This document shows, one piece after another, positions 1 to 64,000 of a stretch of DNA of 64,000 nucleotides. Made by a program: the position numbers and the translations under genes. The stretch covers positions 135,643 to 199,642 of the forward strand of contig CAWHWM010000004.1 in the NCBI GenBank assembly GCA_963833055.1, read 5' to 3'. Below the pieces are notes generated by a model. The model was not told where the DNA came from. It did not search any database and saw only the letters and a list, made by a program, of their open reading frames with translations. Origin of the DNA: Candidatus Dormiibacterota bacterium. GTDB lineage: Bacteria; Chloroflexota; Dormibacteria; Aeolococcales; Aeolococcaceae. How positions within the stretch are numbered: the stretch's first letter is position 1; each line of letters opens with the position of its first letter.

Positions 1-214
1 GCGCGAACCGACCAGCCGACGGGCGCGAGTTCGACGGGTGGGGGTTCCGGGGGTGCGGGAGCGTCGCTGACCGGAGGGGCAGCGGCTGCCTCGTCAACCC
101 GACGACCGTCCTCGAGGATCAGGGGCGTGCCGCAACGCTTGCACGACGTGACCTCTCCCAACTCCGACCATTTCCAGCACGTCGGGCAACAGACTTTTAT
201 AACCACCGCTCATT
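1..214 (-). CDS. zinc-ribbon protein, 5' part only (gene continues beyond the left edge)
   Basis: The minus-strand frame opens with GTG at 214-212, with a TGA immediately upstream. It reads MVIKVCCPTCWKWSELGEVTSCKRCGTPLILEDG... (two CxxC pairs) and then a Pro/Ala-rich linker. The frame stays open to base 1. It is absent from the ORF track because it is truncated. Confidence 0.35.
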
Positions 215-322
215 CTCAGCAGTGGGGCCGGGGCAATCCGGTCCCACGCGCAGACGGTGCCGAGACCGTGACCGGTTCAGCGCACTCCGGAACAGATCCC
301 GGTATCCGCACGTTCCCTGGTC

Positions 323-1534
323 ATGAGCCTCTTCCCCCGCGTCGTGGGCGTTCTCGCAGTTCTGCTCCTGGCGGGCTGCAGCAGCCAGCCCGCTGCGACC
401 CCACCGACGAGGACGATCACGCCATCACAGAGCTCCTCAGCATCGGCTACCGCAACTCCCGCCACCACGCCTTCGCCGGCGCCCTCGACAGCCGCAGTCC
501 TGACGGCAACCGTGCTCCACCCGGAGTCGGTCACCTTCATCTCGCCCAACGTCGGATGGGTGCTCGGGCTGACACTCTGCGGTGGCTCATCGTGCCTCCG
601 GCTGGCGACCACTGCTGACGCAGGCACCTCCTGGAGCTGGGTCGCAGGCGCCGACCTGCCTGCGATATCGCCCACAAGTGACTGGGAGCTGCGTTTCGCG
701 AACAGTGAGGACGGATGGATATCGGGATCGCATCTGTACTCGACGCATGACGGCGGCCGAACATGGGCACAGGTGGCACTGCCAGGTGTCGGACCGAACG
801 CTTCGGTTGATGCTCTCGAGTCCGCTGACGGCCGTGTGTATGCCGAGGTTGCCGAGGGAACCGACGCCAACACAGGTGGTCCGGTCGCCCTCTTCGGAAG
901 CGTCGTCAGCGTCGACTCGTGGTACGCGGTGCCGGGCGTCACCACAGGTGGAGCGGGGTTTGGTGGCGATATTTCGCTCGCGGAGGGCGTGTTCTGGACG
1001 ATGCTGCATCCAGCGGTCGTGCGTGCGCAGGGGACTCAAGAGCTCTCCACACTCTTCAGCAGTACCAACGGAGTCACCTGGCACACCAAGACGCTGCCAT
1101 GCCCGTCCGAAACGACTGCGAGCGTTGGTGCCGCCACTTCCGAGCGGATCTTCATCGTCTGCGCGGGAGGTGGCGCCGCAGGGTCTGAATTCAAGACGGC
1201 CTACGTGTCCGATAACGCCGGCGCCAGCTATCAGCAAGTGTCAGACCCACCCTTTGGTGGGGACTTCGAGAGCGTCGCTGCATCGCCATCGAGCGTTGCT
1301 GTCGCGAGCTCGTCGGGTGGAACGCAAATCTATTCGAGCTTCAATGGCGGCCTGACATGGACGACCACATACGTTGTCGGTGATGGTGGGCTGGGTCTCT
1401 CCGATCTCGGTTTCACGACCGCGATGCAGGGCGTGGTGATTCATGGGCGGGTCCAGTACTCAGATACCGTCCAGCTGCTGATGACTCGCGATGGAGGCCA
1501 TACATGGGTTCCAGTCGTCGTGGTTCCGTCCTGA
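323..1534 (+). CDS. secreted lipoprotein with BNR/Asp-box beta-propeller (Ycf48/sialidase-like fold)
   Basis: 403-aa ORF. It has a signal peptide with a lipobox (VLAVLLLAGC-SS) and a Pro/Thr/Ser linker. Repeated Asp-box-like motifs follow (STHDGGRTW, SSTNGVTW, SSFNGGLTW, TRDGGHTW). Paralogs lie at 14200-15483 and 15746-16798. Confidence 0.8.
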   Translation: MSLFPRVVGVLAVLLLAGCSSQPAATPPTRTITPSQSSSASATATPATTPSPAPSTAAVLTATVLHPESVTFISPNVGWVLGLTLCGGSSCLRLATTADAGTSWSWVAGADLPAISPTSDWELRFANSEDGWISGSHLYSTHDGGRTWAQVALPGVGPNASVDALESADGRVYAEVAEGTDANTGGPVALFGSVVSVDSWYAVPGVTTGGAGFGGDISLAEGVFWTMLHPAVVRAQGTQELSTLFSSTNGVTWHTKTLPCPSETTASVGAATSERIFIVCAGGGAAGSEFKTAYVSDNAGASYQQVSDPPFGGDFESVAASPSSVAVASSSGGTQIYSSFNGGLTWTTTYVVGDGGLGLSDLGFTTAMQGVVIHGRVQYSDTVQLLMTRDGGHTWVPVVVVPS

Positions 1535-1604
1535 CCCCGTCGCTCGCCACTGTTTGTTACTGGGGCGCGATGGACGGGTTCGTGCGCTACTGCAGGATGG
1601 AGAT

Positions 1605-1955
1605 ATGCACCGTGTCAGGCGCGTTGTCGACATACCGACGTGCATCCGTCACTCGACCCTCGGCACCATCGCCCCGCAACGGCGATTGCCTGTTCTGCTT
1701 GCCATGGGCGCCGTAGCGCTGCTCGCCTCCGCATGCGGAAGTTCGCTTGGTGACAACACGCCGTGTTCGGCCTATCTCTCCATGGGCAACTCCGATCAGC
1801 AAAGCACCATCGTCGTCGTGCTCCAGCAGTTCGGTAACGTCAATCCCGGCAGTGCCGCCATCGCGTCGACCCAGCGTGCTGCATCGGCGTATTGCTCGTA
1901 TCCGATGCCGGGTGTCAACACCATCGGTGGAATGTTCGACAGCCGGCCGTCGTAG
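1605..1955 (+). CDS. small putative lipoprotein, unknown function
   Basis: The reading frame contains RRLPVLLAMGAVALLASAC-GSS (signal peptide plus lipobox-like Cys) followed by a roughly 70-aa mature part with 3 Cys. The start is uncertain: ATG at 1605, or ATG at 1704. Confidence 0.45.
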   Translation: MHRVRRVVDIPTCIRHSTLGTIAPQRRLPVLLAMGAVALLASACGSSLGDNTPCSAYLSMGNSDQQSTIVVVLQQFGNVNPGSAAIASTQRAASAYCSYPMPGVNTIGGMFDSRPS

Positions 1956-1979
1956 CCGGGTCACTGGAGAGTGAGGCCA

Positions 1980-3432
1980 TCACCCCTTGGTGATCGGCGG
2001 CTCAAGGAGCCACGCTGCAACCGACACTGGGACTGCCCACACCTCGCCACCGAGATCGAGCACGCTGCGGGTGACGATGACACCACGGTCCGTCAAAACA
2101 CGGAGCGTTGCCGTCTCACGCCTCCAGCGATCATCCACGTATTTGCTCTCGAAGGCCACGCCTCTCATCGATGGCCCGACGAAGTCCACTTCCCTTCGTG
2201 TCGGACGTGCATACATGACCGACGCGAACTGAGGAAACGATCCCGGTTGAAGCCCTTCCATCTGCCGAAGCAAAGTCAGACCGAACTGCTGCTCCGATAG
2301 CGCCGACACCTGTGGACAAGCGGTGTTGTCCGAATCCCGGATGCAGGCAAGGCGCGCCAGCAGCGGGTCAGTGAAGTAGCACTTCGGGTGCGACGCAGAC
2401 GGGGATGCGTGGTCAGGACGTCCCTGGGGGGTCGCCGGATAGCAAAGCCAGGCTGTGAATGTCGCAACCAGGTCATCGACTCGCTCGCGCGCAGTCGCGG
2501 GCGCGACGCCCAGGTTCCGGCCGAGGGATGTCAGGTTCACCGGTTGCGTCAACGCGCTTGCAAGGAGTGCGAGCAGAAGCTGCGCCTTGGCCGGGGTAAA
2601 TTCACGAGCGCGACGGAGTGCTTCCCCGCTGATGACCTCCCAGAGCGCGTTGGTGAAGTCCGGTTGGACCTCCGACTTCTGCAGGAAATCGCTGACTGCC
2701 CGCGGAAATCCCCCGACGCTCAGGTATGCCTCCCAAGCCAGAATGAGGTCCTCAAGCCAAGGCAATAGCTCCCCGATGGCCGCAGCCGACGCCGGATCGC
2801 GAAACTCGGACGCGCTGATGTGGAGTCCGTCGTCCGGCAGGCGAAGGCCTGTGGCCCTGCAAAATTGACGAAAGCCCATGGGGAGGAGCAGTCGATCGCT
2901 ATCGCGAGCGTCACCGCGCCGGCCGGCGAGGGCCTTCACTGCGTCGTCGAGTTCCGCGCATGGATGATCCGGTGAGAACGACGCAATCGCTACGAAAGCC
3001 AGCATCGTTGTCGCGTAGCCACTTGATGGTGGTCCACCACTTGCCGCTGACCGCGGTGATTTCATCCAGGAACCAGTAGCGCGGCTCATCCGCACTCCTC
3101 GTGGCAACGGTTCGCGCCGTCTTCACCAGCCGTTCCAGGTCGTTGGCGTTCAGCTCATCGCAGGGGAAGTGGATGATCCGGCGCGGAGAGATGCCGGATT
3201 GGAGGAGCGCGTAGATCGCCCTCTTCAGCTCCACCGACTTCCCGACCCGGCGGGGCCCTCTGAGGATGTAGAGGCCACCGGGCTCAAGGTTCTGGAGTGG
3301 TCTCGGCTCGTAGAACAACCGACCACCCTGCTGCAGCACGGCAATATCGGGGTCGTGCAGCTGCCAGTTCAGGGGGTCCTTCCACCAGGGGCAGACTGCT
3401 CCCAGCCTCTGGAGGAGCTCGCTGTTATTCAC
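1980..3432 (-). pseudogene. AAA+ ATPase of the AAA_14/DUF4143 family, one frameshift as sequenced
   Basis: The N-terminal ORF (2911-3432) carries a Walker A motif (LRGPRRVGKS) and a Walker B-like motif (YWFLDEI). The continuation (1980-3107) is in another frame and has the DUF4143-type C-terminal region (ALAGRRG...LLPMGFRQF...). The frames join if one base of the CC pair at 2954-2955 is removed, giving SSMRELDDAVKALAGR. Confidence 0.7.
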
Positions 3433-3664
3433 CGGCCTAGCCTATACCATTAAGTTAGGATAATACGGATTACTCGTACATTTACGGGATGGTTCTGCTG
3501 TAAAAGTATACTATTACGGAGCTATCGCCGAACGTGGCAGGCGACTTCCGTGGCCGTATGTCGCGCAACCAGCCGTGTTCGACGGACCCGTAATGGGGGC
3601 CATGCACTGCCTCGGTGCCAGTGATCGCGACGTGACCGCGCCACACTAGGCAGGTCAGGCAGGG

Positions 3665-4246
3665 TTGCAAGCGCGGTGGCCCTCTTCTGTCCGCAAAGCG
3701 ACGGTCGTGCGCGTTGGGAATAGCGTGATCGCATCAGCCGGGTTGGCGACGTCGGACGACGACGCGACGGAACGGGCCTTTGAAGCCGCCGTCACGCCGG
3801 AGATCAGGCGTCTCTACTCACTGGCGCTCTCGATCCTGGATGACGCCGGCGAAGCCGAGGACGCAGTCCAGGAAACGCTGCTCAAGGCGTGGCGGGTCTG
3901 GGACTCGCTGTCGCGGATGGATCGTCAGGCCGCGTGGCTGACGCGGGTGTGCGTCAACCACTGCATCAGCCGGCGGAGGATGCTGCGATCGCGCGGGTTC
4001 CCGCTGCCAGGGCTGATCGATCGCGCTAGCCCGTCAACGAGTTCCGGCGATGACGCTCAACGCATCGACATGGATCGTGCGTACCGGCGACTCTCAAGAA
4101 AACAGCGCGCCGCGATCGCCCTCAACTACCGCCACGGGTATTCCGTGGACGAGTGCGCCGTTTTCATGGGATGCCGCGCGGGGACCGTGCGAACGCACCT
4201 GGAACGCGGGCTCGCGAAGCTACGAAAGGAGCTGAAAGATGATTGA
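3665..4246 (+). CDS. ECF-type RNA polymerase sigma-70 family factor
   Basis: Region 2 is present (EDAVQETLLKAWRVWDSL...AWLTRVCVNHCISRRR), as is the region 4 HTH (LSRKQRAAIALNYRHGYSVDECAVFMGCRAGTVRTHLERGLAKLRKEL). The start is uncertain: TTG at 3665 or GTG at 3725. Confidence 0.85.
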   Translation: MQARWPSSVRKATVVRVGNSVIASAGLATSDDDATERAFEAAVTPEIRRLYSLALSILDDAGEAEDAVQETLLKAWRVWDSLSRMDRQAAWLTRVCVNHCISRRRMLRSRGFPLPGLIDRASPSTSSGDDAQRIDMDRAYRRLSRKQRAAIALNYRHGYSVDECAVFMGCRAGTVRTHLERGLAKLRKELKDD

Positions 4247-5198
4247 CATCGGTCCACGGCTGGACAGCCGGCTCCGGGGTAAGTTCGACCGTATCGAGGC
4301 GGAGGCTCCGCCGGAACGTCTCATGAGCTTCCAGCCACGCGCCGCCAGGCGTCGCCACCGGCTGCTGAACGCCGTCGTCGGCGTGGCCGCGGTGGCGGTC
4401 GTCGCGGGAGCGGCAACCGTCTTCGCATTGGAACTCGCTGGGCATGCACGTCCGGCGCCGGCGCCGGCACCGGCCTCAGCGCCGGGAGGCCCGCTCCCCA
4501 AGATGCCCGTCTTCAGCCCGCAGCCCGACCCGAACGTCTACAAGGACCTTCCGCTGCCGGCCTATGACACGGGGTTTCCAAAGTCGTGGTACATCGTGGT
4601 CCCGCTCACCAAGCACAGCGGATCGGCCGTACTGCCCGCTTTCATCCCCAGCGGGTGGGAGTACATCCAATACGCGTGCGTTGGACCAGGACACCTGCAG
4701 CTCGAGACCCCCGACGGTGTGGTCAACGAGAGCCTCAAGCCGTGCTCGAGCTCGACCAAACCCGTCGACGCGCAGATTTCAGGTGCGAGTGGCCCGTTGC
4801 ACGGTGCACCGGTCGCGTTGACGGTGGTCGCCAGCCCGTCCGTGCGCTGGGAGATGGTCGTTGCAGTGACGGCGCCGCCGACCAAGCTCCCGACACTGCC
4901 GGCCCTGCCTGCTGGCGCCCAGGTGTTGGTTCCTTTGACCTATGGAAACGGCATCGCGGCACTTCCGAGCTTCACTCCCCACGCCAACCTTTCGATGGAG
5001 TGGTGGTGCTCAGGGCCCGGCGGCATCCTGGTGTTCGTATCGAACGGAAACGAAAGCCAGGGCGCGTCGAACTGCGGTGTCAGCGGGAGTGGTGGGTCGG
5101 ATGACTACACCGGGAAACGTGAAACGCTGGTGGTCGACGTGAGTCCCGCCAACCAGTGGGAGATCATCGTCTACTGGCAGCCGGACCAGTCCGGGTAG
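4239..5198 (+). CDS. single-pass membrane protein coupled to the ECF sigma gene; putative anti-sigma factor
   Basis: Its ATG overlaps the end of the sigma gene (4239-4246). It has a short cytoplasmic N-terminus, one TM helix (LLNAVVGVAAVAVVAGAATVFAL), a Pro/Ala linker, and a roughly 230-aa extracytoplasmic domain containing Cys residues. There is no ZAS (HxxxCxxC) motif, so the function is inferred from position only. Confidence 0.55.
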   Translation: MIDIGPRLDSRLRGKFDRIEAEAPPERLMSFQPRAARRRHRLLNAVVGVAAVAVVAGAATVFALELAGHARPAPAPAPASAPGGPLPKMPVFSPQPDPNVYKDLPLPAYDTGFPKSWYIVVPLTKHSGSAVLPAFIPSGWEYIQYACVGPGHLQLETPDGVVNESLKPCSSSTKPVDAQISGASGPLHGAPVALTVVASPSVRWEMVVAVTAPPTKLPTLPALPAGAQVLVPLTYGNGIAALPSFTPHANLSMEWWCSGPGGILVFVSNGNESQGASNCGVSGSGGSDDYTGKRETLVVDVSPANQWEIIVYWQPDQSG

Positions 5199-5222
5199 CG
5201 AGCGACCCAATAGAGTCGTCGG

Positions 5223-6101
5223 ATGACCTCAACTCCCACTCGACGACTCGGCACATACGACGTCTCCGCCATCGGTTTCGGCGCTATGCAGCTTCCCGGC
5301 CGTGGCGTGTTCGGACCACCCAAAGATCGTGATCAAGCGCTGAAGGTCCTCCGCCGCGCGACGGAACTTGGCATCAATCACATCGACACCGCGCAGTATT
5401 ACGGCCCCGATGTCGCCAACGAGCTGATCTACAGCGCGCTGCACCCATATCCCGCCGACCTGGTGCTCGTGAGCAAAGTCGGAGCCCGCCGGGACCAAAG
5501 GGGAGGCTGGCTACCGGCCAACACACCCGAGGAGCTCCGCGCCGGAGTCGAGGCGAATTTGGCGTCGTTGCACGTGGACCAATTGGGTGTCGTCAATTTG
5601 CGATGCGGCGAAGCGGGGGAGCCCAATGACTTCTTTGACGATCAGGTGGGCGCGATGGCTGCCATGCATGAGGCGGGAATGATCGGCGGCGTCGGTGTGA
5701 GCAACGTCTCGGTTGCGCAACTCGAGCGCGCGCGGTCGATCACCGAGATTGTCTGCGTCCAGAACGCCTACAACCTGCGCGACCGTGACTCCGAACCGGT
5801 GCTGGAGGCGTGCGAAACCGCTGCGATTGCGTTTGTTCCCTTCTTCCCACTGGGGTCGGCATTTGGCGCCTCGGTGGACGTCACAGCGGACCAAGCAGTG
5901 ATGAACGTCGCGCACCGGCTCGATGCAACCACTGCACAGGTAGCACTGGCATGGCTGCTGGCACGGTCTGCTCAGATACTCCTCATCCCTGGGACGTCCT
6001 CGGTCGCGCACCTTGAGGAAAACGTCGGCAGCGCGTCGCTTGTTCTCGACGATCAGGCACTCGAAGAGCTCGCCGCACCGCCGGCGAACGGGACCAGGTA
6101 G
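5223..6101 (+). CDS. aldo/keto reductase family oxidoreductase
   Basis: 292 aa with family-typical blocks: IGFGAMQL, GINHIDTAQYYG, VCVQNAYNL, FFPLGS and LLIPGTSSVAHLEEN. Confidence 0.85.
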   Translation: MTSTPTRRLGTYDVSAIGFGAMQLPGRGVFGPPKDRDQALKVLRRATELGINHIDTAQYYGPDVANELIYSALHPYPADLVLVSKVGARRDQRGGWLPANTPEELRAGVEANLASLHVDQLGVVNLRCGEAGEPNDFFDDQVGAMAAMHEAGMIGGVGVSNVSVAQLERARSITEIVCVQNAYNLRDRDSEPVLEACETAAIAFVPFFPLGSAFGASVDVTADQAVMNVAHRLDATTAQVALAWLLARSAQILLIPGTSSVAHLEENVGSASLVLDDQALEELAAPPANGTR

Positions 6102-6135
6102 CACGGCGCACGCGCGGTAAGTTCGGAAGAACAGT

Positions 6136-6225
6136 TGGCGGAGGGAGAGGGATTCGAACCCCCGGGGGCTTGGCGGCCCCTGCGGTTTTCAAGACCGCTC
6201 CGATCAACCGCTCCGGCATCCCTCC
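6136..6225 (-). tRNA. tRNA-Ser (anticodon UGA), CCA encoded
   Basis: The reverse complement reads GGAGGGA-TG-CCGGAGCGGTTGATCGG...GCGGT-CTTGAAA-ACCGC-(long variable arm AGGGGCCGCCAAGCCCCCG)-GGGGGTTCGAATCCCTC-TCCCTCC-G-CCA. It has a 7-bp acceptor stem, a TTCGAAT T-loop, and a long extra arm typical of Ser. Confidence 0.9.
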
Positions 6226-6311
6226 GCGTGGGCACCGCCAGTTTAAGCGGCCCGGGCTGTCGCGGTCAGGCAGCATCGCGATGATTGACGTCCGTCCTGA
6301 GGGCGGTAAGG

Positions 6312-6707
6312 ATGACGAGCATGGTTTGGCTGATCGTCTTCGTCGTCTGTATCGCCGCCTTCCTGGGGATGCTCTTCTGGTACGGCCTGAGGGGCGAGCA
6401 GAACGCTGATCCCGCCATTGGGACCAACCGGCCATACCCGGAGGGAGTGGGGCCGACTGGACCCGGCGCGGACGTGGCGCCGTATCTTCCGACCTTCACC
6501 GGCAGCGACGCCGAGGAGTTCCGTCGCACAGCGGATCGGAAGCTCAGCCGCATGTTCCGGCAGCCTCAGGGCAAGGGGAAGAGCTGGATGGACGAACCGG
6601 GCGCGATGGAGGCAGCTGGACTGACCGATGCGCGGCCCGCGTCCACTGAGGCCGGGGTGCCGGCGGATCCCCCGCTGCGGCCGCACCGCCACAAGAAGCA
6701 CCACTAG
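6312..6707 (+). CDS. small membrane protein, unknown function
   Basis: ATG at 6312 gives MTSMVWLIVFVVCIAAFLGMLFWYGL (one TM helix) followed by a charged, Pro-rich tail ending HRHKKHH. The ORF as tracked starts at 6285. Confidence 0.4.
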   Translation: MTSMVWLIVFVVCIAAFLGMLFWYGLRGEQNADPAIGTNRPYPEGVGPTGPGADVAPYLPTFTGSDAEEFRRTADRKLSRMFRQPQGKGKSWMDEPGAMEAAGLTDARPASTEAGVPADPPLRPHRHKKHH

Positions 6708-7198
6708 GCGGCCGGCGTCATCGCCTCGAGTTGATCGGCGTGTTCCTCGAGATGACCGACGAGAAAACGCTCCACCAGCTCATCCACGTCCATGACGCCG
6801 AGTGACGGATGCAGTCCCTTGCGATCCCACTGGTCCGGCTGCATGTTCGTCAGGAATCCGCGGAGCTCGGCGATGTCGGCACCGGTGTCTGCCCAGAGCG
6901 CGTCCACCGACTCTCTGCGGCTGCGCTCGATCGCGCCGATGCGCTCCGGGTCCTTCTTGGTCCGTCCGAACGGCACCGGTTCGCCCGATGACTGGCCGCG
7001 CAACACCGGCCCCGCCTGTGCGATCCAGTACGGGATGAACTCGGAGAGATGCGCCCAGACCTGGCCGCGATCCCATCGCTCACCACTCTCGGGATCCGCG
7101 CCGGTGATCTCACCCGGCACCGGCTCCCTGTTCGCCGCGGCCGCAAGCCTCGCCTCGACGGAGTCGAGACGCGCGAGATACGCGTCGCGAGTGTTCAT
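6704..7198 (-). CDS. DinB-like (DinB_2 type) helical-bundle protein
   Basis: 164 aa. The start overlaps the upstream gene's stop (ATGA at 7195-7198). The overall pattern (W..H in RWDRGQVWAHLSEF, C-terminal GHLEEHADQL) resembles the DinB/YfiT superfamily. This call rests on resemblance only. Confidence 0.45.
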   Translation of the reverse strand: MNTRDAYLARLDSVEARLAAAANREPVPGEITGADPESGERWDRGQVWAHLSEFIPYWIAQAGPVLRGQSSGEPVPFGRTKKDPERIGAIERSRRESVDALWADTGADIAELRGFLTNMQPDQWDRKGLHPSLGVMDVDELVERFLVGHLEEHADQLEAMTPAA

Positions 7199-8127
7199 CG
7201 CAGCGGCCGCAGCGGTTCGCCGGCGATCACGGTGTTGCGCAGCGTTCCGAGTCGCTCGACGCCCAGCTCAACCACATCGCCGGGCTTGAGCCACGGATAC
7301 TGATCGACGCCGTGCACGAGCGACAGCTCGAGAATGCAACCGGTGCCGCATGTGCCGGACCCGATCACATCGCCCGTGTCCACGCGTGTTGCGCGCGACG
7401 CGTACGCGAGCATCTCCTCGAAGCTCCAGTAGATGTCGGCAAGCGATGCGCGTGAGTATTCGACGCCGTTGACCGTCGCGGTCATCGCCAGGTCGTAGCT
7501 CTTGTCTCGCCGTGTGTCCTCGAGCTCATCAGGTGTCACGAACACCGGGCCGAGCGACGTTGCAAAGTCCTTGCCCTTCACCGGTCCCATGCTGAGCTTC
7601 ATCTCGCGCCGCTGGATATCGCGAGCGCTCCAGTCGTTCATCACGCAGTACCCGGCGATCGAGCGTTGCGCCTGCTCGGGATCGAGGTCGGCGCCACCCA
7701 GACCGACCACAGCCGCGACCTCGAGCTCGTAGTCCAGCTCCACAGATCCGGGCGGAATCGCGACGTCATCGTCCGGCCCGCACACTGCGTAGGGATTGCT
7801 GAAATAGAAGACGGGCAGCTCATACCAGTCGGGATCCATCTCGAGCCCGCGCCGCTGACGTGCGGTGCGCACGTGCTGCTCGAACGCGTAGAAGTCGCGC
7901 ACCGTCGGCGGGCGCGGAATCGGTGCAAGCAAACGCACAGCGTCGAGCTCCAGCACGTCACGCGGATCGTGTTGCACGGCATCGCCCTCTGCCGCAAGTC
8001 GCGTGCCGTCATCGCCGAGCAGACCGAGCAGTGTTGTCCCCGGAGCGCATGCGTGAATGCGCCCGTCGACCACCATGCCGGCACGCTCGCCCGCGTGATC
8101 CGGCACCGTGAAGGTCACCCAGCGCAT
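7195..8127 (-). CDS. fumarylacetoacetate hydrolase (FAH) family protein
   Basis: 310 aa with FAH-domain blocks: FYFSNPYAVCGPDDDVAIPPGSVELDYELEVAAVVG, IAGYCVMNDWSARDIQ, GPVKGKDFATSLGP and GDVIGSGTCGTG. Confidence 0.85.
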   Translation of the reverse strand: MRWVTFTVPDHAGERAGMVVDGRIHACAPGTTLLGLLGDDGTRLAAEGDAVQHDPRDVLELDAVRLLAPIPRPPTVRDFYAFEQHVRTARQRRGLEMDPDWYELPVFYFSNPYAVCGPDDDVAIPPGSVELDYELEVAAVVGLGGADLDPEQAQRSIAGYCVMNDWSARDIQRREMKLSMGPVKGKDFATSLGPVFVTPDELEDTRRDKSYDLAMTATVNGVEYSRASLADIYWSFEEMLAYASRATRVDTGDVIGSGTCGTGCILELSLVHGVDQYPWLKPGDVVELGVERLGTLRNTVIAGEPLRPLR

Positions 8128-9161
8128 CGGCGCCTCCGCCGTCGCTCGACGCTCGCGAACACCAAGCCGGCGGCGATGACCACAAGCGCACCCAGAACAA
8201 GGAAGGGCGCAGCGCCGCCAAATGCCTGCGATGCCGTGGCAGTTGCGTTCGCGACGAGTCCAAGACTGGTCTCTGCATTGCCGGCGCCGTCTCCCGAACC
8301 GAAGGCGCTCGATGTCCGGACGTGGTGAATGGGAACCCAGGCAGCCGATTCAGCCACCGGCAGGACGGTGACCACCGGCACCGGATGCGGGGTCGCCACC
8401 GTGACAGGGTGCGCTGCGGCGGGGGGTCGCGGTGCGCTCTCGGCCGTACGCTCGATAACGATTGCCATGCTGCCGTAGATGGTGAAGGTTCGAGCGAACT
8501 GCGCCATCGTCGTCCCGTTGTACGCCCCGGTCAGCGGATCGCTGAACTCGAGCGTGCCGGCGGTTGGGTCGACGCCCATGAGCACGACCACATGGCCTGC
8601 CTCGGTCCAGGGAATGATCCGGCCGTCCCACGCCGTCCAGGTCCGAGCAGTCTCCGACACGTAGTTGACGGTGGTCCAGACCAGGACCGGGTGCCCGGCC
8701 TCGACCGCGGCATACAGCGCCTGCGGATTCCAGCCGGTGAGTTGCGAGGCCACAGGCACACCCAGTGCTCTGGCTTCCGCGGCGACCACGGGCGCGTAGG
8801 CGCCCCAGCCGGCGTACTTCGCCCAGTGGGGATTGCTTGCGGGCTCCGAACCCATGACGTGGCCGACGAAGTCCTTGTACGGATCGCCCCACTCGGCGGG
8901 CAGGCCGTTGGCGCCCAGCACAGGGGCGCGGGTATCGGTGGGGAAGTGGTCCTGCACGTACTGCTGGGTCGTGTGCACGCCGACCGACGCGAGCGCGATG
9001 GTCAGCGACGTGGCCTCGCAGTCGAGCGGCATCTGCATCCGCTGAGTGCCCACGGGAAGCCGGAACATCGCGGCGTGGGCCGTGACAGGGGCCGTCGCCA
9101 TCACTATGGCGCCCATCCCAAGGGCCACGATCGCGGCGGTCCCCCTCCGTGCATGGACCAC
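8115..9161 (-). CDS. secreted papain-like cysteine peptidase (peptidase C39-like family) with C-terminal membrane anchor
   Basis: It has a signal peptide (AIVALGMGAIVMATAPVTAHA), a candidate catalytic Cys in MPLDCEATSLTIALASVG and a candidate His in EAGHVVVLMG. A Pro-rich linker follows, then a C-terminal TM helix (APFLVLGALVVIAAGLVFA) and the tail ERRRRRRCAG. Confidence 0.6.
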   Translation of the reverse strand: MVHARRGTAAIVALGMGAIVMATAPVTAHAAMFRLPVGTQRMQMPLDCEATSLTIALASVGVHTTQQYVQDHFPTDTRAPVLGANGLPAEWGDPYKDFVGHVMGSEPASNPHWAKYAGWGAYAPVVAAEARALGVPVASQLTGWNPQALYAAVEAGHPVLVWTTVNYVSETARTWTAWDGRIIPWTEAGHVVVLMGVDPTAGTLEFSDPLTGAYNGTTMAQFARTFTIYGSMAIVIERTAESAPRPPAAAHPVTVATPHPVPVVTVLPVAESAAWVPIHHVRTSSAFGSGDGAGNAETSLGLVANATATASQAFGGAAPFLVLGALVVIAAGLVFASVERRRRRRCAG

Positions 9162-9191
9162 GTCCCTACTCTACGAGGCGCCCGATCTGGG

Positions 9192-9220
9192 TTGGTCGCG
9201 AGCGGGACACGACATATACT
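9192..9220 (+). promoter_or_regulatory. candidate sigma-70-type promoter of tRNA-Ser(GCU)
   Basis: TTGGTC (9192-9197), a 17-nt spacer, then TATACT (9215-9220). The tRNA 5' end lies 12 nt downstream. Confidence 0.4.
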
Positions 9221-9231
9221 GGCCCCGGCCT

Positions 9232-9324
9232 GGGGAGGTGGCTGAGCGGCCGAAAGCGCCCGCCTGCTAAGCGGGTGAGGGATGTTAAGTCCCTCCGGGG
9301 GTTCGAATCCCCCCCTTCCCGCCA
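9232..9324 (+). tRNA. tRNA-Ser (anticodon GCU), CCA encoded
   Basis: GGGGAGG-TG-GCTGAGCGGCCGAAAGC...CCCGC-CTGCTAA-GCGGG-(long variable arm TGAGGGATGTTAAGTCCCTCC)-GGGGGTTCGAATCCCCC-CCTTCCC-G-CCA. The acceptor stem pairs with one G-U. Confidence 0.9.
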
Positions 9325-9899
9325 CCAGGCCGGGGATACGCGCGCCGTCCATTGAAGGCCTGAGAACCAAACCTTGCCTTGCGACTGTCCCGTCCACGCG
9401 AGGTACAGGCTGTCCTGTCATAAGCCCCCAGCGCGGGAGTTTGCTTGGTGAGGGCCGACGGGATCGATGCCGGCGACGTCCACGTTGTTCCGTTGTACGA
9501 CGCGTAGGAAATCTGGTTGTCCGACTTCTCCCACGCGACATAAAGGTCGCCGTTGTACACCCCGAGCGCTGGACCGATGTCTGGATTACCCCCCGCCGAT
9601 GGCACGGCCTCGTACCGGCTCCACTTTGTTCCGTTGAAGCCCGAGTAATACACGTGGTAGGGGCTGGGGTTTGCCCTGCCACGCTGCGACGAGAACGCCG
9701 TCGTACGCAACCAGTGCCGGGGTGCCGTACGCTTCGCACTGGGGACCGCCGATCAGGAGTAGTCCAGGCAGCGGGAACCGCGGCCGGCGGCGCGTACCCC
9801 TTGAGGAGCGGAACTTGCGGTAGCGCACAGCCCAACCGCGAGCAACACGACGGCCAGGGTCAAGCGCGAAACCGCGGGCCCGTGTCCCACGACGCTCAA
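9285..9899 (-). pseudogene. secreted lectin-like repeat protein, multiply frameshifted; 3' end runs into tRNA-Ser(GCU)
   Basis: A signal peptide is present (SRLTLAVVLLAVGLCATASSAP, starting at TTG 9899 or GTG 9890). Successive copies of a roughly 45-aa repeat then lie in three different frames: GTPALVAYDGVLVAAWQG, GPALGVYNGDLYVAWEKSDNQISYASYNGTTWTSP, and PALGAY.DSLYLAWTGQSQGKVWFS..FNG. At least 3 frame changes are needed. No frame reaches a stop before the tRNA 3' end. Confidence 0.5.
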
Positions 9900-9929
9900 T
9901 CCACGACGAGACGGCCATGGCACCCCCTT

Positions 9930-10353
9930 CGTCAGCGCTGCTAGTGCGGCGCCTCGGACTGAGACGCCAGCGCCGGTCAGGATACCGAGAACGTGAAGGC
10001 GGTGTGGGGAGAGGATCGGGAACTTCGGGAAACGGCTGGTACCAAACAACTTCAGCAACAGCCCCCACCGGGCCCGTACAAGGGAGGGTCTGAGGTTGGC
10101 CGGGTCGCCAGACTTGAGGTGATGGGCGCGGACGAAGACTGCCGTCAGGTCGTACCCGCCGGGGGTGCTCCACGATGCGCACAGGCACCTGCCTGACCGC
10201 CGTGCTGTTCTCCTCCGCCAGCTCCACGCCGTGTCTGCGCAGTGCGGTGAGGCGCTCGCCGCGAGCCAGGAGCGATACGTCGTGCCCGGCCCCGTGTAGC
10301 CGGACTGCGCATACGCTGCCCGTAACTCCTCCTCCGTACACGAGAAGCTTCAT
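9930..10353 (-). pseudogene. N-terminal fragment of a ketopantoate-reductase (ApbA/PanE)-like NAD(P)-binding protein
   Basis: MKLLVYGGGVTGSVCAVRLHGAGHDVSLLARGERLTALRRHGVELAE is a Rossmann GxGxxG N-terminus. After the GGGGG run at 10161-10165 the family-like sequence continues in another frame (YDLTAVFVRAHHL). The C-terminal domain of the family is missing. The lower boundary is approximate. Confidence 0.45.
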
Positions 10354-10689
10354 CAGACCATCTTCGGCGACCCCGCCGAGGAGATGCGCAACTGGACCGG
10401 ACCGGCGGAGGACGCGATGCGTAATCGCTACCTGTTCCTCGTGGCAGCAATGAGCGCCCCACCCAGCGCGACCTGACCCTCCGCGGAGCCGTGACGCATC
10501 CGGTCACGATCCAGTGTCGGGAGCGCCTGGTATCCGATCCACGGCAGCCATTTCGCCGTACTGTGGCCGTGATGGAGGTGGTCGAACGCGCACCCAGGTC
10601 GCGCTTGTGGGCGAGCGCGTGTTTGATGCTCGCACGCCCCGCTCGTGCAGCGTCCGGCGGGGGTCTGGACCGGTTGGCGCATCGGCGGC

Positions 10690-11135
10690 CCGCGGGCGAC
10701 TCAGGCCGTCAGGGCCGCCACGGAGAGCCTCATGCGTCCCCGGGGTGCGTACGTGATGGGGCGGACCGTGATCGGTCCGTCCGCGGGAACAGGGTGATCA
10801 ATGGACCGGCTGGTGTGGCCCCAAACCGCCATATCACGCGCCGGTATCGTGATACTCATCACACGTCGCGATCCCATCCGGCTGGACGGGGGAACCACGA
10901 TCATGTCATCACCGAAGGGATAGACGCGACCTACTCCGCGGCACTGCGAGGCCGCCGGGGAAAGCGGTGTGGACATCGCCGGCGGAGCCTCGACCGTCCG
11001 ACAGGCGCTGCAAGCCCGTGTGATCGCCGACAGACCCTCGACATCGCGCCCGTTATGCTCGGCTCGGGGGAGCGCATCTTCGTCGCAATCGATTCTTTCG
11101 ATTCGCGCCCGCCGACGCCTTGCACTCGCCCCTGA
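10690..11135 (+). pseudogene. RibD C-terminal-domain (dihydrofolate reductase-like) protein, multiply frameshifted relic
   Basis: Family-like blocks are scattered over all three plus frames: GAYVMGRT, VWPQTAISRAGIVILITRRDPIRLDGGTTIMSSPKG, GIDATYSAALR, VDIAGGASTVRQALQA and LDIAPVMLGSGERIF. Boundaries are approximate. Confidence 0.45.
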
Positions 11136-11169
11136 CCACTCACATCCGCTTCCGCCGGGTGAGGCGTTG

Positions 11170-12203
11170 GCCCAGGGTGTCCAACATCAGCATCGATGCC
11201 GGCGACGTCAGGCCAATCTCGTTGTGGTCCGGTCTCGGGCACCGGTGGCGACGTCAGCGTGTACAACTCGGTGGGGCGATCCGATGTCGTGGTGGACGTC
11301 GAGGGCTACTTTGCGCCCCCCGGTAGCGCACCGGTGGCGGGCGAGTATCACAGCATGTCGGCGCTGAGAATCTGCGACACGCGCGCGGACAAGGGGACCG
11401 AGTGCGCGGGGAGGTTCGACCATCCACTTCCGGCCAACCACGTGGGCGAGATGTGGTGCTCTCTGGACTTCCGTCCGGCGCCCACGGCCCAGCGATCCCG
11501 ACGTCGGGCGCAGCTGCCGCCGTGTTCAACCTCACCGCTGCCAACGCCACAATCGCCACCTACGTCACCGTGGCGACGCCGAACTTGACCACGGATGCGT
11601 GTCCAACAGGCGCGCCCGCGACATCGAACCTGAATCCTCCCGCTGGTTCGGCGCTCCCCAATCGGATCATATCCGCGCTCGGGCCCCACCAGGATGTGTG
11701 CATCTACAACGCCGCAGGTAGCATCGATTTCATCATCGACGTCAACGGCTGGTTCGGCGATGGCACAGAGGGGACCCACGGTCCCACCGGCCACGCTCTT
11801 CTACTCGATTCCCCCGGCGCGAATCTGCGATACACGGCCGACGAAGAATGGATCGCTCGCGAATTGCGAGAACGAGTTCATCTCAGCGGACCAAACCATG
11901 GCGATCCAGGCGGCTGGCAAGAGTGTCATCCCACCCATGGGAGGGTCGCACCCGCCGATCGCGATTGTCGCGAACCTCACGGCCGTGGCGGGAACCGCGA
12001 CGACCTTCTTCACGCTCTATCCGTGCGACGCGACGGCACAGCCACTCGCATCGGATCTCAACGCGCGCGCCGGGGACGTCGTCGCAAACCTCGCCTTCGT
12101 CGCGATCTCGCAGTCGGGAATCTCTGCGGGCAATGTCTGCCTCTTCAAACGACCAGGGCACGATCAACGCCATCCTCGATGCGTTGCCGGGTGGTTTCAA
12201 TAG
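11170..12203 (+). pseudogene. 5'-truncated, frameshifted gene for a secreted repeat protein (R-[IL]-C-D-T-R ... D-V-x-G-[YW]-F modules)
   Basis: There are two full modules and one partial module of roughly 105 aa, spread over three frames. Examples: ...GDVSVYNSVGRSDVVVDVEGYF; LRICDTRADKGTEC...AAVFNLTAANATIATYVTVATP...SNLNPPAGSALPNRII...VCIYNAAGSIDFIIDVNGWF; ARICDTRPTKNG...ANLTAVAGTATTFFTLYPC...NVCLF..GTINAILD.AGWFQ. The first module lacks its N-terminal half, and no signal peptide or start precedes it. Confidence 0.5.
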
Positions 12204-12243
12204 GGCTCGCGAGCGGACAATCAATCATCCTCGTGGCGATCAC

Positions 12244-13166
12244 ATGACCTCCAAAAACAGCACGGGCACCGCCGCCGGTGACATCCACGGCGCGCGCGAA
12301 CTCATGCGACGCTCGCGCCAAGAGCACTACGCCGTGGGTGCGTTCAATGTCGACAACCAGGAAACCCTGATCGCAATCGCCCGGGCAGCGCAAGCCAAGC
12401 GAGCCCCGGTCCTGGCAGAGGTGAGCCACGGGGAGGTCGCCATCATCGGCCTGGCCAACCTCCGTTCCCTGGTCGACAACTACCGCGCAGAACTCGGCGT
12501 GGAGATGTACATCAATCTCGACCACTCCCCGAGCGTCGAGGCCGCAAAAGCGGGCATTGACGCGGGCTTCGAGTTCTTCGTCCACATCGACTTGAGCCAG
12601 GCACGACGGGAAGCATCCGATGCCGAGATCATCGAGGCGACGCGCGAGGTCGTGGAGTACGCGGCGCATACCACCGGAGCCTTGGTGGAGAGCGAACCGC
12701 ACTATTTCAGCGGCAGCTCCAACGTGCACGACGAGCCCATTGACTACGAGGCGATCAAGAGCACCTTCTCGACTCCTGAAGGCGCGCGGCACTTTGTCGA
12801 TGCAACCGGCATCGACACGTTTGCCGCGGCCGTGGGCAACTTACACGGCCGCTACCCGGTCCCGAAGCAGCTCGATCTCGCGCTACTGCAAACGATCCGA
12901 GACGCGATCGACGTCAACATCAGCCTGCATGGCGGCAGCGGCACGCCCGGCTACTTCTTTCAGAGCGCCGCAAAAATCGGCGTCAGCAAGGTCAACATCA
13001 ACTCCGAATGCGCTTCGCATACCGCACAACGCTCGAGCAGCAGTTGCGAGCCAGCCCTGACGAATATGCGATCGTGAACCTGATTGAGCCGGTGATCCGC
13101 GCAGTGCAGGACGTCGTCGAGAACCGTATCGATCTGTTCGGATCCGCCGGCAAAGCTCGGCCCTGA
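12244..13166 (+). pseudogene. class II fructose/tagatose-bisphosphate aldolase family protein, one frameshift near 13007
   Basis: ATG at 12244. Family blocks are present: HYAVGAFNVDNQETL, YINLDHS, TFAAAVGNLHG and SLHGGSGTP. After KVNINSE the family-like C-terminus (MRFAYRTTLEQQL...RIDLFGSAGKARP, stop at 13164-13166) is in the +1 frame. It is restored by adding one A to the AA at 13007-13008. Confidence 0.75.
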
Positions 13167-13291
13167 GCGCGGAATACGTGCGGCAGTACCGCCCAGCGCG
13201 CCCCCGGAAACCCGCCGCGCCCCTCTCCAATCCGCGTTCAGAGTGCTCGAGGCGGACGTGTCACGGCGAGAACTCCGCGGGCTGGAACGGA

Positions 13292-13948
13292 CTAACAAAG
13301 ACCCCTGAGGTCGCCATGCATCCCGGCCCGCCTCCCGGGAGGGAGACCGTGGCAGTCAACGAGAACACCGTCAACGCGAATCCGAAGAGCCGCCACCTGG
13401 CTATTCCCGCATCCGCCGTCGAAGTACTGCACTGGAAGTGACGCCTGACCTCGGACGCCGCCTTCTGGGCTCGGACCGGGTGCGCTGCCCTGATTGCTCA
13501 GTGGCGTGAGACCGACCCCATCGTTGGCAAGCGTCGGGACGTAATCTGCCGCGGCATATTGCAGACGCGGCATCGCGAGCACGTGGCCGCTCTTATCAAG
13601 AAGTTGGACATCCGACGTCCCTCGAAGGGTGCAAGGCTTTGTTCCTTGATCCGTGACGATCAGATACAGAATGCCGTGGCTCAAGTTACTGAACTCTTGA
13701 CCCATGCGCACCTCGAGTTGCGCCGCAGAACAGGGTGGTCCGACCGGAGCAAGAAACGGGATCGTAAAAGGTGAGGGGGTTGGTGTAGCGATGGCTGGCT
13801 GTACTGTGATGGAGGGTACGACTGACGCGGCGGCTGTTTGCGGTGTGGTCATTGTTGATGGGCGAGGGTGCACATTCGAAGCCGCGCATGCAGCGAGGAC
13901 GAGCGCAGTGAGTCCCCAACACGATCCCGCGTCGCCCTTGCTGGACAC
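13292..13948 (-). CDS. lipoprotein with DUF4232-like domain
   Basis: It has a signal/lipobox region (LTALVLAACAAS) and a Thr/Pro linker. The pattern C-SAAQLEV...GILYLIVTDQGTKPCTLRGTSDVQLLDKSG is typical of DUF4232 (recalled from memory). Confidence 0.5.
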   Translation of the reverse strand: MSSKGDAGSCWGLTALVLAACAASNVHPRPSTMTTPQTAAASVVPSITVQPAIATPTPSPFTIPFLAPVGPPCSAAQLEVRMGQEFSNLSHGILYLIVTDQGTKPCTLRGTSDVQLLDKSGHVLAMPRLQYAAADYVPTLANDGVGLTPLSNQGSAPGPSPEGGVRGQASLPVQYFDGGCGNSQVAALRIRVDGVLVDCHGLPPGRRAGMHGDLRGLC

Positions 13949-13966
13949 TAAGTGACTTCGAACCCG

Positions 13967-14203
13967 CTAGCGCGGAGAGAGACGGTGAACAGCTTCGGCG
14001 ACGAGCAGCAGCGTCACAGCAGCGCCCGTACCGTACAGGACGCACTCCCACGCCGTGAATTTTGGGAGCAGTAGTTGCCCTGGTGCGCACGAGCTGAGCC
14101 CAGCGCATCTCGGATGTCGCATCGCGGCCGTCAAGAGGCCGATCACAATTCCCACTGGGATCGATGAAAGCCGGAGCACGTTCGAGAGGCTTCTCACAGT
14201 CAC
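13967..14203 (-). CDS. hypothetical small membrane protein (two predicted TM helices)
   Basis: 78 codons. The GTG start overlaps the stop of the upstream propeller gene (GTGA at 14200-14203). Hydrophobic stretches are IPVGIVIGLLTAA and LYGTGAAVTLLLVAEAV. There is no similarity-based support. Confidence 0.3.
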   Translation of the reverse strand: MTVRSLSNVLRLSSIPVGIVIGLLTAAMRHPRCAGLSSCAPGQLLLPKFTAWECVLYGTGAAVTLLLVAEAVHRLSPR

Positions 14204-15483
14204 TCTTGATCGGCGGTCCAGCCGAGCGGAGCGCTCTCAGGGCTCCACGTGAGTCCTGCGTTGCTGGTCCGGATGAGGAGCGGGCATTGTGGTCCACCGT
14301 CATCATTTTCTTCCAGTGCCCAGCCCACGCCAGTTGCGAGAAGCCAGATCTCATCAACACCATTGCCTTGCAGAAGACACGTCGCGTTGGATCCGACGTC
14401 GTACCACGAGCGCCCCCCGTCCACACTCCGAATGATGCCCGCTCTCATGGAGCCGATAAGCGCGATCCCATCAACGGTCACCGACAGGCCGCTGGCATAG
14501 CCCGCCCCCGAGATGGTTCCCACTGGGGGGTTGGAGACATTGTTGGCACGTTCTTGCCAGGGGGCAGGCCTCCATCGGAGAGATACGTAAATCGCCTCGG
14601 GTCCACTCCCCGCGCCACCGCCACCTCCGCACAGCAGCCAGACTGTTGTGCCATCGGGACTCCGCAGACCGGCGATTCCGAAGGTGCAGGGCAACGGGGT
14701 CTTGCGCCACGTGACACCGTCGTTCCGTGTGCTTGCCATCCATGCCTCGCTCCGGGCTTGAGGGCCCCCGCCGGCAATGAACGCAACGCCATGCGGTGCA
14801 CGCTCCAGGAGCACCGGCGCCCACTCTGGGCCACCGTACCCAGCGGCATCTCACTGGCGGCTGGACTGAGGCGCGAGTCCACACGTCTGAGCCGATCGGC
14901 GATGTGAACAACATGCAGGTGGCGGAGGGTTCGGGGACGGTGCAATCGGCGATTGCCCATGCGGTGGTCCCGGCCGGCTCCAGTGCAATAACCGGCGAGT
15001 TGAATACCCGCTTCGACGTCAACCCACTGTTATGACTTTCGTAGATGGCCGGTCCGCTGACCAGATGTTTGCGCCCACAAACCTGATGTTCACGGACAGC
15101 GGAGACCACCCTCCGGGCGACCCTTCGTTCTGGAACTGTCCGAGAGATATCGGGCGGCTCCATGTCGCTCCGGCATTTGACGTCTTGTCGACGATCACGG
15201 TGCAGGTTTGCGTATTGTCGACGCACGACGTCCCCACCGCCCACCCGGCCATGGCATCGCTGAAAGTAATGTCGGAGACTTCGATGGTTGAAGCGCTGCT
15301 GGGGGTGGGGGCCGGGACCGGAATAGGACACGGCGTCCGATCAGCGAGATGTGCGCAACTCGGGCGGATCGTCATCGGCGTGGGGGTGGTCCGCGGTTGC
15401 ACCGAATCTGCGAATCGAGGACTGCACGCAGTTGCCGCGAGGACGACCAAGGCGAGGCCGAGCGAGCGTAGCGGCGCCTTCAT
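14200..15483 (-). pseudogene. BNR/Asp-box beta-propeller lipoprotein paralog, several frameshifts as sequenced
   Basis: It starts MKAPLRSLGLALVVLAATAC (ATG at 15483). Asp-box motifs are present (TSNAGATW, SVDGGRSW, TSNAGLTW, RNDGVTW). The coding sense passes through ORFs 15019-15597, 14471-15331, 14478-14960 and 14200-14814. The joins I inspected lie in short homopolymers, e.g. TTT at 15068-15070. Confidence 0.65.
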
Positions 15484-15745
15484 CGCGCGGCCAGCAGGCA
15501 CGTCGTCATGAGAGCGCGACGACCGACCAGGTATTGCCTGCGTTGGTGGTCCGCCAGAGCTGTGACGCTTGGGTGTCCTGGTTCTGCGTGATGGCATAGC
15601 CCACCTCGTAGTTGGTAAAGCCGGCCCACACCGCGCCGTCGAGCTCCGGGATCAGGTGATAGGTTTTGCCGCCGTCTTCGGTCACTCCAAACCAAACCGC
15701 CCCACCAACAAAGCGTGGCGTGCGGTGAGTGCCGCAACCATCTCG

Positions 15746-16798
15746 TTATTTGTGAACATATCGTCGGCCGGGTGGGCGTGCCCACGTCACACCTCCATCG
15801 GTCGATACAGCCGGATCGCCGTCCATTCCGGTCGCGCAGAACGCCCATATGACCGAGGGGCTCACGGGGTCAAAGGCGCCACCAAGTTCGGGTGTACACG
15901 GCATGGACCCATGCACCCAGGAGAGGCCATCGTCACTGGATCGCCATTCACGTCCAGAGGAGCGGCCGAAGTACATGACCCACAGCGTGTCCCCGTGGAC
16001 GCCGATGGAAGGGCGGCCAACGGGGTTGCCGGGCGGCGATATGACGGACCACGTGTTGGTGCCGGCCTGCGAGCGCATGAGCGGGTACGAACAGCCCACA
16101 GCAGTCGTCGGATCCGTGCAGATCTCGAAGACCGCATAGACGTAGCCGTTGGCTCCCGGTTCGAGCTGCTCAATCCCCAGAAGGTGATTGCCGAACGTGA
16201 GCTGGCTCCAAGTCGAACCGTCGTTGTGCGTGGCCCAGAGCGTGTCGCCGAACACCCAGCCGTTGGACGGATCCGCGAATCGGATGTCGGTCACCGTGGG
16301 CGGACCCGGCGTCGGGTCATTCCCCGCGAGGTAGTAGCTGGGGGGCACCTGGATCGTGCTGAACGAGCGACCACCATCAACGGTTTGCAGGATCTTTGAC
16401 GCGCAGACCGAGGAGGTGCATCCGGTGGCGCCCAGCACCCAGAAGTCGTCTTCGCTGATGGCGGTGACCGATTCGGGCTGGAAACCACTCGCGATAGGCT
16501 GCCCCGACGGGCTCGGAGATGGTGCTGGTGCGGTGGTTGGTGACGCAGTCGGGTGTGTGACCGCGGGGAACGGCGATTTCGGCGCCGGATGGGCAAGCAC
16601 CAGGATCAGACCGATCACGAGCACCGCAGCGGCACCGGCTGCAATCAACTCCATTGCGAAGTGTCGCGTGGCTTTGGCGGCGGTGAACTCGCCTCGCGTC
16701 ATGAAGCTGCGTGCGGTCGTCAGGGCATCGCGCTCTGCAGCTGTCAGCGGGCGCCGCGCGAGAGCTCGCTCGATGGAGTCGTCGTCAAACGTGCTCAC
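15746..16798 (-). CDS. anti-sigma-factor-like membrane protein with extracytoplasmic BNR beta-propeller domain
   Basis: The start overlaps the stop of the ECF sigma gene (16795-16798). It has a roughly 45-aa cytoplasmic N-terminus, one TM helix (LIAAGAAAVLVIGLILVLA) and a Pro/Ser linker. The propeller carries QTVDGGRSF, THNDGSTW, SSDDGLSW and STDGGVTW. Confidence 0.65.
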   Translation of the reverse strand: MSTFDDDSIERALARRPLTAAERDALTTARSFMTRGEFTAAKATRHFAMELIAAGAAAVLVIGLILVLAHPAPKSPFPAVTHPTASPTTAPAPSPSPSGQPIASGFQPESVTAISEDDFWVLGATGCTSSVCASKILQTVDGGRSFSTIQVPPSYYLAGNDPTPGPPTVTDIRFADPSNGWVFGDTLWATHNDGSTWSQLTFGNHLLGIEQLEPGANGYVYAVFEICTDPTTAVGCSYPLMRSQAGTNTWSVISPPGNPVGRPSIGVHGDTLWVMYFGRSSGREWRSSDDGLSWVHGSMPCTPELGGAFDPVSPSVIWAFCATGMDGDPAVSTDGGVTWARPPGRRYVHK

Positions 16799-17277
16799 TG
16801 CGCCACCTCAATTGCCGATGCGTCGAGCGCCTTACGAAGTGACCCGCGTGCGCGGGTCAGGAGTTGCTTCGCGGCGGGTTCGCTGATGGCCATGACCTCA
16901 GCAACTTCCCTGGTGGAGAACCCGGCCTCGAAGCGAAGTGCGAGCACCACCTGCTGGCGTTTCGGCAGGGTCGGCAGCTTGGCAAGGACTTCACCCAGCC
17001 GGTCGCTCGGATCTGGGTCCGCTGAGGCAACGCTCCAGAACGTCGGGAGTGTCAGCCAGCGCCGGCGGGGGCGTCGAGCCTCGCGATAGGCGATCGCCAC
17101 AAACCACGGGCGGAACTCGCCCCGCCGCTGATCCCGGTGACGCCACGCACGGATAGAAGCTTCCTGGAGGACGTCCGCAATCTCATGCGGAGGCAGGCCG
17201 AGCGAGCGGACGACCCTCACGGCAGCCTCGGATGCGGCGATGAGATCTGCTGAGAATGCCGCCTCATCCTGATCCAC
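16795..17277 (-). CDS. ECF-type RNA polymerase sigma-70 family factor
   Basis: 160 aa. Region 2 is present (ADVLQEASIRAWRHRDQ...FRPWFVAIAYREARR), as is region 4 (LPKRQQVVLALRFEAGFSTREVAEVMAISEPAAKQLLTRARGSLRKAL). Confidence 0.85.
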   Translation of the reverse strand: MDQDEAAFSADLIAASEAAVRVVRSLGLPPHEIADVLQEASIRAWRHRDQRRGEFRPWFVAIAYREARRPRRRWLTLPTFWSVASADPDPSDRLGEVLAKLPTLPKRQQVVLALRFEAGFSTREVAEVMAISEPAAKQLLTRARGSLRKALDASAIEVAQ

Positions 17278-17457
17278 AGCTGGCTCCCGGCTGCAGCCTC
17301 TGTCCCATATCTGGTCGCCTGGGTGCGTCCATCACGTACTGATAAGACCCACGGCGCGGGCCAAAGGTAACGCCGGCCCTGCATGTCCGCCACACCGGCT
17401 TCCTGTGTGGATGCGCCGCGCGCTGGCCACAGCCCGCTCCGGCGTAGGCTCGGATCC

Positions 17458-18408
17458 ATGGAAAGTGCTGCCCGCCGAGTGACCTTCGGCATCAAGACAA
17501 GCCAGATCAACCTTGGCTACGACGAGATCCTCCGCGTCTGGCGAGAGGCCGACGACGTCGCCGTCTTCGAGCACGCCTGGCTCTGGGATCACATGGTTCC
17601 GCTTCGCGGCGACGCGAACGGTGCGACGCTCGAGGCGTGGACGCTGCTCTCGGCGCTCGCAGCCCAGACCAGCCGGCTTCGTCTCGGCATCATCGTCACG
17701 AGCAACCGGCTCCGTCACCCTGCGCTGCTGGCAAAGATGGCAGCAACTGTCGACATCATCTCGGGTGGACGGCTCGAATTCGGCATCGGCGCCGGCGGGA
17801 GCCGCGTTCCCGATCCGCAGGTGCTCGCGTTCGTGCACCGCGAATACGACGCGTATGGCGTCGATGTCGTCGCTCCATCCGAGGCGCTCGCTGCGCTCGA
17901 CGAGGCCTGCACGATCGCCAAGCGGATGTGGACGGAGACGGAGCCATTCGACTTCGACGGCCACTGCTACAAGCTGCGCGGTGCGATCTGCGAGCCGAAG
18001 CCGATCCAGCGGCCGGGTCCGCCGATCCTCATCGGTGCCGGCGGTGAGCGCATCGCACTGCGCGTGGTGGCCCAGCACGCCAACATCTGGAACTGCCCGA
18101 CCAGCACCATCGACGAGTTCCGCCACAAGAGCGGCGTCCTCGACGAGCACTGTCGCGCCATCGGTCGTGATCCGAACGAGATCACCCGGTCCATTCAGGT
18201 GCTTGTGTCAGCCAATGCGCAGGAGGAGCGGCCGGCGCATCTGCCTCCGGTGCGTGGACCGGCAGAGGTGCGCGACCAACTGGTGGAACTGATCGATGCA
18301 GGCGTCTCGCACATCGTTCTGGCAGCGCTGCCGCCGATTCCGCCGGTCCGCTGGCTCGCCGAGGAAATCGTCGAGCCGGTGCTGGCTCGCGTACAGGCTA
18401 CGTCCTGA
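17458..18408 (+). CDS. LLM-class (luciferase-like) F420-dependent oxidoreductase
   Basis: ATG at 17458 gives MESAARRVTFGIKTSQ.... Typical blocks are present: FEHAWLWDHM, LEAWTLLSALAAQTSRLRLGIIVTSNRLRHPALLAKMAATVDIISGGRLEFGIGAG. The ORF as tracked begins at 17383. Confidence 0.8.
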   Translation: MESAARRVTFGIKTSQINLGYDEILRVWREADDVAVFEHAWLWDHMVPLRGDANGATLEAWTLLSALAAQTSRLRLGIIVTSNRLRHPALLAKMAATVDIISGGRLEFGIGAGGSRVPDPQVLAFVHREYDAYGVDVVAPSEALAALDEACTIAKRMWTETEPFDFDGHCYKLRGAICEPKPIQRPGPPILIGAGGERIALRVVAQHANIWNCPTSTIDEFRHKSGVLDEHCRAIGRDPNEITRSIQVLVSANAQEERPAHLPPVRGPAEVRDQLVELIDAGVSHIVLAALPPIPPVRWLAEEIVEPVLARVQATS

Positions 18409-18422
18409 GCAGGGACGCAAGT

Positions 18423-18442
18423 CCTTACGGCTCGCCGTAAGG
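18423..18442 (+). terminator. hairpin downstream of the LLM gene
   Basis: CCTTACGG-CTCG-CCGTAAGG (8-bp perfect stem, 4-nt loop), 15 nt after the stop at 18408. No U-tract follows, so its function is uncertain. Confidence 0.3.
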
Positions 18443-18457
18443 CAACGAGCGTCCGCG

Positions 18458-18475
18458 TGTCACATCCGCGTGACA
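18458..18475 (+). promoter_or_regulatory. palindrome TGTCAC-N6-GTGACA upstream of the lipoprotein gene; shares a motif with 56505-56524
   Basis: TGTCACATCCGCGTGACA, 63 nt upstream of ATG 18538. The string GTG[T/A]CACATCCG(CG)TGACA recurs at 56507-56523. Confidence 0.25.
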
Positions 18476-18537
18476 GGGCCGCGATGGCCAGGACCACAGC
18501 GAATCGCCTCTGGTAGTTTCGATGTACGAAAGAGAAC

Positions 18538-18927
18538 ATGGCGCTGCGCATCGTCCGGACCGCGTGCCTCCTCGTCGCAGGCGGTGTCGTGATGGTCGGT
18601 TGCTCGTCGCCGATACCGGCACCAGCTGCCGCCACTCCCACGCCGGGATTGGGTGATGCATTGCGCCAGGAGCTCGGGACCCTCCAGACCTGTCTTGAGG
18701 CATCGACCACCGCTCTCAGCGAAGCGAATGCCGTGTGCTACGAGGGATTCAGCTACACACTCGACGGCTACACGTGGCCGTCATCCGTGGGCGAGCGGGA
18801 GGCCACGCTGCGTGCGGACGGCTTGACGCTTGCAACGTGCCTCAGTGGCACAAGCATCTCCAAATGCAGCGCCGACTTGACCACGTTCAACACCGATCGG
18901 GATCAGCTGCTCAGCTCTGTCCCTTGA
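18538..18927 (+). CDS. small lipoprotein, unknown function
   Basis: MALRIVRTACLLVAGGVVMVGC-SSP is a signal peptide plus lipobox. The mature part is roughly 105 aa with 5 Cys. Confidence 0.5.
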   Translation: MALRIVRTACLLVAGGVVMVGCSSPIPAPAAATPTPGLGDALRQELGTLQTCLEASTTALSEANAVCYEGFSYTLDGYTWPSSVGEREATLRADGLTLATCLSGTSISKCSADLTTFNTDRDQLLSSVP

Positions 18928-18929
18928 CG

Positions 18930-21092
18930 TCAGCGGTGTGCCGGTAGCGGTGCAGGTTCGGAGAACGCTCCCACATGCGTGTTGAACACCTCGAGCGAAG
19001 ACGGATCGGAAACGTTACGCCTGCGTCGATACGATGGGATTGCGATCAGCCCAAAGAGGATGAGGAGTACCGCGCCGCTCGCAACATAGGAGTCGCGGAC
19101 GGCCGGCCAGCGCCCATACGTCATGCTGATGGCTCCCGGAGGCACATTCGTGAAGCCGGTGAGCGCACCAAGCTCTTCCGATGCGTGCTGACCGTTCGCG
19201 GACCAGTCGGGGTCGAACGGCTCGGAGACGACAAGATATGGCGCGGCGCTCGCATTTCGTAGCGTCACCTGCACCGGGCTGTTGACCTTCGCGGCGGGTG
19301 CTGCACCCGGTGACGCGACTGCGCCGAGCGCCGGCTCCCGGATCGGCCCGGGACCAGGATTACGGACCACGACGTAGTAGTCAGCGAGCGACGTCTCCTG
19401 GGCGAGGCCGACGACATCGCCCCACGTATCGACCGTGATGGACGTCGTCGGTGCCGTGGCAAGCGGCGCGGGCTCCATGTTCTCGAAGAGCGTCAGGTCG
19501 CCCCAGTTCTTGACGACTCGGATGTCCGCCTGCGTATCCAGGAAGCTGTAGTCCTTCCAGTCATCAGTCTTCGCGAGCAGGACGTAACGGATTCCCAACG
19601 GCGCGAGCAACCTGCCGAGGTGCGTGGTGTCGGAACCGACAGAGAAAAGATACGTGAGATATTCCGACCGCGGATCGGTCAACTCGGTCTCGATATCGCC
19701 GGCCTCGATGTTGTCACCGGAGATCACGGGGCGTTGGAAGTACGACGCCATCGGATTGACAACTGTGCGTCCCTGGGTCCAGGGAAAGTCGAGGTAGAGA
19801 TGCCACGGTAATGCGAGCACGGCCTGGTCACCCGTCCCCATGATGCCGTCGGCCTGAGCCCACGATGCGGGATATGTGGAGGGCGCGGCATATCCGTCGA
19901 ATCCCCAGAAGGTCGTGAATCCGTACACGCACGGGATCGCAATGGCCAAGGCGATAGCGAACCGGCGTTGCATCGCTCGACGGACGAGGCCGGCGAGACA
20001 ACTGACCCCCAGTCCGAAGAAGGTTGCGTACGTCAGTGCGAGCAGCGCGCTGAACTTCTCCGGTTCGCGCATGATCGCGAACCCGGGAACATGGTCGTAG
20101 AGCAGCGTGAAGAGGCCGCCGGTTGGCCCCTGGTTGCCTAGCGCCAGAAAGTATGCGAGCACCGCGCTCACGCCCAATGCGATGACCAGAGATCGCGCGT
20201 GCAGACGGATCCAGGCGAACCAGCCACCCACGCCGGCGAGCACGAGGATCGCCAGCAGGAGGAAGGGCCAGCCGCTGATCGATGCCTTCGCGAGCGGATT
20301 GCCTGGGCGCCAGAACCCATACAGACCGAGGACGTTGAGCCCCAGGCCATAGCGTCCATCAGAGGTCGTCTGAAATGCGCTCAGATCCGAGTTTGTGACG
20401 GGCAGCGATTCGGGATGAAAGAGCAGTGCAGGGATCAGCCAGTACACCGATATGGCACCCACCGCAACGAGTGCGCCACCGATCTCCTTTGCGCGCTGCC
20501 AGTCACGTGATGCGAGATGCACTGCAAGGGCAACGATCACGAGAAGCCCGGCGATGAAGATGAAGTGCGGGGCGAGGGCGATCAAGAGCGCGACGAGCAG
20601 CCCGGTGAGCACCATGTGCGTCAGCGGTCGTGCGGTTCGACGGAACAGCATCGACGTCAAAAGCGGCAGCAGCGCGTAACCGACCGCGAGGTAGACCTGC
20701 CCGGCGCTCAGGCGGTCGTCGGTCCACGGATTGACCACGAAGACGACGGTCGCGGCAGCGACGGCCAGCGTGCGTGTGCCTAACAGGCGCCGAAAGCCGA
20801 CCCACGCGAGAGGTGCCAGGACAACGAACGGCAAGAGTCGCAGCCAACCCCAGTCGAGCGCACGGAAGACCGCATACAGCACCACGTCGACTGGAGCGCG
20901 CGTTACCAGTCCCGGTGGGAAACCCCAGACGCTCGTGTCCAGCTGCGGATTCGGGCCCGCCGGATACGTGCCGTAGTCAAGGAGGAGCAGTGTGCCCGAG
21001 CGCACTAAGGGCGCAACGATCGCGATCGTCAGTCCACCGCAGACGAGGATCGCGGTCAGCTTCGCGGTGTGTCTGTGCGCGATTGCGATCAC
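18930..21092 (-). CDS. polytopic membrane protein, GT-C-like glycosyltransferase (last gene of the glycan operon)
   Basis: 720 aa. It has roughly 12 hydrophobic helices in the first 430 aa, then a roughly 250-aa soluble domain, then a final TM helix (ASGAVLLILFGLIAIPSY) followed by RRRRN. The architecture resembles GT-C enzymes. I have no motif-level proof. Confidence 0.5.
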   Translation of the reverse strand: MIAIAHRHTAKLTAILVCGGLTIAIVAPLVRSGTLLLLDYGTYPAGPNPQLDTSVWGFPPGLVTRAPVDVVLYAVFRALDWGWLRLLPFVVLAPLAWVGFRRLLGTRTLAVAAATVVFVVNPWTDDRLSAGQVYLAVGYALLPLLTSMLFRRTARPLTHMVLTGLLVALLIALAPHFIFIAGLLVIVALAVHLASRDWQRAKEIGGALVAVGAISVYWLIPALLFHPESLPVTNSDLSAFQTTSDGRYGLGLNVLGLYGFWRPGNPLAKASISGWPFLLLAILVLAGVGGWFAWIRLHARSLVIALGVSAVLAYFLALGNQGPTGGLFTLLYDHVPGFAIMREPEKFSALLALTYATFFGLGVSCLAGLVRRAMQRRFAIALAIAIPCVYGFTTFWGFDGYAAPSTYPASWAQADGIMGTGDQAVLALPWHLYLDFPWTQGRTVVNPMASYFQRPVISGDNIEAGDIETELTDPRSEYLTYLFSVGSDTTHLGRLLAPLGIRYVLLAKTDDWKDYSFLDTQADIRVVKNWGDLTLFENMEPAPLATAPTTSITVDTWGDVVGLAQETSLADYYVVVRNPGPGPIREPALGAVASPGAAPAAKVNSPVQVTLRNASAAPYLVVSEPFDPDWSANGQHASEELGALTGFTNVPPGAISMTYGRWPAVRDSYVASGAVLLILFGLIAIPSYRRRRNVSDPSSLEVFNTHVGAFSEPAPLPAHR

Positions 21093-21162
21093 GTCTGCCG
21101 TGGCGTCGCCTCCGGCGGATGCGGAACGCTGTCAAACGCGAGCCGGATGAGCGCCATGGCGA

Positions 21163-24100
21163 TCAGGGCAACCGCGAAGATCGCCAGCGCGTCAAGGTTG
21201 CCGCCGCCACCGAGCAGCGCGACGACGGGACACGCTGCGATGACGATAGTCCTGCCAACCACGGCACCCACCACCGCCCCTGGAGCAGGAACAACGCCGC
21301 TCCGCCGCTCAGTACCGCGACAGCGAACTGGACGCGTGATGCCCCGGATTCCTGGAAGCCAACCGCGACCAGCGCGAGCACCATCGCGATGGACACCGTG
21401 ATCAACGCGGCCCGGAGCCACCTCGGCATCGGTGTGACCGCGCGAGCGGCAGCCGTCTCGGGGCGTGGTCGGATCCGCCACATCGCGAAAACGATGCCAA
21501 GCAGCACGACCATCGACGCGACGAGCGCGGCAAGACCGATTTCGTTGCCGGAGTAGGTGAGCGTGATCGAATGCGCACCCGCCGCGAGCAGGTAGCCGTT
21601 GACCACTGACCCAGCTGGGATGGGCGTTTCGCTGTGGCCACCGCTCGACAAGAGCCACCCGGGGTCATATCCCTGGTTGAACACGAGAACACCCGCGTGC
21701 GGTGACGTGAAGCTCGTCTCGTAGGTCGACCCTGCAGTGACCTTCGGCGTGACCACGGGAAGCGCATGGATGCCGTCCGGCGGCATCACGATTGCCTGGC
21801 ATCCCTGACTCAGCGCGCCGGTGGGAACGTCAACGCTGAGCACGCCCGCGGATATCGAAGCGCCGGCCGGCCCCGAGGGCATTCCCGCGCAGCGGCCGCC
21901 GGACTGTGCCGACAGGAGCTGCACCGGAGTCCCGGCGATTGCATACGGGGTGGCGTACGCCTCGGCGATGCTCGTCAGGGCACCGGAGAGTGCGGGCACA
22001 CCCACTCTGAACGTGCTCGAGGAGTCCTTGGACGGCAGCGCGATGCGGATGCCGGTCACGTCAGACCAGTTGGCGTTGTCCGATTCGGCCGGATTGTCGG
22101 TGCTCAGAGCGATCGTCCGCCATCCGCTGCTGTCGTCCTTGACGGTGTAATACGCGTCGCCTGCGCCGTTGCTGAATGTCACCACCACCTGGTACGTCAG
22201 ACCGCTGTCTGTTCCGTCGAAGTCCAGGAACACATCTGCACGGTGCGACCAGTTCTGTGCGGCGGTAAAGCTGTGTTGCACCGCGGCGTACGTATCGCGG
22301 CCGGCCGGAACCGCAACGTCCGCCGCCGGAGCACCGGCCTCGGTGACGTCTGGAGAGACGGTCACTTCGTCTGTCGGGGCCCAGAAGGCGAGCGCCGTGC
22401 CCGGAAGCGAGGTGACGGGCTCAAACGCTGCCGACGACTGTGCCGACGCGCCCGGCGAGCCAAGGTCAAACGCGTACGCGACGTGACCGGCCGCCAACTC
22501 CAGCGCCGCGTCGATCTGTGATTCGTCTGCGAGGCGTACCCCACTGTTGACCACGCGGGTCTCGTCCACCTCATACGTGTCACCGAACTCGGATCGTTGC
22601 GCGGCGATGGTCACCACATGCGCGCCGGCTGGCAGCGACACGGTCGCAGTTGGGACCCACGCGAACGTGTTCGCGCCAACGGCGAGCGGCGTCTTCTGGT
22701 AGACCATGTGACCGTCGACAGACACCGTGATCGTCGCTGCATCCGGGGACAACTCGATGTGTGCCCAGACCTCGACGGTCTGCGCAGTGGGCAAGGTGAA
22801 GGTCGACGTCGCCTTGGTGGTGGCAGGCAGCGGGATGCCCTGGTTCGGATCGGCGAGCGCGCCGAGGAACGTGCTCTGGTCCGAGGGCAGCAGCAGCGTC
22901 TGGCGTCCCGGTTGCGGATCGGAGGTGATCCCCGAGAGCTTGGTGAGCGGAGATGCAGCCAGCGCAGCCAGCTCCCCGGCCTGCGAGGGGCCTGCGACGA
23001 CGAGCGACGCCTCGTTGATGACGCTCAGCAGGCGGGGAAGGCCACCGTCGGCGATCAGGTCGTCGGCATCGAACGCGGCCCAGTCCGACGGGTTCACGCC
23101 GGGGATGTCCGCGAAGTCCGCGAGCTCTGCGCGACCCCCGAGCACCACCGCGATATTCGGACGGAAGGTGATCATCGGACTCGCCGACGCGAGCCGGTAG
23201 ACGGTTCCTCCGGTGGTCGTGGTGACCGGAACGAGCCCCTGCATGCCCTGCGCTTCGACTTGCTGATAGTTGCTGCCACGCGCGCTGTCCACCACCTGCG
23301 CCGCCTGAATCGGCTCATTGAGGCTCACGAGGTCGCTAACGCCTACCGAGGCCAGCAGGCGCGCAAACGCAGGATTCCCGGAGCCCAGCAGTGTTGACGT
23401 GTATGCGATGTAGTCGCTGATGCGTTGATCCCAGTCGCCGGTGCCAAGCGTGGAGACACCGGTGAACAGGGGGCTCTCGTATCCGAGGTCGTGCTCGTAG
23501 CCCGAGTACGACGCCGTGTCGACGAACATCGTCGACTGGTCATACGGGATTGTGGCAGTGATTCCCGGAGCGGCGCCTCGGAGCGAGTCGAGGAGTTGCA
23601 CCTGGTCCGCGGGGGGTTCCCACGTCCTGAGGCCGCTTGCGATTGTCGGCGCCACCTGCAGCAGCATCCCTGCCACGAGAAGCAACGCGAACGTCCTGGT
23701 GACGACGAGGCCGGCGCGCCGTGGCACGCGGATGCGTGCGAGAAGCGCCGGGCCGCGGGACACGAGCCGGTCGACGGTGATCCCGGCCATGATGCCGAGT
23801 GCCAGCGCCTCGAAGATAAGCCACCGATTGGGGTCTCGGATGTCCGAGACGATCGGGATGTGATTGACCGCCCAGGTATAGAGATTGCCAAACGGGGGGT
23901 CCGAGCCCTTGGCGAGGAACACTGCGACGATCGCCATGACGGCGAGAAAGATCGTGCGGCGACCGTGTTGCCATGCCAGCGCCAGAAACGCGCACGCGAC
24001 CACCAGGCTCGCCGCTGCGTAGTACGCCCAGAGCGGCAGAAACGGGAACGAGAACCACGTCTGCTGTCCGGTGAAGGCGAGGTAACCGATCTCACGGCCG

Positions 24101-24987
24101 AAGCCGAGCAGCGACTGGTACGCGCTCAGCGTGTGTGTGGCGATCTGCTGCAGGTCGAAGAGCTGTCCTGACGACAGCCACTTCGGCCCGTAGCCGACCG
24201 CTACCGGGAGGATCTGGTAGATGTTGAGTGCCAGCGCCGCAGGCACCGCGACCGCGATGGTCTTCAGTGCGTTGCGCACCGGGCGCCGCGGTGCTGCATA
24301 CGGCACCGCGAAGCAGGTATACAACGCCATAAACGGGACGACGTAGAGCACCATGTCGAGCCGGATCAGCAGCATCGCGGTCACAAACAGCGCCAACGTG
24401 AGTGCGCGACGCACGGTGAATCGTTGCAGGCACTGCGACCAGCTCCACAGCAACACCGGCGCCAGGGCGATTGCCATGGCGACGTTGAGCTGCCCGCTTC
24501 CCCAGCGTGACAACGCAGCCTGGGACAGCATGTACAGCAGCCCGGCTACGAATGCGACCAGCCGTCGGCGGTACCACGACCATGCGAGGAGGTATGCCGA
24601 CGCCCCAGTCGCGAAGATGACGAGCACGTCAAGGAGCTTCACGGTGACCACCGGACTTCCGGTGAGGATGGTCAACGCCCCCATAACGTTGTCGAGGTTC
24701 CACGTCCGCGGATAGCCCAGAGACGTCGGCGTCCAGAGGCTCAGCGCGTTGCTGACTGTCGCGTTCTGCGCCGCGCGCGAGACGAAGCCGAGCATGTCGG
24801 TCCCTGCGGGCAACTGCGTCGTCAGCAGGAATCCCCGTGTGAGCCAGAGCGTCGTCGCAAGCAGGAGCGCGATCGGCGGGGTGTGACCGCCGGCGATGCG
24901 GCGCCAGTTGATCGCGAAGACAGGCCGTGGGAACCAGGGTCTGGCCGGCGGCGCTACCTCAGCTGCGCTCTTTGCCACCCGGTCCAT
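21163..24987 (-). CDS. AftD-like giant GT-C membrane glycosyltransferase
   Basis: The ORF is open to 25131, and the likely start is ATG at 24987 (MDRVAKS...). It has a roughly 500-aa multi-helix N-terminal domain, a roughly 650-aa soluble region, and three more C-terminal TM helices (LAALVASMVVLLGIVFAMW, AALITVSIAMVLALVAVGF, AVAVLSGGAALFLL). This is the domain order of mycobacterial arabinofuranosyltransferase AftD (DUF3367 family). Confidence 0.6.
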   Translation of the reverse strand: MDRVAKSAAEVAPPARPWFPRPVFAINWRRIAGGHTPPIALLLATTLWLTRGFLLTTQLPAGTDMLGFVSRAAQNATVSNALSLWTPTSLGYPRTWNLDNVMGALTILTGSPVVTVKLLDVLVIFATGASAYLLAWSWYRRRLVAFVAGLLYMLSQAALSRWGSGQLNVAMAIALAPVLLWSWSQCLQRFTVRRALTLALFVTAMLLIRLDMVLYVVPFMALYTCFAVPYAAPRRPVRNALKTIAVAVPAALALNIYQILPVAVGYGPKWLSSGQLFDLQQIATHTLSAYQSLLGFGREIGYLAFTGQQTWFSFPFLPLWAYYAAASLVVACAFLALAWQHGRRTIFLAVMAIVAVFLAKGSDPPFGNLYTWAVNHIPIVSDIRDPNRWLIFEALALGIMAGITVDRLVSRGPALLARIRVPRRAGLVVTRTFALLLVAGMLLQVAPTIASGLRTWEPPADQVQLLDSLRGAAPGITATIPYDQSTMFVDTASYSGYEHDLGYESPLFTGVSTLGTGDWDQRISDYIAYTSTLLGSGNPAFARLLASVGVSDLVSLNEPIQAAQVVDSARGSNYQQVEAQGMQGLVPVTTTTGGTVYRLASASPMITFRPNIAVVLGGRAELADFADIPGVNPSDWAAFDADDLIADGGLPRLLSVINEASLVVAGPSQAGELAALAASPLTKLSGITSDPQPGRQTLLLPSDQSTFLGALADPNQGIPLPATTKATSTFTLPTAQTVEVWAHIELSPDAATITVSVDGHMVYQKTPLAVGANTFAWVPTATVSLPAGAHVVTIAAQRSEFGDTYEVDETRVVNSGVRLADESQIDAALELAAGHVAYAFDLGSPGASAQSSAAFEPVTSLPGTALAFWAPTDEVTVSPDVTEAGAPAADVAVPAGRDTYAAVQHSFTAAQNWSHRADVFLDFDGTDSGLTYQVVVTFSNGAGDAYYTVKDDSSGWRTIALSTDNPAESDNANWSDVTGIRIALPSKDSSSTFRVGVPALSGALTSIAEAYATPYAIAGTPVQLLSAQSGGRCAGMPSGPAGASISAGVLSVDVPTGALSQGCQAIVMPPDGIHALPVVTPKVTAGSTYETSFTSPHAGVLVFNQGYDPGWLLSSGGHSETPIPAGSVVNGYLLAAGAHSITLTYSGNEIGLAALVASMVVLLGIVFAMWRIRPRPETAAARAVTPMPRWLRAALITVSIAMVLALVAVGFQESGASRVQFAVAVLSGGAALFLLQGRWWVPWLAGLSSSQRVPSSRCSVAAATLTRWRSSRLP

Positions 24988-26002
24988 CCGCCAGTTGCCG
25001 GTACAGCGCCACGGTCTGATCGGCAGCGTGATCAAGCAGGAATCCGGCCTCCACGAACGCTCGTCCGGCCGCGCCGATCCTGCGTTGCAACTGCCGGTCA
25101 AGGAGGAGGTGGGCGATGTCGTCGGCGGCACGAGCGTGATCGCCGAAGCGGATCACCGCGCCGCCGGTTTGCGCGACGAGTGGGGCGAGCGCAACCCCTT
25201 CAGTGACGACGACCGGACAGCTGTGCGCCCACGCCTCGATCACCACGCGCGAGAACGCCTCGTACCGGGAAGGGACCAGCGTCACGTCCGCAGTCCCGTA
25301 CGCGAGGTCGACCAGAACATCGCTGATCCATCCGCTGCACACGACACCGGGGATTGACGCGAGGCGGTGGTCGGAAGGCGTGCCGATCAGGAGGAGCGTC
25401 GCGTCCTCGAACCGGAGACGGAGTGTGGTGACGATCTCGGCGGCGTAGTCGAGGCCCTTACGCCCCTCCGAGCGCCCAACGCAGATGATCAAGGGCCCAT
25501 TGCCCACACCGAGGTGACGGCGCGCCGCGCGCCGCTCCGCGTCACTCAGGACGGGCGTCAACGAGCGCACGGCCGGTGGGATGACACGGACGCATGGGGC
25601 ACCCATCCGCGTGAAGAAATCGGCTTCCTCATCGGTGAGTGCCACGACGGCATCCGTGAAGCGCGCGGCATGTGGCGCCGCGTAGTCGAAGCCTTCCATC
25701 ACGCGGAGCGCGCCGCGATTGCGCCACATCGCCCGCCGCGCCGGGTGGAACGTCGGCGTCCATACGAGCGGCCGGCGCGCAGCCTTTGCGGTCGCCATCA
25801 TCGACCATGCGGTGGGTGATGGCAGACACCCGTAGACGTGGACAAGCGCTCGAGGCAGGCGGCGGAGACCGGCGCGCAGCTCCGCGAGCGTGCGAACAAC
25901 CAGGACGTCTCCACCTCGACGTCGCACGGCGTCGGCCTGGTTGTCGACATCGACGCGGATACCGCCCGGCTGGCGCACCGAGTACGCCAGAAGCGCTTGC
26001 AT
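24959..26002 (-). CDS. glycosyltransferase family 4 (GT-B, group 1)
   Basis: C-terminal GT1/GT4 signature: DVTLVPSRYEAFSRVVIEAWAHSCPVVVTEGVALAPLV. The likely start is ATG at 26002 (MQALLAY), directly after the upstream stop. The ORF as tracked reaches 26065. Confidence 0.85.
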   Translation of the reverse strand: MQALLAYSVRQPGGIRVDVDNQADAVRRRGGDVLVVRTLAELRAGLRRLPRALVHVYGCLPSPTAWSMMATAKAARRPLVWTPTFHPARRAMWRNRGALRVMEGFDYAAPHAARFTDAVVALTDEEADFFTRMGAPCVRVIPPAVRSLTPVLSDAERRAARRHLGVGNGPLIICVGRSEGRKGLDYAAEIVTTLRLRFEDATLLLIGTPSDHRLASIPGVVCSGWISDVLVDLAYGTADVTLVPSRYEAFSRVVIEAWAHSCPVVVTEGVALAPLVAQTGGAVIRFGDHARAADDIAHLLLDRQLQRRIGAAGRAFVEAGFLLDHAADQTVALYRQLADGPGGKERS

Positions 26003-26003
26003 C

Positions 26004-27008
26004 TCAGAGACCTGCCAGCGCGTGTGCGCTCGCCCATTCGCGTCGCAACACGTCGCGGAATCCACGCCAGTCGCGGTGCGGCGCGTGCAACCATACCGGC
26101 AACGGCTTCATCGCGGTCTCAAGCGCTGCTGGGTTCACAGTGCCGTCGTCATCGACGACCTCGAGGAGTCGCGCAGCAGCATCAGCGAGCTCGTATTCGA
26201 ACGAGCTCGTTCGTGCCACCGCGGCGACACGGTTTTGTCCGCGCAGACGTGACAGCGACGCGTATTGCGCGTTGCGGACGATCGCCCGGAGGATCCCTGC
26301 TTCGGGCCGCACGGTCGCGATCTCGCTGAGGAGCAGTCCCCGCATGGCGAACCAGGCGCGAGGATTCGACAACTCCGCGAGCAGTGCCGCGACGCCGGGA
26401 TCCTGTGACCGCGTCATTGCCTCAGCGAGTGTGGGGGCGTAGTCACCCTGGCGGAGCAGGCGCAGCTGCACGATGTGGAGCAATGCCTTTCTCACGCCGC
26501 GCGTGACGCCCTCGCCCGACCACGACTCGGTGGGCTCGGGTGCGCCGGCGGCGTCGAGGAGGACGAACACCGAGGTCATCAGATACGAGTAGGCACTCGT
26601 TGCGGTGAGCTGGAACGGCGCCGGCCGCTCGATCGGAAAATCGTCCGGCGCGAACAGCACTGTCCCTTCCGTGTGCAGCTTCCAGACAAAGAGGTTCGTT
26701 GCGCTGCGCCAGAGCTGAAAAGCGGGAAGGGGATTCAGCGAGACCGGAGCAACGAGCAAGCGCTCCAGTGTGATGCGGGCCTCGGCGAGACGTGCGACCG
26801 AACGCGGGATGCAACTCAGCGGGAGCACGACGACGATGTCATAGTCACTTGCGCTGTCCCAGGCCCCGGTTGCCCTGCTGCCGGTGAGGAAGATTGGCAC
26901 CGGCCCCACGGCACGGTGGATCGTCTCGACGATGCCGTCCCAATCGGGTTCGACAGTGGCCGTGCCGGTGCCCGGCGTGACCGTGGTACCAGCGGCAACT
27001 GCGGTCAT
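26004..27008 (-). CDS. Pol-beta-superfamily nucleotidyltransferase domain protein with helical C-terminal domain
   Basis: FLTGSRATGAWDSASDYDIVVVLP matches the G-S-x(n)-D-x-D minimal nucleotidyltransferase motif. The remaining roughly 230 aa are helical and have no recognisable family. The gene is translationally coupled on both sides (27005-27008 and 26002-26006). Confidence 0.5.
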   Translation of the reverse strand: MTAVAAGTTVTPGTGTATVEPDWDGIVETIHRAVGPVPIFLTGSRATGAWDSASDYDIVVVLPLSCIPRSVARLAEARITLERLLVAPVSLNPLPAFQLWRSATNLFVWKLHTEGTVLFAPDDFPIERPAPFQLTATSAYSYLMTSVFVLLDAAGAPEPTESWSGEGVTRGVRKALLHIVQLRLLRQGDYAPTLAEAMTRSQDPGVAALLAELSNPRAWFAMRGLLLSEIATVRPEAGILRAIVRNAQYASLSRLRGQNRVAAVARTSSFEYELADAAARLLEVVDDDGTVNPAALETAMKPLPVWLHAPHRDWRGFRDVLRREWASAHALAGL

Positions 27009-28312
27009 GTGCTCACTCCTGCGCTCACTGGGGTTGCCGTGCGGGCACCATCGAGATCAACGGTGCGGACACTCGCGGGCTTTCGCGACATTGCCCACGC
27101 TGCCAGCACGGCGGCCGTCAGACCGAACGTGACAATGAGCACGTGGAGCAGTTGGGGGATGGTGCTGTGACTGGTGTGCATGCCGATCAGCAGCGCGACC
27201 GCCGCGACGGCGAGGACGCCGATCACCGCACTCTGCCGCTGCGCGAGCAGATACATGGCGCACAGGTACACGCACCCGTAGAGACCGAAGGCAATTCCCG
27301 CGAGGCCGACGAACTGGCCTGCCGCACTGAATCTGGCACCGAGGAGCGGCAGCACGACGAGCTGTGGCGCCATGCTGAACACCGCCGCGACGACGAGTGC
27401 GCCGGCAACGATTGTCCCGAGGGCGATCCCGAGCGTCTTGCGCGCGTCCTCACCACGGTCGTGGTGAGCGCTGAAGAGCGGGAAGAGATAGATCGCCAGC
27501 ACTGACGTGATGAAGTAGACGATCTTTCCGCAGATCGAGACCCCGGCGTAGAGGCCTGCGGTTTCCGGGCTGAGGTAGTGCTTGGCAGCGAGCGTGTCGC
27601 TCGAGAGCAGCACGGCGAGCAGAACCAGCGTCGCCAGCGTGATGAGCGAATAGCGCGCGGGATGCACATGCGGGACGTGACGCACCTCGCCAACGGGGAG
27701 ATAGCGAAGCATCAGCGATCCAACCAGGAGCGCAGAGGCCGCGCCGACCACCACAGCGAGCATGCCGCCCGTCGCACCGCGCCAGAACAGCGTGAGCAGC
27801 GCAATGGCGCTCGCTATCTTCGCGATGGCTTCGACGGCGGTGCTGATCGCCAGACGCCCAAAGCGCTGTGATCCCTGAAAGACACCGCGTTGGAGCAGCG
27901 CGATGCACCAGAGTGGCAACGCTGCAGCCAGAACGATGATCGGTCCGGTGGTGTCGATCTTCAGGAAGCCGGAGATCCACGGACTGGCGGCCGCGAGCGC
28001 AACGCACGCCACCATCCCGGCCACCCCGAGGCGCCACCCGTAGAACCACATCGCGCCGCGCAACTCCGCCCAGCGGCCGGTGCTGATGTACGCGGTCGTC
28101 TCGCGACTGGCCACCGTCTGGATCGTGGTGAAAATCGGGTTGACGAGGTAGAGGAGACCGACAGCGGCAGCGAGTGAACCATACGTCGCCGGTCCGAGGA
28201 GCCGAGCGCCAGCCGCGTTGAAGACGAAGTTCGACATCTGCCAAAGCAGCGTCGCGGCAAGCACCGGAGCGCCGGCGCGCACGAACGGCATCCGGACGAG
28301 CCGTCCGATCAT
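27005..28312 (-). CDS. polysaccharide/oligosaccharide flippase (Wzx/MOP-type polysaccharide biosynthesis protein)
   Basis: It has roughly 12-14 TM helices and the family-typical N-terminus (...FNAAGARLLGPATYGSLAAAVGLLYL). ATG at 28312 overlaps the upstream stop (ATGA at 28309-28312). The ORF as tracked reaches 28384. Confidence 0.75.
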   Translation of the reverse strand: MIGRLVRMPFVRAGAPVLAATLLWQMSNFVFNAAGARLLGPATYGSLAAAVGLLYLVNPIFTTIQTVASRETTAYISTGRWAELRGAMWFYGWRLGVAGMVACVALAAASPWISGFLKIDTTGPIIVLAAALPLWCIALLQRGVFQGSQRFGRLAISTAVEAIAKIASAIALLTLFWRGATGGMLAVVVGAASALLVGSLMLRYLPVGEVRHVPHVHPARYSLITLATLVLLAVLLSSDTLAAKHYLSPETAGLYAGVSICGKIVYFITSVLAIYLFPLFSAHHDRGEDARKTLGIALGTIVAGALVVAAVFSMAPQLVVLPLLGARFSAAGQFVGLAGIAFGLYGCVYLCAMYLLAQRQSAVIGVLAVAAVALLIGMHTSHSTIPQLLHVLIVTFGLTAAVLAAWAMSRKPASVRTVDLDGARTATPVSAGVST

Positions 28313-29535
28313 CGAGCCAGCGCGAGGTCGGCCATGGCGGCTGCCACCGTTGCCTCTTCCACGAGACCGAGCAGCGACAGGCACATCGGCGCGATGTCCA
28401 CCATCTCAGGCGCGGCAGCCGGTGCTGAACCGACCTGCGCCGGCGCTACCACGATGCCGAGTTGATCGAGATCCGCAGGGTCATACGCATGCATGGCTTT
28501 CGGCTTGATGTATGAGTGGAAGTTGGGGAAGATCGCCCTGCCGGGCTTGAGCAGGAACATTTCGTCGCCGTAAAGCCGTGAGTTGAAGCGCAGGTGGAAC
28601 GCATCGGTCTCATGGCTGTCGAGCCAGTGACCGCTGTAGGTGTTCGCGACGATCTCGCGCACCTCATCACGCAGCGCCGCGTCGTCCTGCCAGTACCAGA
28701 CGCGGACCATCGTGGCGTCAAGGGCGAAGAGGAAGCGCTTGGGAAACTCCGGATGCCGGTGCAGACGCGGAATGCCGTGCTGCTCCTCGATGCGCGACAT
28801 CCCGTGATCCGAGAATACAAGCGCCGGTAAGTCGGGGAACTGCCGGTGTACCGCGTCCACGGTCTGGCGGATCAGATCGTCCGTGCCCCGGACCGACTGC
28901 CGGAAGCGCTGCGAGTCGAGTCCGAACACGTGCGAGGCCATGTCGATGTGGTGCAGGTACACAAAGACCAACCCGATGTTCGTGGGGAGATTTGCTGCTC
29001 GACGCAGGAGCGTCTCCCGATCGAGCTTCGATGAGTCGAGGTAAACGAATGGGAGTCCCGCATCCCGGCATCGGTCGAAGATGGTTGGGCATTGCAGCGC
29101 GTGATACGAGGTCATCGGGACGCGGAGCGTCAGATCGAAGAACGGCAGGGCACGGAAGGGAACGTTGCGCAGGTCCATGTGCTCGAGCCTGTGACGGCGC
29201 GCCACGGCTCGCATCGCGCTCATCGACACCGCCAGCTTGGTGCCGCGAAGGACGGTGTCGCTCGGAAAGCCGTCGAGTGCTCCCAGGCTATGCGCCCATC
29301 CCCACGGTGACGAGTTGGGGCGCATGCCGTACTCCATCCAGTATCCGTGCTCGTCGGGATAGCGTCCGGTGAACGCCGTGGCGCGAATGCCGTCGCTGTA
29401 TCCAAGGATTGAGCGCAGCGGCGAGCTCCAGCCCGCCTGAGCGAGCGAGTGGAGGAACGGCGTCGTCCGCTCGCTGAGATAGTCGTGCCGGAACGCGTCG
29501 GCGAGGACGCAGATGACGGGTGGTCGCCGCTGCAT
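28309..29535 (-). CDS. alkaline-phosphatase-superfamily enzyme (type I phosphodiesterase/nucleotide pyrophosphatase-like)
   Basis: The metal-site-like N-terminus VICVLADAFRHDY and the C-terminal LVFSDHGMS fit the AlkP/NPP core. The likely start is ATG at 29535 (MQRRPPVICVL), just after the upstream stop at 29537. Confidence 0.7.
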   Translation of the reverse strand: MQRRPPVICVLADAFRHDYLSERTTPFLHSLAQAGWSSPLRSILGYSDGIRATAFTGRYPDEHGYWMEYGMRPNSSPWGWAHSLGALDGFPSDTVLRGTKLAVSMSAMRAVARRHRLEHMDLRNVPFRALPFFDLTLRVPMTSYHALQCPTIFDRCRDAGLPFVYLDSSKLDRETLLRRAANLPTNIGLVFVYLHHIDMASHVFGLDSQRFRQSVRGTDDLIRQTVDAVHRQFPDLPALVFSDHGMSRIEEQHGIPRLHRHPEFPKRFLFALDATMVRVWYWQDDAALRDEVREIVANTYSGHWLDSHETDAFHLRFNSRLYGDEMFLLKPGRAIFPNFHSYIKPKAMHAYDPADLDQLGIVVAPAQVGSAPAAAPEMVDIAPMCLSLLGLVEEATVAAAMADLALAR

Positions 29536-29536
29536 C

Positions 29537-30952
29537 TCAGGCAGGACGTGCCACCGGAATGGCCTCGCGTTCCTGCACCAGGCCTGTGAGGTCGATTGCA
29601 CGGCGATTGCTTGTTGCCCGCCCGAGTCGCTCGTACTCCGGCATGAGCGTGACGCCGGAGAGGTCCTGGTACAGCGCCGTGTACCGGTCGAGAACCGCCG
29701 GCCAGAGCGAACTCATCACGCGCTTCTGCGCCTCCTCACCCATGCGGCGGAGCAACGGCTTGTCCTCCGTGAGGAATCGAAGGCACATGGTCAGCTGACC
29801 GATATCGCCGGGCTTCACGAGGAAGCCCGTCTTCCAATCCTCGACCACTGCGGGGATGCCGCCGACGCGGCTCGCCACCACCGGCGTTCCGCATGCCATC
29901 GCCTCGAGGATCGCGAGCGGCGATGCCTCGGAGACCGATGGGAGGATCAGCAGATCAGCGCCCGCGTAGTAGCGGCCCAGCTCCGCCTGCTTGAGATGGC
30001 CGGCGAGGTGGATCCGGTCCGCAACGCCCAGTTGCATGGCGAGTTGCCGGATGCGGTGCTTGGCAGGGCCGTCACCCACGAAGACGCATGTGATTCCCGG
30101 GGCTTCACTGAGTGCGCGAAGCAGGATGTCAGGCGACTTGCGGAGATCGAGGCTGCCCACGAACAGGCAATAGCTGCCAATACCCAACTCCTCCGATACC
30201 GAGCGCACGCCTGGGCGCGAATCGGAGAGCCCGTCGATGTCGATGGCGTTCTGGATGGAGACGACCCGATCTCGCGGGATGTCCCACCGCTTGGTCAACT
30301 CCTGCGCCATGAGCTCGAAGTTGGTCACGATCGTATCGACGCGACGGAATGCGGAAACGTTGAGCGTCCGGTAGATCGCCTTGCGGATCAGGCGTTCCCA
30401 CCAACGTCGGTAGTTGCACATCCAGGGGGTTGCGTCATGCTCTGTATAGACGACTGGAATCGTCGAGGTGGCCTGCTTGGCTCGAATCGCGCAGACCGCG
30501 CCGTGCGCGTGGATGACGTCGTAGCCATCCGGCCGGCGACGCAGTTCCTTCCGGATCCGCCGGCCGACTGCGAGGTTGCCGACCAGGTGCTGCAGCATCC
30601 ATCGCGCGAACCCACGTGGCATCCGGAGCACCAGGCCGCGGAGCGGCGCGAGCCCAACCGGCACCACGATAAGTCCGGGGGGAATGACGACGTGCTTCGC
30701 GTCGACATCGGCGATGAGCGTGACGGCGTGCCCGCGCTCAACCAGCGCTCGCGACAGCTGAAAGGTGACAAGCTCGGCGCCACCCGCTCCTCTCCCGATC
30801 GGTACCACGCCGCGCGACGCGATGAGGATGCGAAGCTTTCTGCGCCCATGGTCGGGCGAGGTCAGGGAGTCGAGATAGGCGATCTTCGAATCGTCAGGGC
30901 GCTGATGTCGACGTCTTTCGATGCGCAATTTCTTCGCTCGTCGTCTCCGCAT
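29537..30952 (-). CDS. glycosyltransferase family 4 (GT-B, group 1), first gene of the glycan operon
   Basis: N-terminal block: ILIASRGVVPIGRGAGGAELVTFQL. C-terminal signature: LLILPSVSEASPLAILEAMACGTPVVASRVGGIPAVVEDWKTGFLVKPGD. The start is ATG at 30952, or the tracked start at 31003. Confidence 0.85.
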   Translation of the reverse strand: MRRRRAKKLRIERRRHQRPDDSKIAYLDSLTSPDHGRRKLRILIASRGVVPIGRGAGGAELVTFQLSRALVERGHAVTLIADVDAKHVVIPPGLIVVPVGLAPLRGLVLRMPRGFARWMLQHLVGNLAVGRRIRKELRRRPDGYDVIHAHGAVCAIRAKQATSTIPVVYTEHDATPWMCNYRRWWERLIRKAIYRTLNVSAFRRVDTIVTNFELMAQELTKRWDIPRDRVVSIQNAIDIDGLSDSRPGVRSVSEELGIGSYCLFVGSLDLRKSPDILLRALSEAPGITCVFVGDGPAKHRIRQLAMQLGVADRIHLAGHLKQAELGRYYAGADLLILPSVSEASPLAILEAMACGTPVVASRVGGIPAVVEDWKTGFLVKPGDIGQLTMCLRFLTEDKPLLRRMGEEAQKRVMSSLWPAVLDRYTALYQDLSGVTLMPEYERLGRATSNRRAIDLTGLVQEREAIPVARPA

Positions 30953-31096
30953 AAGGTGGTCCGACACACACAGAAAAGCAGTCAGTCGCTGGCGCAACCC
31001 CACCCGCTCCGGAGGTTAAGGCGAGATTATGTGACGCCCCAAAGGCGCCAAACGTACGACCTTGGTCTTAGGACGCAATCGGTGTGTCCGAAAGGG

Positions 31097-31125
31097 TTGA
31101 CGCGAATGGTGCTGTGGGCTAGGAT
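31097..31125 (+). promoter_or_regulatory. candidate sigma-70-type promoter for the secreted-protein gene
   Basis: TTGACG (31097-31102), a 17-nt spacer, then TAGGAT (31120-31125). An RBS (GGGAGG) lies ahead of ATG 31164. Confidence 0.5.
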
Positions 31126-31163
31126 GGCGCCTTCGAGCGGCGAACCCCCCTGGGAGGACCCAC

Positions 31164-31643
31164 ATGTCGAGGCTGTTCCGGCGACTTGGACGATCGATGT
31201 CGAGCGTGCTCGTGGGCGTGCTCACCATTGCGCTGCTCGGGGCACTCGGTACGAGCCTGGCGTTCGCAGCGCCGGCCTCGGCATCAACCACAGCCGCGCA
31301 GGGAGCCGGCTACAAGCATCCGAAGCCGGTGCTCACATGTGATCCGAAAGACCCGCACCTCTTCGGCGGGTGCCAGTTGAAGTTCAACGACATCACCGAC
31401 CCGAACGGCAACAAGGGCCTGAAGGTCTGCTTCTACACCTCGAAGAAGGACATCGTCGTCGGCTCGGACAAGAACTGTTCCACTGAGAACGCGCGCGGCA
31501 ACGCGTACGGTGTTTTCCTCGCTCGCGTCTGCGGGCCATCATCGATCACGGGTGTCGAGCGCACCAACGTGAATGGCAAGGTTCGCTTCCGGACGGCGAT
31601 CGTCACTGTCGACGTCCTGTGCGGGAAGCGCCCGCCGGCCTGA
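31164..31643 (+). CDS. small secreted Cys-rich protein, unknown function
   Basis: It has a signal peptide (SSVLVGVLTIALLGALGTSLAFA-AP). The mature part is roughly 120 aa with 6 Cys (CDPKD...GGCQLKF...KVCFY...KNCS...RVCG...VLCG). Confidence 0.6.
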   Translation: MSRLFRRLGRSMSSVLVGVLTIALLGALGTSLAFAAPASASTTAAQGAGYKHPKPVLTCDPKDPHLFGGCQLKFNDITDPNGNKGLKVCFYTSKKDIVVGSDKNCSTENARGNAYGVFLARVCGPSSITGVERTNVNGKVRFRTAIVTVDVLCGKRPPA

Positions 31644-31667
31644 CCCAGCGGCGGACTGCATAAGGCG

Positions 31668-31697
31668 GGAGAGGACGCCCATCAGGACGTCCCCTCC
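31668..31697. terminator. hairpin between convergent genes (possible bidirectional terminator)
   Basis: GGAGAGGACG-(10-nt loop)-CGTCCCCTCC, a 10-bp stem with one mismatch. It lies 25 nt after the plus-strand stop at 31643 and 21 nt after the minus-strand stop at 31718. There is no clear U-tract. Confidence 0.35.
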
Positions 31698-31717
31698 TGC
31701 CTATGCCTGAGGTTGAG

Positions 31718-31877
31718 TTAGCAGGCAGCCACCGTGTAGCTACCGGGGTTGATGATCACATCGTTGGTGTTGCCGAGTTCGTGAACGAAGCTGGTGCCAC
31801 CGTTCCAGAAGATGGGACCCCTTGCGATCGGTGGTTAACCGACGCTCACGTCTCGCCGTGGTCACGGCTCGGGTCAT
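31718..31877 (-). pseudogene. cryptic small ORF (52 codons if one base of the CCCC run at 31818-31821 is removed)
   Basis: The minus frame GPIFWNGGTSFVHELGNTNDVIINPGSYTVAAC-stop has strongly G/C-biased third positions. The overlapping plus-strand ORF 31703-32002 does not. With a 1-nt correction it joins ATG 31877 to give MTRAVTTARRERRLTTDRKGPIFW.... I recognise no family. Confidence 0.3.
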
Positions 31878-32018
31878 TCACAGCCCCGGACCATGAGGTC
31901 ACGCCGGGCGTTACATCGGGCAACGAGATCGTCGCGCTCGCTTTTGCGCGCGTCCCGGCTGGGACCATTCGGCCCGCGCCGGTGGCATTGCGCCGGCTGT
32001 GAGCCCTCAAGGGGATTG

Positions 32019-35000
32019 ATGATCCGTTTTCGCCGCTCCCTCGTCGTCGGCCTGTGTGGCGCACTGGTGGCGCTTGGCTTCGGGTACGCCACAGTTCGGA
32101 CTCCGATCGCGCTCGCTGCCGGAACGCCGAACATCTCGCTCACCGAGAGCGCTCCAGCCACAGTTCTGTACGGGACAAACGCGACCGTTACCCTGACCGT
32201 CGCCAACCCGGCTGCCGGGTCCTGGGGCTACAACCTGAGCTTCGAGGACGTGCTGCCCGCAGCGGTTTCCTATGTCGCTGGGAGCGGAAGCCTGGGCAAC
32301 CCCACGATCCTGACCAATGAGCCGTCGACCAACAAGACGACGCTCATCTGGAACAACGTCTCCGATCTCTCGGCGGGATCGAGCGCCGTGCTCACGTTCC
32401 AGCTGGTGGCGGCGAACGACTCCGATCCAACGCCGTACCTGCTGCCCAACGACTCGTATACCGACAGTGCTTCGGTGTACGTCAACAGCGCGCCGCAGCA
32501 GGTGCCGCAGTTCAGCGCCAGCGGGGCGGCGAGCAACTACACCGGCTCCGCCACGGCATCCGGCACCACAGGGCTGACACCGATTGCGATCGCGCTTGCT
32601 CCCAGCGGCGTGCTGCTGCGAGGAGTCCATGACCACCAGACGATCTACACGGTCACGATCACCAACAACGACGTGCACGCGACGAACACGATCGCGGCCA
32701 CCGTGTATCTCCCTGCCGGGCTCGAGGATCTGCTCTGCGGGCAGACCGACAACACGACCAATGCTCCCGACCAATCCCACCACGCCGGCGAGCCCGGATG
32801 AATACACGGGAAGCGGGCTCGTGTCGGGAATCTCAGCATCGCCACCGAACTGCGTGGCCCCGAGCTCCATCACCACGGTCGACGTGGATCCGGACGGAGC
32901 GGGTCCGCTCCCGACTGCGGTGTACACGGAGGTGCAGTGGACGGCGCTCGGCAGTCTCGCGAAGGGTGCCAGCACCACGCTCGAGTTCATCGTCGCCATC
33001 CCGATTCGCGCCAACACCATGACCTGGACGGGCGCCGAGCCCACTGCGGCCTCCGACAATCAAGCGGCCAACCTTGACAACAACAGCGGCCCGGAGACAG
33101 AGGATGGCACCGCGCTGACGAGCTACGGGGTCGCCACAGGCGTGTACTCCGGCACGCTCGGCAGCGGCACGGATCCGGTCCAGGCCACCGCATACGACAC
33201 GATCACCGCCCGGGACATCACGACGACCAAGAGCATCGACAAGCCGACCTTCGTGCAGGGACAGATGGTCACCTACACGATCGTCGTGGATGTCTCCGAG
33301 TACCGATATTCCGACTCGACGACGCTGACGGACACGCTGCCGTCAGGGCTGTGCCCGATCGGCAACGTCAACTACGACGCCCACACCGACCCGGAATGCG
33401 TTCCCAACGGATCTGAGCCGAGCATCCCGTACACGTCCGTGGTGGAGAACACCGACGGAACATTCACCATCGTCTGGGATCTCGGCCACATCGACCCGAA
33501 CGGCACCGAGACGGTGACCTTCCCGGCGGTCGACAGGATCGACTACCAGGACGACGACACCAACACGACCCCAACAGTCGGCAACGACACGTTGACCAAC
33601 AGCGAAACGGTGACGGGTGATCTCTCCGTCCGGTGCGAGGCTGCCAATCCGAGTTGCGTCGCCGGAGGAACGCCGGTCTCCCACGATGGTCCGCTCACCG
33701 TCGATGACGTGAGTGCCACAGCAACCGCGACGCAGACGGCGCCCGGGCCGACGATCGTCAAGTACGTCTCCGCCAACGTCCCGGCAGGCGATCCGCTCGA
33801 CTGCGCCACGGCGACGTACGGGGCGAGCGTCCCGACGTATCAGAAGGGCGATGACATCTGCTTCCAGATCGATGTCGCGTTCCCCCCGGGAGTCGATTTC
33901 AAGAACCCGACGGTCAGCGACTTCATGCCGGCGAACACCAGCTACGTGGCGGGTTCGGCGACCACGACCTCATCGAACACCGCCACCGCGGTGACGTTCA
34001 CGCAGCCGGCAGCCGGCGAGCTGCAGTGGACGATGGGAACGCTCGGGACCGATGGCAACCTGTACCAGACTCCCAACGCGCTCTTCGAGGTGCAGTTCGC
34101 CCTGCTCGCAACCGCCGACCCGACCCTCGGTGTCGGCGCGACGTTCAATCTGACCCAGAACCTGGCGAAGCTCGTCACCACCAACACCGATGGAACGACG
34201 TTTTCGGCTCGGAGCCTCGCCACATATCAGCTCGCAGAACCGGTGGTGTCGCTCAGCAAGAAGGTCACGACGATCAATGGCGCGTCGGCGCCGACGGGAT
34301 CCGGCGACACCGTGCATGGCGGCGACGAGGTTGGGTGGACCCTCACGGTGAACAACATCGGGGTGGTCCCGGCATATGACGTCGAGGTGTGGGACGTGCT
34401 TCCGACCCAGGAGAACTGCACCGAGGTCAGTTCGATCGTGCCGGCGAGCGGCGTCTGCAACTCCGGCGCCAACGCCATCGAGTGGCCCCCGAGCGCGATC
34501 CCCGAGATCGCAGTTGGTTCCAACACGACGCTCTCGTACATCCTCGAGATCCGGCCGGACGCCGCTGCCGGCGAAACGTTCACCAACACCGCGGGTGTGC
34601 GCAGTGACGTCGGCGAGCACAACGCCTCAGGGCAGCCGATGAACACCTACTACCCGCTCTCGAACATCGACCCGTCGGTGACGGCGGGCGAGGAGAACGC
34701 GCCGGCGGCGACTGGCACGGCGAACGTGATCACCGCGATCGGGGCGGTGACGAAGACGCAGGTCACCTCGATCACCAACACGGGCAACACCAACGTGCAG
34801 GCGACGATCGGCGAGACGATCACCTACACCGTCACGGTGACGGTGCCGCACAACACCACGTTCTACACGGCTTCACTGGCCGATCCCCTCGGGACCAACC
34901 AGAACTACGTCACCGGGAGCGGATTGGTGACGGTCCCAGGCGGCCCGACCTACGCGGAGGGATCGACGATCCCGGGCGGGTTCACCTATCTGTACACGTC

Positions 35001-38000
35001 TGGGACGAACACCGTCAGCTTCACGTTCCCGGCGACATACGTGAACGCGACGTCCAGCGATGAGCAGTTCGTCATCGCCTTCTCCGTGGTGGTGAACGGG
35101 ATCGCGGCGAACGTCCGGAACACCAACATCACCAACGTTGCTACGTTGACCAACCACGGGTCGATCGGACAGCTGATCACCAGCTCCAACCCACCCCTGC
35201 ACACCCTGATCGTTGAGCCGGACATGGCGATCACGAAGAGCGCTTCGTCGACCATGCTCGCTCCGAACGGAACGCTCACCTACTCGATCGCGCTGAACAA
35301 CGTCAACACGACGGCGGTGAGCCCGGCGTTCGACCTCGCCGGCCTGGATACGATTCCGACGGGCGTGACCTACGTTGGCGGGAGCGTCGCACTTGCGGGC
35401 CCCGCGGCGGGAACCGTTGGATTCAACGGCAGCGCCGTGACGTGGAGCATCCCAGGCCCGCTGTACGCCAACCAGACGGACACGGTCACCTTCTCCGTCG
35501 TCCCAGTTGCATCGACGCTGCTCACCACCGGCCAGGTGATCTCGAACACGGCCACGCTGTCGTCGTGGGACAACATCGGCGGCGACCCGACCGGTGCGCG
35601 GACCTACGGGCCGATCAGCTCCACCAAGACCGTCACGATGGAGTTCCCCAACGTGGTGGACACCAAGACCACCCCGAACGGTTCCACGGCCTACGCAAAC
35701 GTCCCGTTCGAGTGGAGCTTCACGGCGACCAACAACAACGGTTTCGCCAATGCGGACACGGTCACCGCCACGGACACGCTGCCGCCCAACTGGACATACG
35801 ATCCAGGGACCACCACGATCGTGTTTCCGACGGGTCCGAACGGCACCGCGGATCCGACCGTCACCCCGAACGCCGGCGGTGACGTGCTCTCGTGGACGGG
35901 TCTCGGCTCGCTGACACCGGGTCAGCACGTCACGGTCACCTACGACGCGACACCAAGTCTCGCTGCGCAGACGACGCCGGGAACCGGACCGACCAATCCG
36001 CACACCAACACCGTGTTCTCCACGTGGACGGATGATTCCGGGGCAACCGGGACGCTCTCCGGTCCCTACACGAGCGCAAATGCGACCGCGCAGGCGTTCA
36101 TCGGGCGCGCCGACCTGCAGATCACGAAGAGCCACACCGGCACCTTCGCCGCCGGCGCGAACGGCACCTACACGTTGAGCGTGCTCAACAACGGCCCGTC
36201 GACCGCTGCAACCCCCGTGGTGACCGACGTGATCCCAGCCGGCGAGGCCTACGTGTCCGCCACCGGCACGAACTGGACATGCCTCTTCGCGTCGGGGACG
36301 GTCACATGCACGTACGGCAGCGGGCTGGCGAGCGGTGCCACCGCGAACCCCATCAGCCTTGTGGTCTCCACGCCCTCGAACACGCCCGACGGCACGGTGA
36401 TCGACAACACGGCCATCGGTGACCTCGCCCACGTACGACAACGTCCTGAGCAACAACAGCAGCACCGATCCGACGACGATCGCGGCCAGCGCCAACCTGC
36501 AGATCACCAAGACGCACGTGGGAACGTTCACTGCGGGTGGCTCGGGGACCTACACCATCTCGGTGCAGAACCTCGGGCCGAGCGACGCGCAAGCGCCTCT
36601 GACGATGGTCGACACCCTGCCGGCGAACGAGACGCTCGTCACCGCGAGCGGCAGCGGATGGTCGTGCGGCGCCCAGGTGGGCACGCAGTTCACCTGCATC
36701 GATGGCACGACGCTCACCGACGGATCCTTTACATCGCCGATCAGCGTCGTGGTTGACGTTGCGTCATCGCAGGGCACTGGAACCATCACCAACACGGCGA
36801 CCATCAACAGCCCGACCACCGACCCGGTGCCGGCGAACAACACGGCCACGACCCCACCTCGATTCAGACCAGCGCCGATCTCGTGCTGACCAAGGTGCAC
36901 GCCGGCGTCTTCGAGGCCGGGACCGACGGCGTGTACAACTTCACCATCACGAACAACGGACCGAGTGACGCCGCGGGCCCGCTGACGCTGACGGATCCGC
37001 TGCCAACCGGCGAGACGTTTGTGAGCATCACCGCGGGCTGGACATGCGCCCTCATCGGCGCCACGGAGACGTGCACCGACCCGACCGGTCTCGCGAACGG
37101 CGGCACCGACACGCTCTCGATGACGGTGGCGCTGGCATCGAGCGTCACGGTTGCGACGTTGACCAACACGGGCACGATCAGCAGCCCCACGACCGATCCT
37201 GACCCTGCCAACAACTCGAGCACCGACGTCGCCGGAACAACGCGCTCCGCGGACGTCTCGATCGTGAAGCTGTTGACCAGTCCCCTGATCGCAGGTGACG
37301 ACGCGACGTACTCCCTCCAGGTGAGCAACGCGGGACCGAGCGATGCGGCACCGACGCTGACGGTGACCGACACCCTGCCGGGGAACGAGGGATTTGTCAG
37401 TGCGAGCGGTATCGGCTGGGCCTGCGGCTTCGCGGGTGGGACGGTCACGTGCACGAGAACGACAAAGCTCGTGGCGGGAGCCTCCGCCGGCGTGATCACG
37501 CTGACGGTGTCGCTGGCCGCCGACGTGACTCCGCAGACGATCGTGAACACGGCGTCGGTGAGCAGCCCGACACCGGACCCGGTCTCCGCCAACAACGTCT
37601 CGTCGGCGAGCAACAGCTCGAGCACGCAGGCTGACCTCAGCATCGTCAAGACCGACAACGGTCCGTTCATCTCCGGCGATTCGTACGTGTACACGCTTGC
37701 CGTGTCGAACCTGGGGCCGAGCGACGCTGCAGGGCTCATCACCGTGACCGACGATCTCCCCAGCGGCGAGACGTACGTCTCCAGCTCGGGGTCCGGATGG
37801 GCGTGCGTTGCGGTTTCGGAAGACCTGACATGCACGCAGTCAAGCGCGCTTGCAGCCGGACAGAGTGAGCCGAATCTGAATATCACCGTGAAGCTGTCGG
37901 CGTCCTTCGTGGGGACGTCCATCTCCAACACCGCCTCGGTCGGCAGCAGCACCTTTGATCCGCAGCTCGCCAACAACACGTCGACGGACGTGACTCCCGT

Positions 38001-39661
38001 CTCGCAGTCTGCGGATGTCAGCATCGTCAAGAGCCACTCGGGTAACTTCGACGCGGGCACGAGCAACGACACGTACACCCTCGCGGTGACCAACCTCGGC
38101 CCGAGCGATTCGCAGATGCCGCTTGTCGTCACCGACACAGTCCCGGCGCCGGAGAATCTGCTCTCCGCAAACGGCGGGAGCGACTGGACCTGCACCACCG
38201 CGGGAAGCACCGTCACCTGTGATGCGACCGGTCCACTCGCGGCTGGAGCAAGCGCAACGTCGATCAGCGTGGTGGTCGGCATCGGCGCCGGCGTGACCGA
38301 TCAGATCGTTGACAACACCGCGGTGATCACACCGTCGACCCCTGACCCGGTGTCATCGAACAACTCGAGCACCGACCCGACCACGATCGTCGCCGAGGCC
38401 GACCTGGCGCTCACCAAGACCGCAACCGGGTCATTCATCGCAGGCGACACCGCCTCCTATCTCATCGCCATCGTCAACAACGGCGCGGGTGACGCTGCCG
38501 GGCCTCTGACGGTCACCGACACGCTGCCGGCGGGTGAGACGTTCGTCTCAGGCGTCGGCACCGGCTGGTCCTGCTCGGCCGTGGCGCAGGACGTGACATG
38601 CGTCCAGTCGAGTGGCCTCCCCGACACGCAGACGGCTCCACAACTGACGCTGACCGTTCGTCTCGCCTCGTCCGACACAGGGACGCTGATCAACAGCGCA
38701 ACCGTCGCGTCGCCGACCCTGGACCCGGATCCTGCGAACAACACCGGCAGCGCCACTGTTGTCCTGAGCCTGGAGTCCGATCTCTCAATCATCAAGAGCC
38801 ACGGCGGCGTGAGCTTCGTCGCCGGCGGCGACGCCACATACTTCCTGGCCGTCACGAACAACGGTCCATCGGATGAGGGCACGGGGATCGTGATTGCCGA
38901 CACGCTGCCGGCCGGCGAGACCTACGTGACCTACGGCGGCCTTGGCTGGACGTGCGCAGACGCGGCGCAAACGGTGACATGCACGGATTCGCAACCGCTG
39001 TTGAGCGGCGCCTCGGCCACGGTCGTCGAGCTGACCGTGCACGTGGCGAGCTGGGTGCAGTCGACCATCGTCAACACGGCGGTTGTGAGCGGTCCGAACC
39101 CGGATCCCGGATCCCACCAACAACACCTCAACGGACACGGCGGCAGTGGTCGCTCTGTACAGCCTTTCGCTCACCAAGACACTGGACGGTCCCCTGGTGT
39201 CCGGCGACACCGCCGTGTACACGATCACGGTGGCGAACGCCGGACCGTCGCAATCAGCAATGCCGTTGACGCTGGTCGACAACCTGCCGAGCGGCCTCAT
39301 GTACGAGCATGCCGTGTCGACGACGCCGGGGGCATGGGCGTGCACTGCGCTGGGGCGAACCATCACCTGTGAGGACACGACCATCGCGCTCAGTGTCGGC
39401 GCAACGTCGGCGATCCTCGTCACCGTGCGTGTCATGGCCGGCTCTGGAACGCATCTCGTCAACACCGCGACCGTGAGCGGACCTGGTGATGTCGGCGCCC
39501 CTGCCGAAACCGCATCGGTGGCGGGAATGGTGGAGGCGGCGGTCACAGACCCTGATACCGGCTCGGAGTTCCTCGTCGCCGCGATTCCCGCGATCCTGTT
39601 GCTCGCCGTCGGTGGTCTGATGCTGCTGTGGAGCGGGCGCCGCAAGCGCCGGTTCATCTAA
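32019..39661 (+). pseudogene. giant cell-surface repeat protein (DUF11 'conserved repeat domain' adhesin-like, about 2540 aa); 4 frameshifts as sequenced, may be intact in vivo
   Basis: ATG at 32019 is preceded by GGGGA. A signal peptide is present (SLVVGLCGALVALGFGYATVRTPIALA). Many DUF11-type modules follow (x-TVxNxGPSDA-x-L-x-V-x-D-x-LPxGxxxV). The C-terminus is a hydrophobic helix plus basic tail (FLVAAIPAILLLAVGGLMLLW-SGRRKRRFI). The sense passes through ORFs 31893-32801, 32584-36756, 36419-36889, 36883-39372 and 39146-39661. The joins are at CCC 32766-32768, GG 36418-36419, G 36850 and GG 39109-39110. Confidence 0.8.
36109..39560 (+). repeat. nine tandem DUF11 repeat units inside the surface-protein gene
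   Basis: The units begin with (A/S)D(L/V)x(I/L)(T/V)K at 36109, 36491, 36874, 37249, 37630, 38011, 38398, 38776 and 39158, a period of 375-387 nt. Each unit has NxGPSDA, LPxxE(T)xV, GWxC...TC and SPTxDPxxxNN. Confidence 0.85.
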
Positions 39662-39686
39662 GCACCCACCGGTCGCCCCAGACCCG

Positions 39687-40862
39687 CTACTCCGCGGGCT
39701 GACCCGCCGCAGCCAGATCACTGAGCGCGTCCATCGCCATCTGCAGTTTTGGCCGGGGAACGCTGAAACACAGCCGGAGGTGCGACGGCACGCCGAAGGC
39801 CACGCCAGGGGTGAGCAGCACGCGCCGCTCGGTGAGCGCGTCGATGAGCCGGAGCGTGTCGGGCCAGGGGCTGCGCAACCACAGATAGAGGCCGCCCTGC
39901 GGCTCGAAGGCGTCGAGCCCCTCGGAACGAACACGGTCCATCACCAGGTCGCGCCGCTCGCGATACGGCACGGCGTTGATCTCCCACGAATCGAGGTGGA
40001 GGAGGGCACGCTGCGCGGTGGCCGGTGCGTTGACAAAGCCCAGCGCCCGCATGGCCTGCGCGAGTCCTCGATGCGTGTCCGCGTTGACGAGTGACGGGTG
40101 CAGGACGAGATAGCCGATGCGCTCGCCCGCAACGCCGAGATCCTTTGAGAAGGAGCGTGCGAGCACCGTGTGCTCGTAGATGTGAAACGGCTCGACGCGC
40201 TGGTGCGGTGGATAGATCAGCCGCCGGTAGACCTCGTCGATGATCAGCAGCACCTTGCGGTCGTGCTTGTTGTTGTGCGCCTGGAGGAGTGCCGCGAGCC
40301 CCGACAGTTCGCCGCCGTCGAGCACGTGCCCGCTCGGATTGCACGGCGAGTTGACGAGCACCGCGGCGGTATGCGAGGACAGGGCGCCGCTGATGGCGTC
40401 GAGATCCAGGCGCAGATCCGGGCCTGCGGGCACCGGGACGAATCGAGCGGACGCCGTCTCGCAATACAGGCGGAACTCCGGGAAGTACGGCGCGACGCCG
40501 ATGACGTCATCCCCCGGGTCGACGAACGTGCGAATCGCGATGGCGATCGCGGCCGCGGCGCCGGGCGTCATCGCGATGGAATCGCTGCTGATCCCCGGGT
40601 AGTCAACGTCCTCGGCGGCGCGCTCGCGAACGTCCGGGTAGCCGAGGTTGGGCATGTAGCCGAAGCGTCCGACGAAGCGTTCGCGGCTCGCCGCGGCAAA
40701 TGCCTCGACAACGCTCTGCGGCGCCTCGAGCGGCTGGCCGATCGAGAGATCGGCGACCGTTTCCTCGCCGAATTCGGCGCGGAGTTGCTCGCCCTCCATG
40801 AACATGCGCCGGATCCATCCACCATCCTGGAGTTGCGCCCGCGACCACCGGGAGATCGCCAC
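39687..40862 (-). CDS. class I/II pyridoxal-phosphate-dependent aminotransferase (aspartate/aromatic type)
   Basis: 391 aa with family-typical blocks: NSPCNPSGHV, LLIIDEVYRRLIY and the PLP-lysine block SFSKDLGVAGERIGY. Confidence 0.85.
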   Translation of the reverse strand: MAISRWSRAQLQDGGWIRRMFMEGEQLRAEFGEETVADLSIGQPLEAPQSVVEAFAAASRERFVGRFGYMPNLGYPDVRERAAEDVDYPGISSDSIAMTPGAAAAIAIAIRTFVDPGDDVIGVAPYFPEFRLYCETASARFVPVPAGPDLRLDLDAISGALSSHTAAVLVNSPCNPSGHVLDGGELSGLAALLQAHNNKHDRKVLLIIDEVYRRLIYPPHQRVEPFHIYEHTVLARSFSKDLGVAGERIGYLVLHPSLVNADTHRGLAQAMRALGFVNAPATAQRALLHLDSWEINAVPYRERRDLVMDRVRSEGLDAFEPQGGLYLWLRSPWPDTLRLIDALTERRVLLTPGVAFGVPSHLRLCFSVPRPKLQMAMDALSDLAAAGQPAE

Positions 40863-40864
40863 GT

Positions 40865-42049
40865 TCAGGCGATGCTTGTCGTGCCGGAAACGCCGCCGGT
40901 GTGCCAGCTGAACGGATAGTCGCGGTCGAAGACCTGCCGCGCGATCGCGGTGCGGTGCAACGGCCGGAAGGTGTCCACCATGACCGCAAGCTCGTCGGTC
41001 TCGCGCGGCCGGTCGAGTGACGCCTCGAGCGCACCCGGTTGCGGCCCGTGCGGCAGCCCGCCGACATGATGTGTGAACGAGCCCTGGCTGATCCCGCGTC
41101 GCGCCGCGTAATTGCCCTCGACGTAATACAGCACCTCATCGGAGTTGAGATTGCTGTGGTGGTACGGAAGGTGGATCGCCTCGGGATCCCAGTCGAGCTT
41201 GCGCGGCACGAAGGAGCAGATCACCAGGTTGTGCGCCTGGAAGGTCTGATGAATCGGCGGTGGCACATGGAAGCGGCCTGCGCGCGGCTCGAAGTCGTGG
41301 ATGTTGAACGTCACCGGATAGATGGTCCCGTCCCACCCGATGACATCGAACGGATGGTGGTCGAGCACATACCGGCTCACGTGATTCGACCGCTTGAGCC
41401 AGATCTCAGCGGGGCCGTCAGCCGGCGGCTCGAGCGCGTCGGGTCCATGAAAGTCGCGTTCGCTGAAGGGCGCGAACTCGGTGAGCTGGCCGTTGCGCGC
41501 ACGGTACCGGTCGGGCACATCGACCAATCCGGTCACCTCGATGCAGAGGATGCGCACACCGGTGAGATCGTCGAAGTCGATGCGGTAGATCGTGCCGCGC
41601 GGAATGACGATGTAGTCGTGCCGCTGGAACGCAAGACGGCCGAACTGGCTGTGCAGCACGCCGCTCCCCGAGTGCACGAAGAGCACCTCGTCCGCCGAGC
41701 CGTTGACGTAGAGCACCTGCTGCGCGGTGACCGGAGCGACGAGTCCGATGTGCACGTCGTCGTTGACGAGCAACCAGCGCCGGCCGGTGATGACGTCGCC
41801 CTGCGACGGCAGGTCGAACCCCTTGAGGTGCGCGTTGGTGTGCACCTGCTCGTGCTCGGGGGTCATGAGGTCGGCGGGTCCTTCGCTGACGTCCTGCGCG
41901 CCCTCGGGCATGCCGCGGTGGTAGAGGAGTGAGGACGGGCCGCTGAAGCCTTCGCGTCCGAAGAGCTCCTCGTACGCCAGCTGTCCGCCGTCCCCGAAAC
42001 GCATGTGCCGCTTGCGGGGCACGTCGCCGAGTTGCTTGTACGGTCGCAC
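40865..42049 (-). CDS. homogentisate 1,2-dioxygenase family protein (short, Gram-positive type)
   Basis: 394 aa. The C-terminal half aligns by eye with Pseudomonas HmgA as I recall it: LPYHHSNLNSDEVLYYVEGNYAARRG..GSFTHHVGGLPHGPQPG...LAVMVDTFRPL against [41 protein letters not shown]...MAFMFETSQVL. Confidence 0.7.
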   Translation of the reverse strand: MRPYKQLGDVPRKRHMRFGDGGQLAYEELFGREGFSGPSSLLYHRGMPEGAQDVSEGPADLMTPEHEQVHTNAHLKGFDLPSQGDVITGRRWLLVNDDVHIGLVAPVTAQQVLYVNGSADEVLFVHSGSGVLHSQFGRLAFQRHDYIVIPRGTIYRIDFDDLTGVRILCIEVTGLVDVPDRYRARNGQLTEFAPFSERDFHGPDALEPPADGPAEIWLKRSNHVSRYVLDHHPFDVIGWDGTIYPVTFNIHDFEPRAGRFHVPPPIHQTFQAHNLVICSFVPRKLDWDPEAIHLPYHHSNLNSDEVLYYVEGNYAARRGISQGSFTHHVGGLPHGPQPGALEASLDRPRETDELAVMVDTFRPLHRTAIARQVFDRDYPFSWHTGGVSGTTSIA

Positions 42050-42072
42050 GCTCAGAGCCTACCGGTTCGGCA

Positions 42073-42541
42073 CTATGCCGGTGCGCCGATGACCTCGAAG
42101 ATCGCCTCCAGCTCCACCGCGGCGCCGAGCGGCAGCTGCGCGACTCCGATGGCGCTCCGCGCGTGCCGGCCGCGCTCCTGCCCGAACACAGCGACGAGCA
42201 GGTCGGATGCGCCGTTCACCACGCCGGGTTGTCCGGTGAAGCCTGGAGCGCTGTGCACGAAGCCCGGTGAGCTTGACCACCGCGACAGTGTCGAGCGTTC
42301 CGAGCGCCGCCCGCGCCGTCGCAATGAGGTCGATGGCGGCGTTGCGGGCGAGGTCATAGCCGGCGTCGGTCTCGAGGTCCTCGCCGAGCTTGCCGGTCAC
42401 CACTGCACCGTCCCGCTTGCCGAGGTGACCCGAGAGGAAGAGCAGGTTGCCGGTCTGACGAGACGTGACGTAGTTGGCCACCGGAACCGTGGTCTCCGGC
42501 ATCACGATGCCGAGCTCGGCGAGCCGGTCGTCGATGCTCAT
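42073..42541 (-). pseudogene. RidA/YjgF/UK114 family protein, one frameshift as sequenced
   Basis: The N-terminal part (42059-42541 ORF) reads ...ANYVTSRQTGNLLFLSGHLGKRDG...VVKLTG. The family C-terminus (FVHSAPGF...[26 protein letters not shown]) is in ORF 42073-42357. The frames join if one base of CCC at 42263-42265 is removed. Confidence 0.75.
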
Positions 42542-42543
42542 CG

Positions 42544-43425
42544 TCAGTAGTCCTGCAGGTAATCGCAGTTGTCGGCAAAGCTTTCGGCGTCGAAGCCGAA
42601 ACCGACGCGCACCGAGTCGACCCGCGTGATGTTGTTGCGCCCCAGCATCTTGAGCTGGTCGCGCGTGACCGGCGGATGGCGGAGGAGCTTCTCCATGAAG
42701 AAGGCGGGCGGGATCATCATCGGCACCGGGACGTGGACGATCTTGCGGTGCAGGCCGAGCGCCGTCTTGATGGTGCGGACGATGTCCTCGTAGCTCATCT
42801 GGTCGGGGCCGCCGATCTCATAGACGCGGTTGGCCGGACCGCGCTCGAGGGCCAGCACCATGCAGCGGGTCACGTCGTCGATCGAGATCGGCTGGAAGAG
42901 CGTCCTGCCGTCGCCGGCGATCGGGATGACCGGGTTGATCCGCATCATCCGGGTCAGCAGCGTGAAGAATCCGTCGCCCGGCCCGAAGATGAGGCCGGGG
43001 CGCAGCCCGGTGTACGGCACGCCACTCGCCCGCACCGCCTGCTCGCCGAGCCACTTGCTGAGCAGGTACGGATAGCGGGGGTCCGGATCGGCGCCGAGCG
43101 CTCCCTGGTGCACGAAGTGGCCGACCTTGGCCTCTTTCGCCGCTGCCACCACGCGTTCGGTCCCTTCGCGGTTCACGCGATCGAAGGTCTGCCGGCCGCG
43201 CTGCTGGATGATCGCGACGAGGTGGATGACGGCGTCGCACCCGGCGAAGGCCTCGGCGAGCTTGGGCGCGTTGGTGATGTCCGTCTGGACGAATGTGACC
43301 CGGTCGCCCTTCGGACGGCGGGCGCTCCCGCGGGCGACGATGACCACATCGTGGCCGGCGTCCTTGAGCGCACGAACGGTGTGGATGCCGACGAAGCCGG
43401 TACCACCGGTCACCGCAACGCGCAC
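42544..43425 (-). CDS. NAD(P)-dependent epimerase/dehydratase-type SDR (NmrA/NDUFA9-like)
   Basis: MRVAVTGGTGFVGIHTVRALKDAGHDVVIVARG is a Rossmann TGxxGxxG motif. 293 aa, extended-SDR length. Confidence 0.75.
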   Translation of the reverse strand: MRVAVTGGTGFVGIHTVRALKDAGHDVVIVARGSARRPKGDRVTFVQTDITNAPKLAEAFAGCDAVIHLVAIIQQRGRQTFDRVNREGTERVVAAAKEAKVGHFVHQGALGADPDPRYPYLLSKWLGEQAVRASGVPYTGLRPGLIFGPGDGFFTLLTRMMRINPVIPIAGDGRTLFQPISIDDVTRCMVLALERGPANRVYEIGGPDQMSYEDIVRTIKTALGLHRKIVHVPVPMMIPPAFFMEKLLRHPPVTRDQLKMLGRNNITRVDSVRVGFGFDAESFADNCDYLQDY

Positions 43426-43497
43426 GCAGTTCCTCCTCGCCGGGGTGGGACGTTCGCCCGCGAGTTTACGGGCAGGGCCGCCGCCCGTGCCCCGGGA

Positions 43498-45054
43498 TCA
43501 CGATCCGCCGACCAGCGCCTCGATCACCGCGGGTGAGCCCTGCAGCGCCGTGCGCTGCATGAAGTGCTTGACCGAGCGCATTCCGCCGAGCTCCTCGCCG
43601 CCGCCGGCACGGCCGGGACCGCCGTGGACCAGCTGTGGCATGGGGGTGCCGTGGCCGGTGGACTCCGCCGCGGAGTCGCGATCGAGGACGAGCACGCGGC
43701 CGTGATACGGGGCCATGCCGGTCACCGTGCGGCGGACGAAGTCACCGTCATACGAGACGATCGAGCCGACGAGGCTGCCACCGCCTCGCGCCGCCAGGGC
43801 ACCGAGGTCGGCCGACTCGGCGCATACGGGATGAGCGTGGTGACCGGGCCGAACGCCTCGATCTCGTGCGGTTCGTCGCGGTCGCCGGTGGCCAGCAACA
43901 CCACAGGGGCCATGAACGCGCCGCGCTCCGGGTCCCCGTCCACGGGGTTGACCGACAGAGCGTTGCCGTACACGGTCTCGGTTGCGCGTCCCAGCTCGGA
44001 GACGGCGGCGCGGACCTCATCGCGCTGGTGCAGGCTCACGAGCGCACCCATGGTCACGGTCTCATTGCGCGGGTTGCCGACGACAGTCCTATCGAGCCTC
44101 GTGCGCAGGCCGGCGATCACGTCGTCGACCATCGCCTCGGGAACCATTGCCCGGCGGATGCAGGTGCATCGCTGTCCTGCTTTGGTGGTGATCTCTCGCG
44201 AGACTTCCTTGATGTACAAGTCGAATTCCGCCGTTCCCGGCTGCGGCGTCGGGTCCGAGGATGGAGCAGTTCAGCGAGTCCGTCTCAGCTGTGAATCGCG
44301 CAGCGCGTGCGGTCACGGCGTCATTGCCACGCAATACTGCCGCGGTCACAGCGCTGCCGGTGAATGCAATGACATCCTCGCCCCCGAGGTGATCGAGCAG
44401 GTCGTTCGCACTGCCGCAGATGAGCTGCACGGACCCTTCCGGCAGCGCTCCCGACGCGATGATGTCGCGCACCACGGCCTCGGTGACGTACGCGGTCTGC
44501 GTTGCAGGTTTGACGATGGAGGGGACGCCGGCAAGGATTGCCGGGGCGAGCTTCTCGAGCATCCCCCACACCGGGAAGTTGAACGCGTTGACCTGGAGCG
44601 CAACACCACGAAGCGAGGTGTACACGTGCCGGCCCGAGAAGGTGCCGCCCTTGCCGATCGCTTCGACATCGCCGTCGGGGATGAGAAAGCCGTCCGGAAG
44701 CTCGCGCCGTGCGCGGCTGCTGTATGCGAAGACCGTGCCGATGCCGCCGTCGATGTCACCGGTGCCGTCACGCCGGGTTGCGCCGGTGGCCAGCGACAGT
44801 TCGTGGTACGCGGACTTGTTGGCGTCGAGGTACGTCGCAAGCGTCTTCAGCGCCGCCGCACGCTCGTGAAACGTGAGCTGCCGCAACGCGTGTCCGCCGG
44901 TCTGCCGCGCATGGTCGACCATGGCCCGCGTATCGAGGCCGGTGCTCGAAACGCGTGCAACCGTCTCGCCCGTCGCCGCATCGGCGACCGCGATGCCCTC
45001 ATCGGGGGCGGTGTACCAGGCGCCGGCGACATAGCTGGCAAGCATCTCGGACAT
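43498..45054 (-). pseudogene. PaaN/PaaZ-type aldehyde dehydrogenase (ring-opening semialdehyde dehydrogenase family), two frameshifts as sequenced
   Basis: [61 protein letters not shown] and the C-terminal [28 protein letters not shown] closely match the E. coli PaaZ ALDH domain as I recall it. The sense passes through ORFs 44089-45054, 43722-44219 and 43498-43725. The joins are at CCC 44236-44238 and GG 43819-43820. Confidence 0.75.
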
Positions 45055-45225
45055 ACAGACGACTCTCCTTTCGGCGGTGGACTCCCTTCAGCCTAACGGG
45101 ACGCCCTCATGCGAGGCTCGGGGTGTTGCCGGAGTGGTCAGTGCCGCAATGCACACCCTCCGATGCACGCAGTCATGGTTCCATGTGCGGCTCATCGGCA
45201 CGGATTCCCACGGAGGCGCTCACCC

Positions 45226-46179
45226 ATGCGCGGCATGTTCCCGGCCATCGAACCGCGCGAGACCGGCATGCTGGCGGTCGGCGACGGCCACGAGCTGTAC
45301 TGGGAGCGCTGCGGCAATCCCGAAGGCCTTCCTGCGGTCTTTCTGCATGGCGGACCGGGATCTGGGTGCCGTCCCAACCAGCGCCGGATCTTCGATCCGG
45401 ATCTCTACGACGCCGTGCTCTTCGACCAGCGCGGAGCGGGCCGGAGCCGGCCGCTCGCGAGCGAACCGGATGCGGACCTGAGCACCAACACCACACAGCA
45501 TCTGATCGCCGACATCGAGCAGCTCCGCGAGCACCTCGGCATTGATCGCTGGACCGTGCTCGGCATGTCCTGGGGCAGCACGCTCGGCATTGCCTACGCC
45601 GAGGCGCATCCGGACCGTGTGAAGGCGCTCGTCGTGGCGCTGGTGGGGACCACGTCGCGCCGCGAGGTGGAGTGGATGACCCAGGACGTCGGACGGATCT
45701 TTCCACGGGAGTGGGACCGTTTCGCCCGCGCCGTCCCTCCGGAGTTGCGGCATCTGCGGCTGGTCGACGCCTACGCGACCCTCCTGTTCGATCCAGATCC
45801 CGAGGTGCGCGACCACGCCGCGCGGGAGTGGTGTGCGTGGGAGAACGCGCACGTCTCGCTGGCCCCGGATGCCAGTCCCAATCCCCGCTACGAAGACCCC
45901 GAGTACCGGCTCCGGTTTGCCCGCCTGGTCACCCATTACTGGCGCAATGCCGCCTTCCTGGAGGAGGGGCAACCGCTGCGAGACGCGGCGTTGCTGAACG
46001 GAATTCCCGGCATGCTCATCTGCGGGAAGTACGACGTCAGCAGCCCGCTGGAGACCGCATGGCGGCTGTCCAATGTCTGGACGACCAGCAGGCTCGAGGT
46101 CGTCGGTGATTCCGGCCATGGCGGTGGCGATGCCTTCCTCTCGACGGTCATCGAGTCACTCATCGAGCTGGCGGGATAG
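45226..46179 (+). CDS. pip: prolyl aminopeptidase (proline iminopeptidase, alpha/beta hydrolase)
   Basis: ATG at 45226 gives MRGMFPAIEPRETGMLAVGDGHELYWERCGNPEGLPAVFLHGGPGSG.... Also present are DQRGAGRS and the nucleophile block LGMSWGSTL. The ORF as tracked starts at 45109. Confidence 0.85.
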   Translation: MRGMFPAIEPRETGMLAVGDGHELYWERCGNPEGLPAVFLHGGPGSGCRPNQRRIFDPDLYDAVLFDQRGAGRSRPLASEPDADLSTNTTQHLIADIEQLREHLGIDRWTVLGMSWGSTLGIAYAEAHPDRVKALVVALVGTTSRREVEWMTQDVGRIFPREWDRFARAVPPELRHLRLVDAYATLLFDPDPEVRDHAAREWCAWENAHVSLAPDASPNPRYEDPEYRLRFARLVTHYWRNAAFLEEGQPLRDAALLNGIPGMLICGKYDVSSPLETAWRLSNVWTTSRLEVVGDSGHGGGDAFLSTVIESLIELAG

Positions 46180-46206
46180 AGCCTGCGCTGACCCGCAGCG
46201 TGTTGC

Positions 46207-46235
46207 TTGCGCGGCGAACATCTGTTCGATACACT
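46207..46235 (+). promoter_or_regulatory. SOS promoter of imuA-imuB: LexA (Cheo-type) box between -35 and -10
   Basis: TTGCGC (46207-46212), a 17-nt spacer, then TACACT (46230-46235). The spacer contains the perfect palindrome CGAACATCTGTTCG (46215-46228), which matches the Gram-positive/actinobacterial LexA consensus (T)CGAAC-N4-GTTCG(A). Confidence 0.75.
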
Positions 46236-46392
46236 GGCGGTCCCGCCTCGGCGCTCCTGCTCTCCGTCCCAGTAGGCGATGGCTTTACCCCAGTGAGGAG
46301 CGATGCCCGATTCCCTGTCCGCCGCTCTGGCGACACTTCGAACCCGCTACGGTCCCCAGGCACTCCGCCGTGGCGGGTTGCCGGAGGAGGCA
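46207..46392 (+). repeat. copy A of the duplicated promoter / 5'UTR / imuA-5' segment
   Basis: It aligns by eye with 52357-52527: same -35, LexA box and -10, similar 5'UTR, identical RBS plus start (CAGTGAGGAGCGATGCCCGATTC), then CCTGTCCGCCGCTCTGGCGAC and ...CAGGCACT.CG..GT.GCGG..TGCCGG..GAGGCA. Confidence 0.8.
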
Positions 46393-47103
46393 GGCACGTG
46401 GTCCACCGCAGTGCCGGTCCTCGATGGGGTGCTCACGCCGGGTGGGTTGCCGCACGGCCGGGTCACGCTGCTTGCCGCGGCAGGTCGTGGGCCCTCGGGC
46501 CGGCTGACGCTGCTGCAGTCGCTCGTCGCGCTGGCGAGCCGTTCGCACGACACCGGCTATGTGGATCTTGCGGGCACGCTCGACCCCGGCTTTCTCGCCG
46601 ATCTCGGCGCTGACCTCGACGCCTGTCTGGTGATCTCCCCCGGCACCGAGAGGTGGGAGCGGGGGTTGGTCATGGCGCGCGCCCTGGTGGTCGCGGGCAT
46701 GCCGTGGGTGGGAGTGGCGCTGGGCGGGGAGCAATCCCGGCCGTCGCTCTGGGAGCACGCGCTTGCCGCGCTTGCCGAGGCTGTCGCCAAGCGCGGAGCG
46801 GTCTGCGTCATCGCCACGCCGGCGCCGGTGGCGGCACCGCTTCGCCACGCATCGTCGCTCACGCTCGTCTGCACGGCTGCGGGCTGGCAGCGTGCCAACG
46901 GCGATGTGGCCGGGCTGCGGGTCCGCCTCACCACCGGCAAGAGCAAGCTCGGCGCGCCCGGCGCCGAGGCCACCGTGCTGCTCCGCTACCCCCGTCCCTA
47001 TGCCACCGCCGAGGTGGTGGGGCTGCCCAGTGTCGTCGTGCCGCGGTTGCAGCCGATCTCGGTGCCGATCCCGGATGTGGCCGGCGTGGCGGCTCGAGGT
47101 TGA
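46303..47103 (+). CDS. imuA: ImuA (ImuA') - RecA/SulA-fold accessory protein of the imuA-imuB-dnaE2 mutasome
   Basis: 266 aa. It sits directly behind a LexA box and directly ahead of a Y-family-like gene. It has a degenerate RecA-like P-loop region (GRVTLLAAAGRGPSGRLTLLQSLVA) and a beta-strand core (DACLVISP...ALVVAGMPWVGVAL). Position and size are typical for ImuA/ImuA'. Confidence 0.7.
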   Translation: MPDSLSAALATLRTRYGPQALRRGGLPEEAGTWSTAVPVLDGVLTPGGLPHGRVTLLAAAGRGPSGRLTLLQSLVALASRSHDTGYVDLAGTLDPGFLADLGADLDACLVISPGTERWERGLVMARALVVAGMPWVGVALGGEQSRPSLWEHALAALAEAVAKRGAVCVIATPAPVAAPLRHASSLTLVCTAAGWQRANGDVAGLRVRLTTGKSKLGAPGAEATVLLRYPRPYATAEVVGLPSVVVPRLQPISVPIPDVAGVAARG

Positions 47104-47104
47104 G

Positions 47105-48310
47105 GTGCGCGTTCTCTGTGCTCGCCATCCGCATCTCGGGTTGCTGGCAGCCCTCCGCCGCTATCCGGAGCTGCGCGGCGAGCCGGTGATCCTGGGGGGC
47201 GCTCCCGAGCTGCGCCTCCCGGTGGTCGCCGCTTCGGCGGCGGCTCGAGCGGCCGGGGTGCGGGTGGGGCAACCGCTCCGCCAGGCGCAGCAATCCTGCC
47301 CCGCCGCAGTGTTCGTCCCGCTCGATCCCGACGGTGTCGCACGGCTGCGCGCCGCAGTCTGCGCCGAGCTCCACCGGCTCTCGCCCACGGTGGAAGCCGG
47401 CGATGAGGAGGCATTCGGCGATCTCTCCGGCCGCCACGCCGAGTTTCCCGACGAAGCCGCCTGGGCGTCCGCCCTCGCTCGCGGATTGCGCGGCGTGCTC
47501 GATGTGGAGATCGCCGTGGGCGTGGCGGGATCGCGATTCGTCGCACGTCTGGCGGCACGGTCGAGCCATCCCGGCCGCATCCGCCGGGTTCGATCCGGCG
47601 AGGAAGCCGTCTTCCTGGCGCCGCTGCCGCTCGACGTGCTGCCGGTCGATCCCGCAGTCACCGCCCGGCTCGCCGCCTTCGGGCTCGACTGTCTCGGCGC
47701 CGTGGCCGGCCTCGGTCCAGCCGATCTGCAGCGCCAGTTCGGTCCCGACGGGCTCCGGCTGTACCGGCTGGCGCGTGGCGAGGACAGCGGGGGGATCAAC
47801 CCGGTGCCGGCACAGCGGGCATGGAGCGAGCGGCTCGTGCTCGATGGCGCCACTGGGGATCTCGAGATCCTGCTTCGCGGAGTCCGGCAGTGCACCACCG
47901 CCCTCGGTGGCCGGCTCGCCGCAGAATCCCTGGCGGCGGGTGAGGTGAGCGTGGTGTTCGAGATCGAGGAGGCCGAGGCGATCTCGGTTTCGGTGGTGCC
48001 ACCGGCACCGTCGGGCAACGTGGGTGAGCTCTGGACGGCGGCGCTCGGCCTCCTCGGTGCGTTCAAGATCCAGGCACCGGTGGCAGCTGTCCGGGTCGGG
48101 GTGACCCGGCTGACCCCGGCGGCAGGCCGCCAGGCCGATCTGCTCCGTCCTGGCGACGGCGCCCACGATGCGGTGGTCGCCACGGCGGATCGCCTCCGCA
48201 GCCGCTTCGGCACGGCCACCGTGCGCCGGCCGCGGCTCGCGCTCGATCCCGGCGACCTTCCGGAGCGGCGTTTCACGTGGGAGGCGCCGGTCGTCGCTTT
48301 GACGTCGTAG
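47105..48310 (+). CDS. imuB: ImuB, Y-family DNA-polymerase-like protein (core only; C-terminal module apparently missing)
   Basis: GTG at 47105 gives (M)RVLCARHPHLGLLAALRRYPELRGEPVILGG..., the usual ImuB/DinB-like N-terminus. An alternative ATG lies at 47075. The gene follows imuA with a 2-29 nt junction. It ends ...DLPERRFTWEAPVVALTS, without the W-W...R-D-Y...terminal block I associate with ImuB C-termini. Confidence 0.75.
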   Translation: MRVLCARHPHLGLLAALRRYPELRGEPVILGGAPELRLPVVAASAAARAAGVRVGQPLRQAQQSCPAAVFVPLDPDGVARLRAAVCAELHRLSPTVEAGDEEAFGDLSGRHAEFPDEAAWASALARGLRGVLDVEIAVGVAGSRFVARLAARSSHPGRIRRVRSGEEAVFLAPLPLDVLPVDPAVTARLAAFGLDCLGAVAGLGPADLQRQFGPDGLRLYRLARGEDSGGINPVPAQRAWSERLVLDGATGDLEILLRGVRQCTTALGGRLAAESLAAGEVSVVFEIEEAEAISVSVVPPAPSGNVGELWTAALGLLGAFKIQAPVAAVRVGVTRLTPAAGRQADLLRPGDGAHDAVVATADRLRSRFGTATVRRPRLALDPGDLPERRFTWEAPVVALTS

Positions 48311-48345
48311 GCTTCGCCTCTGGTCGACACGAGAGGAGCCGTCTG

Positions 48346-51300
48346 TTGATCTGCGCCAGCTGTGGTGGGGAAAACGAACCCGGACGCCGGTTCTGCGGTG
48401 ATTGCGGCCGTCCGCTGACCCTTGCATGTCCGGCCTGTGGCGCCGCCAACTCGCCGCGGGTGCGCTTCTGCGGTGACTGTGGCGCGCCACTCGGGATTGC
48501 CACAGGTGCGGCACACGACTCTCCGGCAGAACCACCCGTCAGCGTGGCCTCGGCCGCACCGCTCACCGAGCGCCGCCACGTCTCGATCCTGTTCGCGGAC
48601 CTGGTCGGTTTCACCACCCTCGCCGAAGCTCGCGACTCAGAGGAGGTTCGCGATCTGCTCACCCGGTACTTCGGTGCCTGCCAGACGGTGATCGGACGCT
48701 ACGGCGGGGTCGTCGAGAAGTTCATCGGCGACGCGGTGATGGCGGTCTGGGGGACGCCGGTGGCGAAGGAGGACGACTCGGAACGGGCGGTCCGCGCCGC
48801 GCTCGAGATCGTCGACGCAGTGACGCAGCTCGGCATCGAGTTGGGTGCCCCGGAACTGCGTGCTCGAGCCGGAGTCCTCACCGGCGAGGCGACCGTCAAC
48901 CTCGGCGCGACCGGACAGGGGATGGTCGCGGGTGACCTCGTGAATACGGCGTCGCGCGTGCAATCCGCCGCGGCGCCGGGCACGGTCCTTGTTGGCGATG
49001 CGACCAAGCGAGCAACGGATGCGGCGATCGAGTACCGGGATACCGGCCTGCACGAGCTCAAAGGAAAGGCCGAGCCGGTGCGGCTGTGGCAGGTCGGGCG
49101 GGTGGTCGCCGGCATCGGCGGGCTGATGAAGGCGGAGGGCCTCGAGCCCCCCTTCGTCGGCCGCGACCGTGAGCTCAAGCTGGTCAAGGATGTCTTTCTC
49201 GCCAGTGCCGACGACGGCAAGGCGCACCTCGTGCAGGTGACCGGGATCGCGGGGATCGGCAAGTCCCGCCTGAGCTGGGAATTCTTCAAATACATGGACG
49301 GTCTCCAGCGGACGTTCCGCTGGCACCGCGGTCGCTGCCTCTCGTACGGCGAGGGGGTCACCTACTGGGCGCTTGCCGAGATGGTGCGTGGACGGGCGGA
49401 CATCCTCGAAGGCGAGGACCGGACGTCGGCGAGGAACAAGCTTCGCGCCGTAGTCGAGCGCACGGTCCCCGACCCTGCCGACCGCACGTTCGTCGAGCCC
49501 CGGCTTGCGCATCTCCTCGGGCTCGAGGAGCACGCCGCGTCCGACAAGTCCGACCTGTTCGCGGGCTGGCGGCTCTTCTTCGAGCGGCTCGCCGCAAGCG
49601 ACCCGGTGATCATGGTCTTCGAGGATCTGCAGTGGGCCGATCCCTCGCTGCTCGATTTCATCGAATACCTGCTGAACTGGTCGCGCGCCTTTCCGATCTT
49701 CGTCATGACGCTGGCTCGCCCCGGCGACGAAGATGAGCGCGGGATCCAAACGCAACGCCACGTCGATCTCCCTGGAACCGCTGCCGGGACGCGCGATGGA
49801 ACTGCTCCTGACCGGACTGGTTCCAGGGTTGCCCGCCGAGCTCACCGCGAAGATCCTGGAGCGAGCCGAAGGAGTGCCGCTCTACGCCGTCGAAACGGTA
49901 CGCATGCTCCTGGACCGCAACCTCCTCGTCCCGGAAGGGTCCGCATATCGCCCAACCGGCCCGATCAAGGATCTGGAAGTCCCCGAAACGCTCCACGCGC
50001 TGATCGCCGCACGGCTCGACGGTCTCTCCGCGCCCGAGCGGCGGCTGATCCAGGAGGCTTCAGTGCTCGGGAAGACCTGCACCCCGGCCGGCCTGGCGGC
50101 AGTTTCCGGCCTTGCGGAGGCACAGATCGAGCCCATCCTGGCGGCGCTCGTCGCGAAGGAGGTCCTGACCGTCCAGGCCGATCCCCGCTCCCCGGAGCGC
50201 GGCCAGTACGCGTTCCTGCAGGACCTGGTCCGAACCGTTGCGTACGAGACGCTGCCGAAGAAGGACCGCAAGGCGATGCACCTCCGTGTCGCCGAGTTCC
50301 TGCAGCGGGCGTGGGGTGTGGACGAGGCAGAGCTTGTCGAGGTGGTCGCATCGCACCTGCTCGAGGCCCACAGCCTTGCGCCGGATGCGGAGGACGCACC
50401 CCTGATCCGCGAGCTCGCCTGCGGGATGCTGATCCGGGCCGGCGAGCGCGCCGCATCGCTTGCGGCACCGGCGGAGGCTCGAGCATATTTCGAGCGCGCG
50501 GCGGAGCTGACCACGGGGCCGACCGAGCGTGCGGCGTTGCTCGAACGCGCCGGCCGCATGGCGATCCAGATGGGTCACCTGGAACAGGCCGCGACGCTCC
50601 TGACCGAGGCGAAGCGGCTCTTCGAGGAGTCCGAACAGTCGCATCCGGCCGCACGGGTCGAGGCTGGATTGGCCGAGATCCATTTCGAGCAAGGTCACCT
50701 CGACCTCGCCATCGAGTTGGCACGGCGTGCCCATGACGTGCTCGCCGGCGACGAGCCGGATGCGGCTTTCGCTCTCGTGACGGGGCAGTTCGGACGGTTC
50801 CTGGCGCTGGCGGCGGAAGACGAGGCGAGTGCGGTGATCGACAAAGCGCTCACTCTTGCGCAGCAACTCCAACTCGCAGAGGTGTACTCGCAAGCGTTGA
50901 GCAGCAAGGCGGTGGCCATCGGGCGCGAGGGGCGGCTCGATGAGGCGGTGACACTGCTCCGACGGGCACTGGAGATCGCGATCGAAGGCGAGTTCACCAG
51001 CGCAACCTTTCGCGCCTGGAACAACCTTGCCGTCTACCTCCTGTACTCGGATCGCTACACAGAGGTCGTCGAGCTGACCGAGGCGATGCTGGAGCTTGCG
51101 CGGCGACAGGGAGACCGCACGAGCGAGTTGACGGCCATGCTCGGCGTCACCACACCGCTTGTGGCGCTCGGCCGCTGGGACGAGGCCGTCCGTTACGTCG
51201 AGGAGGCACAGACAGCCGAGGAGCTCGAAGCCCTCCAATGGGCGGCGGTCCGCACCATCGAATTGGTTGCGATCCACCTCAGGCGCGGCGACATGGACGC

Positions 51301-51907
51301 CGCACGCCGGGTGTTCGACGCGGCGAAGGCGCGTGCCGATGCCCACAACACCGAGATTCGCGTCCGTGTGGGCGCGGCCGAGGTGGAACTCCTCAACGCC
51401 GAAGGCAGACCGGCTGAGGCACTCGCACTGACGGAGCAACTCCTCGAAGCAATTCCAAAGCTGGGCCTGTCCGACCTCGGCATCAAACGCCTCATCGCCC
51501 ATGGAGTTGGAGCCGCTCTCCAGCTTGGTCAGCTCGATGCCGCGGCGGCGATGCTGGCGACGGTTCGCCGGGCGAGACCCGGGATGGTGAGCCCTGAGCT
51601 CCGCGGCCACTGCGCACGGCTGGACGCCCGCCTGTCGGCGCTCCGCGGCGACAACGATGCCGTCGAGGCGGGATTCGAGACAGCGGTTGCGGCGTTCCGC
51701 GAGCTCGGCAGCCCGTTCGAGCAGGGGGTGGCTCTGTGCGAGCTCGCCGAATGGCTCGAAGGGCAGGGCCGTTCGGCCGAGGCCGCGGCCGTCGCGCTCG
51801 AGGCGCGCACATTGTTCGAACGACTCGGTGCGCGCCCATGGCTGGAACGAGTCCGACCGCTGCTCGCGGCGGACTCGTCATTCCCAGTTGCCACGGCGTC
51901 CAGCTGA
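48346..51907 (+). pseudogene. double-zinc-ribbon / class III adenylate-guanylate cyclase / AAA(STAND-like) ATPase / TPR multidomain protein, one frameshift as sequenced
   Basis: TTG at 48346 lies behind the RBS GAGAGGAG (48331-48338). Domains in order are a double zinc ribbon (CASCGGENEPGRRFCGDCG...CPACGAANSPRVRFCGDCG), a cyclase core (RRHVSILFADLVGFT...EKFIGDAVMAVWG), a P-loop (VTGIAGIGKSRL), and a long helical/TPR-like C-terminus ending LFERLGARPWLERV. ORFs 48277-50736 and 49733-51907 join if one G of GGG at 49741-49743 is removed (ERGSKRNATSISLEPL). Confidence 0.8.
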
Positions 51908-51962
51908 GCGCGCACGACTGAACCGCCGGCACTCATCGCCCGGCACTCACGGAGGAGAGGAC

Positions 51963-52340
51963 ATGCCCAGAGACTGTGTGAACACCACCGCGGCTCCGAT
52001 CTCGCCCGCGTACAGCCAGGCTGTGAAGGCTGCCGGGCTGGTCTTCGTCTCAGGCCAGGCCGGGATCGATCCCGCCACCGGTCACCTTGCCGGCGCCACC
52101 ATCCAGGAGCAGACACGCCAGTGTCTGCGGAACGTGGCTGCGATTCTGGAGGCCGCCGGCAGCTCGCTCGACAAGATCGTCAGCGCCACCTTCATCCTTC
52201 GGCATCCCGAGGACTTTGCGGGGATGAACGAGGAGTGGCAGGCGTGGTTCCCGGTGGATCCCCCGGCCAGGCAGGGCGCCCAGCTTCCCATTGACGTGGA
52301 AGGGCTCCGGGTCTCGATCGCGGTCATCGCAGCCGAGTGA
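51963..52340 (+). CDS. RidA/YjgF/UK114 family protein
   Basis: ATG at 51963 lies behind GGAGGAGAGG. 125 aa with AAPISPAYSQAVKAAGLVFVSGQAGIDPATG and PARQGAQLPIDVEGLRVSIAVIA, typical of the family. Confidence 0.8.
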   Translation: MPRDCVNTTAAPISPAYSQAVKAAGLVFVSGQAGIDPATGHLAGATIQEQTRQCLRNVAAILEAAGSSLDKIVSATFILRHPEDFAGMNEEWQAWFPVDPPARQGAQLPIDVEGLRVSIAVIAAE

Positions 52341-52356
52341 TGCCGGGCCGCGGCGG

Positions 52357-52385
52357 TTGCGATTCGAACATCTGTTCGGTACACT
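52357..52385 (+). promoter_or_regulatory. second SOS promoter (copy B): LexA box between -35 and -10, upstream of the small ORFs and dnaE2
   Basis: TTGCGA (52357-52362), a 17-nt spacer, then TACACT (52380-52385). The spacer contains CGAACATCTGTTCG (52365-52378), identical to the box at 46215-46228. Confidence 0.75.
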
Positions 52386-52527
52386 GACCTCCCGCCGCAG
52401 CGCTCCCGCTCTTCCGTCCCAGGAGACGGCGGTCCTTCATCAGTGAGGAGCGATGCCCGATTCTCCTGTCCGCCGCTCTGGCGACTGTCCTCAGGCACTT
52501 CGGTGTAGCGGCCTGCCGGCAGAGGCA
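52357..52527 (+). repeat. copy B of the duplicated promoter / 5'UTR / imuA-5' segment
   Basis: See copy A. Relative to A it has scattered substitutions, a 2-nt insertion (TC after ATGCCCGATTC) and a gap of roughly 16 nt. Confidence 0.8.
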
Positions 52528-52536
52528 ACTCGATGA
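52453..52536 (+). CDS. 27-codon upstream ORF, relic of the imuA 5' end, coupled to the next ORF
   Basis: It has the same RBS and start as imuA. It encodes MPDSPVRRSGDCPQALRCSGLPAEATR; compare ImuA MPDS...GPQALRRGGLPEEAG. Its TGA overlaps the ATG of the 82-aa ORF (ATGA at 52533-52536). Confidence 0.35.
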   Translation: MPDSPVRRSGDCPQALRCSGLPAEATR

Positions 52537-52781
52537 CCGAGCTGCTCGACGGCGTCATCGAAGTTCGCATCGGTACTGACGGACGGCCGGTTGCGATCCG
52601 GACCGGGTCGGTGTGGGGACGGGTGGCCGAGGTGGTGAACACCTGGCGCGTGGAGACCGACTGGTGGCGGATCCCGGTGGGTCGCGACTACGTGCGGTGT
52701 CTCCTCAATGACGGCGAGTGCATCGATCTCTACAGGGATCTCGGGACCGGCGAGTGGCATCGGGAGCGCCGCTATGACTGA
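52533..52781 (+). CDS. stand-alone 82-aa protein resembling the C-terminal module of ImuB
   Basis: Third-position G/C bias is typical of the genome. The sequence ...EVRIGTDGRPVAIRTGSVWGRVAEVVNTWRVETDWWRIPVGRDYVRCLLNDGECIDLYRDLGTGEWHRERRYD follows the pattern I recall for ImuB C-termini (..ERIE.GWW.....RDY........G....W.YR.......W.LHG.F). It is located between a LexA-box promoter and dnaE2. Confidence 0.55.
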   Translation: MTELLDGVIEVRIGTDGRPVAIRTGSVWGRVAEVVNTWRVETDWWRIPVGRDYVRCLLNDGECIDLYRDLGTGEWHRERRYD

Positions 52782-52804
52782 ACCGTGCGCCGCCCCTTCC
52801 TGGT

Positions 52805-52832
52805 GGCCGCCGGTGGAGGGGCACCGGCGGCC
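52805..52832 (+). terminator. perfect 11-bp-stem hairpin between the small ORF and dnaE2 (attenuator/terminator candidate)
   Basis: GGCCGCCGGTG-GAGGGG-CACCGGCGGCC, 24 nt after the stop at 52781. It is followed by GGGAAAAGGG rather than a U-tract. Confidence 0.35.
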
Positions 52833-52913
52833 GGGAAAAGGGAGAAGCCTCATTTGGTGGTGGGCTGACCCGGCGAATAGTTACACAAATTTGTAGTAGT
52901 TGTCAAGCTGCCG

Positions 52914-55900
52914 ATGCCCGGATTTGCCGAACTCGCCGCCCGTTCCCACTATTCCTTTCTGGAAGGAGCTTCCTCGCCCAAAGCGATGGTCCAGATCGCC
53001 GCGCGTCTCGGGATCTCGGCGCTCGGTCTCTGCGACCGCAACGGGCTGTATGGAGCGGTCGAGCTGATCCAGTCCGCGAAGGCTGCGGGCATCCACCCGA
53101 TCATCGGCACGGAGCTCGAGCTCGCAGGCGGTTCACGAATCCGTCTGCTGGCCCGTAGCAGGACTGGATACCGCCAGCTCTGCCGGGCCGTGAGCGCTTC
53201 GCAGCTCGCCGGCGTGAAAGGTCAGCCGCGCCTGGAGATCAACGGGATCTCGCTGGGCGGACGCGCGAGTGCGATCGTCTCCCGCTCGCGGCGGCCAACG
53301 CTGCCGCCACCGGAACGTCCTGCAGCGCTGCGGCCGACGGCGGGACCGTTTCCGGAGGGGTGGCCGGGATTGCCGTCGACAACGTTGCTTGTCGAGAGCG
53401 AGCCGGCGCGTGTCGATCCGGTTGCGCTTGATGACTGCATCGCACTGATCGGCGGGCCGCGCAGTGCTGTTGTCGATGTGCTGGTCCACGGTGATCGACG
53501 CGAGGCGCTGCGTCATGCGCAACTGGTGCGGGAGTGCTTCGGACGCGAGCGCACGGCGATGCTGGTGAGCAATCACCTGCATCCCGCAGATCGCTGGCTG
53601 GTTGCGGAATGCGCGGCGATTGCGCAGGCAGCGGACATCCCGCTCGTGGCGAGCGCAACGCCGGACCATGCCACGGCAGACGACAAACCGCTGCTCGATG
53701 TGCTGACGGCAATCCGTCATCGCACGACTCTCGACCAGGCTGCGGCGCACGGCCTGCTCCTGCCCAACAGCGAGCACCGGCTCCATGGTGAGGCGGAGCT
53801 TCGTGCGTTGCTTCCCGGCCTCCCTGAGGCGTTCGACAACGCGGCGCGCATCGCCGCCGCGTGTGAGGTGTCACTCGACTTCAGCGACGTGCGCTTTCCG
53901 GGTTTCCCCGTGCCGGCGGGGGAGACGCCGTTCTCCGTGCTCTACGGACTCTGTCAGGAGGCCGTGCAGCGCAAGTACCACCCCATGACTCGCGCTGTCG
54001 CCGCGCGCCTGCAGCGCGAGCTCGATGTCATCGAGAAGACGCATCTCGCCGAGTTCTTCCTGATCACCTGGGACATCATGAAGTTCGCCCGTGAGCACGG
54101 CATCCCAGGACAGGGACGCGGCAGCGCGGCGGACTCGATCGTCGCCTACCTGCTCGGCATCACGCGTGTCGATCCCGTCGCGCACGACCTGCTCTTCGAG
54201 CGTTTTCTCCACGAAGACCACCAGGGCACGCCCGATATCGACATCGATTTCTCCACCGACCACCGCGAGCAGGTGCTCCAGTACGTCTATGAGAAGTACG
54301 GCCCCGATCGCACCGGGATGGTGGCCAACGTCGTGACCTTCCGGCCCCGCATGGCGATCCGCCAGGTGGGCGCCGCCATGGGCTTTCCGGAAACCGTGGT
54401 CGACAAGCTCAGCACGCACACCGACAGCTGGTACCTCGCCGATATGGAGACAGTGCTGACATCGAGTGGTACACGCACCACGAGGCCGGGTGACGTCGCG
54501 GGGGGGCGCCGGCCCGGCGTGTTCACGGAAGCTGGGACGGAGGGGCCCCCGCGGCGGCAGGACCCGGCCGTCGATGTGTCAAACCACGCGTGGCAGCAAT
54601 TCGTCGAAGTCCTTCGCCGCATCGAGGGGACGCCTCGACATCTGAGCATTCATGTCGGCGGGATGCTCGTGACGGGGGAACCGCTCGTCGATGTTGTGCC
54701 GGTGGAGCGCGCGACGATGCCGGGGCGAGTCGTCGTGCAATTCGACAAGGACGACGTGGAGGATCTCGGGCTCATCAAGATGGATCTGCTCGGGCTGCGC
54801 ACGCTGTCGGCGGTGGCGGAGTGCCTCGACCTCATCGAGCAGACCACCGGACAGCGACCCGACCTCGACACGTTGCCGCTCGACGACCAGCGTGTGTTCG
54901 ACGTGATCTGCAAGGTGGACACCATCGGGCTCTTCCAGATCGAATCGCGCGCGCAGCAGCAATCGCTCTGGCAGTCACAGCCGCGCTGTTTCAACGATCT
55001 GATCGTGCAGGTGGCGATCATCCGTCCCGGTCCGATCCAGGGCGACGCGGTCCATCCGTATCTCCGCCGCCGTCAGGGGCTCGAGCCGGTGACCTACCTG
55101 CATCCCAAGTTGGAGCCGATCCTGGCAGAAACATGCGGCGTCGTCCTGTACCAGGAGCAGATCCTGCGCATCGTCATGGAGCTCGCCGCATACACCGCCG
55201 GTGAAGCGGATCGATTCCGGCGGGCGATGAGCCGGCACCGTTCGCGGGTGGAGATGGAGGAGCTGCGAGACGGCTTCATCCGGCGCTGCATCGAGCACGA
55301 CGTCACTGAGGAGGTGGCGCAACAGATCTTCAAGAGCGTCGCCGGTTTTGCGGAGTTCGGGTTCTGCAAATCGCACGCCGCGGCGTTCGCGCGCACCGCG
55401 TATGAGACGGCGTGGCTGCGCATGACCTATCCCGCGCACTACACGTGCGCGCTGCTCAACGCGCAGCCGATGGGTTTCTACCATCCGTCGGTGCTCGTCG
55501 ATGACGCCAAGCGGCACGGCGTCAAGGTCCTGCCGGTCGACGTCACCAGGAGCCGTGCACGCTGCCTGGTGGAGGCGACCGGCGCGGCCGGCTTCGGGAT
55601 ACGGCTCGGATTCGCATACGTGCGCGGGCTGGGACCCACGGCACGCGCAGCGTGCGACGACGCGGTGGTCGCCGGAGCGAACACATCGGTGGCCGCGTTC
55701 TGGCGGCACACGCTCCTGCCCCGGGTGGCGATGGAGAACCTCATCCGTGTGGGCGCCTTCGACGCCGTCGCCGGCGGGCAGTCGCGCCGCCAGCTGCTCT
55801 GGACCCTGAAGGAGACCGAGGAGTCACTGCCGCCGCGAAAACGACGCAGGGCAACCATCGCGCCGGCCGAGCAGACGGTGATCGCTGCCGCCGTGGTGAC

Positions 55901-56483
55901 CGGTCCACCACGGGGCAGTGGTGCGGTTGCCGGCAACCGGCTTGGCGATGCGCCGCATACCCCGCACGATCCGAGCAGCGATCCGGCGCCACCGCTCGTA
56001 TCGCTGCCGGCGCCGCCGCCGATCCTGCCCGAGATGGACGAGCGCACCCGCGTGAACACCGAGTACGCGATCACCGAGGTGAGCACCGGGCCTCACCTGG
56101 TCTCATTCATGCGCGAGCGGCTCAACGCACTCGGCTGCGTCCCACTCGCGAAGGTGCGCGACATGGTGGACGGCACGCGGATCCGCGTCGCTGGGTTGGT
56201 GATCACACGCCAGCAGCCGTCGACAGCCCGAGGATTCCGGTTCTTCACCCTCGCGGACGAGGACGCCAACCTCGACCTGGTGTTCCGCCCAGCGGTGGTG
56301 CAGCGGACCCTCGAGGTGGCGCGGCATCCGCTGCTCATGGTCGACGGCAGGCTGCAGGTCGAGCTGGGCAGGGTCAACGTGGTCGTTGAGCGGGTGACCG
56401 CGCTCACGCCGGACGGCGACCCGATCGACCGCCCGGGACCGGTCCCCGAGAGCGGATTCCGCGGATCGCACGACTACCGCTGA
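52914..56483 (+). CDS. dnaE2: error-prone DNA polymerase III alpha-subunit paralog DnaE2
   Basis: 1189 aa. The PHP-domain N-terminus is MPGFAELAARSHYSFLEGASSPKAMV..LGISALGLCDRNGLYG. Pol III alpha core blocks are present (FFLITWDIMKFAREHGIPGQGRGSAADSIVAYLLGIT, PDIDIDF, KMDLLGLRTLS, FQIESRAQ, IIRPGP, YQEQ). It lacks the tau/epsilon-interacting C-terminal extension of DnaE1. It sits in an SOS-boxed imuA-imuB context. Confidence 0.9.
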   Translation: MPGFAELAARSHYSFLEGASSPKAMVQIAARLGISALGLCDRNGLYGAVELIQSAKAAGIHPIIGTELELAGGSRIRLLARSRTGYRQLCRAVSASQLAGVKGQPRLEINGISLGGRASAIVSRSRRPTLPPPERPAALRPTAGPFPEGWPGLPSTTLLVESEPARVDPVALDDCIALIGGPRSAVVDVLVHGDRREALRHAQLVRECFGRERTAMLVSNHLHPADRWLVAECAAIAQAADIPLVASATPDHATADDKPLLDVLTAIRHRTTLDQAAAHGLLLPNSEHRLHGEAELRALLPGLPEAFDNAARIAAACEVSLDFSDVRFPGFPVPAGETPFSVLYGLCQEAVQRKYHPMTRAVAARLQRELDVIEKTHLAEFFLITWDIMKFAREHGIPGQGRGSAADSIVAYLLGITRVDPVAHDLLFERFLHEDHQGTPDIDIDFSTDHREQVLQYVYEKYGPDRTGMVANVVTFRPRMAIRQVGAAMGFPETVVDKLSTHTDSWYLADMETVLTSSGTRTTRPGDVAGGRRPGVFTEAGTEGPPRRQDPAVDVSNHAWQQFVEVLRRIEGTPRHLSIHVGGMLVTGEPLVDVVPVERATMPGRVVVQFDKDDVEDLGLIKMDLLGLRTLSAVAECLDLIEQTTGQRPDLDTLPLDDQRVFDVICKVDTIGLFQIESRAQQQSLWQSQPRCFNDLIVQVAIIRPGPIQGDAVHPYLRRRQGLEPVTYLHPKLEPILAETCGVVLYQEQILRIVMELAAYTAGEADRFRRAMSRHRSRVEMEELRDGFIRRCIEHDVTEEVAQQIFKSVAGFAEFGFCKSHAAAFARTAYETAWLRMTYPAHYTCALLNAQPMGFYHPSVLVDDAKRHGVKVLPVDVTRSRARCLVEATGAAGFGIRLGFAYVRGLGPTARAACDDAVVAGANTSVAAFWRHTLLPRVAMENLIRVGAFDAVAGGQSRRQLLWTLKETEESLPPRKRRRATIAPAEQTVIAAAVVTGPPRGSGAVAGNRLGDAPHTPHDPSSDPAPPLVSLPAPPPILPEMDERTRVNTEYAITEVSTGPHLVSFMRERLNALGCVPLAKVRDMVDGTRIRVAGLVITRQQPSTARGFRFFTLADEDANLDLVFRPAVVQRTLEVARHPLLMVDGRLQVELGRVNVVVERVTALTPDGDPIDRPGPVPESGFRGSHDYR

Positions 56484-56504
56484 CGCAAGCAACGTCACCA
56501 CACC

Positions 56505-56524
56505 CCGTGACACATCCGTGACAC
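56505..56524 (+). promoter_or_regulatory. direct repeat CCGTGACAC-AT-CCGTGACAC upstream of the membrane-protein gene; shares a motif with 18458-18475
   Basis: Seen directly in the sequence. Further GTCAC/TGACA copies flank it (GTCAC at 56494-56498, TGACA at 56541-56545). ATG 56627 lies 103 nt downstream. Confidence 0.25.
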
Positions 56525-56626
56525 TCCGGCAGCAGTGCCCTGACATCACCCGTGCTGTGCGGGACACCCGTCATAGGCTGCTCGCATCTCGTTTGCTACG
56601 CCGCGCGCCGTGCGGGATGGGAAGAC

Positions 56627-57709
56627 ATGACCGAGCACACCTCAGAGAGCGGCGAAACGCCCCTCTCGTTCAAGAAGGTCGCGGACCCAGCGCACTTCGA
56701 ACGCGCCCCGATGGCGAAGCAGCCGTCGCTCGACGCCGGCGATCCGAACCTTGCCTTCGAGGCCGCTCCGCGTGTGGCCCTGCCACGTCCCACAACGCCT
56801 GATCCCCGCACGCCGGCATCGCCACCAACGCCCACTGCAACCATCCCAGCAGCGCCGCCGCTCGCACCCGCGCCGAGATCGCCGGCATTCGAGGCGGTCC
56901 CCGCCTCACTCGGTGTCGCCCAGCAGCGACTGTCGACACCGACGATCGGCGTCCGCCCCGAACCGCTCGAGCAGGCCGGCCCGGTGAGCCCCGGTGGCAA
57001 CGGCTGGAACATCCGCGGGCGCGATGAGACGGCTGCCCTGAATCGCGGGAAGGCCGAAGGGCTCGACGCCGCGTGGGGGACGAGGACCCTTCCGAATGCG
57101 GACCGCGACCGCTCCGCCTGGGCCGTTCCCGAGGCGCCCCGCAGCCGCAAGCTCTCTGGCAAAGGCATGCTCGGTATCGGACTCACCGCGATCCTCGTGG
57201 CGCTCCTCGGGTTCGCCGGCTACGAGTGGTTCACCGGCCGCAACCACCCGGATCACACCATCACCACACCAACCGCCGTCGGCGCGCTGACCGCCATCCA
57301 CACGCCCGCCACAGCTGCCGTGACGCAGCAGATGCAGCAGGTGATGCAGGAGGACGGCGCCACCCGCGTCGTCAGTGGCGTCTACGGCAAGGCCGGGCGC
57401 GCGATGCTCGTCGTGCTCCTGGCGCAGGGGCCGAACATCGAGAGCAGCACCACGCAGTTCTTCAACGACTTCACGACCGGGCTGAAGACACAGGGTGTCA
57501 CCGTCATCAGCAGCAAGACGGTCAACAAAGCGACCGACGGCAGCGACTTCATCTGCTCACCGGCCACCGGCCCGGCGCCGCTCACCTCGATCTCGCTCTG
57601 CGGCTGGGATGACGGCGACACCATCGAACTCGTCCTCGACGTGACCAGCGACACGGTCACCACGACCCTGAGCGAAGCGACAGCCGCGAGAACCGCCGGC
57701 GAGCACTGA
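56627..57709 (+). CDS. single-pass membrane protein with Pro-rich cytoplasmic region, unknown function
   Basis: ATG at 56627 gives MTEHTSESG.... It has roughly 190 aa of low-complexity Pro/Ala sequence, a TM helix (MLGIGLTAILVALLGFAGY), and a roughly 155-aa extracytoplasmic domain with 2 Cys. The ORF as tracked starts at 56552. Confidence 0.55.
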   Translation: MTEHTSESGETPLSFKKVADPAHFERAPMAKQPSLDAGDPNLAFEAAPRVALPRPTTPDPRTPASPPTPTATIPAAPPLAPAPRSPAFEAVPASLGVAQQRLSTPTIGVRPEPLEQAGPVSPGGNGWNIRGRDETAALNRGKAEGLDAAWGTRTLPNADRDRSAWAVPEAPRSRKLSGKGMLGIGLTAILVALLGFAGYEWFTGRNHPDHTITTPTAVGALTAIHTPATAAVTQQMQQVMQEDGATRVVSGVYGKAGRAMLVVLLAQGPNIESSTTQFFNDFTTGLKTQGVTVISSKTVNKATDGSDFICSPATGPAPLTSISLCGWDDGDTIELVLDVTSDTVTTTLSEATAARTAGEH

Positions 57710-57762
57710 GCGTCGCCCTCGGCGCGAACCGGCGCTGCGTGCAGGGCGACTAGCATGCAAAG

Positions 57763-58593
57763 GTGATCTCCGAGCGCGGCCTCTCCGATCGGCTCGCCGG
57801 CATCGCCGACCGCAGACGGATTGCCGTCATCCAGGTCCGTGGCGCGATCGGTGGCGCTGCGCGCACCGATGACCTCATCCGGACGATCGGTCAGGCGCGC
57901 CGCAACCCGAGGATCCGCGCGGTCCTGCTCGAGATCGACTCGCCCGGTGGCACAGCGATCGCGTCCGAGCAGCTCTACGTCGCTGTTCGGCGGCTCGCTG
58001 CCGGCAAGCCCGTGGTGGCGTGGATCAAGGGCGTCGGCGCCTCAGGCGCGTACTTCCTCGCCTGCGCGGCAACGCGGATCATCGCGTTTCCGAGCGCGCT
58101 TGTCGGGTCGATCGGCGTGATCAGCGTCCGCCCCGTCGTGGTGGACGCGCTCCGGCGCGCCGGTGCGCGCATGGTGGTGACGAAGACGGGTCCCTTCAAG
58201 GACCTTGGCGCTCCGTGGCGCGAACCGACTGAGGAGGACGAGCAGCACGAGCGCGACCTCGTCGATGCAATCTTCAAGCGATTCACCGGCGCGGTTCGCG
58301 CTGCTCGCGGCTATGACGACGACGCGCTGGCTCGGGTGACGACCGGCGACGTCTGGCTCGGCACGCGCGCGGTGGAGCTCGGGTTGATCGACGGTCTCGC
58401 CGACGATGAGGACACGGCGCTCGAGGCTGCACAGGATCTCGCGGCGCTCCCGCATCACCTGACCGTGCGGATGGGTGGCCGGCGATCGGTGCTGCAGCGT
58501 CTCGGCGTCCCGGGCGCCGGTATGGGACCGCCCGGCGAACGCTGGCTCGTCGAGATGGAGAGCTGGCTCGGCACTCCCCGGCTTCGCGCCTGA
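57763..58593 (+). CDS. sppA: signal peptide peptidase SppA, 36K type (peptidase S49)
   Basis: 276 aa with VLLEIDSPGGTAIASEQL and GVGASGAYFLACAATRIIAFPSALVGSIGVI (Ser nucleophile block), plus a downstream Lys region (VVTKTGPFKD). GTG start at 57763. Confidence 0.8.
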   Translation: MISERGLSDRLAGIADRRRIAVIQVRGAIGGAARTDDLIRTIGQARRNPRIRAVLLEIDSPGGTAIASEQLYVAVRRLAAGKPVVAWIKGVGASGAYFLACAATRIIAFPSALVGSIGVISVRPVVVDALRRAGARMVVTKTGPFKDLGAPWREPTEEDEQHERDLVDAIFKRFTGAVRAARGYDDDALARVTTGDVWLGTRAVELGLIDGLADDEDTALEAAQDLAALPHHLTVRMGGRRSVLQRLGVPGAGMGPPGERWLVEMESWLGTPRLRA

Positions 58594-58611
58594 GGGAGCA
58601 GCCGCTTCCGA

Positions 58612-59325
58612 CTACTGACTCGTCGTGCGCCTGCGGTCGAGTGTGAAGAGCACCACCACCGCGATGATCAGGAGCACGGCAAGCACCCCGATGATCGCCA
58701 GCCCGGGAATGCCCCCGCCCGACGCCGGTGGAGTCGTCGATGTGCCGCCCGGCTCGACGATGGCGAACTCACCCAGCTGAGTCGAGGTGACCTCAAAGGT
58801 GTTGCCGCAGCCGGCGTTGAGCGTCGAGAGCGGCTTCCATGACGTGCCGTTGAACCGATCGATGGTCGGCGCCGGGACCGAGGTCAAGCCGCGAAGGATC
58901 ACGAACACCGCAAGCGATGGAGACAGCGGTTCGAGCTCGGTCCCGGAGGCGTTGACGACAGAGAACTTGTAGACGTTGCCCTGGATCATCCCGTTCGTCG
59001 GTTTGGCTGCCGGCGCGGGGACCGGGGTGATGGTGATCGTGACCGGCGTCGAGTTCACGAACGTCCCGGATTCGACGAGGATCTGTGCTTGCGGAGGGGT
59101 CTCGGTCGTGTTCACTCCGGCTGCGGGGAAGGAGCTGGCTTCCGGGAACGTCTGCGTGACCCCTTTCGCAGGCGGGCTGCTGCTCAGCGTCACGTACGGG
59201 TCGGCGATGCACTGCCCGTCGTAGATGGGCGGCGATCCGGACGGCAGGAATCGCCAGACCAGCGTGAGTGCCATCACCGCCACGACCACCACGGCCCAGC
59301 CGCGACGAGCGGTCACAGCAGCCAC
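58612..59325 (-). CDS. secreted/tail-anchored Thr-Pro-rich protein, unknown function
   Basis: It has an N-terminal signal/anchor (GWAVVVVAVMALTLVW), a roughly 170-aa beta-rich domain, a Gly/Thr/Pro linker (EPGGTSTTPPASGGG), and a C-terminal TM helix (IPGLAIIGVLAVLLIIAVVVLF) with tail TLDRRRTTSQ. The start overlaps the CPBP gene by 13 nt. Confidence 0.55.
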   Translation of the reverse strand: MAAVTARRGWAVVVVAVMALTLVWRFLPSGSPPIYDGQCIADPYVTLSSSPPAKGVTQTFPEASSFPAAGVNTTETPPQAQILVESGTFVNSTPVTITITPVPAPAAKPTNGMIQGNVYKFSVVNASGTELEPLSPSLAVFVILRGLTSVPAPTIDRFNGTSWKPLSTLNAGCGNTFEVTSTQLGEFAIVEPGGTSTTPPASGGGIPGLAIIGVLAVLLIIAVVVLFTLDRRRTTSQ

Positions 59326-59909
59326 CCGCCCGCGAGGTCGGCGATCACATGCGCAACGGCCGGAGCCAGCACACCGCCGCTCACGATCCGGAGCCCACCA
59401 AGGAGCAGGCCGGCCGCCAGGTCGAGCGGCAAGGAGCCGATGCCGTAGAGGGGAACGTGCATGGCGGCGAACAGGATCGTCGTCGCGATCAGGGCTCCGG
59501 CGTCACCCGACCAGGTGCGGACGGCGTTGAAGAGCGCGCCCCGAATGGCCACCTCCTCGACCACCGCAACAAGGGTGACCACGGGTGTCCAGAGCGCGAG
59601 CCCCGAATTCAACGGCGCAATATGAATGCCGGGTCCGCTATGCGAGAGGACCCAGGCGCCGACGAGCGCCGCCCCGCCCAATGCCCCGATCGCGACGGCT
59701 GCGATGCGCGGCCGCCCGGGACGCCATCCGGCGGCTGCGGCCACGACCAGCAGCGCGACAGCGAACACCACCCCGGCGGGCATCGAGGCTGCGGTGTCAG
59801 GTGCCCCGACTGCGAAACGAAGTGTCGCGGCGGCAAGGATCCCCGCGAGGCACAGCACCGCGCTTCTCGCTCCCTGGCTGCGAAGCCCGGCCACGATCCC
59901 CACCGGCAA
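59313..59909 (-). CDS. CPBP-family (CAAX/Abi) intramembrane glutamic endopeptidase
   Basis: 198 aa with 5-6 TM helices. It has the three family motifs EEVAIRGALF (E-E-x3-R), FAAMH (F-x3-H) and HVIADL (H-x3-D/N). Confidence 0.8.
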   Translation of the reverse strand: MPVGIVAGLRSQGARSAVLCLAGILAAATLRFAVGAPDTAASMPAGVVFAVALLVVAAAAGWRPGRPRIAAVAIGALGGAALVGAWVLSHSGPGIHIAPLNSGLALWTPVVTLVAVVEEVAIRGALFNAVRTWSGDAGALIATTILFAAMHVPLYGIGSLPLDLAAGLLLGGLRIVSGGVLAPAVAHVIADLAGGWLL

Positions 59910-59933
59910 CGAACGCCCCCGCCGACGTCGGAA

Positions 59934-61466
59934 CTACCTCGCCGGTCCGGGCGCCGCTCGCGCCGGGGCAACCTCGGGTCGTTCCTGCTGCTCGCTCGAT
60001 GCTGCGGTGAGCAGCGGTTCAATCGCTGCCACCGCGAGCGTCGCGGTCTCGAGCGCCGCGGCCTCGAACCCTCCAGGGGCGAAACGCTCGCAGACGACGA
60101 CGGCGACGACACGGTCATCACGAACGACGGGGAGCAGCATCCGCGACGCGGTCTCGATGTTGGACCTGCGCTGCGCGCGATACGACGCGGCCTCTGTGAA
60201 GAGCACCGGCCGGCGGTGGGCGATCACATGCGCGAGCAACCCCTCGGGCAAGCCGGAGGACGCATCGCCTCGTGCCGGCAGGAGATACGCGCGATCCGCT
60301 CCCACCTCATCCGCGAGCCGGCCAAGCCCGCCCTGCACGCCGTGGTCGACTGCGATCGAGGCCCACTTCGACGGGCTGTGATGCAGGTGCGCTCGGTTCA
60401 CGAGACCGTTCAAGAGCATCGCCACCACGGCTGCGGCGAGGCCTGCGAGCACACCTGGGACGCCGATGTCGACGAGCACGGCGAAGGCGCAGAACATGAC
60501 GCACCCGCTCAGGAGCGCGAACTCCAGGTAATGACGCGATCCCTGCCCACCGCGGCGCTGATCACCGAAGGTGAGGCGCCAGTTCAATGCGGTGTTCCAT
60601 GCGGCGCTCAACACAAAGGCGGGGATGAACGCGAGCAGCGGGTTGAGGCCGGCGACGGAGAGGATCGCCAGGACCGGGATGAACACGCACAAGCCGCTGA
60701 AGCCGACGAGCCCGAATTTCCACACGCGGGCCGAGCCCGGGACGTCGAAGAACAGCGACCGGAGGTGGCGCAGGTACAGGAGTCCCTGCTTGGCGGTCGC
60801 CTTGCTCACTCCCTCGGCGCGCTCGGCCTGTGTCACCGGCACATCGACCACGCGCAGATCCGGAACGCAGACGAGCAGCTCCAGGAGGACCTTGAAACCG
60901 ACCGGACGGAACTCGATGCCATCGATGAGCGCGCGCCGGCAGAGGAAATAACCGGACAGCGGGTCCGACGTCTCCCGCGCCTCTTTGAAGAGCAGCCGGG
61001 CCAGCGCGGTGGCTTCGCGGCTGACGAGCCTGCGAACAGGCGTGCCGAGACCCTCATGGCTGCCGCCCGGGGCGTACCGGCTGGCCACCACGAGGTCGGC
61101 GCCGCGCTCGGCCTCGATGAGCAGCGACGGGATCAGCTCCGGCGGGTGCTGGAGGTCGGCGTCCATGACGCAGACATAGCGGCCGCGAGCCATGCGAAGG
61201 CCGGCGACAACAGCGGTGCTCAACCCTCCCGAGCGGTCGGCTCCCTGGCGCAGCAGGCAGCGGACGTTGGCGTTCGCGCTCGCCAGCTCGAGGAGGAGAT
61301 CGCCGGTGTTGTCATCGCTGTCATCGACGAAGCAGATCTCGAACGGGGTGGTGGACAGCGCCGCGGTGACCCGGTCCACCAGGGGCTGGACGTTGTTCGC
61401 CTCGTTGCGCGTCGGGATGACGAGGCTGACGACTGGCGCGCCGCCGCGCGGCCGTTCAGGTGTCAC
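59934..61466 (-). CDS. GT2 polyprenol-phosphate glycosyltransferase fused to a GtrA-like membrane domain and a C-terminal GAF-like domain
   Basis: The GT2/DPM1-like N-terminus reads VSLVIPTRNEANNV...ICFVDDSDDNT...VCVMDADLQHPPE...VVASRY. Four TM helices with the GtrA-type pattern (WKFGLVGFSGLCV...AWNTALNWRLTF) follow. The final roughly 130 aa (ADRAYLLP...MLLPVVRDDRVVAVVVCER...LAVAAIEPLL) look GAF-like, tentatively. Confidence 0.7.
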   Translation of the reverse strand: MTPERPRGGAPVVSLVIPTRNEANNVQPLVDRVTAALSTTPFEICFVDDSDDNTGDLLLELASANANVRCLLRQGADRSGGLSTAVVAGLRMARGRYVCVMDADLQHPPELIPSLLIEAERGADLVVASRYAPGGSHEGLGTPVRRLVSREATALARLLFKEARETSDPLSGYFLCRRALIDGIEFRPVGFKVLLELLVCVPDLRVVDVPVTQAERAEGVSKATAKQGLLYLRHLRSLFFDVPGSARVWKFGLVGFSGLCVFIPVLAILSVAGLNPLLAFIPAFVLSAAWNTALNWRLTFGDQRRGGQGSRHYLEFALLSGCVMFCAFAVLVDIGVPGVLAGLAAAVVAMLLNGLVNRAHLHHSPSKWASIAVDHGVQGGLGRLADEVGADRAYLLPARGDASSGLPEGLLAHVIAHRRPVLFTEAASYRAQRRSNIETASRMLLPVVRDDRVVAVVVCERFAPGGFEAAALETATLAVAAIEPLLTAASSEQQERPEVAPARAAPGPAR

Positions 61467-61527
61467 CGGGACAGGATAAGCGCGGATCCCCGGGGCGGTT
61501 CGCTTGTGACTGATCGGTGTCGGCCGG

Positions 61528-63237
61528 TCAGCCGTGCTGCGGACCGACGTGCCAGATGAGGAATCCGCCGGCCGTGGTCGGCTGCGCGCCGAACACGACG
61601 TCGAAGAGCAGGGTAGTTCCGGGGCTTGCGTCGCTCCCGACCACGACGTCGTCGACGCCGAGGGCGAGAAGCGAGGTGAGGATCACGGTGACGTCCTCCT
61701 GCGAGACGTGCACGAGCGGTTGTGAATAAGAAGTGTCGTACGACGCCGCGATCGAGTGGATCATCTCCTGGAGCGCTTCGACTCCAGGCGCGTACGGCCC
61801 GATGATGTAGCCGCCGATCAAGCGGAATGCGAAGTTGGAGCTGACCTGCCACGCCATCGCGTGTGAGTAGTCGTTGCTCGGGAATGGCTCGAAGAGCACG
61901 GTCTCGCCCGGTCCTATCGGAGCAGGGCTGGTGGACGCGAACGCCGCCGGGGTCGTGATGGACGTTGTCGGCGCCGGCGCGGTAGGCACCAGCGGCAGCA
62001 GCACGATCACCGCCACCGCGAGGTTCAGCAGCGGACTCCGGCGAAGGATCCACAGCAGCCGAAGCGTGAACGCGACGATGATCGCTGCCGCGAGATCGAC
62101 GTACACCATCATGCGATTGGGGAGGATGTCGTCGAGCACCGGGAGGTGCGCCGGGATCCACCACGGCAGGGGTACTGCTGTCAGCACGTGTTTGTCGATG
62201 TTGATGTGCGGACCCAACGAGAGCACCGCGACGATGAGCGCCATCACGCCCGCAGCCCTGATCACTGGGACGCGCCAGAAGCGCACCGTCGCAAGAACCA
62301 GCAGCAGGATGAGTGGAATCCCGAGGTACGCGTCCCATTCAGACGCGTTGCCGCTGAAATGTGAGGACACGTTGAGCGCCGCCTGTGGGCTGATCAACTG
62401 CGCAACCGTCGGCACGATGAAGTTGACGGGATCCGAGACGTAGATATCCGTGCCGTGGAGCGCGCCGGGTGTCACCACGTGGTCTGCGCCGAAGAGCTGC
62501 AACCACGCCGGGAACGCGAGCAACACCACTGCAGGTGCTCCGGCCCATGCGATGGAGCGTGCGACGTATGGGAGGTGCGCGCGAACCACGTCGCGATGCG
62601 TGACGGCCAGCACCACCGCAAGGATCGCGCCGACGATCACCTCGGTGAGCAGGAACTCCTGCGCGATGAAGAACTGCACGATGGCGAGCAACGCCGCCAG
62701 CAGCCCCACCGTGCGCGGCTTCAATCGCTGGCGCACGAGGATCTCGTCTGCAAGCATCAGCGCGAGTGGCGGCGTCACGCCCGCAAGGACCAGGTTGTAG
62801 TGGCCGAGGAGCTGGCCGGTCATGTACGGGGAGAACCCGTAGAGCAACCCGCCGACCGCAGGTGCGACAACACCGCCTGGTATCCAGCGCCGGATGACGA
62901 GAAACGCGAAGAACGACGCGAGCGCAAGGCTCAGCGTGACGACGAGGTCGTAGGTGACCGTCGTCCCGAACAGCGCTGTGACCGGCCAGAGCACCGTCAC
63001 CACAAGGGCGGTCGGTGTGCTCCAGAGAATGTCGGTGCCGGTGGGCTGATTGAGGAAATGCGTGAACAGCGGATCCAGCCCGTGGCTGATGGCGTATGGC
63101 ACCCATGCGATGCCCCACATCTGCTGAATCGGATCCGGTCCCTGACCGACGTATGTGGTTGCCGGCGCGATCCACGCCTTGATGCACAGCAGGACCGCGA
63201 GCAGGAGATACACCACCCCGACCGTCGCCGGGATCAC
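61528..63237 (-). CDS. polytopic membrane protein, probable GT-C-type glycosyltransferase
   Basis: 569 aa. It has roughly 11 TM helices in the first 410 aa with a conserved-looking first loop (GQGPDPIQQMWGIAWVPYAISHGLDP), then a roughly 150-aa soluble C-terminal domain. It is adjacent to a polyprenol-P-sugar synthase. The family assignment is not proven. Confidence 0.5.
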   Translation of the reverse strand: MIPATVGVVYLLLAVLLCIKAWIAPATTYVGQGPDPIQQMWGIAWVPYAISHGLDPLFTHFLNQPTGTDILWSTPTALVVTVLWPVTALFGTTVTYDLVVTLSLALASFFAFLVIRRWIPGGVVAPAVGGLLYGFSPYMTGQLLGHYNLVLAGVTPPLALMLADEILVRQRLKPRTVGLLAALLAIVQFFIAQEFLLTEVIVGAILAVVLAVTHRDVVRAHLPYVARSIAWAGAPAVVLLAFPAWLQLFGADHVVTPGALHGTDIYVSDPVNFIVPTVAQLISPQAALNVSSHFSGNASEWDAYLGIPLILLLVLATVRFWRVPVIRAAGVMALIVAVLSLGPHINIDKHVLTAVPLPWWIPAHLPVLDDILPNRMMVYVDLAAAIIVAFTLRLLWILRRSPLLNLAVAVIVLLPLVPTAPAPTTSITTPAAFASTSPAPIGPGETVLFEPFPSNDYSHAMAWQVSSNFAFRLIGGYIIGPYAPGVEALQEMIHSIAASYDTSYSQPLVHVSQEDVTVILTSLLALGVDDVVVGSDASPGTTLLFDVVFGAQPTTAGGFLIWHVGPQHG

Positions 63238-63281
63238 ACCGCGCCGGCGCCAGAGCGCCTTGAGAGACGTTGCGCCGGCCC

Positions 63282-63833
63282 TCAGATGCTCGCGAGGCTG
63301 AGCACTGCGATCAGGATGAAGAGCAGCACCGCGTCAGGGAGCATCGCGAGCGCCACCGCAACAAATGGGCTGACGTCGAACACCGCGAGCACGGCGAGCG
63401 TTGTGAGCACCAGGAACCAGCCGAGCAGCGGCAACGTCAGCCAGGCGACCACGTACTCGGCCCCGCTGTTGGCGCCGAATGCGGACTCGATCACCGCGAG
63501 GATCGCGTACGCGATCCACGGGATGAACGTGAAGCCGCTCACCGCGAGGTACTGGCGCCACCGACCGGCTTGTCTTGCGAGGCCGGCAGTCGCATCGATG
63601 ATCAACGCGGCGGCTCCCCAGTACACGAGGAAGAGCAGGGGCAGCAACAGCGAAGCCACCGTTCCCGAGCCGCCGCCACCGGCGAGCTGGTTGGCGAGAA
63701 GCCCGAGGACGAGGGACACGATCGCACTGCCCAGAACCGCGGCAAACCCGAATGCGATTCGCGGCGAGGCCGCCAGGGCGGCGAAGGTGCTTCTCGGCCG
63801 CAGGATGACCCCGATCACCGTCACGGGCACCAC
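63282..63833 (-). CDS. Yip1-domain-like integral membrane protein
   Basis: The N-terminus (V)VPVTVIGVILRPRSTFAAL resembles Yip1-domain proteins, followed by 5 TM helices. The ORF is open to 63962, but the upstream 130 nt are AT-richer and contain a palindrome, so GTG 63833 or 63830 is the more likely start. Confidence 0.45.
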   Translation of the reverse strand: MVPVTVIGVILRPRSTFAALAASPRIAFGFAAVLGSAIVSLVLGLLANQLAGGGGSGTVASLLLPLLFLVYWGAAALIIDATAGLARQAGRWRQYLAVSGFTFIPWIAYAILAVIESAFGANSGAEYVVAWLTLPLLGWFLVLTTLAVLAVFDVSPFVAVALAMLPDAVLLFILIAVLSLASI

Positions 63834-63900
63834 GGTAGACGAAGGAACTGCGCTGTGACGTTCTGCCTGGCACTGGCGCCCCGCCCTGCTATACTTGCTT

Positions 63901-63915
63901 AGGTCAATCTGACCT
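63901..63915. promoter_or_regulatory. perfect palindrome AGGTCA-N3-TGACCT upstream of the minus-strand operon
   Basis: AGGTCAATCTGACCT lies in the locally AT-rich stretch 63885-63930, roughly 70 nt upstream of the probable Yip1-like start. Confidence 0.3.
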
Positions 63916-64000
63916 TTATCCACAAACCCCATGCACTTGGGGGACAGGTGGCGGGTGATCACAGCTGAGCGGGACGTAGCGACTGAGGACCGGGCCAGGC

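Follow-up and report, generated by a model that had tools for sequence, protein, structure and literature searches.

A putative internal LexA-type promoter in a Dormibacterota mutasome locus as the probable remnant of a duplicated imuA-imuB block

In a 64-kb stretch of Dormibacterota DNA, called here the window, the mutasome genes imuA, imuB, orf82 and dnaE2 lie behind two homologous control regions, one in front of imuA (copy A) and the other in front of orf82 and dnaE2 (copy B). In our reading, to which we give a probability of about 0.7, copy B is what was left when a duplicated block made of the promoter, imuA and imuB collapsed, and this stump would act as a damage-controlled internal promoter with a coupled mini-ORF.

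All genes of the locus are co-directional, on the plus strand. The first, imuA (46303..47103), encodes a RecA-like protein of 266 aa (PF00154, 33.2 bits for a cut-off of 27), whose orthologues in relatives are 86-99% identical. The NCBIfam ImuA model gave 20 bits on this product for a cut-off of 150; position and size fit an ImuA encoded first. Next comes a Y-family imuB core of 401 aa that has no ImuB-C domain (47105..48310; PF00817, PF11799). All DinB NCBIfam models were below their cut-offs on its product; as to a loss of catalytic residues, the picture is mixed: the N-terminal DxD region fails to align with an active DinB, but a D-E pair falls opposite the 'DE' motif of DinB. Two genes intervene. 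One combines zinc-ribbon, adenylate-guanylate cyclase, AAA_16 and TPR domains (48346..51907, Pfam); alignment with three relatives showed that in the window a 1-nt insertion near 49733 spreads its coding sequence over two frames (frame switch at ~49721-49731), and in L035 it is a single 1197-aa ORF. The other is a ridA-like gene of the Rid/L-PSP family (51942..52340; PF01042, TIGR00004; start codon uncertain), with a stop 16 nt upstream of the copy B -35. The small orf82 (52533..52781) encodes an 82 aa protein predicted to consist of beta strands only (AlphaFold2 pLDDT 90). It has no direct Pfam or NCBIfam match and has 84 homologues; its profile hits Y-family proteins of 470-580 aa at their C-termini; in IMS-domain proteins of 372-576 aa, the part matched is the last 70-75 residues, where one of them carries PF20114 DUF6504. 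Judged by profile and predicted fold, orf82 is a standalone ImuB-C domain, and thus belongs to the mutasome. The error-prone DNA polymerase gene dnaE2/imuC (52914..56483, 1189 aa) follows (NF004225, 994.5 bits for a cut-off of 939; Pfam domains). No intrinsic terminator was found between imuB and orf82, so that the two halves may still be co-transcribed, in which case copy B would serve as an internal promoter.

The promoter core of copy A (P_imuA, 46207..46235) is made of a -35 TTGCGC (46207-46212), the box CGAACATCTGTTCG (46215-46228) and a -10 TACACT (46230-46235), and that of copy B (P_B, 52357..52385) of a -35 TTGCGA (52357-52362), an identical box (52365-52378) and again TACACT (52380-52385). 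An identical box inside a 17-nt spacer had been predicted for both copies, and the coordinates agree. A simple consensus scan for sigma-70 promoters called neither copy, the hexamers TTGCGC/TTGCGA and TACACT matching only 7-8 of 12 consensus positions. The exact CGAAC-N4-GTTCG form of the box is found only at 46215 and 52365 in the 64 kb. Both sites have the palindromic GAAC-N4-GTTC core of the Gram-positive/Actinobacteria-type LexA operator and overlap the core promoter of a DNA-damage gene, upstream of imuA and of imuB-C/dnaE2, and the box is conserved at orthologues and at other SOS genes. The P_imuA block is conserved at imuA in ~35 Dormibacterota loci, and DNA upstream of its -35 is unalignable between clades. 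In Actinomycetota, the same 22-mer of box and TACACT lies 22-31 nt upstream of the starts of dinB, dnaE2 and DUF222 genes, and at the same distance from an ImuB-C-like gene followed by dnaE2; in one Actinomycetes genome, box, ImuB-C and dnaE2 form a free-standing unit. The LexA motif of Mycobacterium was established experimentally (PMC3381160).

Within the window, blastn aligned 46207-46334 with 52357-52485 (108/130, 83% identity, 3 gaps, E=3e-31) and 46352-46392 with 52487-52527 (78% over 41 nt, E=0.001), and MAFFT also aligned them. The full extents given in the original prediction (46207-46392 and 52357-52527) were thereby confirmed. Elsewhere in the 64 kb, no third match was better than E=0.05. 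Beyond the cores, the repeat takes in the conserved imuA leader (46236..46302, SD GAGGAG at 46295-46300), the homologous leader of copy B (52386..52452, SD GAGGAG at 52445-52450), and coding sequence corresponding in copy A to imuA codons 1 to ~30 (46303-46392). The expected similarity of the 5'UTRs was borne out by the alignment, and the identity of ribosome binding site and start by a 23-mer, CAGTGAGGAGCGATGCCCGATTC, identical in copy A (46291-46313) and copy B (52441-52463). As for the indels of copy B, the 16-nt gap was as described and the insertion turned out to be of 1 nt (GATTC-CC vs GATTCTCC) and not of 2. Together they amount to -15 nt, which puts the sequence beyond them back in frame.

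The similarity between the copies is significant, collinear, on the same strand and not restricted to the functional motif, which is what a segmental (paralogous) duplication leaves. On these alignments the repeat is a true duplication of promoter, 5'UTR, RBS and first imuA codons, as had been proposed. Two convergent or independently acquired SOS promoters, or an assembly chimera, would make duplication unnecessary, and the combination of LexA box and TACACT does recur at many unrelated SOS genes. However, homology runs ~150 nt past the box, through UTR, RBS and imuA codons, and the same structure was found in ten other independent assemblies, short-read and long-read, so copy B is not an assembly artefact. 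Convergence or chimerism is therefore extremely improbable, having already been refuted by the alignments and by the comparison of B copies.

Comparison with relatives bears on the original order of the genes. In 16 distinct related Dormibacterota loci, P-imuA-imuB-orf82-dnaE2 is contiguous, with an imuA of 266 aa, an imuB of 401 aa and the same downstream neighbours as in the window; the imuB TGA overlaps the orf82 start in 15 of them. Another 11 loci are split by the cyclase/ATPase/TPR gene, with or without ridA, and have the second promoter: the window, L042, L034, L008, L024, L027, L053, L018/L035, L009/L043, L028/L048 and L067/L029. By gene order, the ancestral cassette was contiguous, and the duplication is informative on how the locus was rearranged, as originally claimed. 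In the trees of imuB and of orf82-dnaE2, loci of the split and the contiguous type are intermingled, so that a single vertical origin also needs several reversions, or lateral replacement of the region by homologous recombination. The proposed intermediate, which would have two complete imuAB copies, was not seen in any of the genomes compared.

The B copies of the window, L042, L034, L008 and L067 have the 16-nt deletion and the 1-nt insertion in common. Together with L024, they also have CTCAGCGCTCCCGC where A copies have CTCGGCGCTCCTGC, and the leader of the window's copy B shares B-specific substitutions with those same five loci (L042, L034, L008, L024, L067). By neighbour-joining of the six B copies with a leader long enough (L067 left out), five of the six B leaders formed one clade outside all A copies. 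These shared derived substitutions and indels, and the grouping of the leaders, point to one old duplication and not to a recent patch. In L027 the B leader has the look of an A copy from a different lineage (near L015), so that conversion or a second event has to be assumed. Comparison of relatives had been suggested as a way of dating the duplication; it showed that this is not an event of the present genome, as copy B occurs in several species-level lineages and in a minimum of eleven Dormibacterota genomes.

How much was duplicated can be judged from the junctions. Copy B contains a remnant mini-ORF of 27 codons (52453..52536), MPDSPVRRSGDCPQALRCSGLPAEATR and a stop, in which the imuA start and codons 1 to ~28, modified by +1 and -16 nt, are in frame with the last codons of imuB; its TGA overlaps the orf82 ATG (ATGA). 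Six mini-ORF-bearing B copies were checked. In five the mini-ORF was open in the same frame and stopped at the ATGA overlap or 3 nt before it, and that of L042 runs in another frame and ends 8 nt inside orf82. The chance probability of such frame maintenance is ~0.01-0.04 by a rough count over lineages that are not independent. The mini-ORF ends in AGATR-stop or ATR-stop (DNA GCGGGAGCGACCCGATGA in L067), like the 3' end of imuB. At the left junction, where imuB meets the cyclase gene, L027 still has a degenerate duplicate of orf82 nt 1 to ~90. In the window, imuB ends there in ..VVALTS-stop, as against ..VVAGATR-stop in relatives; this comparison of junctions indicates that its last codons were replaced.

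The imuB codons and ATGA in the mini-ORF and the orf82 remnant in L027 fit a history in which an entire P-imuA-imuB(-orf82') block was duplicated and then lost its interior by a deletion in frame. It is unlikely that cyclase/ridA DNA first separated imuAB from orf82-dnaE2, and that a segment of ~170-190 nt, from the promoter to imuA codon 30, was then pasted before orf82, restoring SOS control. Such an order would suit a repeat that today spans only ~170 nt, with homology starting sharply at the -35 and an end (GGAGGAGGCAGGC) resembling the imuB 3' end (GGGGGCGACCCG), so that the last bases in the window are not assignable with certainty. However, the 14-18 nt that precede orf82 in L067 and L034 correspond to the imuB 3' end at every codon (AGATR-stop), the stop/start overlap of the contiguous operon is kept exactly, and the 5' duplicate of orf82 in L027 sits at the other junction; moreover, nothing would have made a pasted fragment share the frame of the imuB stop. 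Copy B was thus probably not a 170-nt patch added after separation. The original prediction, that the duplication re-supplied SOS and translation signals after the cassette had been separated, stands for the placement of the copy, which is such as to give control of orf82-dnaE2, and probably fails for the timing.

Of the 11 B copies, 10 have an exact box, 10 an intact -10 and 9 an intact TTGCG. The core has decayed in L008 (-10 TAAGCT) and L024 (box CAAAC...). In contrast, six of the 11 copies have lost parts of the B leader by deletion: the interval between box and orf82 start, 168 nt before shrinking, is down to 122, 62 or 44 nt depending on the lineage, and in the shortest forms GGAGGAGG lies 8 nt upstream of the orf82 ATG. 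Conservation of the core while the leader decays suggests a working internal LexA-type promoter at copy B. Alternatively, copy B could be a neutral fossil, orf82-dnaE2 being read through from the imuA promoter across cyclase and ridA, and second promoter and mini-ORF being without present function. The co-directional genes and the absence of a terminator-like structure agree with this, as do the clear decay of leader and mini-ORF (83% B-B vs 90% A-A leader identity) and the mutated -10 or box in L008 and L024. We nevertheless hold it to be improbable: a 30-nt core survives in 11 lineages where the surroundings are deleted or unalignable, three lineages have deletions that halt right behind the -10, each deletion variant has ahead of orf82 either a mini-ORF overlapping it or a newly formed SD-like run, and the Actinomycetes genome has the same box, ImuB-C and dnaE2 standing free.

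The imuA leader is more conserved (mean pairwise identity 88%) than imuA third codon positions (72%). It contains, upstream of the SD, a stretch, CGCUCCU, complementary to the SD region AGGAGCG, and the consensus fold pairs this anti-SD stretch with the SD. Leader fold z-scores were not significant, and a comparison with Rfam gave no match. A doubtful, though conceivable, combination is that the ~70-nt leader, by this pairing, exerts an undescribed post-transcriptional control that would limit mutasome synthesis even after LexA cleavage and was inherited by both operon halves, and that selection maintains the mini-ORF, of 12-28 codons, as an open frame with its stop on the orf82 start because ImuB-C would be made only by termination-reinitiation.

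In the collapsed-block history that we favor, the ancestral operon would have been P(LexA box)-imuA-imuB(core)-imuB-C(orf82)-dnaE2, translation of orf82 being coupled to the imuB stop (ATGA). In an old ancestor, promoter, imuA, imuB and the first ~90 nt of orf82 would have been duplicated, with cyclase/ATPase/TPR (and ridA) between the copies. The redundant downstream imuA-imuB would then have been lost by an in-frame deletion flanked by microhomology, joining imuA codon ~27 to the last 5 codons of imuB and leaving the promoter, the leader, the imuA RBS and the 27-codon mini-ORF terminating on the orf82 start codon. This stump (52357-52536) would be an internal promoter, shut to RNA polymerase as long as LexA occupies the box between -35 and -10, and the mini-ORF would bring ribosomes to orf82 by termination-reinitiation. 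ImuB-C and DnaE2 would in this way stay damage-inducible alongside imuAB, even though 4 kb of inserted genes lie in between.

Duplication followed by reciprocal loss alters gene order, and a surviving promoter copy can become an internal operon promoter. The proposed history follows this scheme, with a block duplicated, one copy of each redundant gene lost and a promoter copy ending up internal; it departs from it in that the stump keeps a translation-initiation region and a coupled mini-ORF, and in the graded decay states seen in related genomes. The split cassette of M. tuberculosis, in which LexA controls both imuA'-imuB and dnaE2 (Erill et al. 2006, summarised in PMC3901139; PMC6511836), has the same three core genes in an imuAB part and a dnaE2 part, each behind a LexA-type box of the CGAAC-N4-GTTCG class. 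In Dormibacterota, an uncultivated phylum, the two parts have remained neighbours, with 4 kb between them and the same orientation, unlike those of M. tuberculosis, and their second control region can be seen to be a paralogue of the first, reaching into imuA codons, so that the sequence itself records where the second LexA site came from. Operons with a standalone ImuB-C domain were reported (Timinskas and Venclovas 2019, PMC6511836; Aravind et al. 2013, PMC3765255), and Deinococcus deserti has lexA-imuY-(243-bp ORF)-imuC (PMC3901139). The present locus resembles them in its Y-family protein without C-terminal domain, predicted all-beta protein of ~80 aa, dnaE2 and putative SOS control, through a LexA-type box here; unlike the published standalone ImuB-C variants, reported without imuA (PMC6511836), it also has imuA.

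LexA-controlled imuA-imuB-dnaE2 cassettes are behind the mutagenesis induced by DNA damage, which in mycobacteria includes drug resistance. According to surveys, whichever way the cassette is divided, every piece tends to remain under LexA (PMC3901139). How a separated operon piece gains its LexA site is usually invisible, and here it may be read as a paralogue left by a collapsed imuAB copy, with related genomes forming a graded decay series (168, 122, 62, 44 nt from box to start codon). The locus also suggests that an in-frame deletion can carry along a translational-coupling junction (ATGA). It is a clean case study of operon evolution and no new type of system; to the mutasome variants known so far it adds an operon of imuA, ImuB-core, standalone ImuB-C and DnaE2 in an uncultivated soil phylum.

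An alignment with MAFFT paired the segment carrying the promoter, leader and first codons of imuA (copy A, 46207-46392) from end to end with its counterpart in front of orf82 and dnaE2 (copy B, 52357-52527). When 46150-46450 was compared by blastn with the whole window, 46207-46334 matched 52357-52485 (108/130 identical, 3 gaps, E=3e-31), 46352-46392 matched 52487-52527 (78%, E=0.001), and no further match better than E=0.05 was obtained. The homology of the two segments, claimed in the original prediction, is borne out by both searches. The predicted gap of about 16 nt in copy B is a 16-nt deletion, but the accompanying insertion measures 1 nt instead of 2, for a net change of -15 nt. In both copies, the 17-nt spacer between TTGCGC or TTGCGA and TACACT holds a LexA-type box, CGAACATCTGTTCG, whose exact occurrences in the window are those at 46215 and 52365 only, and a 23-mer, CAGTGAGGAGCGATGCCCGATTC, covering the Shine-Dalgarno sequence (SD), the ATG and three codons, is the same. 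A sigma-70 consensus scan called no promoter at either copy, and the promoter assignment at both is based on conservation and spacing.

All genes of the locus lie on the forward strand. An alpha/beta hydrolase gene (45109-46179) is followed by imuA (46303-47103; RecA-like, 266 aa), the Y-family imuB core (47105-48310; 401 aa), a zinc-ribbon/cyclase/AAA_16/TPR gene (about 48346-51907), a ridA-like gene (51942-52340), copy B, orf82 (52533-52781; 82 aa) and dnaE2 (52914-56483), which scores above the NCBIfam "error-prone DNA polymerase" cut-off. No terminator-like site was seen between imuB and orf82. Past the hydrolase stop and ahead of the imuA promoter -35, a terminator-like hairpin (CTGCGCTGACCCGCAG, then a T-rich tail) is present at 46183-46198, and would shield the SOS promoter from transcription arriving upstream. 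The cyclase/TPR gene is in two frames, due to a 1-nt insertion near 49733 (about 49721-49737, GAAGATGAGCGCG versus GAAGCCG-GCGCG in three relatives, where the gene is a single ORF of roughly 1190 aa); its state in the window reflects either a pseudogene, a split gene or an error of sequencing.

Relatives were gathered through contigs encoding orf82 homologues, a scan of a genome collection for the box plus -10, and tblastn mapping (related loci are given L numbers, with A and B for the first and second promoter copy). In 16 distinct Dormibacterota loci the order promoter-imuA-imuB-orf82-dnaE2 is contiguous and is followed, as in the window, by genes for a protein of roughly 390 aa and for Peptidase_S49. 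The split arrangement was found in 11 loci: the window, L042, L034, L008, L024, L027, L053, L035+L018, L043+L009, L048+L028 and L029/L067. Contiguity in 16 relatives makes that order the reference state, and the 11 cases make the split a widespread state, not one confined to the genome of the window or produced by assembly. In a metagenome scan, a B-specific 20-mer proved too loose a pattern for GC-rich DNA, matching 63 times by chance and picking up a single true B copy, that of L067.

The insert between imuB and the second promoter is being remodelled, as in L042, where ridA is present alone and the cyclase-TPR gene is absent (3123-3581), and in L034, where only about the final 50 nt of ridA persist. 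L024 has lost part of the insert, and L018, L009 and L028 have an extra 1 kb or so of unrelated DNA between ridA and the second promoter. Two loci with the cyclase-TPR gene upstream of the promoter, L014 and L019, were considered as the exact precursor, in which the cyclase gene would adjoin the promoter on its upstream side. This was rejected, as a phosphoesterase gene intervenes and ridA is absent, and they give neighbourhood support only. Split and contiguous loci were intermixed in the imuB and orf82-dnaE2 gene trees, which cover the 8-kb loci L001-L053. The intermixing suggests either that the insert moved between lineages by homologous recombination via the flanking imuB and dnaE2 homology, or that it was lost repeatedly. 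Loss would be possible by recombination between the duplicated blocks, or between orf82'/orf82 repeats, while these still existed.

The junctions of copy B show what was duplicated. In 15 of the 16 contiguous loci, imuB ends in VVAG(A/S)(A/T)R-stop, and the TGA and the start codon of orf82 overlap (as ATGA or GTGA). The mini-ORF of copy B (52453-52536 in the window) ends on the same overlap, reading AGATR-stop in L034 and L067, ATR-stop in the window and TTR-stop in L024, and the right junction of L067, GCGGGAGCGACCCGATGA, agrees with the 3' end of imuB in L051. The stump is therefore an in-frame fusion of imuA codons 1 to about 27 with the last five or so codons of imuB; the join falls where imuA and imuB have similar G-rich runs (GGAGGAGGC and GGGGGCGAC, respectively). 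In L042 the mini-ORF is in another frame. On the left side of the insert, a degenerate duplicate of about the first 90 nt of orf82 is still present in L027, after imuB and ahead of the cyclase gene (about 4600-4692 on the locus minus strand), so that the 5' end of orf82 is found on both sides. This remnant has been lost, along with the last codons of imuB, from the window and most other split loci; imuB of the window (48290-48310) has a replaced C-terminus, VVALTS-stop, whose TAG comes from DNA upstream of the cyclase gene, versus VVAGATR-stop in contiguous loci. A left-junction motif, GTCGTAGGCT, is common to the window and seven other split loci (L008, L029, L035, L042, L043, L048 and L053).

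The B copies share a derived state. The 16-nt deletion and 1-nt insertion are common to those of the window, L042, L034, L008 and L067, and these five together with L024 carry substitutions found in no A copy (for example CTCAGCGCTCCCGC versus CTCGGCGCTCCTGC). When nine A leaders were placed in a neighbour-joining tree with the six longest B leaders, L067 not being among them, five B copies formed one clade outside all A copies. Within one genome, A and B are 78-82% identical, whereas orthologous A copies are 87-95% identical, which indicates that the duplication is old and that no concerted evolution took place. The sixth B leader, that of L027, falls among the A copies, beside that of L015, a position indicating conversion or a second event in L027. 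The second promoter and leader of L027 resemble the imuA leader of L015, and not the A copy of L027 itself (L044) or the B copies elsewhere.

While the leader of copy B decays, the promoter core is kept. The stretch between the box and the orf82 start measures 165-168 nt in the window, L042 and L034, and is shorter in L027 (122 nt), L053 (62 nt) and the trio L018, L009 and L028 (44-45 nt). In these last three (648-692, 5622-5666 and 6211-6256, respectively), copy B is down to the promoter plus GGAGGAGGC, the former imuA codons 27-29, which now lies 8 nt before the orf82 ATG and is Shine-Dalgarno-like. Of the 11 B copies, 10 have the exact box, 10 an intact TACACT and 9 an intact TTGCG. The exceptional box is that of L024 (CAAACATCTGTTCG, about 1983-2180, minus strand), with the arm CAAAC, and the exceptional -10 is TAAGCT in L008 (about 6050-6250); the box of L067, CGAACATGTGTTCG, differs only within the N4 spacer. 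Judging from these sequences, the L008 and L024 lineages may have an internal promoter that is losing strength or slipping out of LexA control.

The operator and -10 assignment is supported by Actinomycetota, in which the start codons of several genes (dinB, dnaE2, DUF222 genes and an ImuB-C-like gene) have the identical 22-mer of box plus TACACT 22-31 nt upstream, a spacing expected for leaderless or short-leader SOS transcripts. On an Actinomycetes chromosome (L040, OY969804.1, 3067-3343), the box plus TACACT lies 28 nt ahead of the gene for an ImuB-C-like protein of 83 aa (hhalign probability 97.5%), with dnaE2 next; this unit stands on its own and has the architecture of the distal half of the window cassette.

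The imuA leader itself is under sequence constraint: over the 71 nt before the ATG, mean identity among 26 A-type loci was 88%, versus 72% at third codon positions of imuA, and the DNA upstream of the -35 was not alignable among them. The motif CGCUCCU (window 46236-46302 and about 26 loci) is complementary to the SD AGGAGCG, and in the consensus fold CGCUCCU(GC) is base-paired to the SD region. However, folding z-scores of -0.15 to -0.86 were not significant, and the paired columns are invariant, which makes covariation uninformative; an RNA element is therefore kept as a lead. An Rfam search of 45900-53000 gave one sub-threshold chance match only.

Orf82 had no direct match in Pfam or NCBIfam, even at E=10, and no match in an exact look-up in the contig index. 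It has 84 close homologues, mostly of 82 aa and mostly from Candidatus Dormibacterota MAGs, and a profile built from 45 of them matched 1070 representatives, including Y-family (PF00817) proteins of 372-576 aa that it matched at the extreme C-terminus; one of these has DUF6504 at the matching position. By this profile search only, orf82 is identified as a standalone ImuB-C-like domain, matching the description of Timinskas and Venclovas (PMC6511836). In the operons they described imuA was not found, whereas it is present in Dormibacterota. In mycobacteria, where the domain is fused, it bridges ImuB and DnaE2. The AlphaFold2 model of orf82 is all beta strands (pLDDT 90). A PDB sequence search with the profile gave 0 matches, and Foldseek of the model against PDB gave nothing below E=0.27, so that no fold, SH3-like included, is assigned.

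We propose a duplication of a promoter-imuA-imuB-orf82' block that left the cyclase-TPR-ridA genes lying in the middle, possibly by a tandem duplication taking in upstream neighbours, followed by reciprocal loss. The downstream imuAB copy would then have collapsed through in-frame deletion; no genome with two full imuAB copies was found among the loci examined. The original prediction saw a segment re-supplying SOS control and translation signals to the distal genes. The duplication and the regulatory role stand, but the event is old and shared among loci, and what remains as the repeat probably derives from a whole block that was duplicated, not from a patch added later. The stump would now act as an internal promoter, which LexA at the spacer box would repress by occluding RNA polymerase, and putatively as a translational-coupling device for ImuB-C.

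Split imuAB and dnaE2 cassettes with each part under LexA are already known (PMC3901139; PMC6511836), as are standalone ImuB-C proteins (PMC6511836). What is new is a second SOS control region whose paralogous origin is visible, a coupling junction preserved through an in-frame deletion, a graded series of copy B decay across genomes, and, in Dormibacterota, a gene set combining imuA, the ImuB core, ImuB-C and DnaE2.

Follow-up and report, generated by a model that had tools for sequence, protein, structure and literature searches.

A stand-alone ImuB C-terminal domain gene next to dnaE2 in a putative, rearranged mutasome operon of Dormibacterota

We report that an 82-aa ORF adjoining dnaE2 in a Candidatus Dormiibacterota genome almost certainly encodes a stand-alone ImuB C-terminal domain (ImuB-C). 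The best overall explanation of the locus, which we hold to be quite probable, is that this protein is a separate subunit of a four-protein, SOS-regulated mutasome whose operon has been rearranged; its partners would be a dead, ImuA-like paralogue of RecA, a Y-family core devoid of activity, and DnaE2. The window, that is, the whole stretch of DNA analyzed, is 64 kb long (positions count from its first letter) and holds the following features:

46207..46236, + strand: putative promoter P1, 5' of imuA-like; a TTGCGC hexamer and TACACT flank the LexA-type box CGAACATCTGTTCG (46215-46228)
46303..47103, + strand: imuA-like, 266 aa; RecA paralogue whose Walker A is degenerate (GRL in place of GKT); Pfam RecA 5e-8
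47105..48310, + strand: ImuB core (ImuY-like), 401 aa; Y-family protein (Pfam IMS and IMS_C), predicted inactive and lacking the ImuB-C domain
48296..48345, + strand: left rearrangement junction, the last imuB codons (ALTS, then stop) plus the cyclase leader
48346..51907, + strand: cyclase/STAND passenger; zinc-ribbon, adenylate-guanylate cyclase, AAA_16 and TPR (Pfam)
51957..52340, + strand: RidA/YjgF passenger, 127 aa; Pfam Ribonuc_L-PSP 2.5e-26; TIGR00004 2.4e-27, below cutoff
52357..52386, + strand: putative promoter P2, a duplicate of P1 with an identical LexA-type box at 52365-52378
52453..52536, + strand: leader ORF or imuA relic, 27 codons; imuA codons 1 to ~28 fused to the last imuB bases
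52533..52781, + strand: imuB-C, 82 aa, very probably a stand-alone ImuB C-terminal domain protein (profile, BLASTP, alignment, AlphaFold2)
52914..56483, + strand: dnaE2, a 1189-aa error-prone C-family polymerase (NCBIfam NF004225)

The 82-aa protein and its partners

Judging from sequence comparison, the small ORF (TCGATGACC), whose ATG is overlapped by the stop of ORF 52453-52536, is a real gene under selection: it has 84 close homologues, many invariant residues and a dN/dS of 0.09-0.24. An exhaustive search returned 1009 representative homologues at E<=1e-3, and 25 sequences share, without exception, W75, R46, R51, R55, R79 and R80. The original prediction assigned this ORF to the ImuB C-terminus, and the homology is borne out by profile, BLASTP and alignment. 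Run against 1.8 billion proteins, the family profile matches the extreme C-termini of IMS-domain proteins with E-values of 8e-13 to 1e-9 (residues 503-575 of P0106, 409-482 of P0147, 401-476 of P0155 and 410-484 of P0203), and in pairwise BLASTP the small ORF aligns with residues 504-575 of P0106/L096 at 35% identity (E=6e-16). Core and small ORF together align collinearly with fused Y-family proteins; the motifs W.(V/I)E.DWW, R.Y.R, L(F/Y)RD and G.W are shared between the small ORF and the fused proteins, the imuB-C Trp falling on the W of G.W(Y/F).

ImuB-C superfamily domains comprise ~80 residues and are predicted to be all-beta, and a C-terminal Trp is conserved in them along with basic residues (Aravind, Anand & Iyer 2013, PMC3765255); they are found fused to ImuB or solo beside translesion polymerases (PMC3765255). 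The high-confidence AlphaFold2 model of the 82-aa protein (pLDDT 88.3, seven strands, no helices) agrees with the all-beta fold, lacking a PDB relative, that is reported for ImuB-C (PMC12926913). At the domain level the window protein does not differ from the superfamily, within which it belongs to a Dormibacterota branch whose N-terminus (MTELL) and C-terminus (RRYD) are invariant and peculiar to the lineage; it is 37% identical to the ImuB-C of L095, a metagenomic lexA-Y-imuB-C-dnaE2 cassette. Searches with the small ORF gave neither a Pfam or NCBIfam model nor a PDB sequence, and Foldseek finds no fold match for its model in the PDB (best E=0.41), as might be expected of an unrelated family adjoining dnaE2 whose likeness to ImuB C-termini is coincidental, but ImuB-C itself is reported to be without a Pfam model or PDB relative (PMC6511836, PMC12926913), and the profile matches (E ~1e-10 to 1e-13), the pairwise E-value and the collinear, motif-sharing alignment rule that reading out, leaving it a negligible probability.

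The Y-family core probably starts at GTG 47105, one base past the imuA-like stop, a spacing that is equal in relatives, and its ORF ends at 48310 with ...PERRFTWEAPVVALTS and a stop codon. In the ImuB of M. smegmatis the clamp motif lies at 352-356 (352-QLPLW-356), RecA-NT at 360-387 and ImuB-C at 422-525 (PMC11791113). In the 401-aa core, a clamp-like QADLL at aa 343-347 is followed by a RecA-NT-like helix-strand at aa 354-378 (ADRLRSRFGTATVRR) and by a PERRF tail at aa 386-390, past which the protein stops after 11 residues; alignment shows GRQADL(L/W)R to be conserved at the position expected of the putative beta-clamp motif. This ORF lacks the ImuB C-terminal block, as predicted, stopping just past the clamp-like and RecA-NT-like motifs, and since it keeps both of these, ImuB-C alone is separate. 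That it "ends early" holds in the sense that ImuB-C is missing; within its lineage the protein is not truncated, relatives being 401-403 aa long. Motif inspection predicts the core to be catalytically inactive: the N-terminal DxD motif is replaced (VLCARHPHLGL / CARHPH), while an acidic GDEE stretch is still present. The core is DinB-like, with NCBIfam Pol IV models matching at E down to 6e-37; tblastn of plasmids with the core gave DinB matches only. Compared over its full length, the core shares 29% identity with the L095 Y-family protein.

The imuA-like product finds RecA structures with phmmer (1e-9), the K-to-R change being visible in the alignment, and the Walker A GRL is kept in 13/13 aligned Dormibacterota ImuA-like sequences. 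The NCBIfam ImuA model matches at 3.7e-4, below cutoff (20 vs 150 bits). Because it is nearer to RecA than to the ImuA model, the ImuA-like protein may be an independent RecA duplicate. DnaE2 scores 994.5 bits with NF004225 (cutoff 939) and has PHP, DNA_pol3_alpha, finger and HHH_6 domains.

A two-gene layout throughout the sampled lineage

The split is not particular to this genome: the two-gene layout occurs throughout the sampled Dormibacterota. We surveyed 80 Dormibacterota/Chloroflexota species genomes with enough flank and found the Y-family gene and imuB-C separate in 78. The canonical operon, imuA-like / Y-family core / imuB-C / dnaE2, is present in 68/80 and a fission-type arrangement in 10/80; 75 of the 80 loci have imuA-like upstream, as first operon gene, and 73 have dnaE2 downstream. 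All Dormibacterota loci examined encode ImuB-C as an ORF of its own, even where the core is 460-487 aa long and its tail is a low-complexity linker. We are highly confident that a four-gene operon is lineage-wide in Dormibacterota.

Fission-type loci, comprising the window and 11 other assemblies (12 loci), have an imuA-imuB and an imuB-C-dnaE2 unit with a cyclase/STAND gene and RidA between them, so placed in the window that the small ORF lies 4.2 kb downstream of the core. The indel alignment places a frameshifting 1-nt insertion near 49733-49737 in the window cyclase gene, whose homologue is a single ~1198-aa ORF in L017, L019, L026, L045 and L048. That the window holds one or more probable 1-nt errors or pseudogenising indels, and that all related data are metagenome-assembled, might suggest an assembly chimera or a sequencing error behind the 4.2-kb separation, the short imuB or both, but that reading is ruled out, with hardly any probability left to it, by the short core and separate small ORF in the 78 surveyed genomes and by the same arrangement in the 11 other assemblies, which come from separate projects (palsa, MFD, SPRUCE and JGI contigs) and, with their graded series of deletion variants and nucleotide identities of 80-88%, are independent sequences.

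Fission of the operon into two units

A direct repeat links the two units (46207-46353 vs 52357-52504, 78-87% identity) and contains the LexA-type box, the RBS and the imuA 5' end, so that P1 recurs as P2. After a 1-nt insertion and a 16-nt deletion, the downstream copy is fused to the final imuB bases, a junction also seen in L010 and L019. This is the predicted 27-codon imuA relic, whose stop does overlap the small-ORF ATG (ATGA, 52533-52536). On the other side, relatives depart from canonical loci at the left junction (48296..48345), where ~105 nt from a second, decayed copy of imuB-C survive after imuB in L040; in the window, this junction would be the sole remainder of a duplicated imuB-C 5' fragment. 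In L010, ridA is missing save its last ~45 nt, the point at which the L019 alignment also breaks off. The canonical relatives L015 and L025 have the cyclase gene upstream of imuA.

The ancestral Dormibacterota layout would be a single operon (imuA-like / core / imuB-C / dnaE2) in which the start of imuB-C overlaps the core stop. In the window's subclade, the promoter, imuA, imuB and first ~100 nt of imuB-C would have been duplicated across the cyclase/STAND-RidA block, and both duplicates would then have decayed reciprocally: the upstream copy would have retained imuA-imuB and lost its imuB-C fragment, while in the downstream copy an internal deletion would have removed imuA-imuB, leaving imuB-C-dnaE2 behind the LexA-box promoter and the vestige of an imuA start. 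We consider such an origin by duplication and reciprocal loss likely; it is supported by the promoter/imuA 5' repeat, by the relic junction and 16-nt deletion found identically in other assemblies, by the residual fragment in L040 and by the cyclase position in L015 and L025. NJ trees, whether built from the core or from DnaE2, do not join the fission-type loci in one clade, and a single origin therefore needs inter-strain recombination, unless the trees are unreliable.

The relic was proposed to supply the RBS and start of the small ORF. If it were a selected device, with termination-reinitiation driving imuB-C translation, one could cite the strong RBS (GAGGAG) 5' of its ATG and the ATG-initiated leaders of 12-27 codons that end exactly in an xTGA overlap in the window, L010, L019, L037 and L040, an overlap that persists despite differing indels, including an in-frame 3-nt deletion. 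However, the leader is intact in only these 5/12 fission-type loci: L016 and L030 have it disrupted, L045 retains only a 6-codon ORF, none is detected in L048 (Ns in the region), and it is deleted in L017, L022 and L026, where a GAGGAG SD stands 7-9 nt before the imuB-C start instead, and relic peptides diverge freely in sequence among the loci. A selected leader is thus improbable; the relic is probably debris of the duplication event and is not a conserved device.

The LexA-type box, by comparison, is retained across fission-type loci while the relic decays. Its exact form, the palindrome CGAAC-N4-GTTCG, occurs just twice in the 64 kb, once 5' of each unit; it is conserved in relatives, and a box is present upstream of imuB-C in 12/12 fission-type loci (exact in 10, with 1 mismatch in L037 and L048). 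A sigma-70 consensus scan called neither P1 nor P2, and the hexamer assignment is therefore inferred; the link to LexA is drawn from the box itself, which is of Gram-positive type. Mycobacterial data and published models suggest, by analogy, that both P1 and P2 would be derepressed when LexA is cleaved. The core would contact the beta clamp via QADLL and ImuA via the RecA-NT-like motif, and ImuB-C, co-made with DnaE2, would bind the DnaE2 PHP domain and dock in trans onto the core/ImuA complex. We lean towards this scheme of LexA control and trans-docking.

Relation to known mutasomes

Split ImuB, first thought undescribed, is already on record: the ImuB-C superfamily was described with stand-alone members (PMC3765255), an inactive PolY with stand-alone ImuB-C and DnaE2 has been reported (PMC6511836), as has imuY-imuB-C-dnaE2 in Deinococcus (PMC8072749), and the phrase "split ImuB" was in use in 2026 (PMC12926913). 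These published split systems are reported to be without imuA in the operon or genome, and RecA is proposed to serve. Nor does the split part the core from the whole interaction module, as had been supposed: the RecA-NT-like motif, whose mycobacterial counterpart is the critical ImuA' contact (PMC11791113), remains on the core.

The Dormibacterota operon resembles the ImuY/iPolY-ImuB-C-DnaE2 cassette (DnaE2X type) in gene order (inactive Y-family gene, ~80-aa ImuB-C, dnaE2), in the RecA-NT-like motif on the Y-family protein and in the presence of a LexA-type operator; it differs in having a dead RecA paralogue first in the operon and no lexA there, and in the window subclade it is further split into two transcription units. 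With the canonical ImuA(ImuA')-ImuB-DnaE2 mutasome of Mycobacterium, Caulobacter and Pseudomonas it shares a RecA-like, presumably inactive accessory protein, a predicted-dead Y-family scaffold with a clamp-like motif followed by a RecA-NT-like one, ImuB-C, DnaE2 and putative SOS control, but here ImuB-C is a separate polypeptide and the core is DinB-like, not ImuB1/ImuB2-like. In mycobacteria too the cassette can be split, into imuA'-imuB and dnaE2 (PMC6511836); there ImuB-C stays on ImuB, whereas here it goes with dnaE2. What looks new is the co-occurrence of a RecA-derived ImuA-like gene with split ImuB and, in the subclade, the fission of the operon into two units, each behind the same LexA-type box.

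The two-gene state could be a secondary fission, for instance through a linker stop codon or frameshift, of a fused ImuA-ImuB-DnaE2 system in the Dormibacterota ancestor, as opposed to an ImuY/ImuB-C-type system carrying or acquiring a RecA paralogue. In its favour, an ImuA-like gene accompanies the core as it does in canonical cassettes, the linker from PERR to ImuB-C is exactly where the break falls, and the stop/start overlap (ATGA) is a possible product of a small mutation in a fused gene. Against this, the core is DinB-like, as is typical of "iPolY/ImuY" and not of the very divergent ImuB1/ImuB2 (PMC6511836), the 2 non-Dormibacterota contexts examined (lexA-Y-imuB-C-dnaE2 and lexA-fused-dnaE2) are both without imuA, and the ImuA-like protein is nearer to RecA than to the ImuA model; we judge secondary fission rather unlikely. 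Tentatively, and with a likelihood below even, Dormibacterota may hold an uncatalogued fourth DnaE2 mutasome architecture, made of a dead RecA paralogue, an ImuY-like core, stand-alone ImuB-C and DnaE2. If so, it would be the predicted intermediate between DnaE2X-iPolY-ImuB-C-RecA systems and fused ImuA-ImuB-DnaE2, and ImuA would have been recruited before the fusion of Y-family protein and ImuB-C. The fission-type subclade would then amount to a natural genetic dissection, in which ImuB-C would be a DnaE2-associated subunit acting in trans.

The two ImuB pieces

We describe a locus in which the ImuB homologue is encoded in two pieces, laid out in the window as follows.

Layout of the imu region (window coordinates)
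46207-46236, + strand: LexA-type box promoter
46303-47103, + strand: RecA paralogue (imuA-like), 266 aa
47105-48310, + strand: Y-family protein, 401 aa (imuB core)
48346-51907, + strand: zinc-ribbon/cyclase/AAA_16/TPR gene
51957-52340, + strand: RidA gene
52357-52386, + strand: promoter, second copy
52453-52536, + strand: 27-codon ORF (imuA relic), its stop overlapping the ATG of the next ORF
52533-52781, + strand: 82-codon ORF (imuB-C)
52914-56483, + strand: dnaE2 (NF004225, over cutoff)

The sequence description in the original prediction is accurate: the ORFs, the imuA relic and its overlap with the small ORF all match. The relic belongs to a direct repeat that pairs 46207-46353 with 52357-52504 at 78-87% identity. 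Alignment shows promoter, RBS and imuA codons 1 to ~28 in the downstream copy, which differs from the upstream one by an insertion of 1 nt and a deletion of 16 nt. The imuA remnant there joins the final few imuB bases (...TCGATGACC). Rfam and tRNA scans gave no matches in the imu region.

The proposed homology of the small ORF to the ImuB C-terminus held up, and on sequence evidence the ORF is a real gene encoding an ImuB-C domain. Its 84 close homologues are 52-135 aa long, mostly 82 or 101 aa; 25 aligned sequences share 24 invariant positions, and dN/dS against relatives is 0.09-0.24. A profile run exhaustively against 1.8 billion representatives matched 1009 proteins at E<=1e-3, mostly small; several matches are 393-576-aa proteins with IMS/IMS_C domains that align solely at their extreme C-terminus. 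Core and small ORF are collinear with such fused proteins: the core half covers a clamp-like RQ..L motif, a helix-strand motif, PERR and then a linker, and the small-ORF half covers W.(V/I)E.DWW / R.Y.R / L(F/Y)RD / G.W. Pairwise BLASTP of the small ORF against one fused protein gave E=6e-16 at 35% identity.

Scans of the small ORF with Pfam and NCBIfam found no domain, not even for 25 family members scanned at E<=10, and a PDB sequence search gave no match. Its AlphaFold2 model is a confident all-beta domain of seven strands (pLDDT 88) for which a PDB fold search returned no relative (best E=0.41); this predicted fold agrees with the novel beta-barrel fold published for ImuB-C (PMC12926913). 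Searched against plasmids by tblastn, the small ORF produced non-significant matches only (E 0.3-0.9), two of four overlapping an annotated Y-family polymerase gene. The N-terminal MTELL (window 52533-52547) and a C-terminal RR(Y)D are invariant in the 25 aligned ImuB-C sequences (alignment A1). MTELL is also unchanged in 10 translated fission-type loci, where imuB-C no longer overlaps imuB and two of which use a GTG start; this may be a docking element standing in for the covalent linker.

By length and motif content, the 401-aa product represents an entire core rather than a truncated ImuB. Its homologues in relatives measure 401-403 aa. The N-terminal DxD catalytic motif is replaced by VLCARHPHLGL, kept in 9/9 aligned Dormibacterota sequences, while QADLL (aa 343-347), a RecA-NT-like HDAVVATADRLRSRFGTATVRRPRL (aa 354-378) and PERRF (aa 386-390) are retained. 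M. smegmatis ImuB carries, in order, a clamp motif (352-356), RecA-NT (360-387), a linker and ImuB-C (422-525), and the critical ImuA' contact is RecA-NT, which ImuB-C merely stabilises (PMC11791113). Comparison of this order with the motifs kept on the core places the break within the linker, so that only ImuB-C is detached. ImuB-C is thus separate from the core, as predicted, but the interaction module was separated only in part since the RecA-NT-like motif stays on the core. Dormibacterota Y-family proteins of 466-487 aa were considered as fused ImuBs and rejected, having low-complexity tails and a separate ImuB-C in the same genomes; longer cores (460-487 aa) belong to more distant members, and their tails are low-complexity, not ImuB-C. 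Tblastn of the core against plasmids found DinB alone and no named ImuB.

Canonical operons and fission-type loci

The split is no peculiarity of the window genome: it is lineage-wide. Contigs with small-protein homologues show the order imuA-like/core/small ORF/dnaE2, usually with an ATGA stop/start overlap. We scanned one genome per species, which gave 80 loci, mostly labelled Dormibacterota (Dormibacteraeota/Dormibacteria) or Chloroflexota with a few under other MAG labels, and mapped the window proteins onto each. A separate imuB-C sits in a canonical four-gene operon in 68/80 loci and in a window-type (fission) arrangement in 10/80; the upstream flank is absent in 2/80. The imuA-like gene lies upstream in 75/80 and dnaE2 downstream in 73/80. 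In several related assemblies dnaE2 is called in at least two pieces (L003:10422-14406, L012:6424-10183, L009:10449-14071), probably through MAG frameshift errors or pseudogenes.

Passenger genes between imuB and imuB-C define the fission-type arrangement, found in 12 independent sequences.

Passenger genes of the twelve fission-type loci
Cyclase/STAND + RidA: window, L017, L022, L026
Cyclase only: L010, L019, L030, L040, L045, L048
RidA only: L016
Truncated cyclase: L037

A RidA tail of ~45 nt is left in L010, and the L019 alignment ends at the identical point. In L017, L022 and L026 about 1 kb of extra sequence (about 6980-7950), absent from the window, lies between RidA and the second promoter. 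The window's own cyclase gene carries a 1-nt insertion at 49726-49740 (GAAGATGAGCGCG vs GAAGCCG-GCGCG in relatives) and is thereby divided between two overlapping frames, whereas it is a single ~1198-aa ORF in five relatives. Either the window copy is a pseudogene or a base was miscalled.

A CGAACATCTGTTCG-type box with flanking hexamers precedes imuB-C in all twelve loci, exact in 10/12 and with one mismatch in L037 and L048. While the box persists, the relic occurs in all states of decay: full-length with the identical junction and 16-nt deletion, reduced to 12-13 codons, disrupted, or deleted. Where it is deleted, a GAGGAG SD immediately precedes the imuB-C start; its complete loss in L017, L022 and L026 brings the LexA box to just 44-45 nt from that start.

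Related genomes retain traces of how the arrangement arose. Between imuB and the cyclase gene, L040 holds ~105 nt of a decayed, frameshifted second imuB-C 5' end (L040:138-245). This fragment is probably a remnant of the duplication behind the fission arrangement, and the unusual end of imuB in the window (ALTS*) a residue of the same junction. In the canonical close relatives L015 and L025 the cyclase/STAND gene lies upstream of imuA: L015:1-3222 and L025:227-3725 match window 48304-51912 and place it 2-3 kb before imuA. L015 also has an alpha/beta-hydrolase gene (window 45109-46179) between the two, so two blocks are swapped relative to the window. Read most simply, these traces point to a duplication followed by complementary degeneration: a segment from the promoter through the first ~100 nt of imuB-C would have been duplicated across the cyclase block, after which both copies would have degenerated in complementary fashion.

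In NJ trees of core and DnaE2 (loci L003-L051), fission-type loci are not monophyletic, being scattered in ~4 groups interleaved with canonical ones; despite this, they have the unique relic junction in common. This suggests that the arrangement spread by recombination among related populations, or that the NJ trees are noisy or poorly resolved. Such a division of an operon through duplication and reciprocal loss seems to be new, and offers a clean case of operon evolution, with the operator retained and intermediates visible in related genomes.

Predicted regulation and partition of contacts

The exact LexA-type box occurs at only two sites in the 64 kb, one before each unit, and LexA repression is predicted for both. 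Neither promoter was called in a scan for sigma-70 promoters and terminators, which also picked up no terminator-like site between imuB and imuB-C, so transcription from the first promoter may run on through the cyclase gene.

The mutasome mechanism we infer for this lineage is taken by analogy from mycobacterial experiments and published AlphaFold models: the core would contact the clamp and ImuA, and ImuB-C would bind the DnaE2 PHP domain and touch ImuA and the core in trans. When the operon broke, imuB-C remained with dnaE2 and the RecA-NT/clamp-bearing core with imuA, a segregation consistent with the proposed partition. Structural models assign the main DnaE2 (PHP) contact to ImuB-C and the main ImuA contact to RecA-NT, and the gene partition at the break is a natural experiment that agrees with them.

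The window DnaE2 has 1189 aa vs 1043-1059 aa in two non-Dormibacterota cassettes; BLASTP against these stops after residue ~107 and restarts at ~179-218, indicating an insert following the PHP N-terminus. By eye, residues ~985-1050 are Pro/Ala-rich.

Published split systems and the ImuA-like gene

The split itself, thought to be undescribed, has precedents. ImuB-C was defined as a domain with solo versions beside DinB, UmuC or DnaE2 (PMC3765255), and operons of an inactive PolY, a stand-alone ImuB-C and DnaE2 are known, with imuA explicitly absent from operons and genomes (PMC6511836). In the Deinococcus imuY-imuB-C-dnaE2 system, UV mutagenesis depends on ImuY and DnaE2 (PMC8072749). A 2026 survey terms iPolY plus ImuB-C "a split ImuB" within a DnaE2X module, proposed as the precursor of ImuA-ImuB-DnaE2, whose genomes are without imuA (PMC12926913). 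Outside Dormibacterota, two metagenomic relatives that we examined conform to these imuA-less cassette types, lexA-Y(396 aa)-ImuB-C(84 aa)-dnaE2 and lexA-fused(576 aa)-dnaE2, with imuA absent at both loci. Given these systems and the two matching relatives, the novelty claim for the split fails.

The published split systems reportedly have no ImuA, and Dormibacterota are an exception to this rule. Their imuA-like protein, a RecA paralogue by phmmer against RecA structures (~1e-9), retains the RecA N-terminal helix, with GRL replacing GKT in the Walker A of 13/13 aligned Dormibacterota sequences. Its score against the NCBIfam ImuA model is just 20 bits; it is a divergent ImuA or else a separate RecA duplicate in the same role. 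A split ImuB accompanied by an ImuA-like gene seems to be new: none of the 11 module types listed in the 2026 survey pairs a dead RecA paralogue with a split ImuB, and that survey covers no Dormibacterota because it was restricted to complete genomes (PMC12926913). Our literature search found no paper connecting Dormibacter* with DnaE2. Since this lineage breaks the no-ImuA rule, it has a bearing on the assembly history of the widespread ImuA-ImuB-DnaE2 mutasome, and on whether ImuA or the fusion came first.
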